Origin: Nitrososphaeria archaeon
GTDB taxonomy: Archaea > Thermoproteota > Nitrososphaeria > Geothermarchaeales > JDFR-13
Direction: 5' to 3'
Length of the DNA stretch: 64,000 nt
NCBI GenBank assembly: GCA_027078545.1
Contig: JALWXN010000004.1
Span: 256,001 to 320,000, forward strand
A model generated the notes under the pieces. It was not told the DNA's origin. It was given only the letters and a program-made list of their open reading frames with translations, and did not search any database. Positions 1-64,000 of this stretch are shown here, in pieces. A program made the position numbers and the translations under genes. How positions within the stretch are numbered: the first letter of the stretch is position 1; each line of letters starts with the position of its first letter.

Positions 1-1
1 A

Positions 2-361
2 CCCAACTTGGCCAATATACTCTCGAAGCTCGGTATAAAGCCTATCAAGTCCAAGGTCTCGATAAAGTTTGCCTATGACTTCGTGGATAACATATTGATA
101 CCTAGGGAGCTGCTGATACCCGATATAGAGGCTATCAAGAGTGATATTGAGAAGGCTGCTCTCAATGCGTTTAAGCTGGCTATGGAGATAGAGTACATCA
201 CTAGGAGGACTATAGAGCCACTCCTACTAATGGCTATGAATAGGGCTAGGGCGTTGGCTGTCGAGGCTGAGTACATCGACAAGTCTACTATAGAGTACCT
301 CATCACCATGGCTGTGGCCAGGGCTAATAGGCTAGCCTCGGAGGCTGGTATCGGTGAATAG
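2..361 (+). CDS. rpl10: 50S ribosomal protein L10/P0, C-terminal part (truncated by window edge)
   Basis: LSKLGIKP...A(ALN)AFKLAMEIEYIT..TI pattern of the archaeal P0 C-terminus; directly upstream of L12. Confidence 0.9.
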   Translation, partial: PNLANILSKLGIKPIKSKVSIKFAYDFVDNILIPRELLIPDIEAIKSDIEKAALNAFKLAMEIEYITRRTIEPLLLMAMNRARALAVEAEYIDKSTIEYLITMAVARANRLASEAGIGE

Positions 362-366
362 CATAT

Positions 367-375
367 TTATATAGC
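367..375 (+). promoter_or_regulatory. putative TATA box upstream of rpl12
   Basis: TTTATATAG about 42 nt upstream of the rpl12 ATG. Confidence 0.5.
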
Positions 376-416
376 GACTCCCAAGTCTAATTATAAGGTA
401 AAGGAGGGATCCAGCC

Positions 417-731
417 ATGAAATACATATATGCAGCCCTGCTTCTACACGACGCTGGGAAGGAGATTAATGAGGAGAACCTTAGCAAGATATTCAAGGCT
501 ATAGGGGAGGATCCCGACGAGGCTAAGATAAAGAGTCTGGTTGCTTCGCTGGAGGGTATAAATATAGACGAGGTCTTGGAGAAGGCTGTGGCTATGCCTG
601 TGGCAGCGCCTGCGGCTCCAGCACCTGCTGAGCAGCCGGCCGAGGAGGAGAAGAAGGAGGAGAAGCCTGCGGAGGAGGAGAAGGAGGAGGAAGAGGAGTC
701 CTTCGAGGGTCTCAGCGCCCTCTTCGGCTAG
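417..731 (+). CDS. rpl12: 50S ribosomal protein L12/P1 (stalk)
   Basis: [12 protein letters not shown]-terminus, Ala/Pro hinge, acidic tail, GLSALFG C-terminus. Confidence 0.97.
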
Positions 732-793
732 CCCACCCACCACACTAATTTTTCCCTCATACTCCCTACATACCTTTTATTGGTGGGCTGCCT

Positions 794-3538
794 TTGGAGT
801 ATGAGATTGATCCTAAGGAGTTCGACATCAGTTTTATGCGTGAGAACGGCTTTGTTAGGCGTCAGTGTAGGTCGTGTGGCTCATTCTTCTGGACGCAGAA
901 CCCTGATCAGGAGCTATGTGGGGAGGCTCCATGTGTAGACTACACGTTCTTCGACTCACCCCCCACTAGGAGGAGCTACTCTATCGGTGAGCTTAGGCGG
1001 GAGTTCCTAAGATTCTTCGAGGAGAATGGCCACACCATTATTGATCCCTATCCAGTGGTCGCTAGGTGGAGGGATGACCTCCTCATAACTATAGCCTCGA
1101 TAGCGGATTTCCAGCCCCACGTGACCTCCGGAATGTCCAGCCCACCGGCTAACCCATTGGTCGTCTCCCAGCCCTGCCTACGCTTCGAGGATATAGATAG
1201 GGTGGGCTACACCTCCGGGAGGCATATGACTATCTTCGAGATGGGTGGGGCCCACGCCTTCAATGATAAGAGGAAGGGTGTGGAGATATACTGGAAGGAT
1301 AAGACAATAGAGTATCACCACCTCTTCGCAACTGAGAGGCTGGGTATACCCTCTGAGATGATTACCTATAAGGAGCACTTCTGGATTGGTGGTGGGAACG
1401 CGGGGCCTGATGTAGAGGGTATAGTGGCTGGTCTTGAGGTCTCAACACTGGTCTTCATGAGGTATAGGATCGATGAGGAGGGTAGGCTCCACGACATACC
1501 TATATGGACTGTGGATACTGGATATGGTATTGAGAGGTGGACCTGGCTCTCCCAGGGCACGTACTCGGCCTTCGAGGCTATCTATGGTGAGATTAATGAC
1601 TGGATCCTCCAGGCCCTGGATATAGATGTGGATAGGGATACGCTGAGAAGATTCGCCCTTGTCAGTCCTAACCTCAAGGAGGAGGATCTCCCAAGGCTTG
1701 GGAGCATTCTCGAGAATGTTGGGCTTGGGGATAGGGAGCCCGATATCCGTAGACTTATCTATGCCTATAAACTGCTCGACCATAGTAAGGCGGCGGTCTT
1801 CCTAATCAGTGACGGTGGGGTTCCATCCAATGTGCGTGAGGGCTATCTCACACGTATGCTTCTGAGGAGGATCTTCAAGGTTGTTGATGAGCTGGGCCTG
1901 GATTACGAAATTGTTTATAAACTGTTTGAGAGGCAGGTGGGCTACTGGGGTGGGGACTTCCCAAGGGTGGCGGAGGCTGGTAGGATAATTCCTGAGATCC
2001 TAGATATCGAGATTAGGAAGTATCGTGAGATCTTGAGGAATGTCCCTAAATATGTTAAGCAGCTCATGAGGAAGGGCTATAAACCCGGTCTGGAGATGTT
2101 GATAGAGCTATACGACTCCTACGGCGTCCATCCAGACTATGTCAGGGAGCACCTCTTGAGGGAGTATGGAGTCGATCTAGAGGTTCCCCACAACTTTACA
2201 GAGCTGGTGGCTAGGAGGCATCTAGAAAGGTCTGTGGAGAGGCGTGTAGAGAGGAGGCCGGAGATACCTGACCTGCCTAGGACATCCAAACTCTTCTATA
2301 CTAACCAGTATATGGATAGGGCGAGTGCCAAGGTGCTATGGGCCAGTGGTAGGAGGCTTGTGCTTGACAGGACTGTCTTCTACCCCACGGGTGGGGGGCA
2401 GATCCATGATACCGGGGTGATAAGGAGTGGTGATCTGGAGGCCCGTGTAGTAGATGTCCAAGATGTTGATGGGGTTGTCCTCCACATTCTTGATAGAGAG
2501 TCTCCCTTCAAGCCTGGTGATGAGGTTTGGCTTGAGATTGACTGGCCACGTAGATACAGGATTATGAAGCACCATACATCTACCCATATCCTCCTATCCG
2601 CTGCTAGACGGGCTCTAGGCCCCCATATATGGCAGACAGGGGTCATTAAGCAGCCTGACTACGCCCATCTGGACATAACTCATTACAGGGGTCTTAGCCA
2701 GGAGGAGGTTAGGAGGATTGAGGAGATGGTTAATAGGATTATCAGGGAGGGGAGGGTGGTACAGGCCAGCTATATGGATCGTGGGGAGGCAGAGCGTAGG
2801 TATGGCGTCACCATTTACCAGGGAGGCGTTGTGCCTGGTGAGAAGCTACGTATAGTGACTGTTGAGGATTGGGATGTGGAGGCGTGTGGAGGTACACATG
2901 TTAGGAACACCTCTGAGATAACGCTATTCAAGATAATAGGTGTTGAGAAGATCCAAGATGGTGTTCTAAGGATACAGTATGTGGCTGGTGATGCGGCTAT
3001 AGAGACTCTTGAGAAGGGCTACGAGGCCTTGAAGAGCCTCTCCGCTAGGCTCTCCACGGGATTAGAGGATGTCCCTAGGAGGGTGGAGGAGCTTCTAGAG
3101 GAGATAGAGGATATGGGGAGGAGGTATCGTGGGCTGAGGGAGGAGCTGGTGAGATGGATATCGGAGAGCCTGGCTGGGAAGGCGGAGAGGGTGGATGGAT
3201 ATAGGTTGGCGGTCTTCTCCTATGACGATGTGGACACTGTGATTAAGGTGGGTGAGTATCTAACGGAGAAGTATCCCGACATCATGTTTATCGGGGTGGC
3301 CAAGACCGGTAGGGGTGTAAACATAGTTGTTAGGATCGGTTCAAGCCTAGTCGGGGTCGTCGAGCCTAGGAGGGTGGCGGAGGCATTGGGTGAGAAGTGT
3401 CTAGAGAGGTATGGAGGGAAGGGTGATGAGAGATACTACCGTATAGGAGGCGTGATGAGCTGTGGAGACAAAGATATAAACGAGGCTATACGTGAAATCA
3501 TATATGATGTCTCGGGAGAAGGAAGGCTCTCCTCATGA
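794..3538 (+). CDS. alaS: alanyl-tRNA synthetase (archaeal type)
   Basis: N-terminal CxxC..CG..PC, YPVVARWRDD, DTGYGIER, editing HHTSTH and CGGTHV motifs. Confidence 0.97.
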   Translation: MEYEIDPKEFDISFMRENGFVRRQCRSCGSFFWTQNPDQELCGEAPCVDYTFFDSPPTRRSYSIGELRREFLRFFEENGHTIIDPYPVVARWRDDLLITIASIADFQPHVTSGMSSPPANPLVVSQPCLRFEDIDRVGYTSGRHMTIFEMGGAHAFNDKRKGVEIYWKDKTIEYHHLFATERLGIPSEMITYKEHFWIGGGNAGPDVEGIVAGLEVSTLVFMRYRIDEEGRLHDIPIWTVDTGYGIERWTWLSQGTYSAFEAIYGEINDWILQALDIDVDRDTLRRFALVSPNLKEEDLPRLGSILENVGLGDREPDIRRLIYAYKLLDHSKAAVFLISDGGVPSNVREGYLTRMLLRRIFKVVDELGLDYEIVYKLFERQVGYWGGDFPRVAEAGRIIPEILDIEIRKYREILRNVPKYVKQLMRKGYKPGLEMLIELYDSYGVHPDYVREHLLREYGVDLEVPHNFTELVARRHLERSVERRVERRPEIPDLPRTSKLFYTNQYMDRASAKVLWASGRRLVLDRTVFYPTGGGQIHDTGVIRSGDLEARVVDVQDVDGVVLHILDRESPFKPGDEVWLEIDWPRRYRIMKHHTSTHILLSAARRALGPHIWQTGVIKQPDYAHLDITHYRGLSQEEVRRIEEMVNRIIREGRVVQASYMDRGEAERRYGVTIYQGGVVPGEKLRIVTVEDWDVEACGGTHVRNTSEITLFKIIGVEKIQDGVLRIQYVAGDAAIETLEKGYEALKSLSARLSTGLEDVPRRVEELLEEIEDMGRRYRGLREELVRWISESLAGKAERVDGYRLAVFSYDDVDTVIKVGEYLTEKYPDIMFIGVAKTGRGVNIVVRIGSSLVGVVEPRRVAEALGEKCLERYGGKGDERYYRIGGVMSCGDKDINEAIREIIYDVSGEGRLSS

Positions 3539-6392
3539 GGAGTATCTAAGAAGGGTTCTTGAGAGGGAGGAACGCCTCTCTAGGGAGATTGTTGAGGAGG
3601 GGGTTTTTGAGGCGGATCCTGATGGGAGGCCTAAGTTGCTGGTTACCTTTCCATATCCCTATATGAATGGCTCTCTACATCTGGGCCATGCATATACATC
3701 TGGTAGGCTGGATGTATATGCTAGGTATAAGAGGCTGAAGGGCTTCAACGTCCTATATCCCTGGGCGTGGCACTGGACGGGTGAGGCTGTATATGGTACT
3801 GTCCATAGGCTGAGGATGGGTGACCAGTCAGTTATAAGTAGGCTTGTCGACCTAGACGGTGTGGATCCAGAGGATCTTGAGAAGCTCCAGGATCCAGTAT
3901 ACTTCGTCAAGTATTTCACGGAGAAGAATAGGCGTGTTGTCAAGAGGTATGGCCTATCTATAGACTGGAGGAGGGAGTTCCACACAACTAGTCTTCACGA
4001 GCTCTATAACAAGTTTGTGGAGTGGCAGATTAGGCAGCTCTACAACAAGGGGTACATTGTCCAGGGGAGCCACCCAGTGGTCTGGTGCCCCGTCGACCAG
4101 AGCCCCACCGGTGATCATGATAGGCTTGAGGGGGAGGGTGTCAGGCCCGAGGAATACTACCTGATAAAGTTTAGGTTGGGTGATGCCTACATAGTTGCTG
4201 GAACCCTAAGGCCAGAGACGATATATGGGGTTACAAATATCTGGGTCAACCCTGAGGCCAAATATGTCCTGGCTGATGTTGATGGGGAGAGGTGGATAGT
4301 TAGTAGTGATGCTGCGTATAAGCTTCAGAACCAGCTGAAACGAGTGGAGGTGTTGGAGGAGTTTGTGGGGAGGGATCTGGTTGGTAAGTGGGCCGAGGCT
4401 CCGCTGGTTGGTAGGAAGGTGCCTATCCTACCAGCCGCATTTGTAGATCCAACCTCGATAACGGGCGTCGTCTATAGTGTACCCGCCCATGCCCCATATG
4501 ACTACGCAGCTCTTAGGGATGTGGCTAGGGGGGTCTATGGGGAGGAGTTAGCGGCTATCGCTAGGGATATCAAGCCTATACAGGTCTTGGTTATCAGGGG
4601 TAAGGGATTCGGCCAGTTCCCCGCTGTGGAGATTGTTGAGAGGATGGGTATTGAGAGTCAGAATGATCCTAGGCTTGAGAAGGCGACGAAGGAGATCTAT
4701 CACCAGGAGTATGTGAATGGATATATGTTGGAGGATAACAGGTTTGTGGGGGGCCTCCCAACTGGTGAGGCTAGGGAGAAGACTTTTGAGATCCTCAGGG
4801 ATATGGGCCTCGCCGATAAGATGTATGACCTCCCCGAGCCGGTTATATGTAGATGTACCGCTAGATGTATCGTCAAGATCCTCCCCGATCAATGGTTCTT
4901 GAAATACTCTGATCCTGGGTGGAAGAGGCAGGCCCATAGGGCTGTCGACGATATGTCGTGCTTCCCTGAGGAGGTGAGGAGTCTCCTCCACCACTATATA
5001 GACTGGTATGAGGACTGGCCGTGTACCAGGAGGTCTGGCCTGGGTACGCCCTTCCCATTTGATAGGGAGTGGATAGTGGAGACCCTGACCGACTCTACCA
5101 TCTACCCAGCGTTCTACACTGTAGCCAAGTTCTATAACCAGGGGTTGTTGAAGGCTGATAGGGTTGGGGATGAGTTCTTCAACTATGTATTCCTTGGGAT
5201 GGGTAATGTGGACCACGTCTCCGAGTCTAGTGGTGTGGATAGGGAGGTTCTCGAGAGGATTAGGGAGGAGTTCCTATACTGGTACCCAGTAGATCTCAGG
5301 GGGTCTGGGAAGGACTTGATAAGTAATCATCTCACCTTCTATGTCTTCCACCACGTAGCCATCTTCCCCAGGGATAAGTGGCCAAGGGGGATAACCGCGA
5401 ATGGATTTACACGTCTAAATGGTAGGCCGATGTCCAAGTCTAGTGGAAACTACATATCTATGGAGAAGGCTATCGAGACCGTGAGTGCCGATGCTCTCAG
5501 GCTCTCGATCCTCATGACTGTAGATGGCCTTGACGATCCCGACTGGAGGGTGTCGAGTGGATACGCGGCGTTGCAGAGGATGCAGAGGATAGAGCGCCTA
5601 GTTGAAAAGGTGGTTGGTCTGGAGGAGGACGGTGGAGACGAGTTCTTCGACACCTGGCTAAAGTCGAAGTTCTCCGAGATAGTCAACGAGGTGGAGGAGG
5701 CTCTGGAGAAGATGGAGGTTGCCAGGGCTGCGAGGCTGATCTTCAATGAGCTGTTGAACTCTATTGAGAAGTATATGTCTATTGTCGCCAAGCCTAACAA
5801 GGGGCTTGTTATGAGTATTGCTACAGACTTTGTCAAGCTGATATCGATGTATACCCCCTTCCTAGCCCAGTACCTATGGAGAGATGTCCTGGGCATGGAT
5901 GGGTATGTATATTTCTCCGAGTATCCTAGGGGCTGGGAGGTTGATGAGAAGTCTCTATTGATAGATGGGTATATGGAGGAGGTTGTGAGGGATATTAAGG
6001 AGCTCGTCAGGGTTCTGGGTGGTGCTAGGGAGATACATGTTGTTGTGGCTGGTGATAAGCTATGGTCGGTCTTCAGCGAGGCTGCTGATCAGGAGCTCGA
6101 GGGTGCACGGAGGATTATACGTTCTAGGCTTGGTGATGGTAAGGTCTTGGGCAGTGTTATGAAGTTCGTCTCTAGGGAGTGGTATGGTAGGAGGGTGAAG
6201 TACCTAGGCCTCCTCAAGTCTATGTCTGCCGAGGAGGAGTATAATGTTCTTAGGAGTCTCTTGCCAAGGTATTTGAAGATTCACGGGCTAGACGTGGCTG
6301 TCAAGGTTTATAGGGAGGGTGAGGAGCTGGCTGTTGATGTGAAGAGTAGGAAGATGGCCTTCCCATTATACCCCGCTATATACGTGGCATGA
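3492..6392 (+). CDS. leuS: leucyl-tRNA synthetase (true start may be ATG 3504/3507)
   Basis: FPYPYMNGSLHLGH, TLRPET, VPAHAPYD, GKDLISNHL, PMSKS. Confidence 0.96.
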   Translation: MKSYMMSREKEGSPHEEYLRRVLEREERLSREIVEEGVFEADPDGRPKLLVTFPYPYMNGSLHLGHAYTSGRLDVYARYKRLKGFNVLYPWAWHWTGEAVYGTVHRLRMGDQSVISRLVDLDGVDPEDLEKLQDPVYFVKYFTEKNRRVVKRYGLSIDWRREFHTTSLHELYNKFVEWQIRQLYNKGYIVQGSHPVVWCPVDQSPTGDHDRLEGEGVRPEEYYLIKFRLGDAYIVAGTLRPETIYGVTNIWVNPEAKYVLADVDGERWIVSSDAAYKLQNQLKRVEVLEEFVGRDLVGKWAEAPLVGRKVPILPAAFVDPTSITGVVYSVPAHAPYDYAALRDVARGVYGEELAAIARDIKPIQVLVIRGKGFGQFPAVEIVERMGIESQNDPRLEKATKEIYHQEYVNGYMLEDNRFVGGLPTGEAREKTFEILRDMGLADKMYDLPEPVICRCTARCIVKILPDQWFLKYSDPGWKRQAHRAVDDMSCFPEEVRSLLHHYIDWYEDWPCTRRSGLGTPFPFDREWIVETLTDSTIYPAFYTVAKFYNQGLLKADRVGDEFFNYVFLGMGNVDHVSESSGVDREVLERIREEFLYWYPVDLRGSGKDLISNHLTFYVFHHVAIFPRDKWPRGITANGFTRLNGRPMSKSSGNYISMEKAIETVSADALRLSILMTVDGLDDPDWRVSSGYAALQRMQRIERLVEKVVGLEEDGGDEFFDTWLKSKFSEIVNEVEEALEKMEVARAARLIFNELLNSIEKYMSIVAKPNKGLVMSIATDFVKLISMYTPFLAQYLWRDVLGMDGYVYFSEYPRGWEVDEKSLLIDGYMEEVVRDIKELVRVLGGAREIHVVVAGDKLWSVFSEAADQELEGARRIIRSRLGDGKVLGSVMKFVSREWYGRRVKYLGLLKSMSAEEEYNVLRSLLPRYLKIHGLDVAVKVYREGEELAVDVKSRKMAFPLYPAIYVA

Positions 6393-6443
6393 GTCTATAG
6401 GTGTATATCTAATAAATATTGGGTCGCTGCAGCATCTCTATAG

Positions 6444-6540
6444 GGGCCCGTGGCCTAGCCTGGACTAGGGCGGCGGCCTTCTAGCTATGTCCATGGTGGA
6501 TAGCCGCAGATCCCGGGTTCGAATCCCGGCGGGCCCGCCA
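6444..6540 (+). tRNA. tRNA-Arg(UCU) with 18-nt intron at 37/38 (6484-6501), CCA encoded
   Basis: Acceptor GGGCCCG/CGGGCCC-G-CCA, anticodon stem GCGGC/GCCGC, loop CT-TCT-A^A, T arm CCGGG-TTCGAAT-CCCGG; intron forms only a relaxed BHB. Confidence 0.93.
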
Positions 6541-6541
6541 T

Positions 6542-6967
6542 CTAAAGCTCCCTGTATGACTCGGCCAGTGGATGGCCTTTTGTGGAGAGGCTGAAGGCCT
6601 TATACCATCCGAAGGGGGCCCTATAAACCTCTACCCCGTATCCAGAGAGCTTCTTCGCCAGTATCTTTATGAGTCTAAGGGCCTTCCGGGGATCCTCGAG
6701 CCTCGATGATAGGTGGGCATATGGATAGATAAGTATCTTCTCCGCACCGATCTTTGAGGAGTGGCTAACCAGGTCTTCCAGCCCCTTGAAGATCTCCTCC
6801 CTCCTCTCCCAGTCCCCCTCCTCCACGGTGGTGAAGCATACGAGAATATCTTCATAGGAATTGTCTATAGTGTTCTGATCCACCTCGTCCCTCGCTGGGG
6901 ATAGTGGGCCGTGTTCTGTCAGGACTCTATAGCTGAATCTCTCGGCGTGTATTAGGAGCATCCTCAT
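6542..6967 (-). CDS. free-standing archaeal threonyl-tRNA synthetase editing domain
   Basis: MRMLLIHA, YPYAHLS, APFGWYKAF, GHPLAE motifs of the archaeal ThrRS N-terminal editing domain; only 141 aa. Confidence 0.9.
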   Translation of the reverse strand: MRMLLIHAERFSYRVLTEHGPLSPARDEVDQNTIDNSYEDILVCFTTVEEGDWERREEIFKGLEDLVSHSSKIGAEKILIYPYAHLSSRLEDPRKALRLIKILAKKLSGYGVEVYRAPFGWYKAFSLSTKGHPLAESYREL

Positions 6968-7008
6968 AGGGCTTCAAATATGTTTCTAGTCCTCGCCATT
7001 GTATATAG

Positions 7009-8154
7009 ATGGATATGGAGAGGGTCATCCTCTACCCTGATAGGGAGTATGAGCCCTTCCTGGCCTATCTCCACATCTATGCTCCTCCACTTGCTTGGAG
7101 ACTGTTGGGCCCCTCCATCCTAGAGGTATTGTCCCAGGACTATGAAGTCTCGTATAGGGTGGCTGGTCTGTGGGTTGGATACATACCTAATAAGAGAGTT
7201 CCTGTGGAGGTGGTTGGCGATGATGACGACGGATTATTCTTAGTAGAGAATATCATGGGCTCCCCGGGAGGGCTCGTGAGGCTGGTGGATGACGTCTTCA
7301 ACCTAGGGGGGTCGGTTAGGATAGTGTATAATGATATCTTGGTGGGTTGGCTGGGGAGTGGTGAGGGGGAGGAGGTGGATATTACTGGCTATGGGCTGAC
7401 CATTTTCAGGAGGCCTTGGGACTTGGTGGATTTCCTAGGCAGTAGGCTCTTCCCATCAGTCTTGGCCGAGGTGGCAGAATACCTGGGACTGGAAGAGGTT
7501 GTTGAGGGTCTCTATATAGGGAGGGATGTGGAGATAGACCTTGACAAGACATATGTCGATGTGGATGAGGGGCCGATACTCATCCTGGATGGCTCTGAGG
7601 TCATAGGCTTCAACCACCTGGTTGGCCCCCTCATAATAGGTGAGTCTTCATGGGTATATGGGGCTAAGCTTAGTAGATCCATAGTAGGCCCTGTATGTAA
7701 GCTGGGTGGGGAGGTCTCGGACTCGGTTATCCTTGGATATACGAACTCGGCTCACCACTCCTATGTCGGGCATAGTGTACTGGGGTTCTGGGTGAATATC
7801 GGTGCCGGCACCGTCCTCAGTGATCTGAAGAATACCTATGGAGAGGTTAGGGTGAAGTGGGGTGGTGGGGTCTCTACTGGTAGGATTAAGCTAGGCTCGT
7901 TCTTAGGTGATCATGTCAAGACTAGTATTAACTCCTCTGTATATGGCGGGTCGGTGGTGGGGCTTTCTACTCATCTCCATGGCTTGGTGGATAGGAGTGT
8001 GTCTCCCTTCAGGATCTTCAGGGATGGTGATGAGGTCTTGATGGATATTGATAAGGCTATGGAGATTGCCCGGAGGATGTATAGTAGGAGGGGTGTGGAG
8101 TGGGAGGATGGTGAGGATGGTCTCTGGCGTAATAGGTATCTGATGTTTGTCTAG
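7009..8154 (+). CDS. GlmU-like protein: degenerate nucleotidyltransferase N-terminus plus left-handed beta-helix
   Basis: GGEVSDS, HHSYVGHSVLGFWVNIGAGT..SDLKNTYG, KLGSFLGDHVKTSIN as in the GlmU-like LbH family. Confidence 0.8.
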   Translation: MDMERVILYPDREYEPFLAYLHIYAPPLAWRLLGPSILEVLSQDYEVSYRVAGLWVGYIPNKRVPVEVVGDDDDGLFLVENIMGSPGGLVRLVDDVFNLGGSVRIVYNDILVGWLGSGEGEEVDITGYGLTIFRRPWDLVDFLGSRLFPSVLAEVAEYLGLEEVVEGLYIGRDVEIDLDKTYVDVDEGPILILDGSEVIGFNHLVGPLIIGESSWVYGAKLSRSIVGPVCKLGGEVSDSVILGYTNSAHHSYVGHSVLGFWVNIGAGTVLSDLKNTYGEVRVKWGGGVSTGRIKLGSFLGDHVKTSINSSVYGGSVVGLSTHLHGLVDRSVSPFRIFRDGDEVLMDIDKAMEIARRMYSRRGVEWEDGEDGLWRNRYLMFV

Positions 8155-8642
8155 TCCCCCTCCTCCCATCTCGTCTTACGTCTCAGATATTCCTCGAGAC
8201 TGTATCTAGGCTTTGCTGGGTTTCCATATACGACGGTCTCTGGCGGCACGTCCCTCGTCACTACTGCCCCCATCCCTATGACGGCTCTCCTCCCGATCCT
8301 CACCCCAGCCTTTATCATTGCTCCAGCCCCTATCACGGCGCCGTCTTCTATCACTGTGCCTATGAGCCTCTTGGAGGGTGGGTATGGGTCATTCGTGATT
8401 ATGACGCCTGGGCCTATGAAGACGTCGTCGCCTATCACTGTTAGGGGGGGTATGTAGACCATGCCCTCTATCATGCATCGGCTACCGATCTTGACGTTGT
8501 AGTCGATATGGACTAGCGAGCCTATCTTTGTGTCATCCCCGATCTCGGTGTTGTCCCCGATGTAGGTGAAGTGCCATATCTTCACGTTCCTACCAAGCTT
8601 GACGTTCCTCCCTATATGGTTTATTGGGTGTCGGCTATCCAT
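8151..8642 (-). CDS. hexapeptide-repeat N-acetyltransferase (WbpD/WlbB-like)
   Basis: Hexapeptide repeats, FIGPGV..TND.YP, VVTRDVP..VVYGNPA. Confidence 0.85.
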   Translation of the reverse strand: MDSRHPINHIGRNVKLGRNVKIWHFTYIGDNTEIGDDTKIGSLVHIDYNVKIGSRCMIEGMVYIPPLTVIGDDVFIGPGVIITNDPYPPSKRLIGTVIEDGAVIGAGAMIKAGVRIGRRAVIGMGAVVTRDVPPETVVYGNPAKPRYSLEEYLRRKTRWEEGD

Positions 8643-8724
8643 GTCTAATATATTTCCCTTGGCTCTCCGTTAAATCACCGGGGAAAGGGTTAAAAGTCTT
8701 GCTTATAGAATCTTTGGCTTGGGT

Positions 8725-8847
8725 AGCCCCGTGGTGTAGCGGCCAAGCATGCCGACCCCTATGTGGGGGCGTAGGGCTTTGGATCCCCGGCTGGTGCCGG
8801 GTAGGGGATCCCCGGTGACCCCGGTTCGAATCCGGGCGGGGCTACCA
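8725..8847 (+). tRNA. tRNA-Gln(UUG) with two introns: 29/30 (8755-8774) and 37/38 (8783-8809)
   Basis: A1-U72 acceptor AGCCCCG/CGGGGCT-A-CCA typical of archaeal tRNA-Gln; removing both introns gives CCGGG-CT-TTG-GC-CCCGG; both fold as BHB (ATGC/GCGT; CTTT/GGGG). Confidence 0.92.
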
Positions 8848-8852
8848 CTCCT

Positions 8853-10478
8853 CTAGATCTTGGTGAGCTTGTTTAGGAGTATCTCGAACCTGGTTATTAG
8901 TTCCTCCCTGTCGCGGCGGTAGGTCTCCTGGTCGATAAGCTTCTTCCGCCTAGACTCTTCTAGGTCGTTCAGCTTCTTCCACGTCTCCTCCAGCTCCTCC
9001 ACATCCCTTATTACCCTGGCTATCTCGTCGTTCTCTGCGGCTAGTTTCTTCACCCTGTTCCTCAGGCTTGAGAGCCTCCTCCTAACGTCTCTTATCTCCT
9101 TGTTGAGCTGGCTCCTCCTCCTGAGGAACTCTCTATCCTTCAGCCTTCCCTCGCTATACTCCTTCTCGAGCTCTAGGATCTTCTTCATCAGGTTTGCCTC
9201 CTCGAGGTATTGGTCTATGAAGCGTCTCACGTCTTCTGGTAGGTCCTGTAGCAGTATCTTCCTGATCCTTGTGTAGGTTGCAGCCGCTATCCCGATTATG
9301 ATGATGGATGAGAGTATGTATGTTAGGCCGTAGTCCTCGATGATGTCGGTCAGGCTTATTGTTATCTCACCAACCACCTTTATGTCTTCTTCATAGTCTG
9401 TGTAGTACTCCACAGACTCCTCGTATCCCGTGTCGGGTATCGCCACCCTGAATATGTCTGCTGGTATCGTGGTGGGGTTGGGTAGTGAGATGTTGTATTT
9501 AATGGTTGGTGTCAGGCCGGGTATGACCTCTATCGACTCATTGATCGTGAAGCTTATCTCCATGGTTAGCGTCTCATTTGGCTTTATGTGGTATGGCGTC
9601 AAGACCTTGTATACCCTACCTGTAAACTCGTAGTCCAAGGGCCTGCCCAGCTGGGTCTTCACCTCAACTATGTCATAGGTCTTATTGAGGAATATCTCGG
9701 TATTGGAGGGCCATACTATCAGGTCTCTATTGGTTATGGATAGGTTCATCACTCCGCGTAGGAATCCCCTGGGATCTGCGTCCAGCGTTATCTCTACAGC
9801 TGTATCGGCTATTAGTAGTGATACTCTCTCCTCACTCACCTGTTGTAGCGGGAAGGTCTCTATCTCCGTCTCATCCATGAGGAGTAGCTCTGTCTCTGTT
9901 AGTATGCGTGATATCTGGTACTGCTCCGGGGTCACCCCCTCAGGTGAGGATCTCACCTGTGAGAAGCCTGGTGGGAGCTCCTCATCAACACCTTTAACGT
10001 CCAGCCCAGGCCTGAACTCGAAGTCTTGCTGGTTGGTCTCGAGGTTCGTCTCGAGATATGTTAGGACCTCTACCGTGTATCTACCCTTTGTATCTGGCTT
10101 CACGGCCTCTGGCTTATAGATCTCGATTATAAGGTTCTCACCTAGTTGGGCGGTGTCTACCTCTAGTACCCCATTACTATATGTGAATTCAACCTCGGCT
10201 CTCTCATCATCGGTCCGTGTATATACTTTTAGATAGTCATTCTCTCCAATGTAGTCCTCGGGTAGGTTTGCAGTTATTGTATCTACAGATTTGAGCCCGT
10301 CACCAGCCAGGGTTATCTTTATATACAGGTTACCGCCTCCAGACTCGACCGAGGCTTCTATAGACTGCCTGACGTCTCCCTGGCTGGCTGCCGGGGGGAT
10401 TATGAGGATGGTTATGAGTATTGCCAATATAATGAATAGGCTGGCTCTAGCCTGGTTAGAAGGTGGCATCTCGACCAC
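8853..10478 (-). CDS. type I membrane protein with signal peptide, beta-rich ectodomain, single TM helix and C-terminal coiled coil (ribophorin-I-like architecture)
   Basis: Hydrophobic N-terminus ending AAS|Q, several NxS/T sequons, TM LTYILSSIIIIGIAAATY, charged helical tail. Confidence 0.6.
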   Translation of the reverse strand: MVEMPPSNQARASLFIILAILITILIIPPAASQGDVRQSIEASVESGGGNLYIKITLAGDGLKSVDTITANLPEDYIGENDYLKVYTRTDDERAEVEFTYSNGVLEVDTAQLGENLIIEIYKPEAVKPDTKGRYTVEVLTYLETNLETNQQDFEFRPGLDVKGVDEELPPGFSQVRSSPEGVTPEQYQISRILTETELLLMDETEIETFPLQQVSEERVSLLIADTAVEITLDADPRGFLRGVMNLSITNRDLIVWPSNTEIFLNKTYDIVEVKTQLGRPLDYEFTGRVYKVLTPYHIKPNETLTMEISFTINESIEVIPGLTPTIKYNISLPNPTTIPADIFRVAIPDTGYEESVEYYTDYEEDIKVVGEITISLTDIIEDYGLTYILSSIIIIGIAAATYTRIRKILLQDLPEDVRRFIDQYLEEANLMKKILELEKEYSEGRLKDREFLRRRSQLNKEIRDVRRRLSSLRNRVKKLAAENDEIARVIRDVEELEETWKKLNDLEESRRKKLIDQETYRRDREELITRFEILLNKLTKI

Positions 10479-10524
10479 TTAATTGTTATTTTCGATTAGA
10501 TGAGTATATAAGGTTTGGCGGCCG

Positions 10525-11880
10525 GTGGTCTGGATGACATTCCTCCCCAGCCCTAGCGATGTTGAGGCTATTCTGAATGAGCTGGGATTTAAGGATCTCG
10601 ATAGTTTCATGGAGAGTATACTGGGGGGATTCATCACTGAGATCCCGGGTGAGGATCTCCCCTCTATGGATCAGCCCTCTCTCCTCCGATATATGGAGGA
10701 TCTCTCAAAGAGAAACAGGGTCTATAGTCCTGAGAAGGTGTATGCTGGGTGGGGTGTGGAGCCTGCCTTTGTGTATCCAGCCACGAAGTATCTAGTCGGT
10801 AGGGGGGAGTTCCTCACCTCGTATACCCCGTATCAGCCCGAGATGAGTCAGGGGATGCTCCAGGCTCTGTATGAGTATCAAAGTGTGATGGCTGAGCTCC
10901 TAGGTCTTGAGGTGGTCAACTCTTCCATGTATGATGGCGCCTCTGCCCTTGCCGAGGCTATATTACTGGCTTACCGTGTTGCTGGCCGTCCCAGGATCCT
11001 CCTGCCTAAGACCCTGCCTCCCCACCTGTCCCGTGTTGTGGATACCTATCTATATGGGGCTGGATTAGAGACCGTCAACTATGAGGACCCAACCATCAAC
11101 AGTGATTCTCTCTCAATGGTTGAGTCCCTACTCAGGGAGGGTGTGTCTGCACTGGTATTTGAGTTCCCATCCTCTCTCGGATATCTATATGAGGATGTTG
11201 ATAAGCTGGCGGATCTTGTCCATAGCTATGGAGCCTTGTTCATAGTATATACGGATTTATGGTCTACGCCGATAGTGGCTCCCCCAGGTGATATTGGTGC
11301 GGATGTGGCGGTGGCTGAGGGACAGCCCATGGGTCTATACATGGGTGCTGGAGGTCCACTTCTAGGTGTCTTCGCTGTCAGGGGTGAGCAGAGGCTTATT
11401 AGGAATATGCCCGGCAGGCTGATAGGGGAGACTAGAACCATGGATGGGGATAAGGCATACACCATGATTCTACAGACTAGGGAGCAGCATATACGTAGGG
11501 CCAACGCCACATCCAACATATGTACCAATGAGGCGTTGAGCGCTGTCCAGGTTCTAATCAATATGCTTATCATGGGTAGGGGCGGACTGGTTAGTAAGTC
11601 TCTCGAGATGATGGAGCTGGCCCATAGGCTGGCTGACATGCTTGAGAGATATGGGGGCTCGCAGCCCTCGTCATCACCGTTCCATAGGAGATTCACAATG
11701 GTCTTTGACGATGTGGATCTGAATAAGCTGTATGATCGGCTTAGGGGGCTGGGTTATCTCCCGGGTAACCTATCGGGCTATGGCCTTAGCATGAATATCA
11801 ACTTCTTCCACACGGTGGAGGCTATAGAGGAGTTTGCATCTAGTGTGGGGGTGGTTATAGAGGATGTTCAGACAGGCTAG
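10525..11880 (+). CDS. gcvPA: glycine dehydrogenase (decarboxylating) subunit 1
   Basis: TSYTPYQPEMSQG, SMYDGASA, LQTREQHIRR.NATSNICTNE. Confidence 0.95.
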   Translation: MVWMTFLPSPSDVEAILNELGFKDLDSFMESILGGFITEIPGEDLPSMDQPSLLRYMEDLSKRNRVYSPEKVYAGWGVEPAFVYPATKYLVGRGEFLTSYTPYQPEMSQGMLQALYEYQSVMAELLGLEVVNSSMYDGASALAEAILLAYRVAGRPRILLPKTLPPHLSRVVDTYLYGAGLETVNYEDPTINSDSLSMVESLLREGVSALVFEFPSSLGYLYEDVDKLADLVHSYGALFIVYTDLWSTPIVAPPGDIGADVAVAEGQPMGLYMGAGGPLLGVFAVRGEQRLIRNMPGRLIGETRTMDGDKAYTMILQTREQHIRRANATSNICTNEALSAVQVLINMLIMGRGGLVSKSLEMMELAHRLADMLERYGGSQPSSSPFHRRFTMVFDDVDLNKLYDRLRGLGYLPGNLSGYGLSMNINFFHTVEAIEEFASSVGVVIEDVQTG

Positions 11881-13351
11881 GTGGAGGGAGCCAACTGTAT
11901 TCGAGCTTGGCGAGATTGGCGATGGGGTATTAGATGGGGATGAGTATCGCCGGGCTCTTAAATACCTGCCTGAGAAGCTTGTGAGGAGGAGTGGTCTAAG
12001 GATTCCGGACCTCCCAGAGTTCCAGGTTGTAAGGCACTTCACTAGGCTGTCTCAGGAGAATTATGGCGTGGATCTTGGGATCTATCCCCTGGGCAGCTGT
12101 ACCATGAAGTATAACCCTAGGATCTCTGAGGAGGTAGCGGCTTTGGAGGGTCTTAGGGATATCTCTCCTCATCAGGATGAGGAGGAGATCCAGGGTGTAT
12201 TGGAGGTTATGTATCGTTTATCGAGGATTTTGTCGCTCCTCACGGGTATGGATGAGTTTAGTCTCCAGCCTGCGGCTGGTGCCCAGGGAGAGTTTGTCGG
12301 CGTCTTGATTATGAAGAAGTATTTCGAGGTTAGGGGGGAGGAGAGGGATGAGATTATAGTGCCCGACACGGCTCACGGCACTAATCCGGCGTCAGCCAAG
12401 ATGGGAGGGTTCAAGGTGGTCGAGATTCCTAGTGATGAGAGGGGGATGGTCAACCCTAGACTGTTGAGGGAGGTTGTCAATGAGAGGACCGCGGGCCTCA
12501 TGTTGACCAATCCTAATACCCTGGGCCTCTTCGAGGAGAATATCCTGGAGATTGCTGATATCCTCCATGAGAATGGTTCCCTACTGTATTATGACGGTGC
12601 TAATCTCAACGCTATAGTGGGGTGGGCGCGGCCTGGGGATATGGGCTTCGACATTGTACACACTAATCTCCATAAGACATTCTCCACGCCGCATGGGGGT
12701 GGGGGCCCTGGTAGTGGGCCTGTGGGTGTAAAGAGTTTTCTGAGAGACTTCCTTCCGGTGCCTATAGTGGTTTATAGGGATGGGATGTACCGATGGGAGT
12801 GGGGTTTGAAACATAGTATTGGGAAGGTCCACATGTTCTATGGGAACTTCCTAGTGGCTCTGAGGGCCTATACATATATACTCTCAATGGGTCTAGAGGG
12901 GCTTAGGAGGGCCTCCTCGATAGCTGTTATGAACTCTAACTACTTGTTTAGGAAGGTCTCTAGGCTTAGGGGGGTTGAGCCTTATCCAAGGGATTCTAGG
13001 ATGAGGATGCATGAGTTTGTGGTGTCCCTAGAGTCTTTAAGGAGGGAGACGGGGGTCTCGGCTAGGGATGTTGCTAAGAGGATACTTGACTACGGAGTAT
13101 ATGCCCCCACCACATACTTCCCCATAATAGTTCCTGAGGCCTTGATGGTGGAGCCTACCGAGACTGTTGGTAAGAGGGATCTAGATCATTATGCATCGGT
13201 TGTGGAGAGGGTTGTTGAGGAGGCGTATAACGAGCCTGATAAGATTATTAATTCCCCCGTCAATACAACTGTGGGTAGGCTTGACGAGGCGTATGGGTCT
13301 AGGCCTAGGACTATGAAGCCTAGTGAGAGGTGGGGTAGGAGAGATGGGTAG
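11864..13351 (+). CDS. gcvPB: glycine dehydrogenase (decarboxylating) subunit 2
   Basis: YPLGSCTMKYNP, AHGTNPASA, PLP-lysine NLHKTFSTPHGGGGPG. Confidence 0.96.
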   Translation: MFRQARWREPTVFELGEIGDGVLDGDEYRRALKYLPEKLVRRSGLRIPDLPEFQVVRHFTRLSQENYGVDLGIYPLGSCTMKYNPRISEEVAALEGLRDISPHQDEEEIQGVLEVMYRLSRILSLLTGMDEFSLQPAAGAQGEFVGVLIMKKYFEVRGEERDEIIVPDTAHGTNPASAKMGGFKVVEIPSDERGMVNPRLLREVVNERTAGLMLTNPNTLGLFEENILEIADILHENGSLLYYDGANLNAIVGWARPGDMGFDIVHTNLHKTFSTPHGGGGPGSGPVGVKSFLRDFLPVPIVVYRDGMYRWEWGLKHSIGKVHMFYGNFLVALRAYTYILSMGLEGLRRASSIAVMNSNYLFRKVSRLRGVEPYPRDSRMRMHEFVVSLESLRRETGVSARDVAKRILDYGVYAPTTYFPIIVPEALMVEPTETVGKRDLDHYASVVERVVEEAYNEPDKIINSPVNTTVGRLDEAYGSRPRTMKPSERWGRRDG

Positions 13352-14675
13352 GGTATATCTAGAGACGTTTGGCTGTACCCTGAATAGGTATGACTCTGAG
13401 GTTATGGAGTCGTATCTGAGGACAGCTGGTTACGAGGTTGTGGATAGGGTTGAGGAGTCTGATGTGGTTGTCATCAATACCTGTGGGGTTAAGAAGCAGA
13501 CGGAGGATAAGATGGTCTCACATATCAGGAAGCTAAGGAAGAGGTATGGGGATAAGAAGATCGTTCTTACTGGATGCCTAACCATGATTAATCTCCCCAG
13601 GCTTAGGAGGGAGTGTAGCTTCGATGCAGTCCTTGGCCCATCTCCTGGGAAGTACGTGGTAGAGGCTGTGGAGGCCGTCCTCAGGGGGGAGGAGTATGTA
13701 CGTCTTGACACCGAGTCTCTGGATGTGCCGCTGAGTATCGGTGGCTCGGTTACTAAGTCGATAGGTGTCTCCACTGGATGCCTGGATAACTGTGCGTTCT
13801 GCGGCACTAAGCTGGCTAGGGGTACTGTTAAGAGCCTAGAGCCGGAGAAGGTTGTCAGGCTTGTAGAGTCCTATGTGAGGAGTGGTGCCAAGGAGATACT
13901 CCTAACCTCTGTGGATATCGGTGCGTATGGGTTTGATCTTAGGCCTAGGGTACCGATTACTAAGCTCCTTAGGATGGTCTCTGAGGTTGAGGGTAACTTT
14001 ATCGTTAGGATTGGGATGATGAATCCTCGCTGGGCGTATCTCTATCTAGATGAGCTTATAGAGATATTTAGGTCCTCCACCAGGTTCTACCACTTCCTAC
14101 ATATTCCTGTCCAGACTGGGAGTCCCGAGCTGCTCCGTATAATGGATAGGGGGCATGGTGTGGAGGAGTATCTAGAGGCTGTTAGGCGTCTCAGGAGGGA
14201 GGTGGGTAGGCACTTCTCGATAATGACGGATATAATAGTGGGTCATCCCGGTGAGAGGGAGGTTGACCATGAGATGACGATAGAGGTTCTTAGGGAGTCT
14301 GAGCCCGACTTTGTCAATATATCCCAGTTCTTCCCTAGGCCCGGCACAAAGGCCGCACGTATGAAGAAGGTTGATACAAGGATTGTGAAGCGGAGGAGTA
14401 GGGAGGTTAGTAGGGTGGCTGACGAGGTCCTCTCTAGGAGGAACCAGATGTGGCGTGACTGGGAGGGGCCGGTCCTGATCAACGAGTATGGTAAGGGACG
14501 CTTCCTAGGTAGGAACTATGCCTATAAGATCTTCGCTGTCGATGGTGGGGTCTCTATTGGCGATGTTGTCCTGGTCAGGGGGGTGAGGGCCTATACAACC
14601 TGGCTTTATGCAGAGCTTCTAGGAAGAGCTTCTTCACTCTCTGACGGCCTGTTACAGTTCGGAAGAGTATCCTGA
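13344..14675 (+). CDS. mtaB: tRNA t6A37 methylthiotransferase (MiaB-like radical SAM, e-MtaB/CDKAL1 type)
   Basis: UPF0004 cysteines (GCTLN, NTCGVK, TGC), CxxxCxxC (CLDNCAFC), RIGMMNP, HIPVQTGS. Confidence 0.88.
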   Translation: MGRVYLETFGCTLNRYDSEVMESYLRTAGYEVVDRVEESDVVVINTCGVKKQTEDKMVSHIRKLRKRYGDKKIVLTGCLTMINLPRLRRECSFDAVLGPSPGKYVVEAVEAVLRGEEYVRLDTESLDVPLSIGGSVTKSIGVSTGCLDNCAFCGTKLARGTVKSLEPEKVVRLVESYVRSGAKEILLTSVDIGAYGFDLRPRVPITKLLRMVSEVEGNFIVRIGMMNPRWAYLYLDELIEIFRSSTRFYHFLHIPVQTGSPELLRIMDRGHGVEEYLEAVRRLRREVGRHFSIMTDIIVGHPGEREVDHEMTIEVLRESEPDFVNISQFFPRPGTKAARMKKVDTRIVKRRSREVSRVADEVLSRRNQMWRDWEGPVLINEYGKGRFLGRNYAYKIFAVDGGVSIGDVVLVRGVRAYTTWLYAELLGRASSLSDGLLQFGRVS

Positions 14676-15246
14676 CCTCTCTCCTCATAATCTTCTCGAG
14701 GAGTTGTTCCACGTCCTCGGCGTCGGTGTATATGTGGGAATAGCCTATCGTCTCTGGGATGTGTGAGTCGCTCCCGGCTGAGACTCCTTTACCCAGGTCC
14801 TCGGCTAGTTTTGAGAGGACTACATAGTTTATCTTGGCCCTGGGGTCGTGGCTATTAGCTACCTCTATTATATCTACCCTCCTTACTATCTCATCTATCT
14901 CTCCTGGCTTCCCCCTCCTATGGTCTAGGGGGTGCGCCAGTATGGATAGTCCTCCCTCGGCCCGTATATATTCCAGTATCTCGAGGCCATCCATCCCCTT
15001 CCTGTTGGGTGGATACTTCTCTATGTTAAGGCCTATCACGTGTCCATACTCTGTGTAGAACTCTACGCCTGGTATAATCCTGACCCTCTCCAGATTCTTC
15101 CTGGCCTTTAGTGCTCCCCTGATCTCTTCGTGGTCTGTTATGGCTATGCAGTCTATACCTCTTTTGAGGCTCCACTCCTCCAGTTCTTGGAGGGTGATCA
15201 CCGCGTCGTGGGAGTATAGTGTATGTACGTGGAGGTCCGCCTTCAT
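14575..15246 (-). CDS. PHP-family phosphoesterase
   Basis: DLHVHT, AITDH, AHP, GSDSH motifs. Confidence 0.9.
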   Translation of the reverse strand: MKADLHVHTLYSHDAVITLQELEEWSLKRGIDCIAITDHEEIRGALKARKNLERVRIIPGVEFYTEYGHVIGLNIEKYPPNRKGMDGLEILEYIRAEGGLSILAHPLDHRRGKPGEIDEIVRRVDIIEVANSHDPRAKINYVVLSKLAEDLGKGVSAGSDSHIPETIGYSHIYTDAEDVEQLLEKIMRREVRILFRTVTGRQRVKKLFLEALHKARLYRPSPP

Positions 15247-15258
15247 CTCTCCTGTCCG

Positions 15259-17253
15259 CTACCTTACACGGGCGCCGTCCTCTATGTCTCCCTCCACTGT
15301 GAGTATCTTTACGTTTCCCTTCCCATCGTCGGCCGCTAGTATCATTCCTTCGCTATACTCACCCATGATCTTCTTCTTCTCTAGGTTGGTCACTACTATA
15401 ACCTTCTTCCCCTGTAGATCTTCGGGTCTATAGTATTTCCTTAGCCCGGCCAATACGTTGAGTGTCTTGTCTCCAACCCTTATCTTGAGTCTTATCAGGT
15501 TCTTCGACCCCTCTTTTGGCTCTGCCTTCTCTACGTAGCCTACCCTCATATCTATACGCATGAATTCTTCGAAGCTTATCCTCTCCTCACCCATGCTCCT
15601 CATCTCTTCGAGGCGTTTCTTTAGAGATTCTTTGTCTATCTTACTAAATAATGGTGTGAATTCTTGACTGATAACTATTTCTCTTGGCTCGTCGCTCAGG
15701 AGGCTCCATGAGGGCTTCTCCATGCCTAGGTATCTCAGTATCTTCTCGCTCGACTCTGGGATTACAGGGTTGAGCATGACCGCCACGTCACGTATTGTCA
15801 GTGCTAGGTGGTACATCACCGCGTTGAGCCTCTCCCTATCGTCTCTTAGCTTCCATGGCTCCTCGATGTTTAGGGTTGCGTTGGCCTCCCTGACAAGCCT
15901 CATTACCTCGTGGAGTACCCTTTGGAACCTCGTCTCTAGATATAGCCTATCCACCTTCTCCGCGACTTCTCTAGAGAGGTTTCTAAGCCTTGAGACTGCT
16001 TCGCTGGGTGTTTCCGACCTCTCTACCCTCCCTCCGAGGTAGCGCTTGATCAGTGTTAATATCCTGTGGACAAGGTTTCCTAGGTCGTCGTTCAACTCCT
16101 TGTTTACACAGTATTCGAGTATGTCCCATGTGAAGTCTGTGTCCCCTGTCTCGGGCCTTACGTATGTCAGGGTGTATCTCCAGTAGTCTGCTGGTAGTAG
16201 TTCGACGGCCTCGTCACACCATATGCCGATGCCCTTCGTCTTTGAGAACTTCTTCCCTTCGTAGGTAAGCCATTCTGTGGCTCCTATATGGAACCTTAGT
16301 GTGTAGGGATCGTAGGTGGCCATTAGTAGCGAGGGGAAGATGATTGTGTGGAAGGGTATGTTGTCCTTCCCTATGAAGAAGGCTACGTTTGTCTCCCTGT
16401 CCATCCAGTAGTCCCTCCACCTATCCGGTTCTCCCTTCTTCTCGAAGTATTCCTTAACGGCGGATACGTATCCCAGGACGGCGTCGAACCATACATAGAT
16501 GGTTAAACCCTCTGCCCCCGGGAAGGGTGCTGGTACCCCCCACTTGTTATGCCTGGTTACGGCTCTCGGTTTCAGGCCTTGTCTGATCATCTGTATACTG
16601 AAGTTCTTGGCGTTCTCGGTCAGGGTCTCTGAGCTCTCCAGCCAGGATAGTAGCTTCTCGGAGAATCTTGGTAAGTCGAAGTAGTAGTTGAGTACCTCTT
16701 TGACAACGGGTGGTGAGCCGCATATGGCGCATCTGGGTGATATGAGGTCTAGGGGGTCTAGTAGGCGTCCACAGTTCTCACACTGGTCTCCCCTTGCCCC
16801 TTCATATCCGCAGTAGGGGCAGGTCCCGATGACGAATCTGTCGGGTAGGTATCGCTGGTCCTTCTCGCAGTATAGCTGTTTATCGGTCTGGGTATAGATG
16901 TATCCATTCTCGTATATCTTCTGGAATACGGATCTGACATAGTCGATATGGACTGGGTTGTGTGTCCTGGTATAGTTGTCAAACCGGATGTTGAACTTCT
17001 CCAGTATATCCAGTATCTGTTTATGTACTTTGTCGGTCAGCTCTTTAGGCTGGATCCCCATCTGGATGGCTTTTACCTCTATTGGTGTCCCGTGTTCATC
17101 TGATCCTGTTACGGATATTACGTCGTGGCCTTTTAGCCGTAGGTAGCGGGCGAAAATGTCTGCTGAGAGTAGGGATGAGACCATATTCCCCAGGTGGGGG
17201 ACTCCATATGCGTAGGGCCATGCCGAGGTTACTATCCACTTCTCCCTCTTCAT
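15259..17253 (-). CDS. metG: methionyl-tRNA synthetase with C-terminal tRNA-binding (Trbp111-like) domain
   Basis: PHLGN, GSDEHGTPI, Zn knuckles, IGKDNIPFH, KFSKT, C-terminal SEGMILAA. Confidence 0.97.
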   Translation of the reverse strand: MKREKWIVTSAWPYAYGVPHLGNMVSSLLSADIFARYLRLKGHDVISVTGSDEHGTPIEVKAIQMGIQPKELTDKVHKQILDILEKFNIRFDNYTRTHNPVHIDYVRSVFQKIYENGYIYTQTDKQLYCEKDQRYLPDRFVIGTCPYCGYEGARGDQCENCGRLLDPLDLISPRCAICGSPPVVKEVLNYYFDLPRFSEKLLSWLESSETLTENAKNFSIQMIRQGLKPRAVTRHNKWGVPAPFPGAEGLTIYVWFDAVLGYVSAVKEYFEKKGEPDRWRDYWMDRETNVAFFIGKDNIPFHTIIFPSLLMATYDPYTLRFHIGATEWLTYEGKKFSKTKGIGIWCDEAVELLPADYWRYTLTYVRPETGDTDFTWDILEYCVNKELNDDLGNLVHRILTLIKRYLGGRVERSETPSEAVSRLRNLSREVAEKVDRLYLETRFQRVLHEVMRLVREANATLNIEEPWKLRDDRERLNAVMYHLALTIRDVAVMLNPVIPESSEKILRYLGMEKPSWSLLSDEPREIVISQEFTPLFSKIDKESLKKRLEEMRSMGEERISFEEFMRIDMRVGYVEKAEPKEGSKNLIRLKIRVGDKTLNVLAGLRKYYRPEDLQGKKVIVVTNLEKKKIMGEYSEGMILAADDGKGNVKILTVEGDIEDGARVR

Positions 17254-17264
17254 TACAGATATAA

Positions 17265-18395
17265 CTACTTCTCTGCTGTTCTTTTAATCAGCTTTTTGAG
17301 GCCTGTCGAGTACTGCATAGCCTTCTTGGGGCGCATGTATAGCTCTTTAGGGGCTCCCAGGATCTCTAGCGCCTTCCTGATGACCCATTTCCTGTGTTTA
17401 TCGCCCCTGTCCATGACTTTGTATCTCGAGGGGGTCTGTAGCGATGTCTCTATAGCCTTTACATGTGTGTATGGGTAGTCGACATATATCCCTAGGTCTG
17501 AGGCTATCCTCCATTCAAGCTGGGTCGTGGTGTATTGTAGTGTCGATATGTCTATGAGGTTTGCCGTACTGAAGTGTTCATACTCCCTTCTATACTTATC
17601 GTACCCTCCGAAGAGTTCGTCGGCTCCCTGGCCCATTAACAGTCTTCTGTTCCTCGGGACCTGGCTCATGGTGGCGTACTCGGCTATTGCTATTGGGAGG
17701 AGTATTGGGTCGGATGTATCTACATATCTCGATGCTATGTTTAGATACCTATCCATATTCTCCTCGTTAATCAGGGCTATATGGATGTTTGTCCCTATCC
17801 CCAGCATCTCAAGGGCTTCTATGACCCTCTCCTCCTCTCCACTGCCTGGGGTTGATGCTGTAACTATCCTTGTCTCGATACCTATCTTCTCCGCAACTAG
17901 GAGGATGAGTGTGGAGTCTATCCCTCCTGAGTAGGATAGGTATACCTCTTTATCCCCTATCGTGGATAGGTAGTTGCTCAGAGCCTCTATGAGCATTATG
18001 GCTAGCTTCTCGAGACTATATATAACTCCTGATACCCTTGGCTCCCACCTCCTATGTAGGGGTGTGTAGTCCCTACCCATCCTCTTTAGTATCCAGTTGC
18101 TGGGTAGGTGTGGCCTCCCGTGGCCTGTCTTGTCAACTATTGATCCGTCCTTTGCTATGACAGTTGGGATCCTACCCATTATGTCTGTCTGTATAGTGCC
18201 TCTACACAGAGCTATGTTTGGGATTGATAGTGCTTCTCGATCTAGGTCTGGATCTATTTTTAGGAGTTCTTCGAGCCTCTCATTGTCTATGGAGCGGTGG
18301 ATAATGGTATAGTCCTGGTGCTCAAGTATGGCTAGATAGTTGTCTATGAGCCTGGCCCCCTCAGGAGTTATTATGTAGTTCGCCCCCTGCCCCAT
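17265..18395 (-). CDS. asparagine synthase-family PP-loop ATPase with degenerate N-terminal domain
   Basis: SGGIDS PP-loop, GQGADELFGGY, RPKKAMQYSTG; no N-terminal catalytic Cys. Confidence 0.82.
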   Translation of the reverse strand: MGQGANYIITPEGARLIDNYLAILEHQDYTIIHRSIDNERLEELLKIDPDLDREALSIPNIALCRGTIQTDIMGRIPTVIAKDGSIVDKTGHGRPHLPSNWILKRMGRDYTPLHRRWEPRVSGVIYSLEKLAIMLIEALSNYLSTIGDKEVYLSYSGGIDSTLILLVAEKIGIETRIVTASTPGSGEEERVIEALEMLGIGTNIHIALINEENMDRYLNIASRYVDTSDPILLPIAIAEYATMSQVPRNRRLLMGQGADELFGGYDKYRREYEHFSTANLIDISTLQYTTTQLEWRIASDLGIYVDYPYTHVKAIETSLQTPSRYKVMDRGDKHRKWVIRKALEILGAPKELYMRPKKAMQYSTGLKKLIKRTAEK

Positions 18396-18447
18396 GTCCC
18401 TACCTAATTTCTATGCATATATTATTTTATGGCCGTGGTGGGTGGGG

Positions 18448-19770
18448 ATGGCTATACACCCTATCGAGTATAGATATGGCTCCGAGGATATGAGGCGTGT
18501 GTTCTCAAGGGATTCATGGGTTAGGTATGCATGTAGGGTTGAGTATGCCCTTCTAGAGTCCCTTGTAGAGATGGGTCTGATCCCCCTGGGTAGGGCTGAG
18601 CTGGATGCTGTTAGGGACCGGTTCTTCAGTGTGTCTTATGAGGATGTGGCTCGGCTGGAGAAGAGGTTTGGCCATGAGGTCTTCGCCCTTGTATGGGCTA
18701 TCTATGAGAGGGTTGGTGAGCCTGTGGGGAGGTATCTACACCTGGGCCTCACGAGTAACGATGTGCTGGATAATGTGGCTGTGATGCAGGCTAGGGATGG
18801 CCTCGAGATATTGTTGAGGCGTATTGATGTGGTTGTTGATAGGCTTAGGACGTTTGTGACGAGGTATGCGTCGACACCTCTTCTGGGACGTACACATGGT
18901 AGGGCGGCCACGCCTATCACTGTAGGCTTCAGGTTCTCGGTATATCTGGATGAGTTGTTGAGGGCTAGGGATGGTTTGGCGCGTATGCTGGACTATCTAC
19001 CGGGTAAGGTTGGTGGCGCGGTTGGGTCTGGTGTGGAGATGTATCCACATAGTCTTGAGCTTGAGAGGAGGGTTCTTGAGAAGCTTGGGCTTAGGAGGGC
19101 GAGGGCGTATCTACAGGTCCTGCCCAGGGACTACTTCTCCAGGCTCCTGACCGAGATTATACATCTCTCTACGGTTCTGGAGCATCTGAATAACCAGGTC
19201 AGGATAATGATGAGGAGTGGGGTGGAGGAGCTGTATGAAGAGGTTGATAGGGTGGGTTCGTCGGTCATGCCGCATAAGCGTAACCCGGTTGATAGTGAGA
19301 AGGTATGTGGCTTGGCCAGGTATCTGAGGGGGTTATTGGCGCCTGTATATGAGAATATCGTGTTTGAGGATGAGCGTGACCTCCGTAATAGTAGTCTCGA
19401 GCGGATAATTATTCCTGAGGCGTTCCTACTTGTTGATGAGCAGCTGGTAACTACTGCCCGGGTGTTGGAGAGGTTGAGGGTGGATGAGGAGAGGTGTAGA
19501 GAGAATATTCGTAGGGAGGGTATGAACATATATTCCAACGTCCTTCTCCACATGGGTGTCTCGAGGGGTGGTGACCGTCAGATTCTCCATGAGAGGTTGA
19601 GACGTATCTTCAGAACCAGGGTTGAGTCTCCCGAGGAGCTGTTGAGGCTTGTTATGGAGGATGATTATCTCTCGAAGTATCTTACTGAGGAGGATGTCCG
19701 GGAGGCTACTGATCTCTCCAGGTATGTTGATGCTTGCCTCTCTAGGCTTGACTGGGTCTTTCGGCTCTGA
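18448..19770 (+). CDS. purB: adenylosuccinate lyase
   Basis: HPIEYRYGS, HLGLTSND, GRTHG, GSSVMPHKRNP. Confidence 0.95.
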   Translation: MAIHPIEYRYGSEDMRRVFSRDSWVRYACRVEYALLESLVEMGLIPLGRAELDAVRDRFFSVSYEDVARLEKRFGHEVFALVWAIYERVGEPVGRYLHLGLTSNDVLDNVAVMQARDGLEILLRRIDVVVDRLRTFVTRYASTPLLGRTHGRAATPITVGFRFSVYLDELLRARDGLARMLDYLPGKVGGAVGSGVEMYPHSLELERRVLEKLGLRRARAYLQVLPRDYFSRLLTEIIHLSTVLEHLNNQVRIMMRSGVEELYEEVDRVGSSVMPHKRNPVDSEKVCGLARYLRGLLAPVYENIVFEDERDLRNSSLERIIIPEAFLLVDEQLVTTARVLERLRVDEERCRENIRREGMNIYSNVLLHMGVSRGGDRQILHERLRRIFRTRVESPEELLRLVMEDDYLSKYLTEEDVREATDLSRYVDACLSRLDWVFRL

Positions 19771-21937
19771 GATACTCCAGGATCTTCCTGGCGGTCTTGA
19801 CGCCTATGTTTGGTATGCTGGCTAGGTCTTGTATGGTGGCTCTCCTGAGGTCTGATGGGGTTCTGTAGCCATTGTTGTATAGGATCCTAGCCCTCCTGCG
19901 TCCGATGCCTGGTATGGATACTAGGGGTATTAACTCTGGCTTTACTCCATACTTGAGCCTGACCCTTAGTATGTCATACATCTTAGCCACCTCCTCTGCC
20001 TGTGCTATCCTGGCTATCTCTGAGGCGGCGTATGCTAGCCACTCTGCCGTGGTGTATAGATTGTAGAGGTCTCCGGGCTCGACCCCCCACTTCTCCAGTA
20101 TCTCGTCTTCCGTGGCCTCGTTTATCCAGTCGAGGAGGACCAGCGCTGTCTTGAGGAGGTCTAGGTCTTGGTCATAGTCGACGGCTGGCCTCATATCGAA
20201 TATCATGTTTAGAAACTCTTCCTGGCCCATGTCTTCAAGGGTGTCTATTATCTTGTCGAAGTCCCTCTTCCGGGCGTTAACCCTGACCATGTCTCTGGTC
20301 TCACATATTAGGTGGAGTAGGGCCAGCTCACTGGGCTCTGTTATCTCCCGTGTCTTTGTATAGAACTTGTGACCCGTGGATGGTAGGATGTATAGCTGTG
20401 ACGTCCTGCTCCCAAGTCTAGTCGCCTTTATATATACCCTGCTGGTGGCCTCGCTCCTCGTTACCATGCCGTAGCTCAGGAGGGTTTTTATGGCTCTGTC
20501 AACTCTGTATCTCAGTACTTCGGGGTGGTATTGGATGGCTGCTAGGGACTTGTCGATATAGCTGTGGATCGTCTCTATGCTTACACCTCTTGTCTCGGTG
20601 GTGAGTGATAGTATTGCTATCTCCATGTTCTCACCGTCTAGGAGTCTGCTTGTTATTGGCTCTGGCTCTGCCCTTATGTATCTATCTAGGAGCGTGTCTA
20701 TCTCTAGCTCCCTCGTCGTATGGATCAGGGCCTCTCCCTCCTTATCATACATTGGTCTCCCGGCCCTGCCAGCCATCTGTTTATAGTCGAATACACTGAT
20801 CTCCTCCACGTATCCAGCAGTCCTCCTCGATGTGTATGTGATTATCACTGTTCTGCTGGGTAGGTTAACACCTGCAGCTAAGGTGGGGGTGGCTGTCAAT
20901 ATCTTTATCAGCCCGGCTCTAAATGCCTCCTCGATTAGGGCCCTATGTTCAAGGCCTAGACCGGCGTGGTGGAAGGCGACACCCATCGCTACTGTGTTGG
21001 AGAGCTCTTCTGAGAGCTTGGTTGACTCACCTATATTCTTTACTCTCTCCGCCAGTCTCCTCAGCTCCTTCATGGTCTTTGGGCCTAGTAGGGTGGCCTG
21101 TAGCTTGGCCAGCTGCTTAGCTATCTTCTTGGCCCTTCTCTTGGCCTCTGCCCTTGTGGCTGTGAATATGAGTACCTGTCCACCCTCCTCTATCGTCTCG
21201 ATGGCCCTGTCTATTATGGGGTCTCCAGTCGTTCTGGGTACTGATTTGAAGGTGTTGTCTGAGTAGTATATCTCGTGGTCGTATAGCACCCCCTCCTTCA
21301 AAGGTATCGGTCTCCAGTTGGTCACTACTGCCTCTCCCTCTATCCAGTTTGCGAAGTCTTGATAGTTGGATATGGTTGCACTGAGGAGTAGTACCTGTGT
21401 CTCCCTCGCCTCGGCCAGGATCCTCATCAGGATGTTCTCGACCACCGGGCCTCTATCGGCTACCCCTACTAGGTGTGCCTCGTCGATAACAACTGTTCTA
21501 ATCGTATCTATCCAGCTGGGCCTATGCCTCATTATCGAGTCCATCTTCTCATAGGTGGCGACTATTACGTCTGCGTTCCCCAGCTCCTCGCCCGTGCTGT
21601 CATAGTCCGATGTGGATATGACTACTCTCGGCCTCCATCCAATTATCTCTGACGCCGCCTCCATAGTACCTATCAACTCGTCCCTCTTCTCCGCGGCTAG
21701 GGCCTTGAGGGGGACTAGATATATATGCTTATAGCCCCGTCCCTGGGCTAGCCTATGGATCATCAGCATGATGGCTATCAGGGTCTTGCCGCTTGCTGTG
21801 GGGGAGGCTACTACGAGGTTCCTGCCGTTGAAGAGGCCCTTCCTAATAGCTTCCTCCTGTGGTGGGTAGAGGCTGTCTATCCCTAGCTTCCTAAGTGTCT
21901 GGTGGACTGGCTGGGGGAGGTCATGGTCTATGGTCAT
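19742..21937 (-). CDS. hel308: Hel308/Hjm SF2 DNA helicase
   Basis: PTASGKT, DEAH, FHHAGL, TPTLAAGVNLP, QMAGRAGRP, C-terminal HhH with RAR motif. Confidence 0.95.
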   Translation of the reverse strand: MTIDHDLPQPVHQTLRKLGIDSLYPPQEEAIRKGLFNGRNLVVASPTASGKTLIAIMLMIHRLAQGRGYKHIYLVPLKALAAEKRDELIGTMEAASEIIGWRPRVVISTSDYDSTGEELGNADVIVATYEKMDSIMRHRPSWIDTIRTVVIDEAHLVGVADRGPVVENILMRILAEARETQVLLLSATISNYQDFANWIEGEAVVTNWRPIPLKEGVLYDHEIYYSDNTFKSVPRTTGDPIIDRAIETIEEGGQVLIFTATRAEAKRRAKKIAKQLAKLQATLLGPKTMKELRRLAERVKNIGESTKLSEELSNTVAMGVAFHHAGLGLEHRALIEEAFRAGLIKILTATPTLAAGVNLPSRTVIITYTSRRTAGYVEEISVFDYKQMAGRAGRPMYDKEGEALIHTTRELEIDTLLDRYIRAEPEPITSRLLDGENMEIAILSLTTETRGVSIETIHSYIDKSLAAIQYHPEVLRYRVDRAIKTLLSYGMVTRSEATSRVYIKATRLGSRTSQLYILPSTGHKFYTKTREITEPSELALLHLICETRDMVRVNARKRDFDKIIDTLEDMGQEEFLNMIFDMRPAVDYDQDLDLLKTALVLLDWINEATEDEILEKWGVEPGDLYNLYTTAEWLAYAASEIARIAQAEEVAKMYDILRVRLKYGVKPELIPLVSIPGIGRRRARILYNNGYRTPSDLRRATIQDLASIPNIGVKTARKILEYLRAERPSQA

Positions 21938-21962
21938 CTCTACACCTCATACCTGATTTATC

Positions 21963-24062
21963 CTACTTCTTCCTCCTCTTCCCGACTATTGAGACCAGCC
22001 CTGGCTGTGGATATGTTACTAGGCCTTGGTCATGCATCTTGTCGAGTAGCCTGGCTATCTCGTCAGGGTCCTTCAGCCTCGTCTTCTCCACCACCCTCTT
22101 GATCACCTCTTCTATTGGTACTGGGTTTCCATCTACCTCGTCCTGCATCTCGCTTATTATGTCCAGTACCGTATGGACCTTGGAGACCTTCTTGCTCTGG
22201 CCTACTAGGATGGATGTGACGTCTACCTCCTGACTCTCCTCGTCGAAGGCCACCTCCCTTAGGAACTTGTTCAGCTGGTTTATAGCTATCTCAGCGTCCT
22301 CCACAGTGACTACTTCTCGTAGATGGGCCTTTGCAGAGGCTTCTGCTATCCTTATGAGGGCCTCGAACTGTCTATTGGTTATGGGCATCGTCCCGGTGTC
22401 TGGATCATATTTCTTCCTCCTGCTTAGGAAGAATTCCTTGAGCTTTGCGTATGCCTCCTCTGTGAAGACTGGTTTTAGTCGTTTGGCGTAGAGGATATAT
22501 TTTTTCAGGAAGTCTGGGCTGAAGGTGTCCTCGTATACCTTCTCCCCCTCCCTAGCCATGATTATGTGGTCTATCAACTCCTCATCCGCCTTGGGGTCTG
22601 GAATGTCCCTCATGAGATGTATTATGTCGAACCTTGAGATCAGTGTGGGGGGTAGGTTGACGTTGTCGGTGAAGTATAGGTGTGGGTTGTAGCGTCCACC
22701 CTTTGGGTTGGCAGCCGCTATTATCGTGGTCCTAGCGTTTAGCGTGGCTATTATCCCGCCTTTAGAGACGGAGACTGTAAGCTGCTCCATCGCCTCGTGG
22801 ATCGCCACCCTATCCTCATTCCTCATCTTGTCTATCTCGTCTATCGCGCATATCCCCATGTCGGCCAATACTACTGCGCCTGCCTCCAGGCTCATACCTC
22901 CTCCAGGGTCTTTGATCACCGCTGCGGTGAGCCCGGCTGCTGTTGATCCCCTTCCACTGGTGTATATCCCCTTGGGGGCTATCTGTACAGCATATTTCAG
23001 TAGCTGGCTCTTCGCTACTCCTGGGTCTCCCACTAGGAGTACGTGTATCCTACCCCTTATCCTGTTTCCATCGGGGAGGACCTTGTCGTCAGCCCCTATT
23101 ATGGCTAGCAGTAGAGCCTCCTTCACATGTCTATGTCCATATATGCTGGGTGAGAAGCTCCGTAGTATCTTGTCGTAGAAGTCGGGGGACTTACTCATCT
23201 CCTTAAGCATCTCGATATCCTTCTTCGTGAGCTTCGTCTCCACATTCTCCTTGCCTAGGCTCTCCATACTGAGGGCTACTAGGCGGAACTGGTACCTAGC
23301 CTCCCTGCTCTTCACCCTATCGATGTCGAGGATCCCCACCACCCTCACATACTCACCTGGATAGGCCACGTCTATCAGGGGCTCCTCAAGCACGATGTCT
23401 ATGAACCTGGGTATCTGGCCTGGTGGGAGTTCCTCAGGCTTCTCCTGGATCCTGGCGAACTGGACATCTTTATAGATGGTCCTCCTCGGGTCAATTCTAA
23501 AAGTATTCTTTCTCTTGCAGCTAGGGCATTCCTTGGGTGGTGTAGGTTCTTCCCCTATGAATCGGGCCTCCCTTATGATTTCTTCACCACAGTCTTCATT
23601 CGTACATACATACATGGCTTTGTGTAGCTTGAGATATACCTGGCTGAGCTTGACTAGTAGGCCGCTGATCGTGATGAGCCTCCCTACATATGCTGATGAA
23701 ATGTCCCTTATCCTGAGTTCTGTCCCCGCGGCCTCGCCTACTATGGCTATGTGTATCTCGTCCTTGCTCATGGCCTCGGCGTCTAGGGGTCTAATGTTCG
23801 CCAAGGCTTCATAGGCCGCTTCCTGCATGTATTCGATCACGGTTCTAGGGTCTCTGGATAGCTCCATAGCTATTTCGGGTAGGCTTATGACTAGGTCGTC
23901 GAAGTCTACCCTGAGAATCTTGAATCTCCTTGGCTGGCTGGGGAGCTCATGGAGCCTATCCTTATATTTATATTCCTTTGTGGCCGGGTCTACATAGTTC
24001 AGGAAGAAGTGGTATAGCTCGGTTACCCTCTCCTCCCTAGTGTCTATCCTCTCATCACTCAT
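21963..24062 (-). CDS. mcm: MCM replicative helicase
   Basis: Zn finger, GDPGVAKSQ, IDEIDKM, AAANP, SRFD; no intein. Confidence 0.97.
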   Translation of the reverse strand: MSDERIDTREERVTELYHFFLNYVDPATKEYKYKDRLHELPSQPRRFKILRVDFDDLVISLPEIAMELSRDPRTVIEYMQEAAYEALANIRPLDAEAMSKDEIHIAIVGEAAGTELRIRDISSAYVGRLITISGLLVKLSQVYLKLHKAMYVCTNEDCGEEIIREARFIGEEPTPPKECPSCKRKNTFRIDPRRTIYKDVQFARIQEKPEELPPGQIPRFIDIVLEEPLIDVAYPGEYVRVVGILDIDRVKSREARYQFRLVALSMESLGKENVETKLTKKDIEMLKEMSKSPDFYDKILRSFSPSIYGHRHVKEALLLAIIGADDKVLPDGNRIRGRIHVLLVGDPGVAKSQLLKYAVQIAPKGIYTSGRGSTAAGLTAAVIKDPGGGMSLEAGAVVLADMGICAIDEIDKMRNEDRVAIHEAMEQLTVSVSKGGIIATLNARTTIIAAANPKGGRYNPHLYFTDNVNLPPTLISRFDIIHLMRDIPDPKADEELIDHIIMAREGEKVYEDTFSPDFLKKYILYAKRLKPVFTEEAYAKLKEFFLSRRKKYDPDTGTMPITNRQFEALIRIAEASAKAHLREVVTVEDAEIAINQLNKFLREVAFDEESQEVDVTSILVGQSKKVSKVHTVLDIISEMQDEVDGNPVPIEEVIKRVVEKTRLKDPDEIARLLDKMHDQGLVTYPQPGLVSIVGKRRKK

Positions 24063-24130
24063 GCTCCACTAATCATCTTGGATTATATGTCTATTTTACT
24101 CGTATGGGTCGGGTGAAACTATTGCTCTGG

Positions 24131-24682
24131 CTACAGAAGCTCGTTGATATAAACGCCTTCACGCCACTCTGTTATCACGCTATTGATTATCCTTGCCAGT
24201 AGGTGTTCCTCGGGAGTCATGTTGTTAACTAGGTGGTCAATCTTTGCGAAGGCCTCAGAGATTATTAGCTGTAGCCTCCTAGAGATGATGTGTCTAACCT
24301 GGTTTGTTATGGATAGCTTGGTATTCTCATCCAGCTCAAGATTTTTGTCGTGCTTAATGGCGTAGATTATGAGGGCGATCTTTGGGTAGAAGCTGTCCTC
24401 CTCCTTTGGGAGCGACTTTCTAGACTCCCTAGACTTCTCCTTCCATATTATCTTCTTTATCCATGTGATGTATTCGTCGGGTATTGTTGCGTATCCCTTC
24501 TCGATGAGTTCCATAGCTGTTTTTAGGGTTGTCTTCATGGAGGATCCTTTGACCTTGTCCTCTATGACCTCTCCACCTATGTCCAGCCTGTTTATGCTTC
24601 TTACGAAGACGATGTCTACGGTCTTGTTACCCACGAGTGTTGATAGGTTGAGGAGTATCTTTATATCCTCCTCCAGCCCCAT
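24131..24682 (-). CDS. gins23: GINS subunit (Gins23-type, B-A domain order)
   Basis: Directly upstream of mcm; beta-rich N-terminus then helical domain with R..KI-like and NMTPEE motif. Confidence 0.78.
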   Translation of the reverse strand: MGLEEDIKILLNLSTLVGNKTVDIVFVRSINRLDIGGEVIEDKVKGSSMKTTLKTAMELIEKGYATIPDEYITWIKKIIWKEKSRESRKSLPKEEDSFYPKIALIIYAIKHDKNLELDENTKLSITNQVRHIISRRLQLIISEAFAKIDHLVNNMTPEEHLLARIINSVITEWREGVYINELL

Positions 24683-24780
24683 CGTTATACCCCAAGACTT
24701 ATTGGGATTATCCTCACTGATTAACCGTTCAGGGCCTTTAATTCCAATATATCCGCAAAAATTGTGTAGAGGTGGTGTAG

Positions 24781-25758
24781 GTGTCGTCCCCCTCTGGTAG
24801 TATGCTGTGGATAGAGAAGTATAGGCCGAAGACTCTGGATGAGGTTGTTAATCAGGAGGAGGTTGTAGAGGGTCTGAAGAACCTGTTGTCGAGTAATGTG
24901 TCTGATATGCCGCACCTATTGTTTGCGGGGCCTCCGGGTACTGGTAAGACGACTGTGGCCCTAGCCTTTGCCAGGGAGCTCTATGGTGGTCATTGGAGGG
25001 AGTATGTCCTGGAGCTTAACGCTAGTGACGAGCGTGGGATAAACGTGATCAGGGAGAAGGTCAAGGTGTTTGCCCAGTACTTCTCCCCCTCCGAGGAGGC
25101 CCCGTTCAAACTGGTTATCCTCGACGAGGCTGATATGATGACCGCGGAGGCCCAGACGGCTCTTAGGAGGATTATGGAGGTTAATGCTAGGGTTACCAGG
25201 TTCATCCTTATCTGTAACTATCTGAATAGGATAATATCCCCTATCCAGAGTAGGACTGCTATTTTCAGGTTTAAGAGGCTTAGCTATGAGGATGCGAAGT
25301 CATATCTAATGATGATCTGTTCCAGGGAAGGTGTCGAGTGTAGCGAGGATCTGATTAGGAAGATCTATGACGTGTCTATGGGGGATCTTAGGAAGGCTAT
25401 TAATCTTCTCCAGTCCGCTGCAACTGTTAGTGGTGGTAGGCCTACCCCCGATGTTGTCGAGAGGATTGTTGGTACGGCTTCTCCTGAGGCGGTGTCGAGG
25501 ATAGTCGATTACATGAGGATGGGGGACTTCAACAATGCTAGGGCTACTCTATACGACTTTATGAGCGTCTCTGGCCTGGATGCTGGTGAGGTTCTACGCC
25601 TACTCTACTCTGAGATGGTCTCTAGGAACCTCTTGACCCCTGAGATAGCTGAGGCTATGGCGGAGACTGAGTATCGTATACAGTTCAGCTCGAATCCCGA
25701 GATACAGCTTGTGGCTTTGGTTGCTAGGATAACCTCATCGATGCGTGGTGAGGGATGA
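24781..25758 (+). CDS. rfcS: replication factor C small subunit
   Basis: [36 protein letters not shown]. Confidence 0.97.
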
Positions 25759-26939
25759 ACTGGACTGAGAAGTATAGGCCTAGGAGCCTAGTCGATGTAG
25801 TTGGGAATGAGGAGGCTAAGGAGAGGCTGGTGAATTATCTAAGGAGTTGGGACCGGTATCCTAAGGACGGTATCCTGCTCTATGGCCCGGCTGGTGTGGG
25901 TAAGACAGCTAGTGTATATGCCGCAGCGAATGACCTTGGGTATCACGTTATAGAGCTTAACGCGAGTGATGTGAGGAGTGCGGATAGGATCCAGAGGGCC
26001 GTGGGTGGCCTATCTCGGGGGCGTACCCTCGATGCCTATTTCTGGGGTAGGGCTATGAGGCCCCTCGTCTTCTTCGACGAGATCGATGGCCTCGACCCTA
26101 GGGAGGATACGGGTGGCCTCTCCGCTGTTCTTGAGATAGCTTCTAAGAAGGAGTTTCCAGTGGTGGCGGCAGCAAACTTTATCGACCCTGTTAAGCATAA
26201 GCAGCTGCTCCAGTCCTTTGAAGTGGTGGAGTTTAGGAGTCTGACTCCCAGGCAGATCATTGTCGTGCTTAGTAGGATTGTTAGGGAGGAGGGCCTCTCG
26301 GTGGGGAGGGAGGATCTAGTCAAGATAGCCGAGAGGGCTAGGGGTGATGCTAGGATGGCTATCAATATGCTATACTCCCTCAGCATGGGGGGTGATGTGG
26401 AGGCCCTGGCCAATCCTATGGAGAACCTGCCGATAAATATGCTGCTCCAGAGGATCTCCTCCTCGATCTCTCTCCCGGAGATCAGGGCGTTGATAGAGGC
26501 TAATCCCCAACACTGGAAGGACGTGCTGTATACCTACTTCGATATCATAGCCAGGTCTCCCGTCATGAAGGATGATAGGAGGCTCTCTCTACTGGGGGTG
26601 GTCTCGCTTGTGGATACTATGATTGGGAGGATGGAGAGGGAGCGGATGTATTTCTACATGAGGTATATCCCCCATCTCCTATCGTGGATAGTATATCAGG
26701 CCAATAAGTGGGGTGCTGTATATGATGGTAGGATCCCCGAGTACAGGTTCTATCTCTTCGTGTCGAATAGGGCTGTAAGGGAGGAGCTAGACGCCTTGTT
26801 GGAGGAGCTTGGGAGGAGGCTTCACGAGTCTAGGAGGAAGTTCCTCGTAGGCACCCTTGCCCCTGCAGCCCTTCTCCATAGGAACCAGTTTAAGAAGCTT
26901 TATGAATGGGTCTCTAGGACCTTTGGGCTGAGGGTGTAG
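25755..26939 (+). CDS. rfcL: replication factor C large subunit
   Basis: [30 protein letters not shown]; follows rfcS. Confidence 0.93.
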
Positions 26940-26943
26940 GGAT

Positions 26944-27300
26944 ATGCAGGTGATGAAGATAAAGTATGGGGAGCCTTTCCGGATCCCTAGGCGGCTTGGG
27001 GACTTGTTCAAGGATGTGGTCAGGATTGATGGGGTGGACTATGTTAGGGGTGAGGGCTTCACGGTTAGGGATTACTATGCACTGTCTAATCTGAATAAGA
27101 TTTTGATCCGTCTAGGCCTCGTCCTTCTCCCCATGGTTACATGTACTATATGTGGACGTGACGTTGATTGTGAGGAGTGTGAATATACCGATGTATGTCG
27201 TAAAGATGTGAATCTCTGCCTATGTAGGGAGTGTACCTACTCGGAGGACGTGGTTGATAAGTATCGGCTATCCGTGAGGAAGCGGGTGTTCAAGGGGTAG
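26944..27300 (+). CDS. hypothetical Cys-rich (8 Cys) metal-binding protein
   Basis: CxxC-x5-CxxC-x5-C-x6-CxCxxC; host-like codon usage; 4 nt after rfcL stop. Confidence 0.7.
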   Translation: MQVMKIKYGEPFRIPRRLGDLFKDVVRIDGVDYVRGEGFTVRDYYALSNLNKILIRLGLVLLPMVTCTICGRDVDCEECEYTDVCRKDVNLCLCRECTYSEDVVDKYRLSVRKRVFKG

Positions 27301-27582
27301 CTCTATCCACTCCTCTATAAACCTCTTTATGTGTATGGCCCTCCTGCTGAATGGGTTGAGGGTATATATCCGGAGCCTCCCGATCTCCACCTCCACCAAT
27401 ATCCTGTTTGAGACGAGTCTTGAGAGCGCTTCTGCGACTGTCTTATACGAGGTGTCTAGCCTATTCTTCAGCTGGGTGGCCGTCATGAAGTCGTTTAGGA
27501 CTATCTCCTCCAGTATCTCTAGGTCTATCCTGCTCCTTATCCATCTACTCGGCCTGTCGCTTGGGTTCCTGTAGATCCTCAT
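27268..27582 (-). CDS. winged helix-turn-helix protein
   Basis: HTH (TATQLKNRLDTSYKTVAEALSRL) plus wing (VEIGRLRIYTLN); overlaps cdc6 3' end. Confidence 0.75.
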   Translation of the reverse strand: MRIYRNPSDRPSRWIRSRIDLEILEEIVLNDFMTATQLKNRLDTSYKTVAEALSRLVSNRILVEVEIGRLRIYTLNPFSRRAIHIKRFIEEWIELPLEHPLPHG

Positions 27583-28747
27583 TCTCGATCATCTCCTTCA
27601 GCCTCTCCATCAGTATCTCTGCGGAGAATGAGGGGAGGCCTACCCTATCGTCGTTCATTGGGAGTGTGGTCAGGGTGGTCCTGCCCTTGAACTTCTTTGA
27701 TGAGAGTCTCTTGGATATTATTCCGAAGGCGGCTAGGGTGTTGAGCATCTTCCAGAACCATGTGTGGCCTACGGGCTCTACCCCGAAGCTGCGTGCATTC
27801 TCCCTATACTTCCTCTCTAGCTCACCGGTGGTTGCGAATGACTTGTTTCCCTCGCTGAGTATCTCTGCTAGGGAGTATACCAGTATCTTCTCCTGGAGGG
27901 TTAGGGACTCCAGCTCATCATAGGTGAATGATGGGGGGACCTCCAGCCTGGCCCTCCTTATGTGCTCGGGCCTAACGGTGTCTTCGCCGTTCTTCTCAGC
28001 TATCATGCCTGCCTTTAGGAGTAGTTCGATGGCGTATCTAGCGTTGAAGTTGTATGTAGATGCTATGTCGGCGGCGGTCTCTATTGCTTCGTAGGTTATT
28101 GCCCCGTCGTGGAAGGCCTGTCTAGCTCTGTATTCAAGTATGTCGACCAGCTCCTCATAGGTATAGTCTTCGAAGTGGACTATGTTCTTCCTTATCCCTC
28201 CCAGTGCCCATGGGTTGCTCTTGTTTATGCTGGCCACGCTTCTGACTATGAAGAGGATGGATAGTTTTCCACGTATACCAGCCTCGTATACCCTGCCTAG
28301 CTGGTAGATGAATACCATGTGCTTCTCGAATAGGTGGTCGGCGTCGTCCAGTATGAGTAGGACTCTCCACTGGCTGTTTGAGAGGAATGTTAGGAAGTAC
28401 CTATACATGTCTTCTACGGAATATCCCCTTAGGGGGGCCATGGGGTTGGCCCATCTCATCATCCTCCTAACTATGTTGCCAGGTATACGTTCGAATCTGG
28501 CGTTTACGTAGATCACGTCTATGTAGTGGCTGTTCTTATACTTCAGGATATTCTTCTCGAGGTGTCTGGCCACCAGTGTCTTACCAGTGCCGGTATTTCC
28601 TACTATGAATACGTGTTCAAAGTCCTGTTTATTCTCTATGACTGGTTTGAAGTATGACATTAGTTCTTCCAGCTTGTCCTGTCTATGGGGTATCTCGGGT
28701 GGGATATAGCTGGGGGCTAGGGCATCCCTATTCTTGAATATGCCCAT
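27545..28747 (-). CDS. cdc6: Orc1/Cdc6 replication initiator
   Basis: F.NRDALAPSYIP.EIPHR, GNTGTGKT, Walker B LILDD, C-terminal wHTH with GRTT wing. Confidence 0.93.
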   Translation of the reverse strand: MGIFKNRDALAPSYIPPEIPHRQDKLEELMSYFKPVIENKQDFEHVFIVGNTGTGKTLVARHLEKNILKYKNSHYIDVIYVNARFERIPGNIVRRMMRWANPMAPLRGYSVEDMYRYFLTFLSNSQWRVLLILDDADHLFEKHMVFIYQLGRVYEAGIRGKLSILFIVRSVASINKSNPWALGGIRKNIVHFEDYTYEELVDILEYRARQAFHDGAITYEAIETAADIASTYNFNARYAIELLLKAGMIAEKNGEDTVRPEHIRRARLEVPPSFTYDELESLTLQEKILVYSLAEILSEGNKSFATTGELERKYRENARSFGVEPVGHTWFWKMLNTLAAFGIISKRLSSKKFKGRTTLTTLPMNDDRVGLPSFSAEILMERLKEMIENEDLQEPKRQAE

Positions 28748-28822
28748 CCTCCCATTCCTCCAATCAATCCTTCCTAGGTATGGAAATTTATGTTAGGTTA
28801 TGTGTTGAGTGAAAGTATTCGG

Positions 28823-29326
28823 CTAGTCTCCCCGGGTCCGTGTCCTCTCCATCTCGCCTCCGCACTCGTCGCATGTCTCCATGTATCTCTCGAAGGTCTT
28901 TCCGCAGGCCTTGCATCTGTATATCCATGTAGCCTCGCTTCTTATCTCCCTTCTCACCTTGGCGTAGGGTATCCCTATCTTCCTGAGGATGTTCTGTATT
29001 GAGTAGTCGTCCGTCACGACTATCGGGTTGTTCTCTCTATACCTTATAGCTAATCCTATTATGGATAGGTCTGCCTTGGATAGTCTCTGGTCTTCCCCCA
29101 GCTCCCTTGCTATTCTCCTAGCTTCTATTAGGTGTTTCCTCCTGGGTTTGGCTAGGATGAGTGTGCCTGTCTCTATGTAGAGTCTTATCGCCTCCCTCCT
29201 TATCTCGTCCTTCTTTACCTCTTCTACCGTCTCGGGTGTTGTGATGTATATCCTTCTCCCCGTCTTCTTGATGGGCATTATGAGTAGTGCTGAGGTGTCT
29301 AGTATGTAGATCTCCTCATCTCTCAC
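28823..29326 (-). CDS. nob1: Nob1-like PIN endonuclease with Zn ribbon
   Basis: LDTSA, LSKAD, TDDYSIQN, C-terminal CxxC..CxxC. Confidence 0.92.
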   Translation of the reverse strand: MRDEEIYILDTSALLIMPIKKTGRRIYITTPETVEEVKKDEIRREAIRLYIETGTLILAKPRRKHLIEARRIARELGEDQRLSKADLSIIGLAIRYRENNPIVVTDDYSIQNILRKIGIPYAKVRREIRSEATWIYRCKACGKTFERYMETCDECGGEMERTRTRGD

Positions 29327-30188
29327 TTGCCACCTTCACCATCCGGGTGATGTTCATGTCCTTGTTGAATACTATGAACTGTGCGTATAGGTCTGATCTA
29401 TACACCTTTACTGGGGTGTCCCAGTCGACGTCTGTAGCTATCTGTCCGTCTAGGATAACTGCTGGGCTGCTCCTCGACTTGTCGGCTGTCAGTACTACTG
29501 TGTGTCTGGTGCTTACTACGTAGGATGGTATCTTGCTGATTGGGGTTAGTGGCGTTATTATCATTACCTCTAGGTCGGTGTCCACGGCTGGGCCTCCAGC
29601 GGCGTAGGAATATGCCGTGGAGCCTATGGGTGTAGCCACCAATACTCCGTCTGACTTTACGCTCCATAGGGTGTGGGCCCTCCCCTTTGTGTATAGTTGT
29701 ACGATGGGTTTTATCGTCTTCCCGATGTTGGAGCTGTGGTATGAGATCTCGTTGAGTATTGGTGGTGTCTTTAAGCCTCCTATCTCCACCTCTAGCCTCA
29801 TCTCCTTCCTTATGTAGAACCGGTTCTTTAGGAGGTCGTCGATATGCCTCTCCAGGTTTGAGGGGGTGGTTGAGGATATGAAGTTTTTCTCGCCTAGGCC
29901 TATTGTTAGGAGGGGTGTCTCCTTATCCTTTATGCCTAGTAGGGCTCTGAGTACTGTTCCGTCGCCTCCGATTACTATCGCTATGTCTCCCCTGGCTGTG
30001 AAGAGGTGGTGGGGAATATCCCTGGGGTGTATCATGCCCTCGGGGAATATCCCGCTTAGGTCTACCATGTCGAGTATTTCTATACCCGCCTCCTCTAGGC
30101 GGCGCTCCAGGTCCTCTATTATCTCGTGTGTCCTCCCGTCTCTTGAGCCGTATATTATGCTTACGGTGTGTATCACGGGCTTCGTCAT
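29316..30188 (-). CDS. nadK: NAD kinase
   Basis: GGDGT, LNE, DGVLVATPIGSTAYSYAAGGP. Confidence 0.95.
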   Translation of the reverse strand: MTKPVIHTVSIIYGSRDGRTHEIIEDLERRLEEAGIEILDMVDLSGIFPEGMIHPRDIPHHLFTARGDIAIVIGGDGTVLRALLGIKDKETPLLTIGLGEKNFISSTTPSNLERHIDDLLKNRFYIRKEMRLEVEIGGLKTPPILNEISYHSSNIGKTIKPIVQLYTKGRAHTLWSVKSDGVLVATPIGSTAYSYAAGGPAVDTDLEVMIITPLTPISKIPSYVVSTRHTVVLTADKSRSSPAVILDGQIATDVDWDTPVKVYRSDLYAQFIVFNKDMNITRMVKVASER

Positions 30189-30271
30189 CAGTTAATATGT
30201 ATTGATATCTCGGAATTAACTGCTCTTCCTCGCCGGGTTTATTAGGCCTCCGACTGGTAATATTGATTAAC

Positions 30272-30670
30272 ATGAGTATTGACTACAAGGATCTAGGAGA
30301 GTTGAAGCGTGGTAGCTACGTGATTATAGATGGTGAGCCCTGTAAGGTTATCGAGATCACTAAGAGTAAGAAGGGGAAGCATGGTAGTGCACAGGCGCGT
30401 GTGGTGGCTATAGGGCTATTCGATGGTGTTAAGCGTAGCATTGTGGGTCCCGTCGATAGTAGGGTTGAGGTACCCATTATCAAGAAGGGTAGGGCCCAGG
30501 TAGTCGCTGTGACTGACTCGATCCAGCTCATGGATCTGGAGACCTATGAGGTGTTTGAGGCCCAGCTACCGGAGGAGGAAGAGCTTAGGGAGAAAATGGA
30601 GCCTGGCGTGATTGTCGAGTATTGGGACTTCATGGGTAGGAAGAAGATTGTTAGGGTTCGTCCAGAGTAG
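30272..30670 (+). CDS. eif5a: translation factor aIF5A
   Basis: Hypusine motif [12 protein letters not shown]. Confidence 0.96.
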
Positions 30671-30689
30671 TGGGTGTTGTTAGGGGGAG

Positions 30690-31724
30690 ATGCCTCTAAG
30701 GGTTATCGACGGCTCCTATGGAGAGGGTGGTGGGCAGATCCTCAGGTATGCTGCCCTCTACGCACTTGTGACGGGTGATGAGACCCATATACTGCGTATA
30801 CGGGCTAATAGGCCTAACCCTGGGCTTAGGCCGCAGCACTATACCCTCCTCAAGATTATGCTTGACATGTTTGGTGGTAGGGCTGAGGGGCTTTCGATCG
30901 GCTCTACCCAGGTTAGGCTGATGTTTAGGGGTGTGAAGGCGGTCCATGGCACCTATAACATCGGTACTGCTGGTAGTATCTCCCTGATTATCCAGGCGTT
31001 GGCCCCCGCCCTGGCTCTCGCTGACTCCACCTCTGATCTGGTATTGATTGGGGGGACAGATGTTAGGTGGAGCCCACCGATAGACTATATGAGGTATGCA
31101 TATACCTCTCTCCTCCGGCTTGCTGGTGTGGAGGCTAGGATAGAGGTTTTGAGGAGGGGTTTCTATCCGAAGGGTGGTGGGAAGGTTAGGATAGTTGTTG
31201 AGCCTGGTGAGTATAGGAGGATTGATAGGCCTAGGAGGGATGAGCTTAGGCGTGTACTGATATCTAGCGTGGTGTGTAGACTTCCTAGGCATGTGTTGGA
31301 GAGGCAGTCGAGAGCAGCTATGAACCTTCTGAGGGGTAGGCTTGGCGATGTGGAGCTTGAGGTTGTTGACCAGATGTGTGGTGATAGTCTTGACCCTGGT
31401 ACCTCTATAGTGGTTCTCGGTGATGATGGTGTCTTGATGAATGGTGGTGACTCCTTGGGTGAGAGGGGTAAGCCTGCGGAGAGGGTGGGTGAGGAGGCGG
31501 CTAACCAGTTTCTTGGATGGTGGGCATCGGGGGCCTCTATGGATAGGCATCTAGGAGACATGGCTATACCCTTGGCCGTCCTGGCGGGGTCTGGCGAGTT
31601 CTCCCTGGAGGATTTTACTAGGCATATGGAGTCTGCACTGTATGTGTCTAAGACCTTCTTCGAGGATCTTAAGCATGAGCTTGTGAGGCTTGGGAGGGCC
31701 TATCTACTTAGGATGTCTCGGTAG
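30690..31724 (+). CDS. rtcA: RNA 3'-terminal phosphate cyclase
   Basis: DGSYGEGGGQILR, RPNPGLRPQH, GGTDV.WSP, RRGFYPKGGG, catalytic DRHLGD. Confidence 0.95.
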   Translation: MPLRVIDGSYGEGGGQILRYAALYALVTGDETHILRIRANRPNPGLRPQHYTLLKIMLDMFGGRAEGLSIGSTQVRLMFRGVKAVHGTYNIGTAGSISLIIQALAPALALADSTSDLVLIGGTDVRWSPPIDYMRYAYTSLLRLAGVEARIEVLRRGFYPKGGGKVRIVVEPGEYRRIDRPRRDELRRVLISSVVCRLPRHVLERQSRAAMNLLRGRLGDVELEVVDQMCGDSLDPGTSIVVLGDDGVLMNGGDSLGERGKPAERVGEEAANQFLGWWASGASMDRHLGDMAIPLAVLAGSGEFSLEDFTRHMESALYVSKTFFEDLKHELVRLGRAYLLRMSR

Positions 31725-32719
31725 TGTCTTAGGATCCTCTCCTCCACCAGTTTCTTGAGCCTGTCTACTCCCTGGCCCGTGGCTAGTGATATCTTGATGA
31801 GGCTGTCTCCATGTAGCTCGTTGGCCCTCTTCAGGTATTCCTCATGGGGTATATCCATCTTGTTGGCTATTGGGATGATCTTCTTGTCTGGGAATGCCTC
31901 CATTATCTCTCTTAGGATGTTGTACTGCCTCTCTATGGGGTAGTAGGCATCCCTGGATATGTCGTAGATGTATAGGATGTCTCCGACGAGGTTTCTAAGT
32001 GCGGCTATAGCCTTTAGCTCTATCTCGTTGCGGTCGCTCATCTCCCTGTCTAGGAGTCCCGGGGTGTCTATTATCTGTCCCCTCACGGGCCCTACCTCGA
32101 TGTGTCCCACGTGTATATCCTTGGTTGTGAAGGGATATGACGCGGTCTTGGTCTTGGCGGTTGATAGGGTGTTTACCAGTGTGGATTTGCCGGTGTTGGG
32201 TGGGCCGGCAACTATGAATGTGGGTTTATCAGGGTCTATCGATGGTAGTCTCCTTGCATATTTATACAGTCTTATCACGTAGTCCATGTCCTCGGCCGCC
32301 CTGTGTAGGAATGTTGATATCTTTCCCTGTCCCACCCTCCTCCACTTCTTCATCTCGTCTGGGTCTTCCTCCGACAATATCTTGTTGATGTATTCATCCC
32401 TGATCTCTTCTATGGCTTTGACTATCCCTAGGAATCGTTTATGTATCCTCCTGATCTCCTTCTCGTCGAAGTATAGGTTTATGAGGTCACGGTAGAAGGG
32501 ATCTGCCTCGAAGTATGCGTCTAGAATTTTTATCGCCCTGTTTATGTGTGTCAGGACGGTTCTAGCCAGTACGGATACCCTTGTCTTCTCCCTCTTACGG
32601 GCGGTCTCCACCTTCCCCTTATATGGTATCTTGTTTGCTTCTCGGGAGGCTCTTTTGAAGGCTATGTCCTCCACCTCCCTCATCGGCTGTGGCGGTTTTA
32701 GCTTCTCCCATGGATTCAT
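31700..32719 (-). CDS. NOG1-family GTPase
   Basis: GPPNTGKS, YPFTTK, DTPGLLDR...RNEIE, NKMD. Confidence 0.92.
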   Translation of the reverse strand: MNPWEKLKPPQPMREVEDIAFKRASREANKIPYKGKVETARKREKTRVSVLARTVLTHINRAIKILDAYFEADPFYRDLINLYFDEKEIRRIHKRFLGIVKAIEEIRDEYINKILSEEDPDEMKKWRRVGQGKISTFLHRAAEDMDYVIRLYKYARRLPSIDPDKPTFIVAGPPNTGKSTLVNTLSTAKTKTASYPFTTKDIHVGHIEVGPVRGQIIDTPGLLDREMSDRNEIELKAIAALRNLVGDILYIYDISRDAYYPIERQYNILREIMEAFPDKKIIPIANKMDIPHEEYLKRANELHGDSLIKISLATGQGVDRLKKLVEERILRHYRDILSR

Positions 32720-32774
32720 CTCCAAGCCCCAATTTATTTTATGTCTGGGGACTATTTGTTGGGGTGCCTGTGTA

Positions 32775-33371
32775 ATGTCGCAGTATGGTGTGGGGGGCAC
32801 GGCTATTGGTCTTAGGACTAGGGACTCTGTACTCCTGGCTACGGATAAGCTTTATCTGGCGGGTAATATAGCTTTTAGCCAATCTGCTAAGAAGCTTCTA
32901 CGTCTTACCGATAGGGTCTACCTCGCTGCTGCAGGGTTGATTGCGGATGTGCAGGGCCTGGTGAAGGAGGTTGAATATAACATCGGTACGAGGACCCTGC
33001 TTCTACAGAGGGAGATGAGTGTACGCTCCATAGCTAGGCTTGTATCGGTGATACTATATAGTAGTAAGGGTCTTCCATACTATACACAGGTCCTTGTCGG
33101 TGGGTATTCCAGGGGGCCCGAGCTATACTCATTAGACTCACTCGGATCCGTGATGGAGGATCAATATGTGGCTATAGGTACTGGTGCGGAGACTGCCCTA
33201 AGTATTCTGGATACTGGTTATAGGGAGGATCTGGGTAGGGATGAGGCTATAGACCTTGCCCTAAGGGTGTTTAGAGCTGTTACTAGGAGGGATGTCTTGA
33301 CGGGCTATACGATAGATCTCGTGTATATTACTAGTGAGGGTGCGGAGGAGTTCTCGAAGTCATTGATATAG
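32775..33371 (+). CDS. psmB: proteasome beta subunit, probably non-catalytic paralogue
   Basis: Ntn fold motifs (ATDK, AKK, AGLIADVQ, GTG, RDVLTG); N-terminus GGTAIG instead of GTTTVG. Confidence 0.9.
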   Translation: MSQYGVGGTAIGLRTRDSVLLATDKLYLAGNIAFSQSAKKLLRLTDRVYLAAAGLIADVQGLVKEVEYNIGTRTLLLQREMSVRSIARLVSVILYSSKGLPYYTQVLVGGYSRGPELYSLDSLGSVMEDQYVAIGTGAETALSILDTGYREDLGRDEAIDLALRVFRAVTRRDVLTGYTIDLVYITSEGAEEFSKSLI

Positions 33372-33389
33372 GTTTCTGGGTGGCCTGCT

Positions 33390-33998
33390 TTGAAGGGTCT
33401 TGCCGAGCTGCTTAGGGATAGTGTGGAGAGGCTTGGTAAGAGGTATGAGGAGGTGGATCCTCTCAGGGAGGAGGTTATCAAGAAGTGTAGGGACCTCCTC
33501 TCCACTGTGAGGAAGGGGTTTGGATACGCCTATAGGGGGGACTATGGAGGGCTGTCCGAGACTGTCTCGAAGGCGACTGGTATTGTGGGGGATATCCTCG
33601 GCTTGATAGAGGCGAATAGGGAGTATCGGGAATATCTTGTCCGGGTCGCGGGGGATGCTATGAGGGAGTATGTGGAGCTCCTCCTCCTTGACCGATGGCT
33701 TAGTGGCGGGGGTCTCGACCTCTCTCTCCTGGGTAGGATGGAGCCTACATGGATAATCGAGGGTGTGAGGGATTTTGCGGGTGAGGTTCGTAGGTTCTCC
33801 CTCTCATGGCTTATTAGGGGTAGGTGTGAGGATGTATATGCCTCTATAGAGCTGTTGGAGGAGTTGGTGGCGATCCTCTCCTCGTATATGGTGCCTAGCT
33901 ATATCTATTCCGGGTATAAGAAGGATCTAGACTTCGTCAAGAGGATGTTGGATAATCTGAAGTCGGAGTATATTGATGTGTGTGGTGGTGGTAGGTGA
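33390..33998 (+). CDS. translin/Trax (C3PO)-family protein
   Basis: REEVIKKCR, EYVE, G..DFAGE.RR motifs. Confidence 0.8.
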   Translation: MKGLAELLRDSVERLGKRYEEVDPLREEVIKKCRDLLSTVRKGFGYAYRGDYGGLSETVSKATGIVGDILGLIEANREYREYLVRVAGDAMREYVELLLLDRWLSGGGLDLSLLGRMEPTWIIEGVRDFAGEVRRFSLSWLIRGRCEDVYASIELLEELVAILSSYMVPSYIYSGYKKDLDFVKRMLDNLKSEYIDVCGGGR

Positions 33999-34675
33999 AT
34001 CTGAGGCTGGCCAGGACATACCTGGTGGATCTCTATAAGCTTGGGGCTGGTGAGAAGTATATCAAGGTTCCTACTAGTGAGCTCGCCGCCTTCTTCGGGG
34101 TTAGCCAGCAGAGTGCGTCTAGGATATTGCAGGAGCTTTTCGAGATGGAATTGATTGATAAGCGTAACGTGGATAGGACTCTCTGGGTTAGGCTTACTGA
34201 TAAGGGGCTTGCCGAGGTTGATGACTATATAAGGTATATTAATGATGCTTATGAGAGGCCTGGGAGGTTCTTCTTCAGGGGTGTCGTGGTTACTGGCCTG
34301 GGTGAGGGGGCTTACTACATGAGTAGGAAGGGGTATGTGATCCAGTTCGAGAGGCTATTGGGCTTCACCCCGTATCCAGGCACGTTGAATCTTAAGCTTA
34401 ACGAGCCGTACTATGTCTATCAGAATAGGCTTCTACGGAAGCTCCGGGGCCTGCATATAAAGGGCTTTAGGACGAAGGAGAGGGTGTTTGGTGATGTGCG
34501 GGCCTTCAGGGCGTTGATACAGTCTAAGATTGAGGGTGCCGTGATATATGCTGAGAGGTCGATATATGGGTTCGACATGTTGGAGGTTATCGCCCCAGTG
34601 TATCTGAGGGATGCCTTGAAGCTTAGGGATGGGGATGTTGTGGAGGTTGAGGTCTATATAAACGAGTCTCGGTAG
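33995..34675 (+). CDS. ribK: CTP-dependent riboflavin kinase with N-terminal wHTH (RbkR-type)
   Basis: GVSQQSASR HTH; GLGEGAYYM, PYPGTLN, EVIAP.YLR. Confidence 0.93.
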   Translation: MNLRLARTYLVDLYKLGAGEKYIKVPTSELAAFFGVSQQSASRILQELFEMELIDKRNVDRTLWVRLTDKGLAEVDDYIRYINDAYERPGRFFFRGVVVTGLGEGAYYMSRKGYVIQFERLLGFTPYPGTLNLKLNEPYYVYQNRLLRKLRGLHIKGFRTKERVFGDVRAFRALIQSKIEGAVIYAERSIYGFDMLEVIAPVYLRDALKLRDGDVVEVEVYINESR

Positions 34676-35253
34676 AGCTCGACTATCCTCCTCTTAATCT
34701 CAGTTGTCTTTACACCCTCGACCTCTAGGTTGATCCTAACTATCTTCCTGCCGCGTAGCACGTCTATGTCTATGCCTGGTGGGAGGGTCTGGTCATACCC
34801 CAGTATTATTATGTCTGGCTGGACTATCCTGATCGGCTTTGTAAAGTCTTCCTCGTCGCCCAGTATGGCTAGGTCTACATATCTGACTGCTGAGACCACC
34901 TCTCTCCTGTCCTCCTCACTGTTCACCGCCTTCTTCCCCTTTAGTTTGAGGACTGTGGCGTCTCTGGCAATGATTACTATTAGGGCGTCTACCAGCTTCC
35001 TCGCCTCCCTGAGGGTGTAGATATGTCCCTTGTGTAGTATGTCGAATACCCCTCCTATAACGCCTATCTGGATGCTTCTCCTCCCTTCTGGTGTGAGTCT
35101 TCCACGGTATAGGAGCCCCTTCTCCTCTAGGCGTGAATATACCTCGTTGTTTATGCTACATTGTGGCTGGTATTCTATCCCTAGCCTGTTGGCGAGGCTT
35201 TTGAGGTATATTCTTGCGAGGACGGTCTTCTCCTGCTGTGAGACGCTCTCCAT
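34654..35253 (-). CDS. ribL: FAD synthetase (cytidylyltransferase fold) with N-terminal extension
   Basis: GVFDILHKGH, ARD, LGYDQ; adjacent to ribK. Confidence 0.82.
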   Translation of the reverse strand: MESVSQQEKTVLARIYLKSLANRLGIEYQPQCSINNEVYSRLEEKGLLYRGRLTPEGRRSIQIGVIGGVFDILHKGHIYTLREARKLVDALIVIIARDATVLKLKGKKAVNSEEDRREVVSAVRYVDLAILGDEEDFTKPIRIVQPDIIILGYDQTLPPGIDIDVLRGRKIVRINLEVEGVKTTEIKRRIVELYRDSFI

Positions 35254-35257
35254 TTGG

Positions 35258-36022
35258 TCAGTCCCTCAAGAGATACTCTATATACTCCATCTCCGTAAAA
35301 TGTGGCTTGGCTGTCACGATTATTATGGAGGGCTCGCTACCCATGTTGCTGGGTATGTTCCCCGGGTTTCTATATGCATCTATCCTCTGCCTAGCCGTCC
35401 CGAGGGAGGTTAGGACGATTATTATGTGTTCAGGCTTCTCGAGTAGGGAGGCCGCCTCGGGGTCTTGTAGGAGTATGTCTACCGCCTCTCTAGGCTGCAT
35501 CATGTATCCTGTCTCCGCGTCATACTCGAGGAAGTATAGTGTGTGTAGCCCCCTCTCGAGATTGGAGACGAGTATCTCTATGTTCCTCCTGTTCATCTCT
35601 AGCCCTCCCCTAACCAGTGTTCCTGAGGCCCCAACCCTGTATATGTCTAGGCCCGCCTCTCCAACAGCTGCTGTGTAGGATGATGCGTTGTGGTATACCC
35701 TGGTCTCGACACCGTTTCTCCTCGCCTCTATTAGGATTGCCTTATGGGTCGTGGCTATCAATGGGTCGCCGTAGACGAGTATGAGGATGTCTTCTTCCCT
35801 CGCCTCCTCGATTATATCCCTAATCCCATCCTCCAGGTCTCTCCTCCTTAGTGGTATGGGCCTCCTACCAGCTAGTAGCTTCTCTAGCTCATCATGGCTA
35901 TAGGGGAGGGGGCTTGTATATGTCTCTAGGTAGATCTTTGAATAGTTGTGGATCTCCTCAACCACCTCCCTTGGTAGTGTTGGTCTCTCTGATATCCCCA
36001 TGCCGGCCAGTATTAGTGTCAA
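35258..36022 (-). CDS. dphB: diphthine synthase
   Basis: YLETYTS, GDPLIATTH, HNAS, GLHTL. Confidence 0.93.
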   Translation of the reverse strand: MTLILAGMGISERPTLPREVVEEIHNYSKIYLETYTSPLPYSHDELEKLLAGRRPIPLRRRDLEDGIRDIIEEAREEDILILVYGDPLIATTHKAILIEARRNGVETRVYHNASSYTAAVGEAGLDIYRVGASGTLVRGGLEMNRRNIEILVSNLERGLHTLYFLEYDAETGYMMQPREAVDILLQDPEAASLLEKPEHIIIVLTSLGTARQRIDAYRNPGNIPSNMGSEPSIIIVTAKPHFTEMEYIEYLLRD

Positions 36023-36080
36023 GGCCTGATCCCCCGTATAATCCTAAAATAGGTGGTTTGTGGTTAGTGATATTTGGTCG

Positions 36081-36233
<153 letters not shown>

Positions 36234-36375
36234 ATAACCGGTCTCCATAGTGTATCGTTGCTCAGGGTTTGTGGGGGTAAGATTTATATATTTACCCACC
36301 TTGTAAATTTATGACACCATGCTGGCATATCATATTAACTGGTTGGTGGGTCGTCCCTGGGGGGTGTAGAGGTAG

Positions 36376-36645
36376 ATGCCGTCCTCTGAGAATGAGCTTG
36401 ATGAGAAGCTTAAAAAGATTATTCTGAGCCATAGGCTCGTGCCTGAGCATAGGGTTCTCTCTAAGGAGGAGGCCCAGAAGGTCATTGAGAAGTATTGTGG
36501 TGGGGATAAGTATAAGCTTCCATACATCAGGAAGAGTGACCCGATCGTTAAGGCCCTCGGGGCGAAGAAGGACGACGTGATCATGATTATCCGTAGGAGC
36601 CCCACCGCCGGGGTATCTGTATACTACAGGTTGGTGATAGGATGA
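36376..36645 (+). CDS. rpoH: RNA polymerase subunit Rpo5 (H)
   Basis: [27 protein letters not shown]. Confidence 0.96.
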
Positions 36646-39600
36646 AGAGGCTGGACATCAATAGGTATCTGGTCTATAAGAAGCATGACTATGATACTTG
36701 GCCGGTTATTAAGGCTATGCTCAACGAGTTCGGCCTTGCTAAGCAGCATATAGATTCGTATAACGAGTTTGTCGATACGATCCTGAAGGAGATTGTGGAG
36801 GAGAATAGTACGATACGTGTCCCTGGTGAGCAGGGGGAGTGGATATTCCAGATTGAGGAGGTGTGGGTTGAGCAGCCCAGCACCAAGGATATCCGTGGGG
36901 CCTCGATCACTAAGCAGCATGGATATATCCCATCTGTCTGTAGGCTCCAGGGGTATTCATACTATGCCCCTATAAAGGCTAGGTTTAAGAAGATCACTGG
37001 TACCACGTCTACGGAGGAGGTTGAGCTTGGATATCTCCCTGTGATGGTAAAGTCTAAGATATGTTATCTACATGGAGAGTCTAGGGAGAACCTTATAAAG
37101 CTTGGTGAGGATCCTGATGATCCTGGTGGATACTTCATTATAAATGGTAGTGAGCGGGCCATCGTGGCTGTGGAGGATCTCGCCTCTAACACTATCATAA
37201 CCCGTGTGGATAAGTCGTCTAGTACGGTTACCTATTCCTCTAGGATGCTCTCGGTGAGGGGTAGTCTGAGGAACCATGTCGTCGTGACTTTGAAGAGGGA
37301 GTCTGCGGTCGTGACTATACCCTTCACGACTAGTGCTATCCCCTTCCCCATAGTGATGAAGGCGCTGGGTGTTGTTAAGGATGGCGATATTGTGGAGGCT
37401 GTCGCCCGTGGGGATCCTGATATCGAGGCTGTGATCCTCCCGATTGTGAGGAAGTTTAGGGAGATTAAGGATCAGGAGAGGGCCCTCCTCTACATAGGTA
37501 ATAGGACACAGGCTTCTCAGCAGCCTATGGATAGGAGGATTAATAGGGCTAGGCATATACTGGATAAGTATCTCTTCCCACACATCGGGATGGGACCTGA
37601 GTATAGGCTTAGGAAGGCCTATCTACTGGCGGAGATGGTTAGGAGGGCTGTTGAGCTTAGGCTTGGCTATAGGGAGCCTGATGATCGTGACCACTATGCG
37701 TATAAGAGGCTTAGGCTGGCTGGCCCCCTGCTGGGCCAGATATTCGCCAAGTCTCTCAAGTCGTTGATGAAGGATCTCCAGTATAATATACAGAAGAACG
37801 TCGTGAATAGGGGTAGGATAAACCTGAGGTATCTGGTGAGGGGTAACAAGATTACTCATAGGCTTACCCATGCACTGGCTACTGGTACGTGGTCTCAGAA
37901 GACTACTGGTGTTACCCAGATGCTGGATAGGACGAACTTCCTATCCACCCTTAGCCATCTCAGGAGGATTCAGAGCCCGCTTAGTAGGAGCCGTCCACAG
38001 TTCGAGGCTAGGGAGGTCCACGCGTCTCATCTCGGGCGTATATGCCCTGTGGAGAGTCCTGAGGGTCAGAACATCGGCCTGGTTAAGAACCTGGCGTTAT
38101 CGGCTGTGGTCTCTAATGAGCATCCGTCGGAGCTTATGACTGAGCTCCTCTTTAAGGAGGGTGTTATCCCTATCGAGGAGGCTCCTAGGGAGGCCTGGAT
38201 GAATGGTGCCAAGGTCTTCCTGAATGGCGACTTCATAGGGTTCGTTATGGATCCTGAGGAGTTTGTGGAGAGGATCAGGAGTTATAGGCGTAGGGGCGCG
38301 ATACCCCCTGATGTAAACATATCTCTTAGGAAGTTTGATAATGAGAAGATCCGGCCTGAGATATATGTTGAGAGTAGTAGTGCCCGTGTCTTGAGGCCTC
38401 TGATAAGGGTTGAGAATGGTAAGCCGCTCCTGACTAAGGAGCATATTGAGATGGTTAGGAATGGTACGTTGAAGTTCTCCGATCTCTTGAGGCAGGGTAT
38501 TATAGAGCTGATCGATGCTAATGAGGAGTTCAACGTCTTGACCGCCTTCTTCCCAGAGGAGTTGACGCCTGAGCATACTCATCTAGAGCTTGCTCCATAC
38601 TTCTTCCTGGGTATAACGGCGTCTATCATACCCTTTGCAGAGCATAACCAGAGCCCGAGGAACTCTTATGAGGCGGCTATGGCTAAGCAGGCCCTGGGTA
38701 TACCGGTCACTAATATCGCGCTTAGGATGGATAGTAGGGCCCATCTACTGGAGTATCCGCAGATCCCTATTGTCCAGACACGTATAACTGATATGATCTA
38801 TCTGAACGATAGGCCTATTGGTCAGAACCTCGTCGTCGCGATAATGTCTTATGAGAGCTATAATATGGAGGATGCGGTGATCATCAATAAGGCGGCTGTT
38901 GACAGGGGTCTGCTGAGATCGTTCTTCTACAAGACGTATGAGTCTGTGGCGAAGATGCATGGCGGTGGCGTGACGGATAAGTTTGAGATCCCGAGTAAGG
39001 ATAACCTCAACTATATGGGTGAGGATCACTATAGGTCCCTCGAGGATGATGGCCTCCCCTATGTGGAGGCTAGGCTGAAGAAGGAGGATGTGGTTATCGG
39101 TAAGACCGGTCCACCCAGGTTCCTTAGCGAGTTGGTCGGTAGGGAGGAGAAGAGGAGGGATAGTAGTATTACTCTTGACCAGTTCGAGGCCACTGTGGAT
39201 AAGGTTGTCCTGACCCTGAATAAGGATGGCGAGCTTACCGCGATGGTTAGGGTGAGGGAGTATAGGATACCCGAGCTGGGTGATAAGCTGGCGTCTAGGC
39301 ATGGTCAGAAGGGTGTTATTGGTCTACTTGCTAATCCCGAGGATATGCCCTACACCGCTGATGGTATCATCCCCGACCTGATCATCAATCCACATGCATT
39401 CCCCTCCAGGATGACTGTTGGCCAGTTCCTAGAGTCTATAGCTGGGAAGTATGGTGCCTTGGCCGGTAGGTTTATAGACGGCTCTCCATTCGTCTCCTTC
39501 AACTATGAGGAGCTGGCCGAGATGCTTAGGTCGGTGGGCTTCGAGTATAAGGGTACGGAGGTCATGTATGACGGTAGGACTGGGCGGAAGTTTAAGGCCC

Positions 39601-40016
39601 ACATCTTCATAGGGATTGTGTATTACCAGAAGCTGCACCACATGGTCGCTGATAAGATGCATGCTAGGGCTGTGGGGCCGATCCAGGTGCTTACCAAGCA
39701 GCCTACTGAGGGCCGTGCTAGGGATGGTGGGCTAAGGATTGGTGATATGGAGAAGGATGTCTTCCTGGCTTATGGTGCCTCCTCGATTGTTAAGGAGCGT
39801 CTCCTAGATGCGTCGGACAAGACTACAATCCTGGTCTGTACCAAGTGTGGGTTGGAGGGCTATCTAGATGCTAGGGAGAACAAGTTTGTCTGCCCTGTAT
39901 GTGGGCCTGATGCTCCGCTTGTGCCTGTAAACGTATCCTATGCCTTCAAGCTCCTTCTGGATGAGTTGAAGAGTATGACTATCTATCCCAAGCTTAATGT
40001 GAAGGAGGTGGTGTAG
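36642..40016 (+). CDS. rpoB: RNA polymerase subunit Rpo2 (B), unsplit
   Basis: [33 protein letters not shown]-terminal Zn ribbon. Confidence 0.98.
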
Positions 40017-40017
40017 C

Positions 40018-43000
40018 GTGTCCTTCGGTAGGGAGATTAGGAGGTATGAGGAGCAGGCGCATAGGTATGCCATCTCATCGATAAAGTTTGGCGTACTCTC
40101 TCCACAGATGATTAGGTCTATGTCTGTGGTGGAGATCACTAATGAGTCGCCCCGTAACGAGCTTGACGAGCCTATGCCTGGCGGTGTTCTGGACCCGAGG
40201 CTGGGTAATCCCGAGCCTAACTCATACTGCCCGACCTGTGGTAATGATAGGGATCACTGTCCAGGGCATTTCGGGCATATAGACCTGGCCCTACCGGTGA
40301 TCAACGTCCTCTTCGCAGAGTATATCTACCTGATCCTGAAGGGTGTCTGTCTAAACTGTTCACATATCAAGATTGATCCTAAGAAGAAGCCGAAGTATAT
40401 TAAGAGGGCCTGGGAGCTTAGGAAGAACCTCCCCTACATGTACGACCTCTTCGTGAAGAAGATTATCAAGGAGGCTTCAGAGGCTGAGAGGTGCCCCAAC
40501 TGTGGGAAGGAGAATATCAAGATCGTCTTTGAGAAGCCACATAAGTTCTTCAAGGTTACGAAGGATGGTGAGCATATAGAGCTGATGCCTAGTGAGATCA
40601 GGAGCGTATTTGAGAACATCCCTGATGAGGAGCTTATCCTGTATGGCCTCTACTGTGAGGCTGGTGCCCAGGCGTATGGTGCTGGGAGGAAGGCGGACTG
40701 CATAAGGCCTGAGTGGTTCATACTCCAGGCTCTGCCGGTACCGCCACTTACTGTTAGGCCCTCTATCCTGCATGAGGGTGGAGAGCGTAGGGAGGATGAT
40801 CTGACACATAAGCTTGTTGATATCGTGAAGGTTAACAGTAAGATTAGGAAGGATAAGACTGCCGGCTCTGTGGCGATGGCTCTGAAGAATGACTATGATG
40901 TTCTCCAGCTCCACGTCATTACATATTTCCATAACGAGTTGCCGGGTATTCCTCCGGCTACTCATAGGGGTGTGAAGAGGCTTAAGACCCTTGTCCAGAG
41001 GCTTAGTGGTAAGGAGGGTAGGTTTAGGAATAACTTGATAGGTAAGCGTGTAAACTTCTCTGCTAGGACCGTTATCTCGCCCGACTCGAACCTGGATATT
41101 AATGAGGTTGGTGTCCCAGTAGATATAGCTAAGATATTGACTGTGCCTGAGGTTGTGACTCCCTATAACATTGACTTCCTTAGGCAGCTGGTCCTGAATG
41201 GTGCGGATACGCATCCAGGGGCGAACTATATCTATAGGCAGAAGACGAAGAGTAGGCATAACCTGAGGTATGTGACGGATAGGAGCTTCCTCGCCAATAT
41301 GCTGGAGGTTGGTGATATAGTTGAGAGGCACCTTATGGATGGCGATATAGTCCTCTTCAATAGGCAGCCGTCGCTCCACAGGATGTCGATGATGGGCCAT
41401 ATAGCTAGGATACTCCCCTATAGGACGTTCAGGCTCCACCTAACGGTCTGTCCACCCTACAACGCCGACTTCGATGGGGACGAGATGAATCTGCATGTCC
41501 CGCAGAATAGTGAGGCCCAGGCAGAGGCAAGGTCCCTGATGCTGGTTGAGAACCAGATTATCAGTCCGAGGTATGGAGCCCCGATCATCGGCTTCACCAA
41601 GGACTACCTAACCTCCTCCTTCCTCCTGACTAGGGATGAGAAGAGGCTGGATAAGGCTAGGCTCTTCAACCTCCTCTCGATCTATGATGAGATACCGAAG
41701 ATGGATATGGTTAGGAACTGGGATAAGATGCATAGTGGGAGGCTCCTATTCAGTATCCTCCTGCCCAAGGACTTCACCTACTCATTGAAGAGTAGGCTGG
41801 AGGAGGACGTGATTATTAAGGAGGGTGTCCTGGTCAAGGGTGTCATAGATAAGAGGTCTATTGGTGCCGAGCAGGCCGATAGTGTCCTACATAGACTGGT
41901 GAGGGAGTATGGTAATAGGTTTGGTGGGGACTTCATCACGAGGTTCGCCTCGGTGCTGGATAGATACCTATTGTCCAGGGGCTTCTCCATAGGTATTGAG
42001 GATCTCAAGCTGCCTGAAGAGGTTGTGGAGGAGATTAAGGAGATTGAGAGGGAGGCCCATAGGAAGGTTGAGGAGGTTATTAGGCAGTATAGGGAGGGTA
42101 GGCTGGAGCTTATCAAGGGCCTCTCGCCCGAGGAGTCTCTTGAGCAGAAGATACATGAGATACTGGCCGATGCTAGGACTAGGGCTGGTCTGAAGGCGTT
42201 GGAGAGCCTGGATAAGGATAACCCGCTCTATGTGATGGTCATCAGCGGTGCACGTGGTACTGATATTAATGTGGCCCAACTCACGGCTATGCTTGGGCAG
42301 CAGACGATCAGGGGTGAGCGTATCTCCAGGGGCTATGGCAAGAGGACGTTGACCGTGTTTAAGGAGGGTGATATAGGTACGAAGGCTAGGGGCTTCATAG
42401 GCAGCAATTTCTACCGTGGCCTGAACCCTGTGGAGTTCTTCTTCCACGCGATAAGTGGTCGTGAGGGGTTGATGGACACAGCTGTGAAGACCCAGGAGAG
42501 TGGTTATCTCTATAGGCGTATACTATACTCTATGGAGCATCTCCAGGTTGACCACGACTTCACTGTGAGGACCTCGTATGGTAAGATTGTGCAGTTCGTA
42601 TATGGTGAGGATAAAGTAGACCCTGCCAGGAGTGACCATGGTAAGCCGGTAAATGTGGAGCGCCTGGTAGACTCTATATCGCTGCTCTACCCCAAGGGTA
42701 AGTATGCAGGGAGCAAGTATATCGATGAGATCCTCTCAAAGGTTAAGGATGAGATACCGCCCTCTCTCTATGAGGAGCTTAGAACAGTCCTGATGAGGAA
42801 GAGGGCTAATAAGGAGGTTGTTAGGGAGGCTGTTAGGCAGGCCGTCCTCAACTATAGGAGCTCAACCATCGATCCCAACACTGCCATAGGTGTGATAACC
42901 GCCCAGTCGATCGGTGAGCCTGGTACCCAGATGACTCTGAGGACCTTCCACTACGCCGGTGTAAAGGAGAAGAACGTGACTATTGGTCTGCCACGTATCA

Positions 43001-43920
43001 TAGAGATCGTGGATGCTAAGCAGAAGCCGTCGACGCCTAGGATGACGATCTACCTGGATGAGGAGCATAGGTATAGCCAGGAGAAGGCTGAGGAGATAGC
43101 TAATAAGATTAAGAGTACGAAGCTGAGGGATGTTGTCCTTGGCTATAGCATCGACCTGGCCAGTAGGAGGGTGGTGTTCAGGCTGGATATGGATGCCTTG
43201 GAGAAGGTTGGGTTGACTCCTAAGGATGTTAAGAGGGTCTTTAGCAGGAGGTACTCGACAGAGCTTAATGGTGACCTGCTCGCTGTGAAGCCGTCGATGA
43301 AGCTGAAGGAGGGTGAGGAGACGAATCTGGACATCATTGTTGAGAAGCTGAGGAAGGCTGCTGAGAGGTTCCTCGAGAGGCATATAGCTGGTGTCCAGGG
43401 TATTATGAGGGTCACGGTTGACCGTGTAGTTAATGAGGAGACTGGTGAGGAGGAGTGGGTGCTCTACACAGCTGGTAGTAATCTGAGGGAGGTCCTCACC
43501 TTCGAGGGTGTAGACCCGACTAGGACGGTTACGAACGATATATTCGAGATATATGAGGTCCTAGGTATAGAGGCTGCTAGGAACGCGATTATCAATGAGA
43601 TTAAGGCTGTTCTGGATGAGCAGGGTCTCGACATTGACTATAGGCATATCATGCTGGTGGCTGACCTGATGACTAGGGAGGGTGTGATTAAGCAGATGGG
43701 TAGGTACGGTGTCGTTGCTCTTAAGGAGAGTGTCCTGGCTAAGGCGGCCTTCGAGACTACTGTGCCTGTCCTAGTCAAGGCTGCCGTGAGGGGTGAGACC
43801 GACTATTTAAGGGGTCCGACCGAGAATATAATAGTTGGCTCTCGTGTACCCATAGGGACGGGTAGCGTCGATGTATACATAAGGGTGGGTAGCGATGGAG
43901 GAGACGGTAAGGAGGCTTGA
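40018..43920 (+). CDS. rpoA: RNA polymerase subunit Rpo1, unsplit (A'+A'' fused)
   Basis: CPGHFGHI, NADFDGDEMN, and AQSIGEPGTQMTL in one 1300-aa ORF. Confidence 0.98.
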   Translation: MSFGREIRRYEEQAHRYAISSIKFGVLSPQMIRSMSVVEITNESPRNELDEPMPGGVLDPRLGNPEPNSYCPTCGNDRDHCPGHFGHIDLALPVINVLFAEYIYLILKGVCLNCSHIKIDPKKKPKYIKRAWELRKNLPYMYDLFVKKIIKEASEAERCPNCGKENIKIVFEKPHKFFKVTKDGEHIELMPSEIRSVFENIPDEELILYGLYCEAGAQAYGAGRKADCIRPEWFILQALPVPPLTVRPSILHEGGERREDDLTHKLVDIVKVNSKIRKDKTAGSVAMALKNDYDVLQLHVITYFHNELPGIPPATHRGVKRLKTLVQRLSGKEGRFRNNLIGKRVNFSARTVISPDSNLDINEVGVPVDIAKILTVPEVVTPYNIDFLRQLVLNGADTHPGANYIYRQKTKSRHNLRYVTDRSFLANMLEVGDIVERHLMDGDIVLFNRQPSLHRMSMMGHIARILPYRTFRLHLTVCPPYNADFDGDEMNLHVPQNSEAQAEARSLMLVENQIISPRYGAPIIGFTKDYLTSSFLLTRDEKRLDKARLFNLLSIYDEIPKMDMVRNWDKMHSGRLLFSILLPKDFTYSLKSRLEEDVIIKEGVLVKGVIDKRSIGAEQADSVLHRLVREYGNRFGGDFITRFASVLDRYLLSRGFSIGIEDLKLPEEVVEEIKEIEREAHRKVEEVIRQYREGRLELIKGLSPEESLEQKIHEILADARTRAGLKALESLDKDNPLYVMVISGARGTDINVAQLTAMLGQQTIRGERISRGYGKRTLTVFKEGDIGTKARGFIGSNFYRGLNPVEFFFHAISGREGLMDTAVKTQESGYLYRRILYSMEHLQVDHDFTVRTSYGKIVQFVYGEDKVDPARSDHGKPVNVERLVDSISLLYPKGKYAGSKYIDEILSKVKDEIPPSLYEELRTVLMRKRANKEVVREAVRQAVLNYRSSTIDPNTAIGVITAQSIGEPGTQMTLRTFHYAGVKEKNVTIGLPRIIEIVDAKQKPSTPRMTIYLDEEHRYSQEKAEEIANKIKSTKLRDVVLGYSIDLASRRVVFRLDMDALEKVGLTPKDVKRVFSRRYSTELNGDLLAVKPSMKLKEGEETNLDIIVEKLRKAAERFLERHIAGVQGIMRVTVDRVVNEETGEEEWVLYTAGSNLREVLTFEGVDPTRTVTNDIFEIYEVLGIEAARNAIINEIKAVLDEQGLDIDYRHIMLVADLMTREGVIKQMGRYGVVALKESVLAKAAFETTVPVLVKAAVRGETDYLRGPTENIIVGSRVPIGTGSVDVYIRVGSDGGDGKEA

Positions 43921-44224
43921 GGCGGCCCTACCAGTGGTTGCCAAGACTGGGAAGATCCTCTTTGGGAGGAATAATGTGTTATGGGCGCTTAGGAACGAGG
44001 CTGATAAGATAAAGGTCATACTGGTGGCTAGGAATCCTCCGCCAGGCCTCCTAGAGGAGATAGGGCCTATGGCGGAGGAGAAGGGTGTCCCGCTTCTCAG
44101 GAGTAGGAGGACTAATCTTGAGCTCGGGGCTCTATGTGGGAGGCCCCACTCCGTATCGGTTGTGGCTATCTATGACTTTGGGAGTGCCCCGATAGAAGAG
44201 GAGACATTGTATGCCAAGCAGTGA
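43895..44224 (+). CDS. rpl30e: 50S ribosomal protein L30e
   Basis: KTGK..FG, NLELGALCGRPH.VS; conserved position after rpoA. Confidence 0.92.
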   Translation: MEETVRRLEAALPVVAKTGKILFGRNNVLWALRNEADKIKVILVARNPPPGLLEEIGPMAEEKGVPLLRSRRTNLELGALCGRPHSVSVVAIYDFGSAPIEEETLYAKQ

Positions 44225-44705
44225 GGGCCTTAGCTTTACAAATGATGAGCTCGCCTTGATGAGCCTCTTCCACGGCATTACTGGTGAGAATCCCCTTGCC
44301 TGTAAGATCATCGAGGACTATGTATACTTCATCATTACTGAGGAGGCTCTCTACCGTATCATGGCCGACCCTGTGATGAGAGGGGAGCTACGTCGCAGGA
44401 TAGGTGGGAGGTTCACTAGGAGTAGGGTGTTGAGGGCCCTATCCTCCATTCTGACCGAGAATATAGGTTCCCCCACCTATGTAGCCGTCTATTACGATGA
44501 TCCTATAGAGTTTCTCAAAACCTTCTTCGGCCTGGACAGCTCCGCGAGGGTGGAGCTTAGGAATAGTGGTGGTAGGACCGTGGTGAACATATACGTCTCC
44601 CCAGAGAAGAAGGGGATCGTCATAGGTAGGAATGGTATCCGTGCCAGGGCTGGTAGGTTCTTCGGGAAGGCGCTCTACAACATCGACCAAATAAATATCA
44701 GGTAG
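44211..44705 (+). CDS. nusA: NusA-like KH-domain transcription factor (divergent)
   Basis: Position between L30e and S12; C-terminal KH KGIVIGRNG; N-terminal LF..ITG. Confidence 0.8.
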   Translation: MPSSEGLSFTNDELALMSLFHGITGENPLACKIIEDYVYFIITEEALYRIMADPVMRGELRRRIGGRFTRSRVLRALSSILTENIGSPTYVAVYYDDPIEFLKTFFGLDSSARVELRNSGGRTVVNIYVSPEKKGIVIGRNGIRARAGRFFGKALYNIDQINIR

Positions 44706-44738
44706 GCCCGTCATAACGATTTTAGGTGGTGTTGGGGA

Positions 44739-45179
44739 ATGGGTAGGAAGAGCCCGAAGGGCATGTTCGCGGCTAGGAAGCTAGTTATGAAGAGGAAGAA
44801 GTTTAGGTGGAGTGACATCAAGTATAGGAGGCGGATGATGCGGCTCGATGAGAAGGCGGATCCACTTGAAGGAGCCCCGATGGCCCGTGGAATAGTTATT
44901 GAGAAGGTGGGTGTGGAGGCTAAGCAGCCTAACTCGGCTCTCAGGAAGTGTGTACGTGTCCAGCTCATCAAGAATGGTAAGCAGGTCACAGCCTTCCTAC
45001 CTGGGGACGGTGCCCTCAACGTTGTTGATGAGCATGACGAGGTTATGATAGAGGGTATAGGCGGCTCCCAGGGGAGGGCGATGGGTGATATACCAGGTGT
45101 TAGGTATAGGGTCTTCCTCGTCAATGGTGTCCCGCTAGACCTCCTAGTCAGGGGTAAGATTAAGAAGCCTAAGAGGTGA
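44739..45179 (+). CDS. rps12: 30S ribosomal protein S12
   Basis: [25 protein letters not shown]. Confidence 0.98.
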
Positions 45180-45183
45180 TCCT

Positions 45184-45765
45184 ATGGCGTCTAAGCAGCA
45201 GGTTGGGCTTAAGCTATTCGGCCGATACTCCTTCAAGGATGTGGAGGTTAGGGATATCAGTCTGAAGGACTATATCTCGTTGAAGCCTGTCCTCCTGCCC
45301 TGGAGTGGGGGGAGGCATGAGAAGAGGAAGTTTGAGAAGGCGAAGGTAAACATTGTTGAGAGGCTGGTTAACAAGCTTATGCGACCTGGGAAGATGGGTG
45401 GTAAGAAGCAGAAGGCGATCAAGATTGTAGAGGCGGCTTTCAGGATTATTGAGCTTGAGACTGGTGACAACCCTATACAGCTCCTGGTATATGCGATTGA
45501 GAATGCTGGTCCCTGTGAGGATGTAACGACGATTGCCTATGGTGGTGCGGCCTACACGGTCAGTGTAGATGTATCACCTCTGAGGAGGATCGATGTTGCC
45601 CTGAGGAACATTGTTATCGGGGCTAAGAACGCCGCGAGGAATAGTAGGATGAGTATTGAGGAGGCCCTCGCGAGGGAGATCATACTGGCGGCTAGGAACG
45701 ACCTTGGCAGCTACGCCATATCTAAGAGGGTTGAGATCGAGAGGATAGCGATGGCCAGCCGCTAG
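45184..45765 (+). CDS. rps7: 30S ribosomal protein S7
   Basis: IVERLVNKLM, NPIQ, VDVSPLRR, ERIAMASR. Confidence 0.97.
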   Translation: MASKQQVGLKLFGRYSFKDVEVRDISLKDYISLKPVLLPWSGGRHEKRKFEKAKVNIVERLVNKLMRPGKMGGKKQKAIKIVEAAFRIIELETGDNPIQLLVYAIENAGPCEDVTTIAYGGAAYTVSVDVSPLRRIDVALRNIVIGAKNAARNSRMSIEEALAREIILAARNDLGSYAISKRVEIERIAMASR

Positions 45766-45803
45766 CCTGGCTGGCGTGGTTTATAAATCCCATGCCTAAA
45801 TGC

Positions 45804-45811
45804 TTTATATA
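45804..45811 (+). promoter_or_regulatory. putative TATA box for EF-1alpha
   Basis: TTTATATA about 30-40 nt upstream of the start codon. Confidence 0.55.
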
Positions 45812-45848
45812 TACCATCTCTGGAATTGATTGGAGATAGGTGAGAGCT

Positions 45849-47165
45849 ATGGCCAAGAAGAAGGAGCATATGAACCTGATAGCGATCGGCCATGTTGACC
45901 ATGGGAAGTCTACGCTGATGGGTCGCCTGCTATATGAGGCTGGTGTGATCGACCAGAGGCTTATCCAGCAGTATGAGGAGGAGGCTAAGAAGCTGGGTAA
46001 GGAGACATTCAAGTTCGCCTGGGTTATGGATAAGTTGAAGGAGGAGAGGGAGAGGGGTCTCACTATTGATCTCTCGTTCTATAAGTTCGAGACCCCCAAG
46101 TATGAGTTCACCCTTATCGACGCCCCCGGCCATAGGGACTTTATCAAGAATATGATTACGGGGGCTAGTGAGGCGGATGCAGCTATTCTCGTCGTCTCCG
46201 CACGTCCAGGTGAGTTCGAGGCTGGTATCTCTCCTGGTGGCCAGACTAGGGAGCATGCAAGCCTGGCTAAGATCCTAGGTATAAACCAGCTAGTAGTGGC
46301 TATCAACAAGATGGATGATCCCGGTGTGAACTGGAGTAAGGAGAGGTATGAGGAGATTAAGAACGAGATTGCTAGGCTCCTAAAGACCCTTGGCTACGAT
46401 GTGAGTAAGATCAGGTTTGTACCTGTCTCGGCCTGGACCGGTGATAATGTCCTTAAGAAGTCTGACAAGATGCCTTGGTACGACGGGCCTACGCTGATCG
46501 AGGCTCTAGACGAGTTCGTGCCTCCGCCTAAGCCTATCGACAAGCCTCTCCGCCTACCGATACAGGATGTATACTCGATCACTGGTGTGGGTACGGTCCC
46601 AGTTGGTAGGATAGAGACTGGTAGGATGAGGGTTGGTGACCGCGTCGTCTTCATGCCGCCAGGCCTTGTCGGTGATGTGAAGTCTATCGAGATGCATCAC
46701 CAGCCTCTGGAGGAGGCTGTCGCGGGTGACAATATAGGCTTCAACGTGAAGGGCGTCTCCAAGAAGGATATTAGGAGGGGTGACGTCGTAGGCCATGTAG
46801 ATAATCCTCCGACGGTTGCTGAGGAGTTCATAGCACAGATCTTCGTGATCTATCACCCGACAGCCATAGGAGTTGGCTATACACCAGTGATGCATGTGCA
46901 TACTGCCCAGGTGGCCGTAACTTTCATAGAGCTTCTGAAGAAGCTGGATAGGAGGACTGGCCAGGTTGTGGAGGAGAACCCGAGCTTCCTCAAGACTGGT
47001 GACGTCGCCATAGTGAAGCTGAAGCCTCTGAGGCCAGTGTCACTGGAGGAGTTCCAGCAGTTCCCAGAGCTGGGTAGGTTCGCAATCAGGGATATGGGTC
47101 AGACCATAGCTGCTGGTGTGGTCAAGGAGATTACTAAGAAGGCTGAGGTCAAGATTAAGGGTTAG
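45849..47165 (+). CDS. tuf: translation elongation factor EF-1alpha
   Basis: [32 protein letters not shown]. Confidence 0.98.
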
Positions 47166-47210
47166 TAGTTTTATATCCCTCCCCCATCCAACTATTTTTC
47201 CTGACTCGAG

Positions 47211-47525
47211 ATGATCAGGGGAACGAAGACTAGGATAATTGTATATGGAACTGACCATAAGGCCCTGGACAGTTTTATGGAGGAGGTTAGGGCCATAGCT
47301 GAGAAGACGGGTGCGAAGTATTCTGGCCCTGTATACCTTCCTACTAAGAGGGTTGTCGTCCCTACTAGGAAGAGTCCCTGTGGACAGGGGAGTGAGACGT
47401 GGGACAAGTTTGAGCTTCGTATTCATAAGAGGCTTATCGATATTGAGCAGAACGAGAACACTATGAGGCATCTCATTAGGCTAAGGGTTCCTGACAACGT
47501 CTTTATCGAGGTAAGGCTTACATAG
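47211..47525 (+). CDS. rps10: 30S ribosomal protein S10
   Basis: GPVYLPTK, RKSPCGQG, RIHKRLIDI. Confidence 0.97.
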   Translation: MIRGTKTRIIVYGTDHKALDSFMEEVRAIAEKTGAKYSGPVYLPTKRVVVPTRKSPCGQGSETWDKFELRIHKRLIDIEQNENTMRHLIRLRVPDNVFIEVRLT

Positions 47526-47533
47526 CTACAATT

Positions 47534-47959
47534 CTATATGTCCAAGACATACTCGATCACGTATCTATCCCCCTCCATATCAATCCTCATCTCATGGTAG
47601 GTCATAGCCTTTACATGTATCTTTGGTTCATGCTTGTTTAGGTTGAGGTCTTCGCCCCACATCTCGGCGTGGAGGACGTATCTACCATCCTCTCTATGAA
47701 TCCTAGTCTTGAAGCGTGAGTAGATCTTACCTTCTGAGTCGAGCCTCACTATCAGCTCCTCAATGAAGTTGTAGAGAAGCTCCTCTAGGTCGTCTCCATA
47801 GACGGTCAGCTCATCCTTCTTCTGTGGAGTGACGGTATTAATATCTACCGTGGTGTCTGTGAAGGCCTCCGCGGCCTTCTCGAAGGCCTCCTCCAACGTT
47901 TTTCCCCAGGCCCTAATCTTTATGTCAGCAGTGTGTGACAGGAATTCATATCCATTCAT
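47534..47959 (-). CDS. archease (RtcB tRNA-ligase cofactor)
   Basis: YEFLSHTADI, VKAMTYH, C-terminal VLDI. Confidence 0.95.
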   Translation of the reverse strand: MNGYEFLSHTADIKIRAWGKTLEEAFEKAAEAFTDTTVDINTVTPQKKDELTVYGDDLEELLYNFIEELIVRLDSEGKIYSRFKTRIHREDGRYVLHAEMWGEDLNLNKHEPKIHVKAMTYHEMRIDMEGDRYVIEYVLDI

Positions 47960-47971
47960 CAACTTTCACCA

Positions 47972-47992
47972 CAATTCATACTTTATCCATGG
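47972..47992 (+). repeat. left copy of imperfect direct repeat CAATTCAT-N4-TATCCATGG flanking the oxidase cluster
   Basis: Matches 54172-54195 (CAATTCAT-N7-TATCCATGG). Confidence 0.5.
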
Positions 47993-48061
47993 TTCACATG
48001 ATATATGAGTAGGCCGTCTGTAGAGGGAATCATATAAAGACGTGCCAATACAGCGTACATA

Positions 48062-48088
48062 TTTTTTAATACCGGTGAAAATATTTTC
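48062..48088 (+). promoter_or_regulatory. putative cox promoter TATA with downstream 12-bp palindrome
   Basis: TTTTTTAATA followed by GAAAATATTTTC (48077-48088). Confidence 0.45.
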
Positions 48089-48130
48089 TAACATAACCAA
48101 ATTCAAGTGGATTCACGTGTGGTGGTAATC

Positions 48131-48745
48131 GTGACCCACGGGATAGTGCTCCAGATACCCGGGGAACCAGCTGGGACATGGTACTCACTATTCAACTTGT
48201 ACTTCAGTCTGGGACTGCTAGTAGGCTCAGTAGTAATAGGGATGTTGTTGTATTTCGTCTGGAAGTACAGAGAGTCAGTATCAAACGAGAGTGACGACAT
48301 AAAGCCAGGGGTAGTGCCTGGAGAACGGAGTAACATGAAGCTCATAGTAGTATTCTTTGGGCTAACATCGATCATACTCTTCACACTAGCGTCATACTCC
48401 ATCTTAGTGACTAACTATGTGGAGAAGGTTCCCAAGGCAGACGACATATTCGAGGTAACGGTGCAGGGTTTCCAGTGGGGTTGGCGCTTCATATACCCCA
48501 ATGGAACGGAGGTCGTTGGTGAGGTTGTGGTTCCAAAGGATAAGATCGTCGTCTTCAGAATAACCAGCATGGATGTTTTCCATAAGTTCCAACTTATTGA
48601 GTTTAGAACAGGTGCAGACGCTCTTCCAGGAGCCTTTAACGTGATATGGATAAAGCCTACTGAGGCCGGCACATACACCATACAGTGCTATGAGCTCTGT
48701 GGAATTGGGCATTCCTTGATGGTCGCTACTCTGAGGGTCGTGTGA
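48131..48745 (+). CDS. coxB: heme-copper oxidase subunit II (CuA); start uncertain (48107-48146)
   Basis: Two TM helices, GFQWGWRF, DVFH, CuA motif CYELCGIGHSLM. Confidence 0.95.
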   Translation: MTHGIVLQIPGEPAGTWYSLFNLYFSLGLLVGSVVIGMLLYFVWKYRESVSNESDDIKPGVVPGERSNMKLIVVFFGLTSIILFTLASYSILVTNYVEKVPKADDIFEVTVQGFQWGWRFIYPNGTEVVGEVVVPKDKIVVFRITSMDVFHKFQLIEFRTGADALPGAFNVIWIKPTEAGTYTIQCYELCGIGHSLMVATLRVV

Positions 48746-48762
48746 AGTGGGGGTGAGTATAA

Positions 48763-51096
48763 GTGGAGAACAAGAGTGGATTGATGAGATGGCTAACAAC
48801 TACGAATCATAAGGACATAGGGCTTCTATACTTAGTAACTTCGCTATACTTCCTAATGGTAGGAGGTACATTGGCTCTAACCTTCAGGCTACAACTAGCC
48901 TTCCCCCAAGCGGAGATTCTCAGCGCATCTGCCTTTAACCAAGCAATAACTATGCACGGACTTATAATGGTGCTATGGGCAATCTCTCCCTTCGCCTTCG
49001 CCTTCGCCAACTATATAGTGCCGATCCAGATTGGAGCTAGGGACATGGCGTTCCCTAGGCTTAACGCGCTTAGCTACTGGCTCTACTTATTTAGTGGCCT
49101 CCTAGCAGCATTATCGTTCTTCCTACCGGGTGGGGCCCCTGATGTAGGGTGGACCTACTACGTGCCATTGTCAACTCCCAAGTTTACCCCTCAGCCAGGT
49201 GTCACAGTCGCAGCTTTGGCATTAGCAATGCTGGTCGCTTCTGTGACCGTTGGTACGATAAACTTCATTGTTACGATTGCAACCTTGAGGGCACCGGGAA
49301 TGGGCTGGTCTAAACTACCCATGTTTACTTGGGGGATACTTTACACAGTGTTGCTTATGTTGTTCGCATTTGGGCCAGTGGCTGCAGGTTTCTTCCTACT
49401 AGCTATAGATAGAGTGTTTGGCACAGCATTCTTCACCTCTCCGGAAGGAGGAGCCATACTATGGACGCACATGTTCTGGTTCTTTGGCCATCCCGAGGTC
49501 TACATTGTACTCGCTCCTGCTATCGGTGTTGTTGGTGATGTGATAGAGACCTTTACCAGGAAGCCTCTCTTTGGAAGGAAGTACATACTGATTGCTTTCG
49601 GAATAGCCAGCTTCATCAGCTTCATAGTATACGTTCACCACATGTTTGCTACAGGAATCAACCCCATAATTAGAGAAGTGATGAGCATAACTACGGAGTC
49701 GATATCAGTCCCATTCGGCGTAATAATGCTGTCATTCATATTCTCGTTCTACAAGGCTAGGGTGAGGATCAGGACACCTCTGCTCTTCGCGATAGGATCC
49801 ATAGTACTATTCATTGTTGGAGGCATAACGGGTGTGTTCAACTCCTCAATAGCTCTAGACAGGTTTATCCGTGGCACCTACTGGGTAGTTGCTCACTTCC
49901 ACTACGCGATGGTCGGTGCGACACTCTTTGGACTTCTAGCAGCGATGTACTACTGGTATCCAAAGATAACTGGCAAGATGTACGATGAAAAGCTAGGTAA
50001 GATACACTTCGCCATAGCGTTCATCGGCTTTAACCTACTATACTTCCCAATGTTCGTTATCTACGAGATGCCTAGGAGAGTAAACACCTACTTCGTAGAG
50101 GAATGGATACCGATGAACCAGTTAGCGACACTAGGAGGTTATGTCTTCGGACTTTCATTCCTAATAATGGTCTACAACCTTCTAAAGAGCCTCAAAACAG
50201 GGCCACCAGCTGGTAATAACCCGTGGGGTGCCTGGACTCTAGAGTGGATGACAACCTCTCCCCCACCGCCACATAACTTCGACTTCGAGCCCATGATAAG
50301 TGGTAATCAGATCACCTTCTACACCAACGGAGGTGTGCCACATAAGCACATCGAGTATCACACCATGATGCCGATGTTGCTGTCTGTCTCACTGATGTTA
50401 TCGTTCTTCGGTCTTATGATGTATACACCACTGTTCATTATCGGTGCTGCGATGCTAGCAGCGGTATTGACCAAGTGGCTCATCGATGACATCTACGACA
50501 GATTCGTCATACCAGAGCCAGAAAACACTATGAAGTGGCCATTCGACCATATGAATAGGCTGAAGTTCGGTGTATGGATACTGGTAATTAGCGAGGCTAT
50601 GCTATTCGCAGCTCTATTCGGTGCATATAGCTTGCTTAGAATCAACCTGATAGGTGAATGGCCGTATGGACCAGCGGTTCACGATGTTAGGCTGGGCGGT
50701 GTCAACACAATAATCCTACTGACAAGTAGCCTAACGGTAGTACTTGCAGTCGCATATGCTAAGATGGGTGACCAGCGTAAGATGCTGTACTCACTTGGAG
50801 CGACCTATGTCTTAGGCCTAATATTCCTCGGCCTAAAGGGCTATGAGTGGATGAAGCTTTATGACGAGGGCTTCACACTGACTAGTGATCTCCCATCATC
50901 GCTATACTATGTCATGACGGGCACTCACGCAGCGCATATGATCGCGGGCATGATAGCGCTGTCATACATCATTGTGAAGGCATTGAGAGGAGTGTACAAT
51001 GAAAAGAACTATGACGGTGTAGAGGCGTTCGGAATCTATTGGCACTTCGTTGACATTGTCTGGATATTCCTATTTGCGATCTTCTACTTGATGTGA
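48763..51096 (+). CDS. coxA: heme-copper oxidase subunit I fused to subunit III (A-family, SoxM-like)
   Basis: HKDIG, TMHG, DMAFPRLN, GHPEVY, YVHH, AHFHY, MPRR; C-terminal subunit III (SEAMLF, TGTHAAH, YWHFVDIVW). Confidence 0.96.
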   Translation: MENKSGLMRWLTTTNHKDIGLLYLVTSLYFLMVGGTLALTFRLQLAFPQAEILSASAFNQAITMHGLIMVLWAISPFAFAFANYIVPIQIGARDMAFPRLNALSYWLYLFSGLLAALSFFLPGGAPDVGWTYYVPLSTPKFTPQPGVTVAALALAMLVASVTVGTINFIVTIATLRAPGMGWSKLPMFTWGILYTVLLMLFAFGPVAAGFFLLAIDRVFGTAFFTSPEGGAILWTHMFWFFGHPEVYIVLAPAIGVVGDVIETFTRKPLFGRKYILIAFGIASFISFIVYVHHMFATGINPIIREVMSITTESISVPFGVIMLSFIFSFYKARVRIRTPLLFAIGSIVLFIVGGITGVFNSSIALDRFIRGTYWVVAHFHYAMVGATLFGLLAAMYYWYPKITGKMYDEKLGKIHFAIAFIGFNLLYFPMFVIYEMPRRVNTYFVEEWIPMNQLATLGGYVFGLSFLIMVYNLLKSLKTGPPAGNNPWGAWTLEWMTTSPPPPHNFDFEPMISGNQITFYTNGGVPHKHIEYHTMMPMLLSVSLMLSFFGLMMYTPLFIIGAAMLAAVLTKWLIDDIYDRFVIPEPENTMKWPFDHMNRLKFGVWILVISEAMLFAALFGAYSLLRINLIGEWPYGPAVHDVRLGGVNTIILLTSSLTVVLAVAYAKMGDQRKMLYSLGATYVLGLIFLGLKGYEWMKLYDEGFTLTSDLPSSLYYVMTGTHAAHMIAGMIALSYIIVKALRGVYNEKNYDGVEAFGIYWHFVDIVWIFLFAIFYLM

Positions 51097-51097
51097 G

Positions 51098-51391
51098 GTG
51101 AGAATGATGGCGAAGGAGCCAATAAACCTATATGTTGGTGTTTGGGGGCTGCTGGTAGGGCTCACGATACTTGAGATATTCATGGTACTGGTGGAGATGC
51201 CGATCATACTGCTAATAACAGGTGTGCTACTCCTAGCAGGTGTGAAGGCGGGATTCGTAGCACTATTCTACCAGCACCTAAAATGGGACGACGTAGCAAT
51301 ATCATGGTTCTACCTAATGGCCCTATTCTTTGCACTATTCATCGTAATGGTCTGGACAGGTGGATCGGCGGTCTGCCAGGTGGAAATATGA
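51098..51391 (+). CDS. coxD: heme-copper oxidase subunit IV
   Basis: Three TM helices with KA.FVALFYQHLKWD motif. Confidence 0.85.
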   Translation: MRMMAKEPINLYVGVWGLLVGLTILEIFMVLVEMPIILLITGVLLLAGVKAGFVALFYQHLKWDDVAISWFYLMALFFALFIVMVWTGGSAVCQVEI

Positions 51392-51870
51392 GGGGGGTCA
51401 TCATCACACTAGTAGCAATAGCTCTAATCATCGATCTAGCGATAATAGCGGTATTGGTATTCGATCTCCAACCACCACTCCGCGGAGGTGCAACCGTCAC
51501 AATAACCCCAGACTATGAGATAACGGTCTATGGAGGGGAGACCAACATAAATGGTCAAGTGGCGTACGCATATGGACTATCCCCCGACAACCTTACAGTA
51601 CCAGGCCCCTCATTCGAGTTTAAACGTGGCGATGTTGTAGGCTTCACTTTTGTGAATGTGGGGAACCTCCCACATACATTCTCATTAGTCCCCAGAGTTG
51701 ACCCTGCCAATCCAGAGATTATCGACGACTATGATACGGGACAGATTGAAGGAGGTGGTCAGGGGAGAGTTGTTGTACAGTTCAATCAGGTGGGTACACT
51801 GAACTATCAATGTGTGGTGCCAGGTCACGCTGCTCTGGGGATGTGGGGGAATATAACGGTAACTGAGTAG
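51388..51870 (+). CDS. membrane-anchored blue copper protein (sulfocyanin/plastocyanin-like cupredoxin)
   Basis: N-terminal TM; type-1 Cu ligands PHTF...YQCVVPGHAALGM; ATGA overlap with coxD stop. Confidence 0.9.
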   Translation: MRGVIITLVAIALIIDLAIIAVLVFDLQPPLRGGATVTITPDYEITVYGGETNINGQVAYAYGLSPDNLTVPGPSFEFKRGDVVGFTFVNVGNLPHTFSLVPRVDPANPEIIDDYDTGQIEGGGQGRVVVQFNQVGTLNYQCVVPGHAALGMWGNITVTE

Positions 51871-51943
51871 TATTAACCAGTAAATACAGTAACATATCCC
51901 AACATCTTTTTATTCCTATACTGACTCTGGTGAGGGGAGAGCC

Positions 51944-53431
51944 ATGAACAAGTTTGTTTTGGTGGTTCTACTTCTGATCACTCTGATAGTTTCGACTGTT
52001 GTGGGTATAGTCTTAGTGTTCTTTCCACAGTACTCGCCCTTGACGGGTGGTTTTACCGGAAACCAGTACATAAACCAGCCTCCAGCCGCCGACTTCACCT
52101 TAACCATGATAAATGGCACTAAGTTCAGGTTGAGTGACTATGCTGGAAAGGTTATAGTCATCTCCTTCATCTACTCTCATTGCCCTGACATATGCCCAGC
52201 TATAACCTCTGGATTTGCAGAGATAGGTGATATTTTGGAGGCTGAAGGAATTCTGGGAGATGCCATCCTTGTTCTCATACCTGTTGACTACCCGGGTGGC
52301 TATGTTGTTGCCGCCACGACTGATAGTCTTTACTACTTGAATTATAGTGGTGTCCCCGAGTGGAAGATAGAGTTGGACTATATACCCATGGGGGTAGAGA
52401 TGTCCCAGGATGCAGGGAGGATTGTGACATGGAGCGATGACACGGTATACATATATGATAGAGACGGCTCTCTACTTACAAGGTTCCTATATCCAGATGG
52501 TATTAGCGACGTGTTCGTATCGGGTGCGGGTCTATTCATCGCTGTAGCATCAGGAAACGTTGTCGACATATATATAGAGGTTTCAGAGGGGCTTGAATAT
52601 TCATACAACAAGTATTCTTCGGTCATCCTAGATAGCGATGTAGTTGGTCTGGGAGCAACAACAAATGGCACATACATATACACTGTCACTACAGACGGAC
52701 TTCTATATAGGATATACAATGGTGAGGTGGATGCCAACATAAGTGTTATTAACAAGACTGTGGTCTGGGGGGATATTGCGTATAGCGGGTCTGTGGCGCT
52801 CCTAGCGACGAATGATTCGCTCTACATGTACAACGTACTTTCCAACTCACTGATAGAGCTTCCGTTTTCACCTGATACTGTGATTGACTATGATATATCC
52901 CAAACTGGAGACTATGTTGCCTTAGTAACAGTTGACGGGGTTTACCTACTAAACGACGACGGTGAGGAGGTTTGGGTTAGACCTACAAGTGCCTCTAGTG
53001 TGTCCATATCTGGTGACAATTATTTCGTATCTATATCCGAGGGAAATAGGGTGTACAGGCTGGATATTAACGGAACTGTTCAGTGGGAAACATCTATTGA
53101 AAGCGATGTCATGTTTGTGGATGTCACTATGGAGAGGGACTCGCCTAGAAGGCTGAAGGAGTGGAGTGAGATCTACGATGCGGAACAGACAATATTCCTA
53201 TATGGATCTTACAAGACATTGTCAAGGATTTGGTCGAACTACGGAATAGCTGTTGCATATGTCGATGTGGATGATCCAGCTACATCATATCTTGTGGCTC
53301 ATACTGGGATGGTATATATCATAGATAAGGAGTTTAAGGTTAGAATCTTCTTCATAGGGGCTCCACCGCAGTGGAGCGCGTCTGACGTGGTTAATGATGT
53401 AATGATACTTGTCAAGGAGGAGGTGGAATAG
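51944..53431 (+). CDS. SCO/SenC copper chaperone interrupted by a seven-bladed beta-propeller
   Basis: TM anchor, FIYSHCPDICP, VD|ERDSP split by about 281 aa of ~40-aa repeats, distal AHT...YIID. Confidence 0.88.
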   Translation: MNKFVLVVLLLITLIVSTVVGIVLVFFPQYSPLTGGFTGNQYINQPPAADFTLTMINGTKFRLSDYAGKVIVISFIYSHCPDICPAITSGFAEIGDILEAEGILGDAILVLIPVDYPGGYVVAATTDSLYYLNYSGVPEWKIELDYIPMGVEMSQDAGRIVTWSDDTVYIYDRDGSLLTRFLYPDGISDVFVSGAGLFIAVASGNVVDIYIEVSEGLEYSYNKYSSVILDSDVVGLGATTNGTYIYTVTTDGLLYRIYNGEVDANISVINKTVVWGDIAYSGSVALLATNDSLYMYNVLSNSLIELPFSPDTVIDYDISQTGDYVALVTVDGVYLLNDDGEEVWVRPTSASSVSISGDNYFVSISEGNRVYRLDINGTVQWETSIESDVMFVDVTMERDSPRRLKEWSEIYDAEQTIFLYGSYKTLSRIWSNYGIAVAYVDVDDPATSYLVAHTGMVYIIDKEFKVRIFFIGAPPQWSASDVVNDVMILVKEEVE

Positions 53432-53454
53432 ATCCTTTCTTTCTTTATACTTTT

Positions 53455-54147
53455 CTATATCCTTACTTTCCCTGCTACATAGATCATTACAGCTATGTTG
53501 ATTATGATACCTATGACAAGTAGGCTGTTTAACAGGTTTACATATAATGCTGATACTCCTAAAAGGGTGCCTGTAGAGGATGATACTATCACTCCTGCCA
53601 CTGTCATTAGGGCTGTGAATCCACATGAAGGGCATGACACTGCTGCTGATGCCGCTGTGGAGACTCCCACTACGCTCAGTGTTGTGGCTAGTCCTGAGGT
53701 ACCAGCCTCGGCTCTACACTTACCCTTCATAGTCTTGTTATAGAACCATATTATTGTGAATACCATGGCTGATACTATCGAGACTGCTAATATAAGCGCC
53801 ATTGTAAGTGGGCTGAAGGTGACTAGCCAGTATGTCTTCCCAGTTAGGAATCCTGGATTGTTGTTCAGGAAGTAATCGTTGAACTCTAGGCCATACCATA
53901 TCAAGACGCCCCTAGGTATCTCCATGTTAGGCGTTGGGTATGTTATCTCCTTGGGAGGGTCTCCAAACCCATATATGACGCTAGTATTGCCTGTAAAGAT
54001 GATCTGCACGGCTAGGGGGGTCAGGAAATTGATTATGAAGAGTATGGATAGTGCTAATGCGAAGAAGCGTGGATGCCTAGTGAGGCTATGTACCAAAACG
54101 TTGAAGGTATGGATAAGCCTCCTCATCTCTCTAGTTATCGTAATCAT
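53455..54147 (-). CDS. hypothetical membrane protein (about 4 TM) with CPSC motif
   Basis: Hydrophobic helices, KGKCR and VSCPSCG; start uncertain. Confidence 0.7.
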   Translation of the reverse strand: MITITREMRRLIHTFNVLVHSLTRHPRFFALALSILFIINFLTPLAVQIIFTGNTSVIYGFGDPPKEITYPTPNMEIPRGVLIWYGLEFNDYFLNNNPGFLTGKTYWLVTFSPLTMALILAVSIVSAMVFTIIWFYNKTMKGKCRAEAGTSGLATTLSVVGVSTAASAAVSCPSCGFTALMTVAGVIVSSSTGTLLGVSALYVNLLNSLLVIGIIINIAVMIYVAGKVRI

Positions 54148-54171
54148 AGGTGTAGGAATATTAATGTTTAG

Positions 54172-54195
54172 CAATTCATGTATATGTATCCATGG
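54172..54195 (+). repeat. right copy of imperfect direct repeat, 2 nt before tRNA-Ser
   Basis: CAATTCAT-gtatatg-TATCCATGG. Confidence 0.5.
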
Positions 54196-54197
54196 GT

Positions 54198-54311
54198 GCC
54201 GGGATGCCCGAGTGGACCAAGGGGTCGCCGCATCGGCCTAGGCCTTGAGGGCTCTCGGGATAGCCGATGGGGCTCCGCCCCGCGTGGGTTCGAATCCCAC
54301 TCCCGGCGCCA
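54198..54311 (+). tRNA. tRNA-Ser(UGA) with two short introns: 29/30 (54228-54241, 14 nt) and 37/38 (54250-54261, 12 nt)
   Basis: GCCGGGA/TCCCGGC-G-CCA, long variable arm GGGG/CCCC, spliced arm TCGGC-CT-TGA-GA-GCCGA; BHB helices GGGT/GCCT and CTTG/CGGG. Confidence 0.92.
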
Positions 54312-54344
54312 GGTTCCTAACTCCCTCCTTTAATTCCACCTTTT

Positions 54345-55331
54345 GTGGAAAGATTATTCCTAATGAGCATGGTCTATCTGCTCGTCGTGGCTGCCTCGGC
54401 CCTATCTAGCCTGGTCCACTTCCTATACTTCCTGATGGCACGGGATAGGTTCGTGGCTAGGGATGTGTTCAAGCCTGAGGAGACCAGTGTGGTTGACTGG
54501 GGAGGTATTCCCCTATACTTTTCGGTATTATCATCGCTAATATTGTTCCATGTCTTCGGATTCTTGGATCTGGTTACTGTACTGGGGGTGTCTCTATCAC
54601 TTAGCATCGGCTTCATATCCGGCCTGGTGGATGATATACTGCCTTCCCTACCAGGGTATTTCAAGCCACTCACAACTGCTCTTGCCGCTGTACCCCTAAT
54701 CCTCCTAGGCCTATACACGCCCCAGCTCAGGATTTTCGACGGCTATGTATATAGCCTCCCCATCATATATCCACTCCTCATGCTGGGCGGCTTCGCGATC
54801 TCAGCCAATGCCGTGAACATGCTGGATGTCATCAATGGATCCGCCTTGATCGGGAGCTTCATAGTTGTCTATACTGCTTCGATGGCCGCCGCCCTGGCAG
54901 GTTCTACACCCGTGGTTCCTCTTATATTCCTCTCCTGTATGGTCCCCCTTGCATATCTAAATATGTATCCTGCTAGGATGTTCCTTGGGAATAGTGGGGC
55001 TTTGATGCTCGGCGTTATGATAGGCGTCTCGGCGGTGTTACTGGGTGTCGAGACTGTGGTGATGTTCTCGATGTATCCCTTCCTTGTCAACGGCCTGTTC
55101 TACCTGATAAGGTTTAGGGGGTTCCTAGAGAGGCGTAGGCATGGATACCGTGTCGCTGCTCTTGGTGGTGATGGGCTGATCCATGACATGTGTGAGGAGG
55201 GGGCTCCACTAGTTCTTCTCAAGTATCTAGTCGCCTCTAGGCCGAAGTCGGAGCTCAGGGTTTTGTACGAGATAATCCTGCTATTCATATTCTCCTCGTT
55301 GGTGGGCCTAGCTATATACCTCGGGATGTAG
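54345..55331 (+). CDS. polyprenyl-phosphate GlcNAc-1-phosphate transferase (MraY/GPT family, AglH-like)
   Basis: About 10 TM helices; GG, GLVDD, NAVNMLD.ING, N.YPARMFLGNSG. Confidence 0.85.
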   Translation: MERLFLMSMVYLLVVAASALSSLVHFLYFLMARDRFVARDVFKPEETSVVDWGGIPLYFSVLSSLILFHVFGFLDLVTVLGVSLSLSIGFISGLVDDILPSLPGYFKPLTTALAAVPLILLGLYTPQLRIFDGYVYSLPIIYPLLMLGGFAISANAVNMLDVINGSALIGSFIVVYTASMAAALAGSTPVVPLIFLSCMVPLAYLNMYPARMFLGNSGALMLGVMIGVSAVLLGVETVVMFSMYPFLVNGLFYLIRFRGFLERRRHGYRVAALGGDGLIHDMCEEGAPLVLLKYLVASRPKSELRVLYEIILLFIFSSLVGLAIYLGM

Positions 55332-55339
55332 GGTGGTGT

Positions 55340-55567
55340 ATGGTGTCTCGGGAAGTGTTGCATCTATCGGGTCTACTCATACTTATGGCGGCTATATTCG
55401 TGGCAAGTGTACCTATTCTCTGGAGCATCGCTAGGATGGAGCTACTCCCCCAGAGGGTCTTGGACCAGGCTGTCAAGGCCTTGATACACCTCCTATACCT
55501 CTACCTCTATGCCAGGCTCTTCAGCTTTCTCTATAGGCGTAGCTATGAGTCCCTATCGAGGTGCTAG
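55340..55567 (+). CDS. small hypothetical membrane protein
   Basis: Two hydrophobic segments, GGTGG SD-like motif, fills the gap between GPT and glmS. Confidence 0.55.
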   Translation: MVSREVLHLSGLLILMAAIFVASVPILWSIARMELLPQRVLDQAVKALIHLLYLYLYARLFSFLYRRSYESLSRC

Positions 55568-55612
55568 CCTAATTTTAGGGCCTCCTCTATGATTATTCTG
55601 TAGGTGCCTATA

Positions 55613-57433
55613 GTGTGTGGAATAATTGGGATCATCGCCTCCCAGGGAAACATCGTGGAGGAGCTGTACCGAGGCCTAAAGCTCCTCGAGTATAGGGGTT
55701 ACGACTCTGCCGGCATGGCTGTTGTGAAGGATGGGGAGCTCCTGATAATCAAGGATAAGGGGATGATAGAGGAGATACATAAGAGGTATAACTTCCTCTC
55801 ACTCGAGGGGAGTGTGGGTATCGCCCATACGAGGTGGGCTACGCATGGCGCTCCGGACAAGGTGAATGCTCATCCCCATACAGACTGTACGGAAACCATC
55901 GCCGTCGTACATAATGGTATCATTGAGAACTACCTGGAGCTCAAGGAGGAGCTGATGAAGAGGGGCCACGTATTCAAATCTAGGACCGACACTGAGGTCG
56001 TGCCCCACCTTATAGAGGAGTATATGAGGAGTGGCCTCACATTCAGGGATGCCTTTATAAAGGCTGTTAAGAGGCTCAGGGGGGCATATGCTATAGCAGC
56101 TATCTCCGCTAATTCGCCGGATAAGATCATGTGTGCCAGGGCTGAGAGCCCCCTCGTCCTTGGCGTTGGTAATGGTAGGGGGTACTGCTCAAGTGATATA
56201 CCCAGCCTGGTAGCCTTCACCGACTCGGTCCTGCCACTGGGGGAGGGTGAGTATGCGGTTATAACTCCGGACTCGGTCTCGATAAGGAGGATATCTGACG
56301 ACAGCCCTGTGAGGAGGAAGTTTAAGAAGGTGAGTATGAGTGTAGAGGAGGCTAAGAAGGAGGGGTATCCCCACTACATGTTGAAGGAGATTCATGAGCA
56401 GCCCTATACGATCAAGTATGCCCTCGAGCTCCAGAGGAACTATCTCGACCTCATGTCCAGCTTCATTGATAGGGCTTCACGCCTATTCTTCGTCGCGGCT
56501 GGGACATCCTACCATGCAGGTATGGTGGGTAGCTATGTCTTCTCTAAGCTGGCTAGGGTGGTCGGCTTCCCGGTCATAGCATCTGAATTTGTATCACACT
56601 ATGGCGAGTCCGTCTCTGTTGATGATGCCGTCCTAGCGATTAGTCAGAGCGGGGAGACTAGGGATGTGCTCTGGGCGGTTGAGTATGCCAAGGCCAGGGG
56701 TGCCACTGTCCTAGCCATCGTTAATGTGCTCGCCTCCACACTCACGAGGATAGCTAGGGTGTATCTCCACCAGCAGAGCGGGCCTGAGATAGGTGTAGCC
56801 GCTACCAAGACCTATACCGGGCAGCTCGCCAGTCTATATCTTTTGGCCCTGACCCTAGCCAGGAATAGGGGTAAGCTTGGCCAGGATGAGCTGGATCACT
56901 ATCTGCAGGAGCTGTACCGTACCCCAGGGGTTGTGAGGGAGGTTCTTGGCCAGGTGGAGGAGGATGCGAAGAGGGTTGCGAAGCTCCTGAAGGACGCTAG
57001 ATACGTGATCTTTCTAGGTAGGGGTGTGAACACAGCCACTGCCCATGAGGGTAGGCTTAAGCTCATGGAGATAAGTTATATACCCAGCCTCTCATACCCG
57101 GCGGGTGAGAATAAGCATGGCCCCATCAGCCTTATAGAGAAGGATGTGCCCGTTGTGGCCCTTGTCCAGGATGATGAGACGAAGAAGTATATGCTTAGCA
57201 ATATCCACGAGGTCCGTACGCGTGGGGCTAAGACGATAGTCATATCCTCCTCAGGGGATGAGGAGGTGTCTGAGGTGGCGGATATACTGATTGAGGTTCC
57301 TAGGGTCGAGCCCCTCTTCACGCCTATAACCTATGTCGTGCCTCTCCAGCTCATCGCCTACTACACTGCGGTGCTCCGTGGTCTAGACCCTGATAAGCCC
57401 CGTAACCTGGCTAAAAGCGTCACTGTGATCTAG
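55613..57433 (+). CDS. glmS: glutamine--fructose-6-phosphate transaminase
   Basis: (M)CGIIG, EYRGYDSAG, HTRWATHG, SQSGET, PRNLAKSVTV. Confidence 0.97.
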   Translation: MCGIIGIIASQGNIVEELYRGLKLLEYRGYDSAGMAVVKDGELLIIKDKGMIEEIHKRYNFLSLEGSVGIAHTRWATHGAPDKVNAHPHTDCTETIAVVHNGIIENYLELKEELMKRGHVFKSRTDTEVVPHLIEEYMRSGLTFRDAFIKAVKRLRGAYAIAAISANSPDKIMCARAESPLVLGVGNGRGYCSSDIPSLVAFTDSVLPLGEGEYAVITPDSVSIRRISDDSPVRRKFKKVSMSVEEAKKEGYPHYMLKEIHEQPYTIKYALELQRNYLDLMSSFIDRASRLFFVAAGTSYHAGMVGSYVFSKLARVVGFPVIASEFVSHYGESVSVDDAVLAISQSGETRDVLWAVEYAKARGATVLAIVNVLASTLTRIARVYLHQQSGPEIGVAATKTYTGQLASLYLLALTLARNRGKLGQDELDHYLQELYRTPGVVREVLGQVEEDAKRVAKLLKDARYVIFLGRGVNTATAHEGRLKLMEISYIPSLSYPAGENKHGPISLIEKDVPVVALVQDDETKKYMLSNIHEVRTRGAKTIVISSSGDEEVSEVADILIEVPRVEPLFTPITYVVPLQLIAYYTAVLRGLDPDKPRNLAKSVTVI

Positions 57434-57495
57434 GCTTCATGGGATTAAGATATATATAGTGCAGGGGGCATAATATCAACCCGAGGCTTGGGAAG

Positions 57496-57945
57496 ATGTC
57501 CCAGGAAGCCGAGTTTAGGGCTATGATAAGGATGTTGGATACGGATATCAAGGGTGCCCTCCCAGCTGTGGAGGGTATCACGAGGATAAAGGGTGTGGGC
57601 CCTACGCTTGCTAGGGCTATTCTCCACAAGCTGGGCATACCCCTGAATAAGAGGATAGGCTTCCTAAGCGATGAGGAGCTTAAACAGATCGAGGAGATGA
57701 TTAAGAACGCTAATAAGTACTTCCCTCCATACCTCCTCAACAGGAGGTTTGACAGGTATAGTGGCGAGGATCTCCACCTAATAGGCTCGGACCTAGAGTT
57801 CGTCGTGAGTAGGGATATCGAGTTCGAGAAGAGTATTGGTTCGTGGCGTGGGCTTAGGCATGCCCTAGGCCTCAAGGTGAGGGGTCAGAGGACCAGGACT
57901 ACTGGTAGGAAGAGGAAGAAGCTGGTTGTTAAGAAGAGGAGGTAG
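57496..57945 (+). CDS. rps13: 30S ribosomal protein S13
   Basis: IKGVG, SWRGLRH..GLKVRGQRTRTTGR. Confidence 0.97.
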   Translation: MSQEAEFRAMIRMLDTDIKGALPAVEGITRIKGVGPTLARAILHKLGIPLNKRIGFLSDEELKQIEEMIKNANKYFPPYLLNRRFDRYSGEDLHLIGSDLEFVVSRDIEFEKSIGSWRGLRHALGLKVRGQRTRTTGRKRKKLVVKKRR

Positions 57946-58494
57946 TTGGGTATGAGGAGGCTTAGGAAGAAGTATGAGGGCCCGTTTAAGCCGTGGGACT
58001 ATGAGCTCCTGATGGAGGAGCTCAGACTGGTGGGTGAGTATGGGCTTAAGAATAAGAGGGAGCTACGAAGGATGGCCACCATGTTGAGGAAGATCAGGGC
58101 TGTTGCTAGGGAGGCCTATGGACTGCCTGAGGAGGAGAAGAGGCGTGTGGAGAGGGAGCTTGTGGGTAGGCTCTACAAGATGGGGGTCCTGCCTGAGGAT
58201 GCCACGCTAGACGATGTTTTGAGGCTGGAGGTTAGGGATCTGCTTGAGAGGAGGCTCCAGACCCTTGTCTATAGGAAGGGCCTAGCCAAGAGTATCTACC
58301 AGGCTAGGCAGATGGTTGTCCATGGACATATAGTTGTGGGTGACCGTGTGGAGGACCGGCCTGGTAGGCTAATATATAGGGATGAGGAGGATAAGATTGC
58401 TATCCGGCCAACGAGTCCATATGCAAACCCTGATCATCCCCATTGGAAGGAGGTGAGTGGAGCTGTCGAAGGAGAAGCCTCAGAAGAAGGTTGA
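57946..58494 (+). CDS. rps4: 30S ribosomal protein S4
   Basis: [28 protein letters not shown]. Confidence 0.97.
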
Positions 58495-58873
58495 GCTCTG
58501 GGGAGTCGCCCATATATATAGTAGTATGAACAACACGATCGTCCATATAACCGATCTAACCGGTGCCGAGACCATAGCTATAGCCTCGGGAGGTATGTTT
58601 GTGAAGGCTGACAGGTATGAGGGCTCGCCCTACGCTGCTATGATGGCTGCTAAGAAGGCTGCCGAGGTTGCTAGGTCCAAGGGAATAGTAGGTGTACATA
58701 TTAAGGTCAGGGGTGTTGGTGGACACTTCTCACCCATACCTGGGCCCGGTGCACAGGCCGCTATTAGGGCCCTCGCTAGGAGCGGGCTTAAGATCGGTAT
58801 AGTCGAGGACGTGACCCCGATACCTCATGACAGGACCCGTAGACCTGGTGGCCGTAGGGGAAGGAGGCTATGA
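58457..58873 (+). CDS. rps11: 30S ribosomal protein S11
   Basis: [32 protein letters not shown]. Confidence 0.97.
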
Positions 58874-59670
58874 AGAAGCCTAGTATACAGGTTGTGGAGT
58901 ATAGTGACGAGGTCTTCAAGGCCATATTTAAGAATGTGCCTGTCGAGATCACCAATTCTCTCCGTAGGGTGATGATGGCCGAGGTACCCACTATAGCGGT
59001 TGAGGAGGTTATAATCTTCAAGAACGACGGCTTCCTTAACGACGACTCCCTAGCTCATAGGCTTGGCCTCATCCCGCTCAAGACCGATATAGAGACGGTC
59101 CGGAGGCTTAGGGAGGGTGATGGATACGTAACCCTGAACCTGAAGGTCGCTGCGCGCACCACTGAGCGGACAGTCTACTCGGGTGATCTGAAGAGTAGGG
59201 ATAGGGCGGTCGCCCCTCTGAGCGATAAGATCGAGATTGCTAAGCTGGCTCCTGGCCAGGCTATTGAGGCTGAGATGTGGGCCGTGCCTGGCACTGGCGA
59301 GGAGCATGCTAAGTGGTCACCGGTAACCGTTGCTGTCGCCCGTGGGGTTCCTAAGATCAGGCTTGCTAAGGATATTCCCCCTGATGTTGCCAAGGGGCTT
59401 GTTGAGGTATGCCCGAAGAACGTCTTCGAGGCTAGGGGTGGTGAGGTCAGGATAGTCGATATAACCAGATGTACTGTCTGTGGCATCTGTGAGGAGGAGT
59501 ATGGAGACTATGTCAAGATCGGGATTGATGAGGGGTCTAGCATCCTATATTTCGAGTCTGTAGGCCAGCTGACTACGAGGGAGATTTTAGACGAGGCTTT
59601 CAACATTCTTTTATCAAAGCTGGAGGAGTTTAAGAATAGGTTTATGGAGGTTGAGTTGGATGTCGCTTAG
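58870..59670 (+). CDS. rpoD: RNA polymerase subunit Rpo3 (D) with ferredoxin-like Fe-S motif
   Basis: NSLRR...[21 protein letters not shown]...CxxCxxC. Confidence 0.96.
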
Positions 59671-60019
59671 ATATGTGAATAAGAGGAGGCTATACCTCCT
59701 GAACAGGCTTAGGCACTACTCCAACAAGTATGACGCGCCTGTCTGGAGGCGTGTTAGGGAGCTCTTGGACAGGCCTAAGAGGAGGAGGATAGTCGTCAAC
59801 ATATCTAAGATAAACAGGTATACTGAGGAGGGTGACCTAGTGGTGGTGCCGGGTAAGGTGGTGGGCTCTGGGAGTATGGATCATAAGGTTGTGGTAGGCG
59901 CGTTTGACTATAGCTTGAATGCCCGTGAGAAGCTTAGGGAGAGTGGGTGTGAGCCCCTCCTCCTCGAGGAGTTCCTCGAGAGGTATCCCGATGGTAAGGG
60001 GGTGAAGATAATAATATGA
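59660..60019 (+). CDS. rpl18e: 50S ribosomal protein L18e
   Basis: VNISKINR, VVPGKVVGSG; operon position. Confidence 0.94.
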   Translation: MSLRYVNKRRLYLLNRLRHYSNKYDAPVWRRVRELLDRPKRRRIVVNISKINRYTEEGDLVVVPGKVVGSGSMDHKVVVGAFDYSLNAREKLRESGCEPLLLEEFLERYPDGKGVKIII

Positions 60020-60480
60020 CTATGGAGGAGATCGTGGTAGACGCGTCTGGAGCTGTTGCTGGTAGACTCGCCTCTAAGATAGCGAAGCTACTACTCGAGG
60101 GTAAGAAGGTATATGTGGTTAACATTGAGAAGGCTGTCGTTACGGGTAAGAGGAAGAGGGTGATTGAGGACTTTAAGAGGAGGCTTGAGGTACGTTCCAA
60201 TGTGAATCCTAGGAGGCATGGCCCCTTCTGGCCCCGATCCCCAGAGGGTATCTTTAGGAGGATGGTTAGGGGTATGCTCCCTAGGAGGAAGCCTAAGGGT
60301 AAGGAGGCCTATAGGAGGCTGAGGGTGTATAGGGGCGTCCCCACAGAGCTTAGGAATAGGGAGGCTGTCAGGTTTGATGATGTGCTCTATAGGGAGAATC
60401 CCTATGGATATGTTACGATTGAGGAGATCGCCCGGGAGATCGGGTGGATACCTATTGAGGAGAGGCTTAGGGGTGTATAG
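60016..60480 (+). CDS. rpl13: 50S ribosomal protein L13
   Basis: DA...GRLAS.IAK.LL.G, VRGMLP. Confidence 0.96.
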   Translation: MTMEEIVVDASGAVAGRLASKIAKLLLEGKKVYVVNIEKAVVTGKRKRVIEDFKRRLEVRSNVNPRRHGPFWPRSPEGIFRRMVRGMLPRRKPKGKEAYRRLRVYRGVPTELRNREAVRFDDVLYRENPYGYVTIEEIAREIGWIPIEERLRGV

Positions 60481-60482
60481 AT

Positions 60483-60890
60483 ATGGCGAGGACGAAGGTG
60501 AAGGTATTCACTGGTAAGAGGAAGAAGGCTATTGCGAGGGCGTTTATCAGGGAGGGTAGTGGCAATGTGAGGATTAATGGCTATCCGGTGGAGCTCTGGG
60601 GCCATGAGATTGGGAGGATGAGGGTGATACAGACCCTGCTTCTAGCTAAGGACTATGCCATGAAGTATGACATCGATGTATATGTCCAGGGAGGGGGCTT
60701 TATGGGGCAGGCCGAGGCTGTAAGCATAGCTATTGCGAGGGCATTGGTGGGTGTAACCAAGTCTAAGAGGCTGGAGTCGATATATGAGGAGTTTGACAGG
60801 CGTCTCCTGGCGGGTGATCCGAGGAGGACCGAGCCTAAGAAGCCTCTCGGTCCAGGTCCTAGGAGGAAGAAGCAGACCTCCTATAGGTGA
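60483..60890 (+). CDS. rps9: 30S ribosomal protein S9
   Basis: GKRKKAIARA, GGGFMGQA, DPRRTEPKK, QTSYR. Confidence 0.97.
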   Translation: MARTKVKVFTGKRKKAIARAFIREGSGNVRINGYPVELWGHEIGRMRVIQTLLLAKDYAMKYDIDVYVQGGGFMGQAEAVSIAIARALVGVTKSKRLESIYEEFDRRLLAGDPRRTEPKKPLGPGPRRKKQTSYR

Positions 60891-60896
60891 TGCTGT

Positions 60897-61106
60897 ATGA
60901 TCATCCCGGTTAGATGCTTCACGTGTGGGAAGCTGATTGGGGATAAGTGGGAGGAGTTTACAGCTATGATAGAGGCTGGTATTGATCCTAAGGATGCTCT
61001 TGACAGGCTGGGCCTGGAGAGGTATTGCTGTAGGAGGATGCTTCTAAGCCATATAGAGGCTATCGATGACTTCATCCTCTTCCGGGGTATCGACTATGGA
61101 GATTGA
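60897..61106 (+). CDS. rpoN: RNA polymerase subunit Rpo10 (N)
   Basis: [18 protein letters not shown]. Confidence 0.98.
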
Positions 61107-62355
61107 GGTCGCCCGTGTAGACGCGGTCATCACCTACGACTCCAGGGGTAGGCCCACCCTAGACATCATGATCATATCTAGTAAGGGTAATGTGGGTAGG
61201 TATGCATCGCCCTCCGGGGCTAGTGTCGGGGCCTATGAGGCTCCGCCACTCCCTGAGGGGGGTATCCTAGGGGCTAGGAAGCTGGTGGTGGAGGAGGTTA
61301 ACAGGATTCTCAGGGGTTTTAGATACTCCTCCCAGGAAGAGTTCGACTCCATGCTTAGGAGGATCGATGGGACGGGCCGCTACGAGAGGCTCGGCTCTAT
61401 TGTCAGCCTGGGCCTCTCCTTCGCAGCTGCTGATCTAGCTAGTAGGGAGCTGGGTATACCTATGTATCGATGGCTCAGGGGGCCTGAGAAGCCGGTCTTC
61501 CCAAGGCCGCTCTGCAACGTCCTTGGGGGTGGGAAGCACGCCCTGAACAGGTCTATAGATATCCAGGAGATACTGGTCTCCCCAGTCAACCCCCCATCCT
61601 ATAGGGATGCCTATGTCTCCGCTGTGGAGCTACATAGGGAGGTTGCAAAGGTCCTGGGTGAGAAGGACCACTTCTTCAATGGTGGGCGTAACGATGAGGG
61701 TGCCTGGGTGACCACACTGAGTGATGAGGAGGCCTTCGAGGCTGTCTGGGAGGCTGTGGATAGGGTTAGGAGTGAATTGGGTGTGAAGTTCGCTGTGGGT
61801 GTTGATATGGCTGCTTCATCGATGTGGGATCCTAGTGACAAGCTATACATCTATAGGAGGAACGGGCTATACATGGATAGGGAGGAGCAGATCGAGTATG
61901 TTATAGAGCTGGTTAGGAAGTATAGGCTCTCCTATGTGGAGGACCCGCTCCATGAGGATGACTTCCCCGGCTTCTCACTCCTGGCTAAGAGGCTGGGTAA
62001 GAATGTCCTGGTCGTGGGTGACGATCTATACGTCACCAACCTATCCCGTATCAAGCTGGGTGTATCGGAGAAGGCTGGTAATGGTGTCATTATAAAGCCT
62101 AACCAGGTGGGTGATATCACGCACTCGATGGAGTCTGCTCGTGAGGCTTCCAAAGCAGGTTTCGCTGTCGTGGTGTCACATAGGAGTGGGGAGACCCCGT
62201 ATCCCCATCTTGCCCATCTAGCCCTGGCTGTGGGGGCCGATCTATTCAAGGTCTCCCCTGTATATGGGGAGAGGGTTGTTAAGCATAATGAGCTGGTCAG
62301 GATGGAAGATTTATATGGCTCCGCGGGATTAAAGCCTATGAGGTGGGCTGGTTGA
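61096..62355 (+). CDS. eno: enolase
   Basis: DSRG.PT, PSGAS.G..EA, EDP, VGDD, IKPNQ.G, SHRSGE. Confidence 0.95.
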
Positions 62356-62987
62356 GCGAGGAGGGTCAGGGTCAGGATGTTATTGAGTTGAATAAGGATT
62401 TCCTGATCCAGTACCGTGTACACTTCGGTAGGAATGTGAAGACCAAGTTTAGTGAGAAGTATATATATGGTGTACATCCGAAGGGCTTCTACCTTATAGA
62501 TGTGGATCAGACTATTGAGAGGCTTAAGCTGGCTGCTAGGCTACTCGCCAAGTATAATCCTGAGGACGTCCTTATCCACTCTGCTAGGGACTTCGCCTTC
62601 AAGGGGTTGGAGGAGCTGGGTAAGCTCACAGGCTTCAAGGTGGTTACAGGGCGTTTCCTCCCTGGTACGCTTACTAACTATATGCTTGAGAACCACGTCG
62701 ACACCATGATACTCCTGGTGGTCGACCACACCTTTGATAGGCAGGCCGTAGACGAGGCAGTGAAGATGAAGATCCCCATAATCTCGTTTGTAGACACGAA
62801 CTCCGACGGGTCCTTCATTGACCTGGCCATCCCGGGGAATAACAAGGGTAAGTACTCTATAGCAGCCCTTCTCTGGAGCCTTGGAGTGGTGTATCTTAGG
62901 GAGCGTGGCGTGCTTAGGGAGGATGAAGTGCTGGACATGACTGTCCAGGACTTTATGGTGTCCCCCGAAAATGTACCGGCGGGTTAG
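62343..62987 (+). CDS. rps2: 30S ribosomal protein S2
   Basis: VHFG, GRFLPGTLTN, DTNS, IPGNNKG. Confidence 0.96.
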   Translation: MGWLSEEGQGQDVIELNKDFLIQYRVHFGRNVKTKFSEKYIYGVHPKGFYLIDVDQTIERLKLAARLLAKYNPEDVLIHSARDFAFKGLEELGKLTGFKVVTGRFLPGTLTNYMLENHVDTMILLVVDHTFDRQAVDEAVKMKIPIISFVDTNSDGSFIDLAIPGNNKGKYSIAALLWSLGVVYLRERGVLREDEVLDMTVQDFMVSPENVPAG

Positions 62988-63843
62988 GAGCCCTGCCGTA
63001 GCGGGTCTATTCTATCCCTCGGAGAGGGAGGAGCTGGAGAGTCTCATCAGGAAGCTATTCCTAGGTGGGAGGGGGCCAGGAGGCTTCTACATAGAGAGGT
63101 TTAGGGGTAGGCGTCTCCTAGGGCTTATACAGCCCCATGCAGGCTATATCTATAGCGGTGAGATAGCGGCCCATGGATATGCAGCCCTCCTCTCGAGTGG
63201 TTTGAGGCGGAGAGTAGTTATTGTGGGGCCGGATCACTATGGCCTAGGTGGTGTGGCCTCGGTATATCCGGGGGACGCCTGGCTTACACCGCTTGGGGAG
63301 GCTCCTATTGACCATGAGGTTGTGGATATACTCCTTGGCCATGGGGGTTATCTATCTCCTGGGGAGGAGGGGCATCTCAAAGAGCATTCCATAGAGGTTC
63401 AGCTACCCATCCTCCAGTACATATATGGGATGGAGGGGGCTGAGCTATTATTCACCCCTGTCTCTATGGGGCTTCAGACGATAAATGTGGCTGAGGATGT
63501 TGCACAGGCGTTGTATAGGGTTTGGGAGAGGCTCGATGGGGAAGTTGTCTTCATAGCCTCTACAGACTTCACCCACTATACCTCTGCGGAGGAGGCTCGT
63601 AGGAGGGATAGCTACTCATTAGAGGCTATATCCTCACTGGACCCGGATGGCTTGATGGACGCCGTCTATAACAAGGGCTCAACCATGTGTGGATATGGCC
63701 CAACAGCGGCCCTTCTATTCCTGGCTAGGATGGTAGGGGATGTTAGGGTGGAGATCCTGAGGTATGGCCATAGTGGCGAGGTGACTGGTGACGACTCTAG
63801 CGTCGTGGCGTATGCATCGATAGCCCTCTGGCTAGGTGGTTAG
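62971..63843 (+). CDS. MEMO1 family protein (AmmeMemoRadiSam protein B)
   Basis: R.PAVAG.FYP, PHAGYIYSG, EHSIEVQLP, STDFTHY, CGYGP. Confidence 0.93.
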   Translation: MYRRVRSPAVAGLFYPSEREELESLIRKLFLGGRGPGGFYIERFRGRRLLGLIQPHAGYIYSGEIAAHGYAALLSSGLRRRVVIVGPDHYGLGGVASVYPGDAWLTPLGEAPIDHEVVDILLGHGGYLSPGEEGHLKEHSIEVQLPILQYIYGMEGAELLFTPVSMGLQTINVAEDVAQALYRVWERLDGEVVFIASTDFTHYTSAEEARRRDSYSLEAISSLDPDGLMDAVYNKGSTMCGYGPTAALLFLARMVGDVRVEILRYGHSGEVTGDDSSVVAYASIALWLGG

Positions 63844-63844
63844 T

Positions 63845-64000
63845 ATGGTAAGTATCTTCGCGAGGACACCCGCGAAGCTGATACTCCTTGGTGAGCACTA
63901 CGTGGTCCATGGCGCCCCAGCGATATCCACGGCTCTAGACATGTTTATATATGGTAGGCTTGACGATGATGGGCAGGGCCTGGTCAGCCTAGCAACTGAC
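63845..64000 (+). CDS. mvk: mevalonate kinase, N-terminal part (truncated by window edge)
   Basis: Translates MVSIFARTPAKLILLGEHYVVHGAPAI (P.K..L.GEH.VV.G GHMP motif); typical position after S2/MEMO1. Confidence 0.88.
   Translation, partial: MVSIFARTPAKLILLGEHYVVHGAPAISTALDMFIYGRLDDDGQGLVSLATD

Follow-up and report, generated by a model that had tools for sequence, protein, structure and literature searches.

The only SCO1/SenC gene of an uncultured hot-spring archaeon (Candidatus Geothermarchaeota; genome ~1.24 Mb, 11 contigs, 92% complete) encodes a copper chaperone whose domain is split, inside its VDPERD motif, by a complete seven-bladed beta-propeller. This propeller entered the protein in a single event and is maintained by purifying selection, and the hallmarks of SCO proteins are kept on either side of it. 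On balance, we lean towards the view that the protein is a working SCO chaperone serving CuA, in which the once-inserted propeller forms a wall or recognition surface beside the copper site; the nearness of the propeller to this site, and its role there, are suggested by the arrangement of the fold. The gene lies in the window, the 64,000-nucleotide stretch of DNA that was analysed, and its parts are the following.

51944..53431, plus strand: whole gene for SCO1/SenC with nested beta-propeller (open reading frame of 495 aa plus stop; PF02630).
51944..52021, plus strand: N-terminal membrane anchor, residues 1-26 (hydrophobic stretch after M-N-K; modelled helix 3-26).
52079..52288, plus strand: SCO N-terminal half, residues 46-115, ending ...LIPVD (alignment to ScoI 4wbj and to unsplit orthologues).
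52181..52195, plus strand: CxxxC copper/thiol motif, C80 P D I C84 (C80 and C84 invariant in 66 sequences).
52289..53131, plus strand: inserted seven-bladed, four-stranded beta-propeller, residues 116-396 (AlphaFold2 and DSSP, structure matches, blade alignment).
53132..53428, plus strand: SCO C-terminal half, residues 397-495, resuming at ERDSP (alignment to ScoI 68-160).
53300..53302, plus strand: H453, distal histidine copper ligand (invariant in 66 sequences).

By every feature examined, the protein belongs to SCO1/SenC. Its frame of 495 codons is uninterrupted, with no internal stop, and the product scores 68.7 bits against Pfam PF02630 (cut-off 22.8) in a match that is split into two stretches, profile positions 2-63 and the remainder. 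A scan of the whole genome with this profile returns the split gene as its single match, with profile positions 2-64 and 56-132 found within the one open frame. When the protein is compared with PDB sequences using phmmer, residues 49-106 pair with residues 11-65 of Bradyrhizobium diazoefficiens Blr1131/ScoI (4wbj) and residues 388-482 pair with ScoI 68-160; because these two alignments flank ~280 residues, we conclude that one SCO domain has been cut in two. SCO proteins hold copper by a CxxxC motif plus a distal histidine. In an alignment of 66 sequences that includes ordinary SCO proteins of ~200 aa, the invariant columns are L53, C80, C84, D115, D399 and H453, and C80, C84 and H453 correspond to the copper ligands of ScoI, H453 pairing with the histidine of its '...DHT...' stretch in the phmmer alignment. 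The N-terminal anchor is kept in split and unsplit orthologues alike, and its sequence would leave the remainder of the chain on the outer side of the cell membrane.

The insert of 281 aa breaks the VDPERD motif after VD and before ERD. Where unsplit orthologues read ...LVLVSVDPERDTP... and the unsplit proteins of the genus and of other genera in the family read ...VSVDPERDTP..., the split protein reads ...LVLIPVD[YPGG...FVDVTM]ERDSP..., and ordinary SCO proteins show a single clean gap over residues 117-396 in the 66-sequence alignment. At the DNA level, 281 codons stand where the proline codon of the motif was; the proline is absent from the split SCO, with M396 in its place. The exact ends of the insert are ambiguous, Val-Asp being present at both junctions, and the linkers between SCO domain and propeller are short (2-5 residues), with YPGG on one side and TM on the other. 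The original prediction, made from the window alone, had placed the interruption at this point and had named the cysteines of CPDIC and H453 as the SCO ligands; its coordinates for the insert are exact, and the three ligands are the invariant residues just described.

Both junctions recur in six sequences of 52-93% identity that come from separate sources, which argues against an assembly chimera. It is true that inteins often occupy strongly conserved motifs and that this insert does too, but it starts at Y116 and ends at T395-M396 before E397, with neither a nucleophile nor a terminal His-Asn, and its fold is that of a propeller rather than HINT. A removed intron or junk sequence is also hard to reconcile with codon-level selection: compared with the copy that is 93% identical, the insert has a dN/dS of 0.053 at a dS of about 1.06, which marks it as translated, next to 0.045 for the N-terminal half and 0 (dN = 0) for the C-terminal half. 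Comparison of the most deeply diverged split lineages gives 64-76% identity for the SCO halves and 37-41% for the insert, and down to 37% identity the insert stays in frame and constant in length. Given this retention together with the low dN/dS, we take the insert to be a translated, selected domain, and we consider the idea that the feature is not real (chimera, intein or removed intron) to be effectively refuted.

With the six full-length homologues alone, AlphaFold2 models the middle of the protein confidently and the SCO part poorly; with the 66-row alignment, the model has a mean pLDDT of 95.3 and a pTM of 0.88, and the insert region exceeds a pLDDT of 90. DSSP assigns 28 strands to residues 121-394 of this model, that is, seven blades of four strands each, and strand 391-394 closes the ring as strand A of blade 1. 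Rebuilt from residues 388-396 plus 116-146, this blade aligns with the other six, YPGG forming the A-B turn, from which it follows that the SCO domain occupies the A-B loop of blade 1. The SCO lipoprotein 4hde_A superposes on the model with a Z of 20.3 and 2.1 Å over 164 of 168 residues, in the range 36-491; since this match spans both halves, the SCO halves reassemble into a full fold in the model. From this whole-fold superposition, C80, C84 and H453 would be expected to cluster in one copper site. Three claims of the original prediction are thus borne out: that the insert is built of seven repeats of ~40 aa, now matched by the strand count and by seven-bladed structural relatives; that a predicted structure should hold both an intact thioredoxin-like SCO fold and a closed propeller; and that the insertion preserves the host fold, as the superposition on a solved SCO over both halves indicates.

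The closest propellers found with Foldseek and VIA-align are seven-bladed, headed by the designed WRAP-T (7bid, Z 26.1), and the archaeal surface-layer YVTN propeller 1l0q matches the insert with a Z of 24.0 in VIA-align. In sequence, the insert scanned alone reaches 29.1 bits against DUF5711 (PF18975; cut-off 26.3), a family for which the whole protein, at 24.7 bits, stays below that cut-off and the genome scan gives only 16.9 bits. No Pfam match to NHL repeats (PF01436) is found in the whole protein or in the isolated insert. Recent amplification of a blade was considered and rejected, as the blades are only 8-33% identical to one another in the blade alignment.

The genomic setting of the gene is that of a respiratory oxidase. 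The SCO gene is the last in the cluster CoxII(CuA)-CoxI/III-CoxIV-cupredoxin-SCO, and a convergent gene follows it.

48107..48745, plus strand: CoxII with complete CuA motif, H159, C194, E196, C198, H202, M205 (Pfam COX2).
48763..51096, plus strand: fused CoxI+III, 777 aa (open reading frame; synteny with relatives).
51098..51391, plus strand: prokaryotic oxidase subunit IV (Pfam COX4_pro).
51388..51870, plus strand: membrane-anchored type-1 cupredoxin, H96, C142, H147, M152, numbered from the M at 51388 (Pfam Copper-bind).
53455..54174, minus strand: convergent 239-aa membrane protein with CPSC motif (synteny).

CoxII is the canonical client of SCO, and here its CuA residues, in the motif H...CxExCxxxHxxM, are invariant columns. 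The cupredoxin is a possible second copper client. Its ATG at 51388 overlaps the coxIV stop (ATGA, 51388-51391), a sequence arrangement that suggests translational coupling, and a longer cupredoxin frame from 51283 is probably not the one used. The fusion of CoxI with CoxIII is kept in relatives, with 61-98% identity over the matched parts. On the far side of the SCO gene, the multi-pass CPSC protein carries its motif within a hydrophobic stretch; it has no Pfam family, and the Atlas returns only unnamed bacterial clusters for it (0.92). In genomes of the family its gene neighbours SCO, be the latter split or unsplit, at 28-96% identity, and the protein is a possible accessory, copper carrier or reductant supplier for SCO. 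In CuA assembly SCO usually works together with PCuAC, a gene for which (PF04314, 70 bits) lies on the same contig at G000:C4:735770-736087, a long way from the oxidase genes. The insert does not track the presence or absence of PCuAC, and such a link was rejected: PCuAC is found in both genomes with the split form, G000 and G002, and in one with the unsplit form, G003.

The architecture is rare. Among 5.8 billion clusters, the full split form occurs in five other proteins, at 93, 78, 75, 52 and 52% identity (the 93%-identical copy is on WAKB01000010.1), and a profile search of 1.84 billion representatives yields no further cluster with a full-length match. Of 96 SCO-type proteins, only these six split ones are interrupted at the VDPERD site, and neither the databases nor the literature searched provided another seven-bladed propeller nested in this motif. 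That the architecture was unfamiliar, as the original prediction had remarked, is thus upheld, a search for split SCO proteins having turned up only the five further full-length cases.

Three other species of the same genus (G001, G003 and G004) and other genera of the family have an unsplit SCO of 212-216 aa, and in the loci with enough flanking DNA for gene order to be compared (G001, G003, G004 and G012) this unsplit SCO lies between the same cupredoxin and convergent membrane-protein genes. The metagenome contig that carries a 52%-identical split form (P0006) has the same synteny, from CoxII to GlmS. In a maximum-likelihood tree of the SCO halves, the six split forms make up one clade with support of 100/99, and their monophyly argues for a single insertion event; the clade has the genus's unsplit clade as its sister group and stands on a long stem of 0.54. 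Taken together, the sequences point to insertion of the propeller once, in a common ancestor of one sub-clade within a genus of Candidatus Geothermarchaeota. Fifteen substitutions in the SCO halves are specific to the split clade, T78S and T420Y among them, with no clear clustering seen when they are viewed without coordinates. The unsplit SCO of G012, which belongs to another genus, is nearly identical (L006/L025) to that of G003 (L008/L020), with branches of ~0.08, which points to bin contamination, misassignment or recent transfer.

The source of the propeller was also sought. No second propeller copy, DUF5711-like or similar, is present in the genome itself, no paralogue of the insert occurs in 17 genomes searched in the order, and no close homologue that could be a donor is found in the 5.8 billion clusters beyond the SCO::propeller proteins themselves. 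The other similarities of the insert are remote, being out-of-register and at repeat level, to a large prokaryotic propeller family.

Conservation within the propeller is strongly one-sided, as judged from six sequences that represent about three independent lineages. The invariant positions are distributed over the parts of the blades as follows.

A-B loops 59%, A strands 44%, C-D loops 28%.
B-C loops 5%, D-A loops 5%, D strands 7%.

Four-stranded blades have their A-B and C-D loops on the same face. As this is the face that carries the SCO domain, the conserved face of the propeller is the SCO-proximal one, and the distal face has been free to vary. The conserved A-B turn, of S-x-D-G type, also characterises the repeat family as a whole, and structure alone may explain why it is conserved.

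This pattern bears directly on the function envisaged in the original prediction, a built-in docking scaffold for CuA or cupredoxin assembly; the architecture and host fold on which that idea was built stand, and the functional step has found no direct support. In its fullest form, the idea is that the outward face of the propeller holds apo-CoxII, the cupredoxin or an assembly factor for metallation by SCO. Propellers commonly serve as protein-interaction platforms (PMC6107167), two copper clients are encoded directly upstream, and the cupredoxin and the SCO::propeller protein (65% and 52% identity between the window and L028) evolve faster than CoxI (83%) or GlmS (79%). However, it is the loops facing away from SCO, B-C and D-A, that are almost devoid of invariant positions, and the strongly invariant A-B loops fit a constraint at the SCO-propeller junction better than they fit a distal surface. 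The gene content of the operon is, moreover, the same where SCO is unsplit, so that no new partner came alongside the insert. We therefore consider distal docking unlikely, although it ranks next after a role at the copper site.

Less likely again, in our estimate, is that the propeller is a passenger that binds an envelope component (S-layer or glycan) or a small ligand, the SCO domain being its tolerated, anchored carrier. The surface-layer propeller among its structural relatives, the lack of an insert paralogue in the order, which suggests a foreign origin, and the purifying selection on the insert would all suit such a module, as would its chemistry, with a strongly acidic pI of about 4.05 and 3-7 N-x-S/T sequons per copy, compared with 0-1 in the SCO part (six and one in the window copy). 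Yet the middle of a conserved motif is an improbable place to receive an unrelated module, for which fusion at a terminus would suffice, and the conservation gathers on the side facing SCO. Genes for a GT4 family glycosyltransferase (54345-55331) and GlmS (55604-57433) lie just downstream of the sequon-rich insert, a proximity that is possibly coincidental.

We instead favor a role for the propeller at the copper site itself. The membrane-anchored, extracytoplasmic SCO domain would still act as a copper chaperone or thiol-disulfide oxidoreductase for the CuA site of the adjacent haem-copper oxidase, and may serve the neighboring type-1 cupredoxin as well. A propeller, probably of the DUF5711/PQQ-like class, was inserted complete between VD and ERD, replacing the proline. 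Since its two termini fall within what would be the loop joining strands A and B of blade 1, the propeller closes on itself and the SCO halves refold around it in the model. In ScoI, the CxxxC motif lies within the loop joining strand beta3 and helix alpha1 (PMC6669012). The VDPERD motif is expected to follow the next strand, which would run parallel to the beta3 strand that leads into CxxxC, and this parallel arrangement would bring insertion point and copper site to the same edge of the sheet. Based on this thioredoxin-fold topology, linkers of only 2-5 residues would hold the propeller rigidly beside the copper site, with its conserved A-B/C-D loop face turned toward the SCO domain. Our best guess is that the propeller provides a fixed wall or recognition surface that shields the copper site or adds specificity for a partner. 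We do not think that it acts as a separate enzyme or as a free distal docking platform. Because sister species use an unsplit SCO in the same operon, the propeller must be dispensable for the basic job of the chaperone.

A more active part for the propeller can also be imagined. Several residues of the insert are invariant, namely E152, D189, D277, D315 and D393 on the inner strands together with M153 and M396, and there is a slim chance that these five Asp/Glu residues and two methionines, at the SCO-facing mouth of the propeller channel, capture or gate copper for the CxxxC...H site; if so, the protein would be a two-module chaperone unlike any described, and one that arose within a single genus. 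Slimmer yet is the prospect that the same seven residues form an auxiliary site that binds a cation, possibly copper, and passes it to CxxxC...H. These carboxylates and methionines lie in A strands or the A-B loop, near the attachment point, a metal sits in the central pore of many propellers (PMC6107167), and AztD is a known beta-propeller zinc chaperone (PMC6689063). Against such a site, Cys is absent from the insert, His occurs at most once and at a non-conserved position, and acidic residues are plentiful all over it. Overall, we favor a role at the copper site, followed by distal docking and then by an unrelated passenger, with an auxiliary metal site far behind.

SCO proteins serve universally in assembling the CuA centre of respiratory oxidases, and how they recognize their clients, and how accessible their copper site needs to be, are still debated. 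Here nature appears to have placed a rigid 30-kDa domain beside that site, and strong purifying selection has preserved it. Orthologues that have the insert and orthologues that lack it, in the same operon, amount to matched natural constructs and a clean domain-insertion experiment, one that bears on the surface tolerance, specificity, stability and redox behavior of SCO in a hot extracellular setting. For protein evolution, the case is instructive in that each domain in effect sits in a loop of the other. The practical reach of these findings is limited, as only a small clade of uncultured archaea has the architecture.

Compared with canonical SCO1/SenC proteins (ScoI 4wbj/4wbr, B. anthracis 4hde and the unsplit orthologues), the protein shares the anchor, the thioredoxin-like fold, the CxxxC motif plus histidine, the (V)D..ERD residues and the location in a CuA oxidase operon; it differs in the 281-aa propeller that breaks VDPERD, in the loss of the proline and in the 0.54 stem branch on which its halves stand. 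Other SCO1/SenC proteins tolerate insertions within the fold as well. In P0143, P0090 and P0062, 160-270 aa are inserted, not at VDPERD but after the strand that follows helix alpha3 and just before the His ligand, and these inserts are unrelated in sequence, with no recognised propeller; the three proteins are 369-510 aa long, their inserts are rich in Asn, Ser and Trp, and one has a C-terminal membrane anchor. A further variant, P0014, packs two complete SCO domains in tandem into 394 aa, each with CPDxCP and DH motifs.

On the propeller side, seven blades of ~40 aa each, with a small or polar A strand, a Gly-containing turn and an aromatic residue in strand D, are common to the insert and to DUF5711/YVTN/PQQ-like propellers such as that of Methanosarcina (1l0q) and the propeller-only P0013. 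The kinship is remote and at repeat level, and here the termini lie in the A-B loop, which is taken by the host domain. The joining of a cuproprotein to a propeller has a parallel in the Deinococcus radiodurans Cu/Zn-SOD with a beta-propeller lactonase, where the fusion is not nested, the partner is an enzyme rather than a chaperone and the propeller is of another class (PMC12362111). NHLRC2 likewise combines a thioredoxin-fold domain and a beta-propeller in one polypeptide (PMC6107167), as do bacterial Trx-like/AhpC-TSA proteins with NHL repeats, and the ESM Atlas offers bacterial tandem Trx+NHL fusions as leads only (0.75-0.78). In proteins of the NHLRC2 type, however, the arrangement is tandem, the propeller is a six-bladed NHL and the thioredoxin fold is not SCO, whereas the present propeller is nested, seven-bladed, probably DUF5711/PQQ-like and set within SCO. 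Tandem thioredoxin-propeller proteins are known, and other SCO proteins carry insertions in the His loop; what is new, with respect to the databases and papers searched, is a propeller nested in the VDPERD motif.
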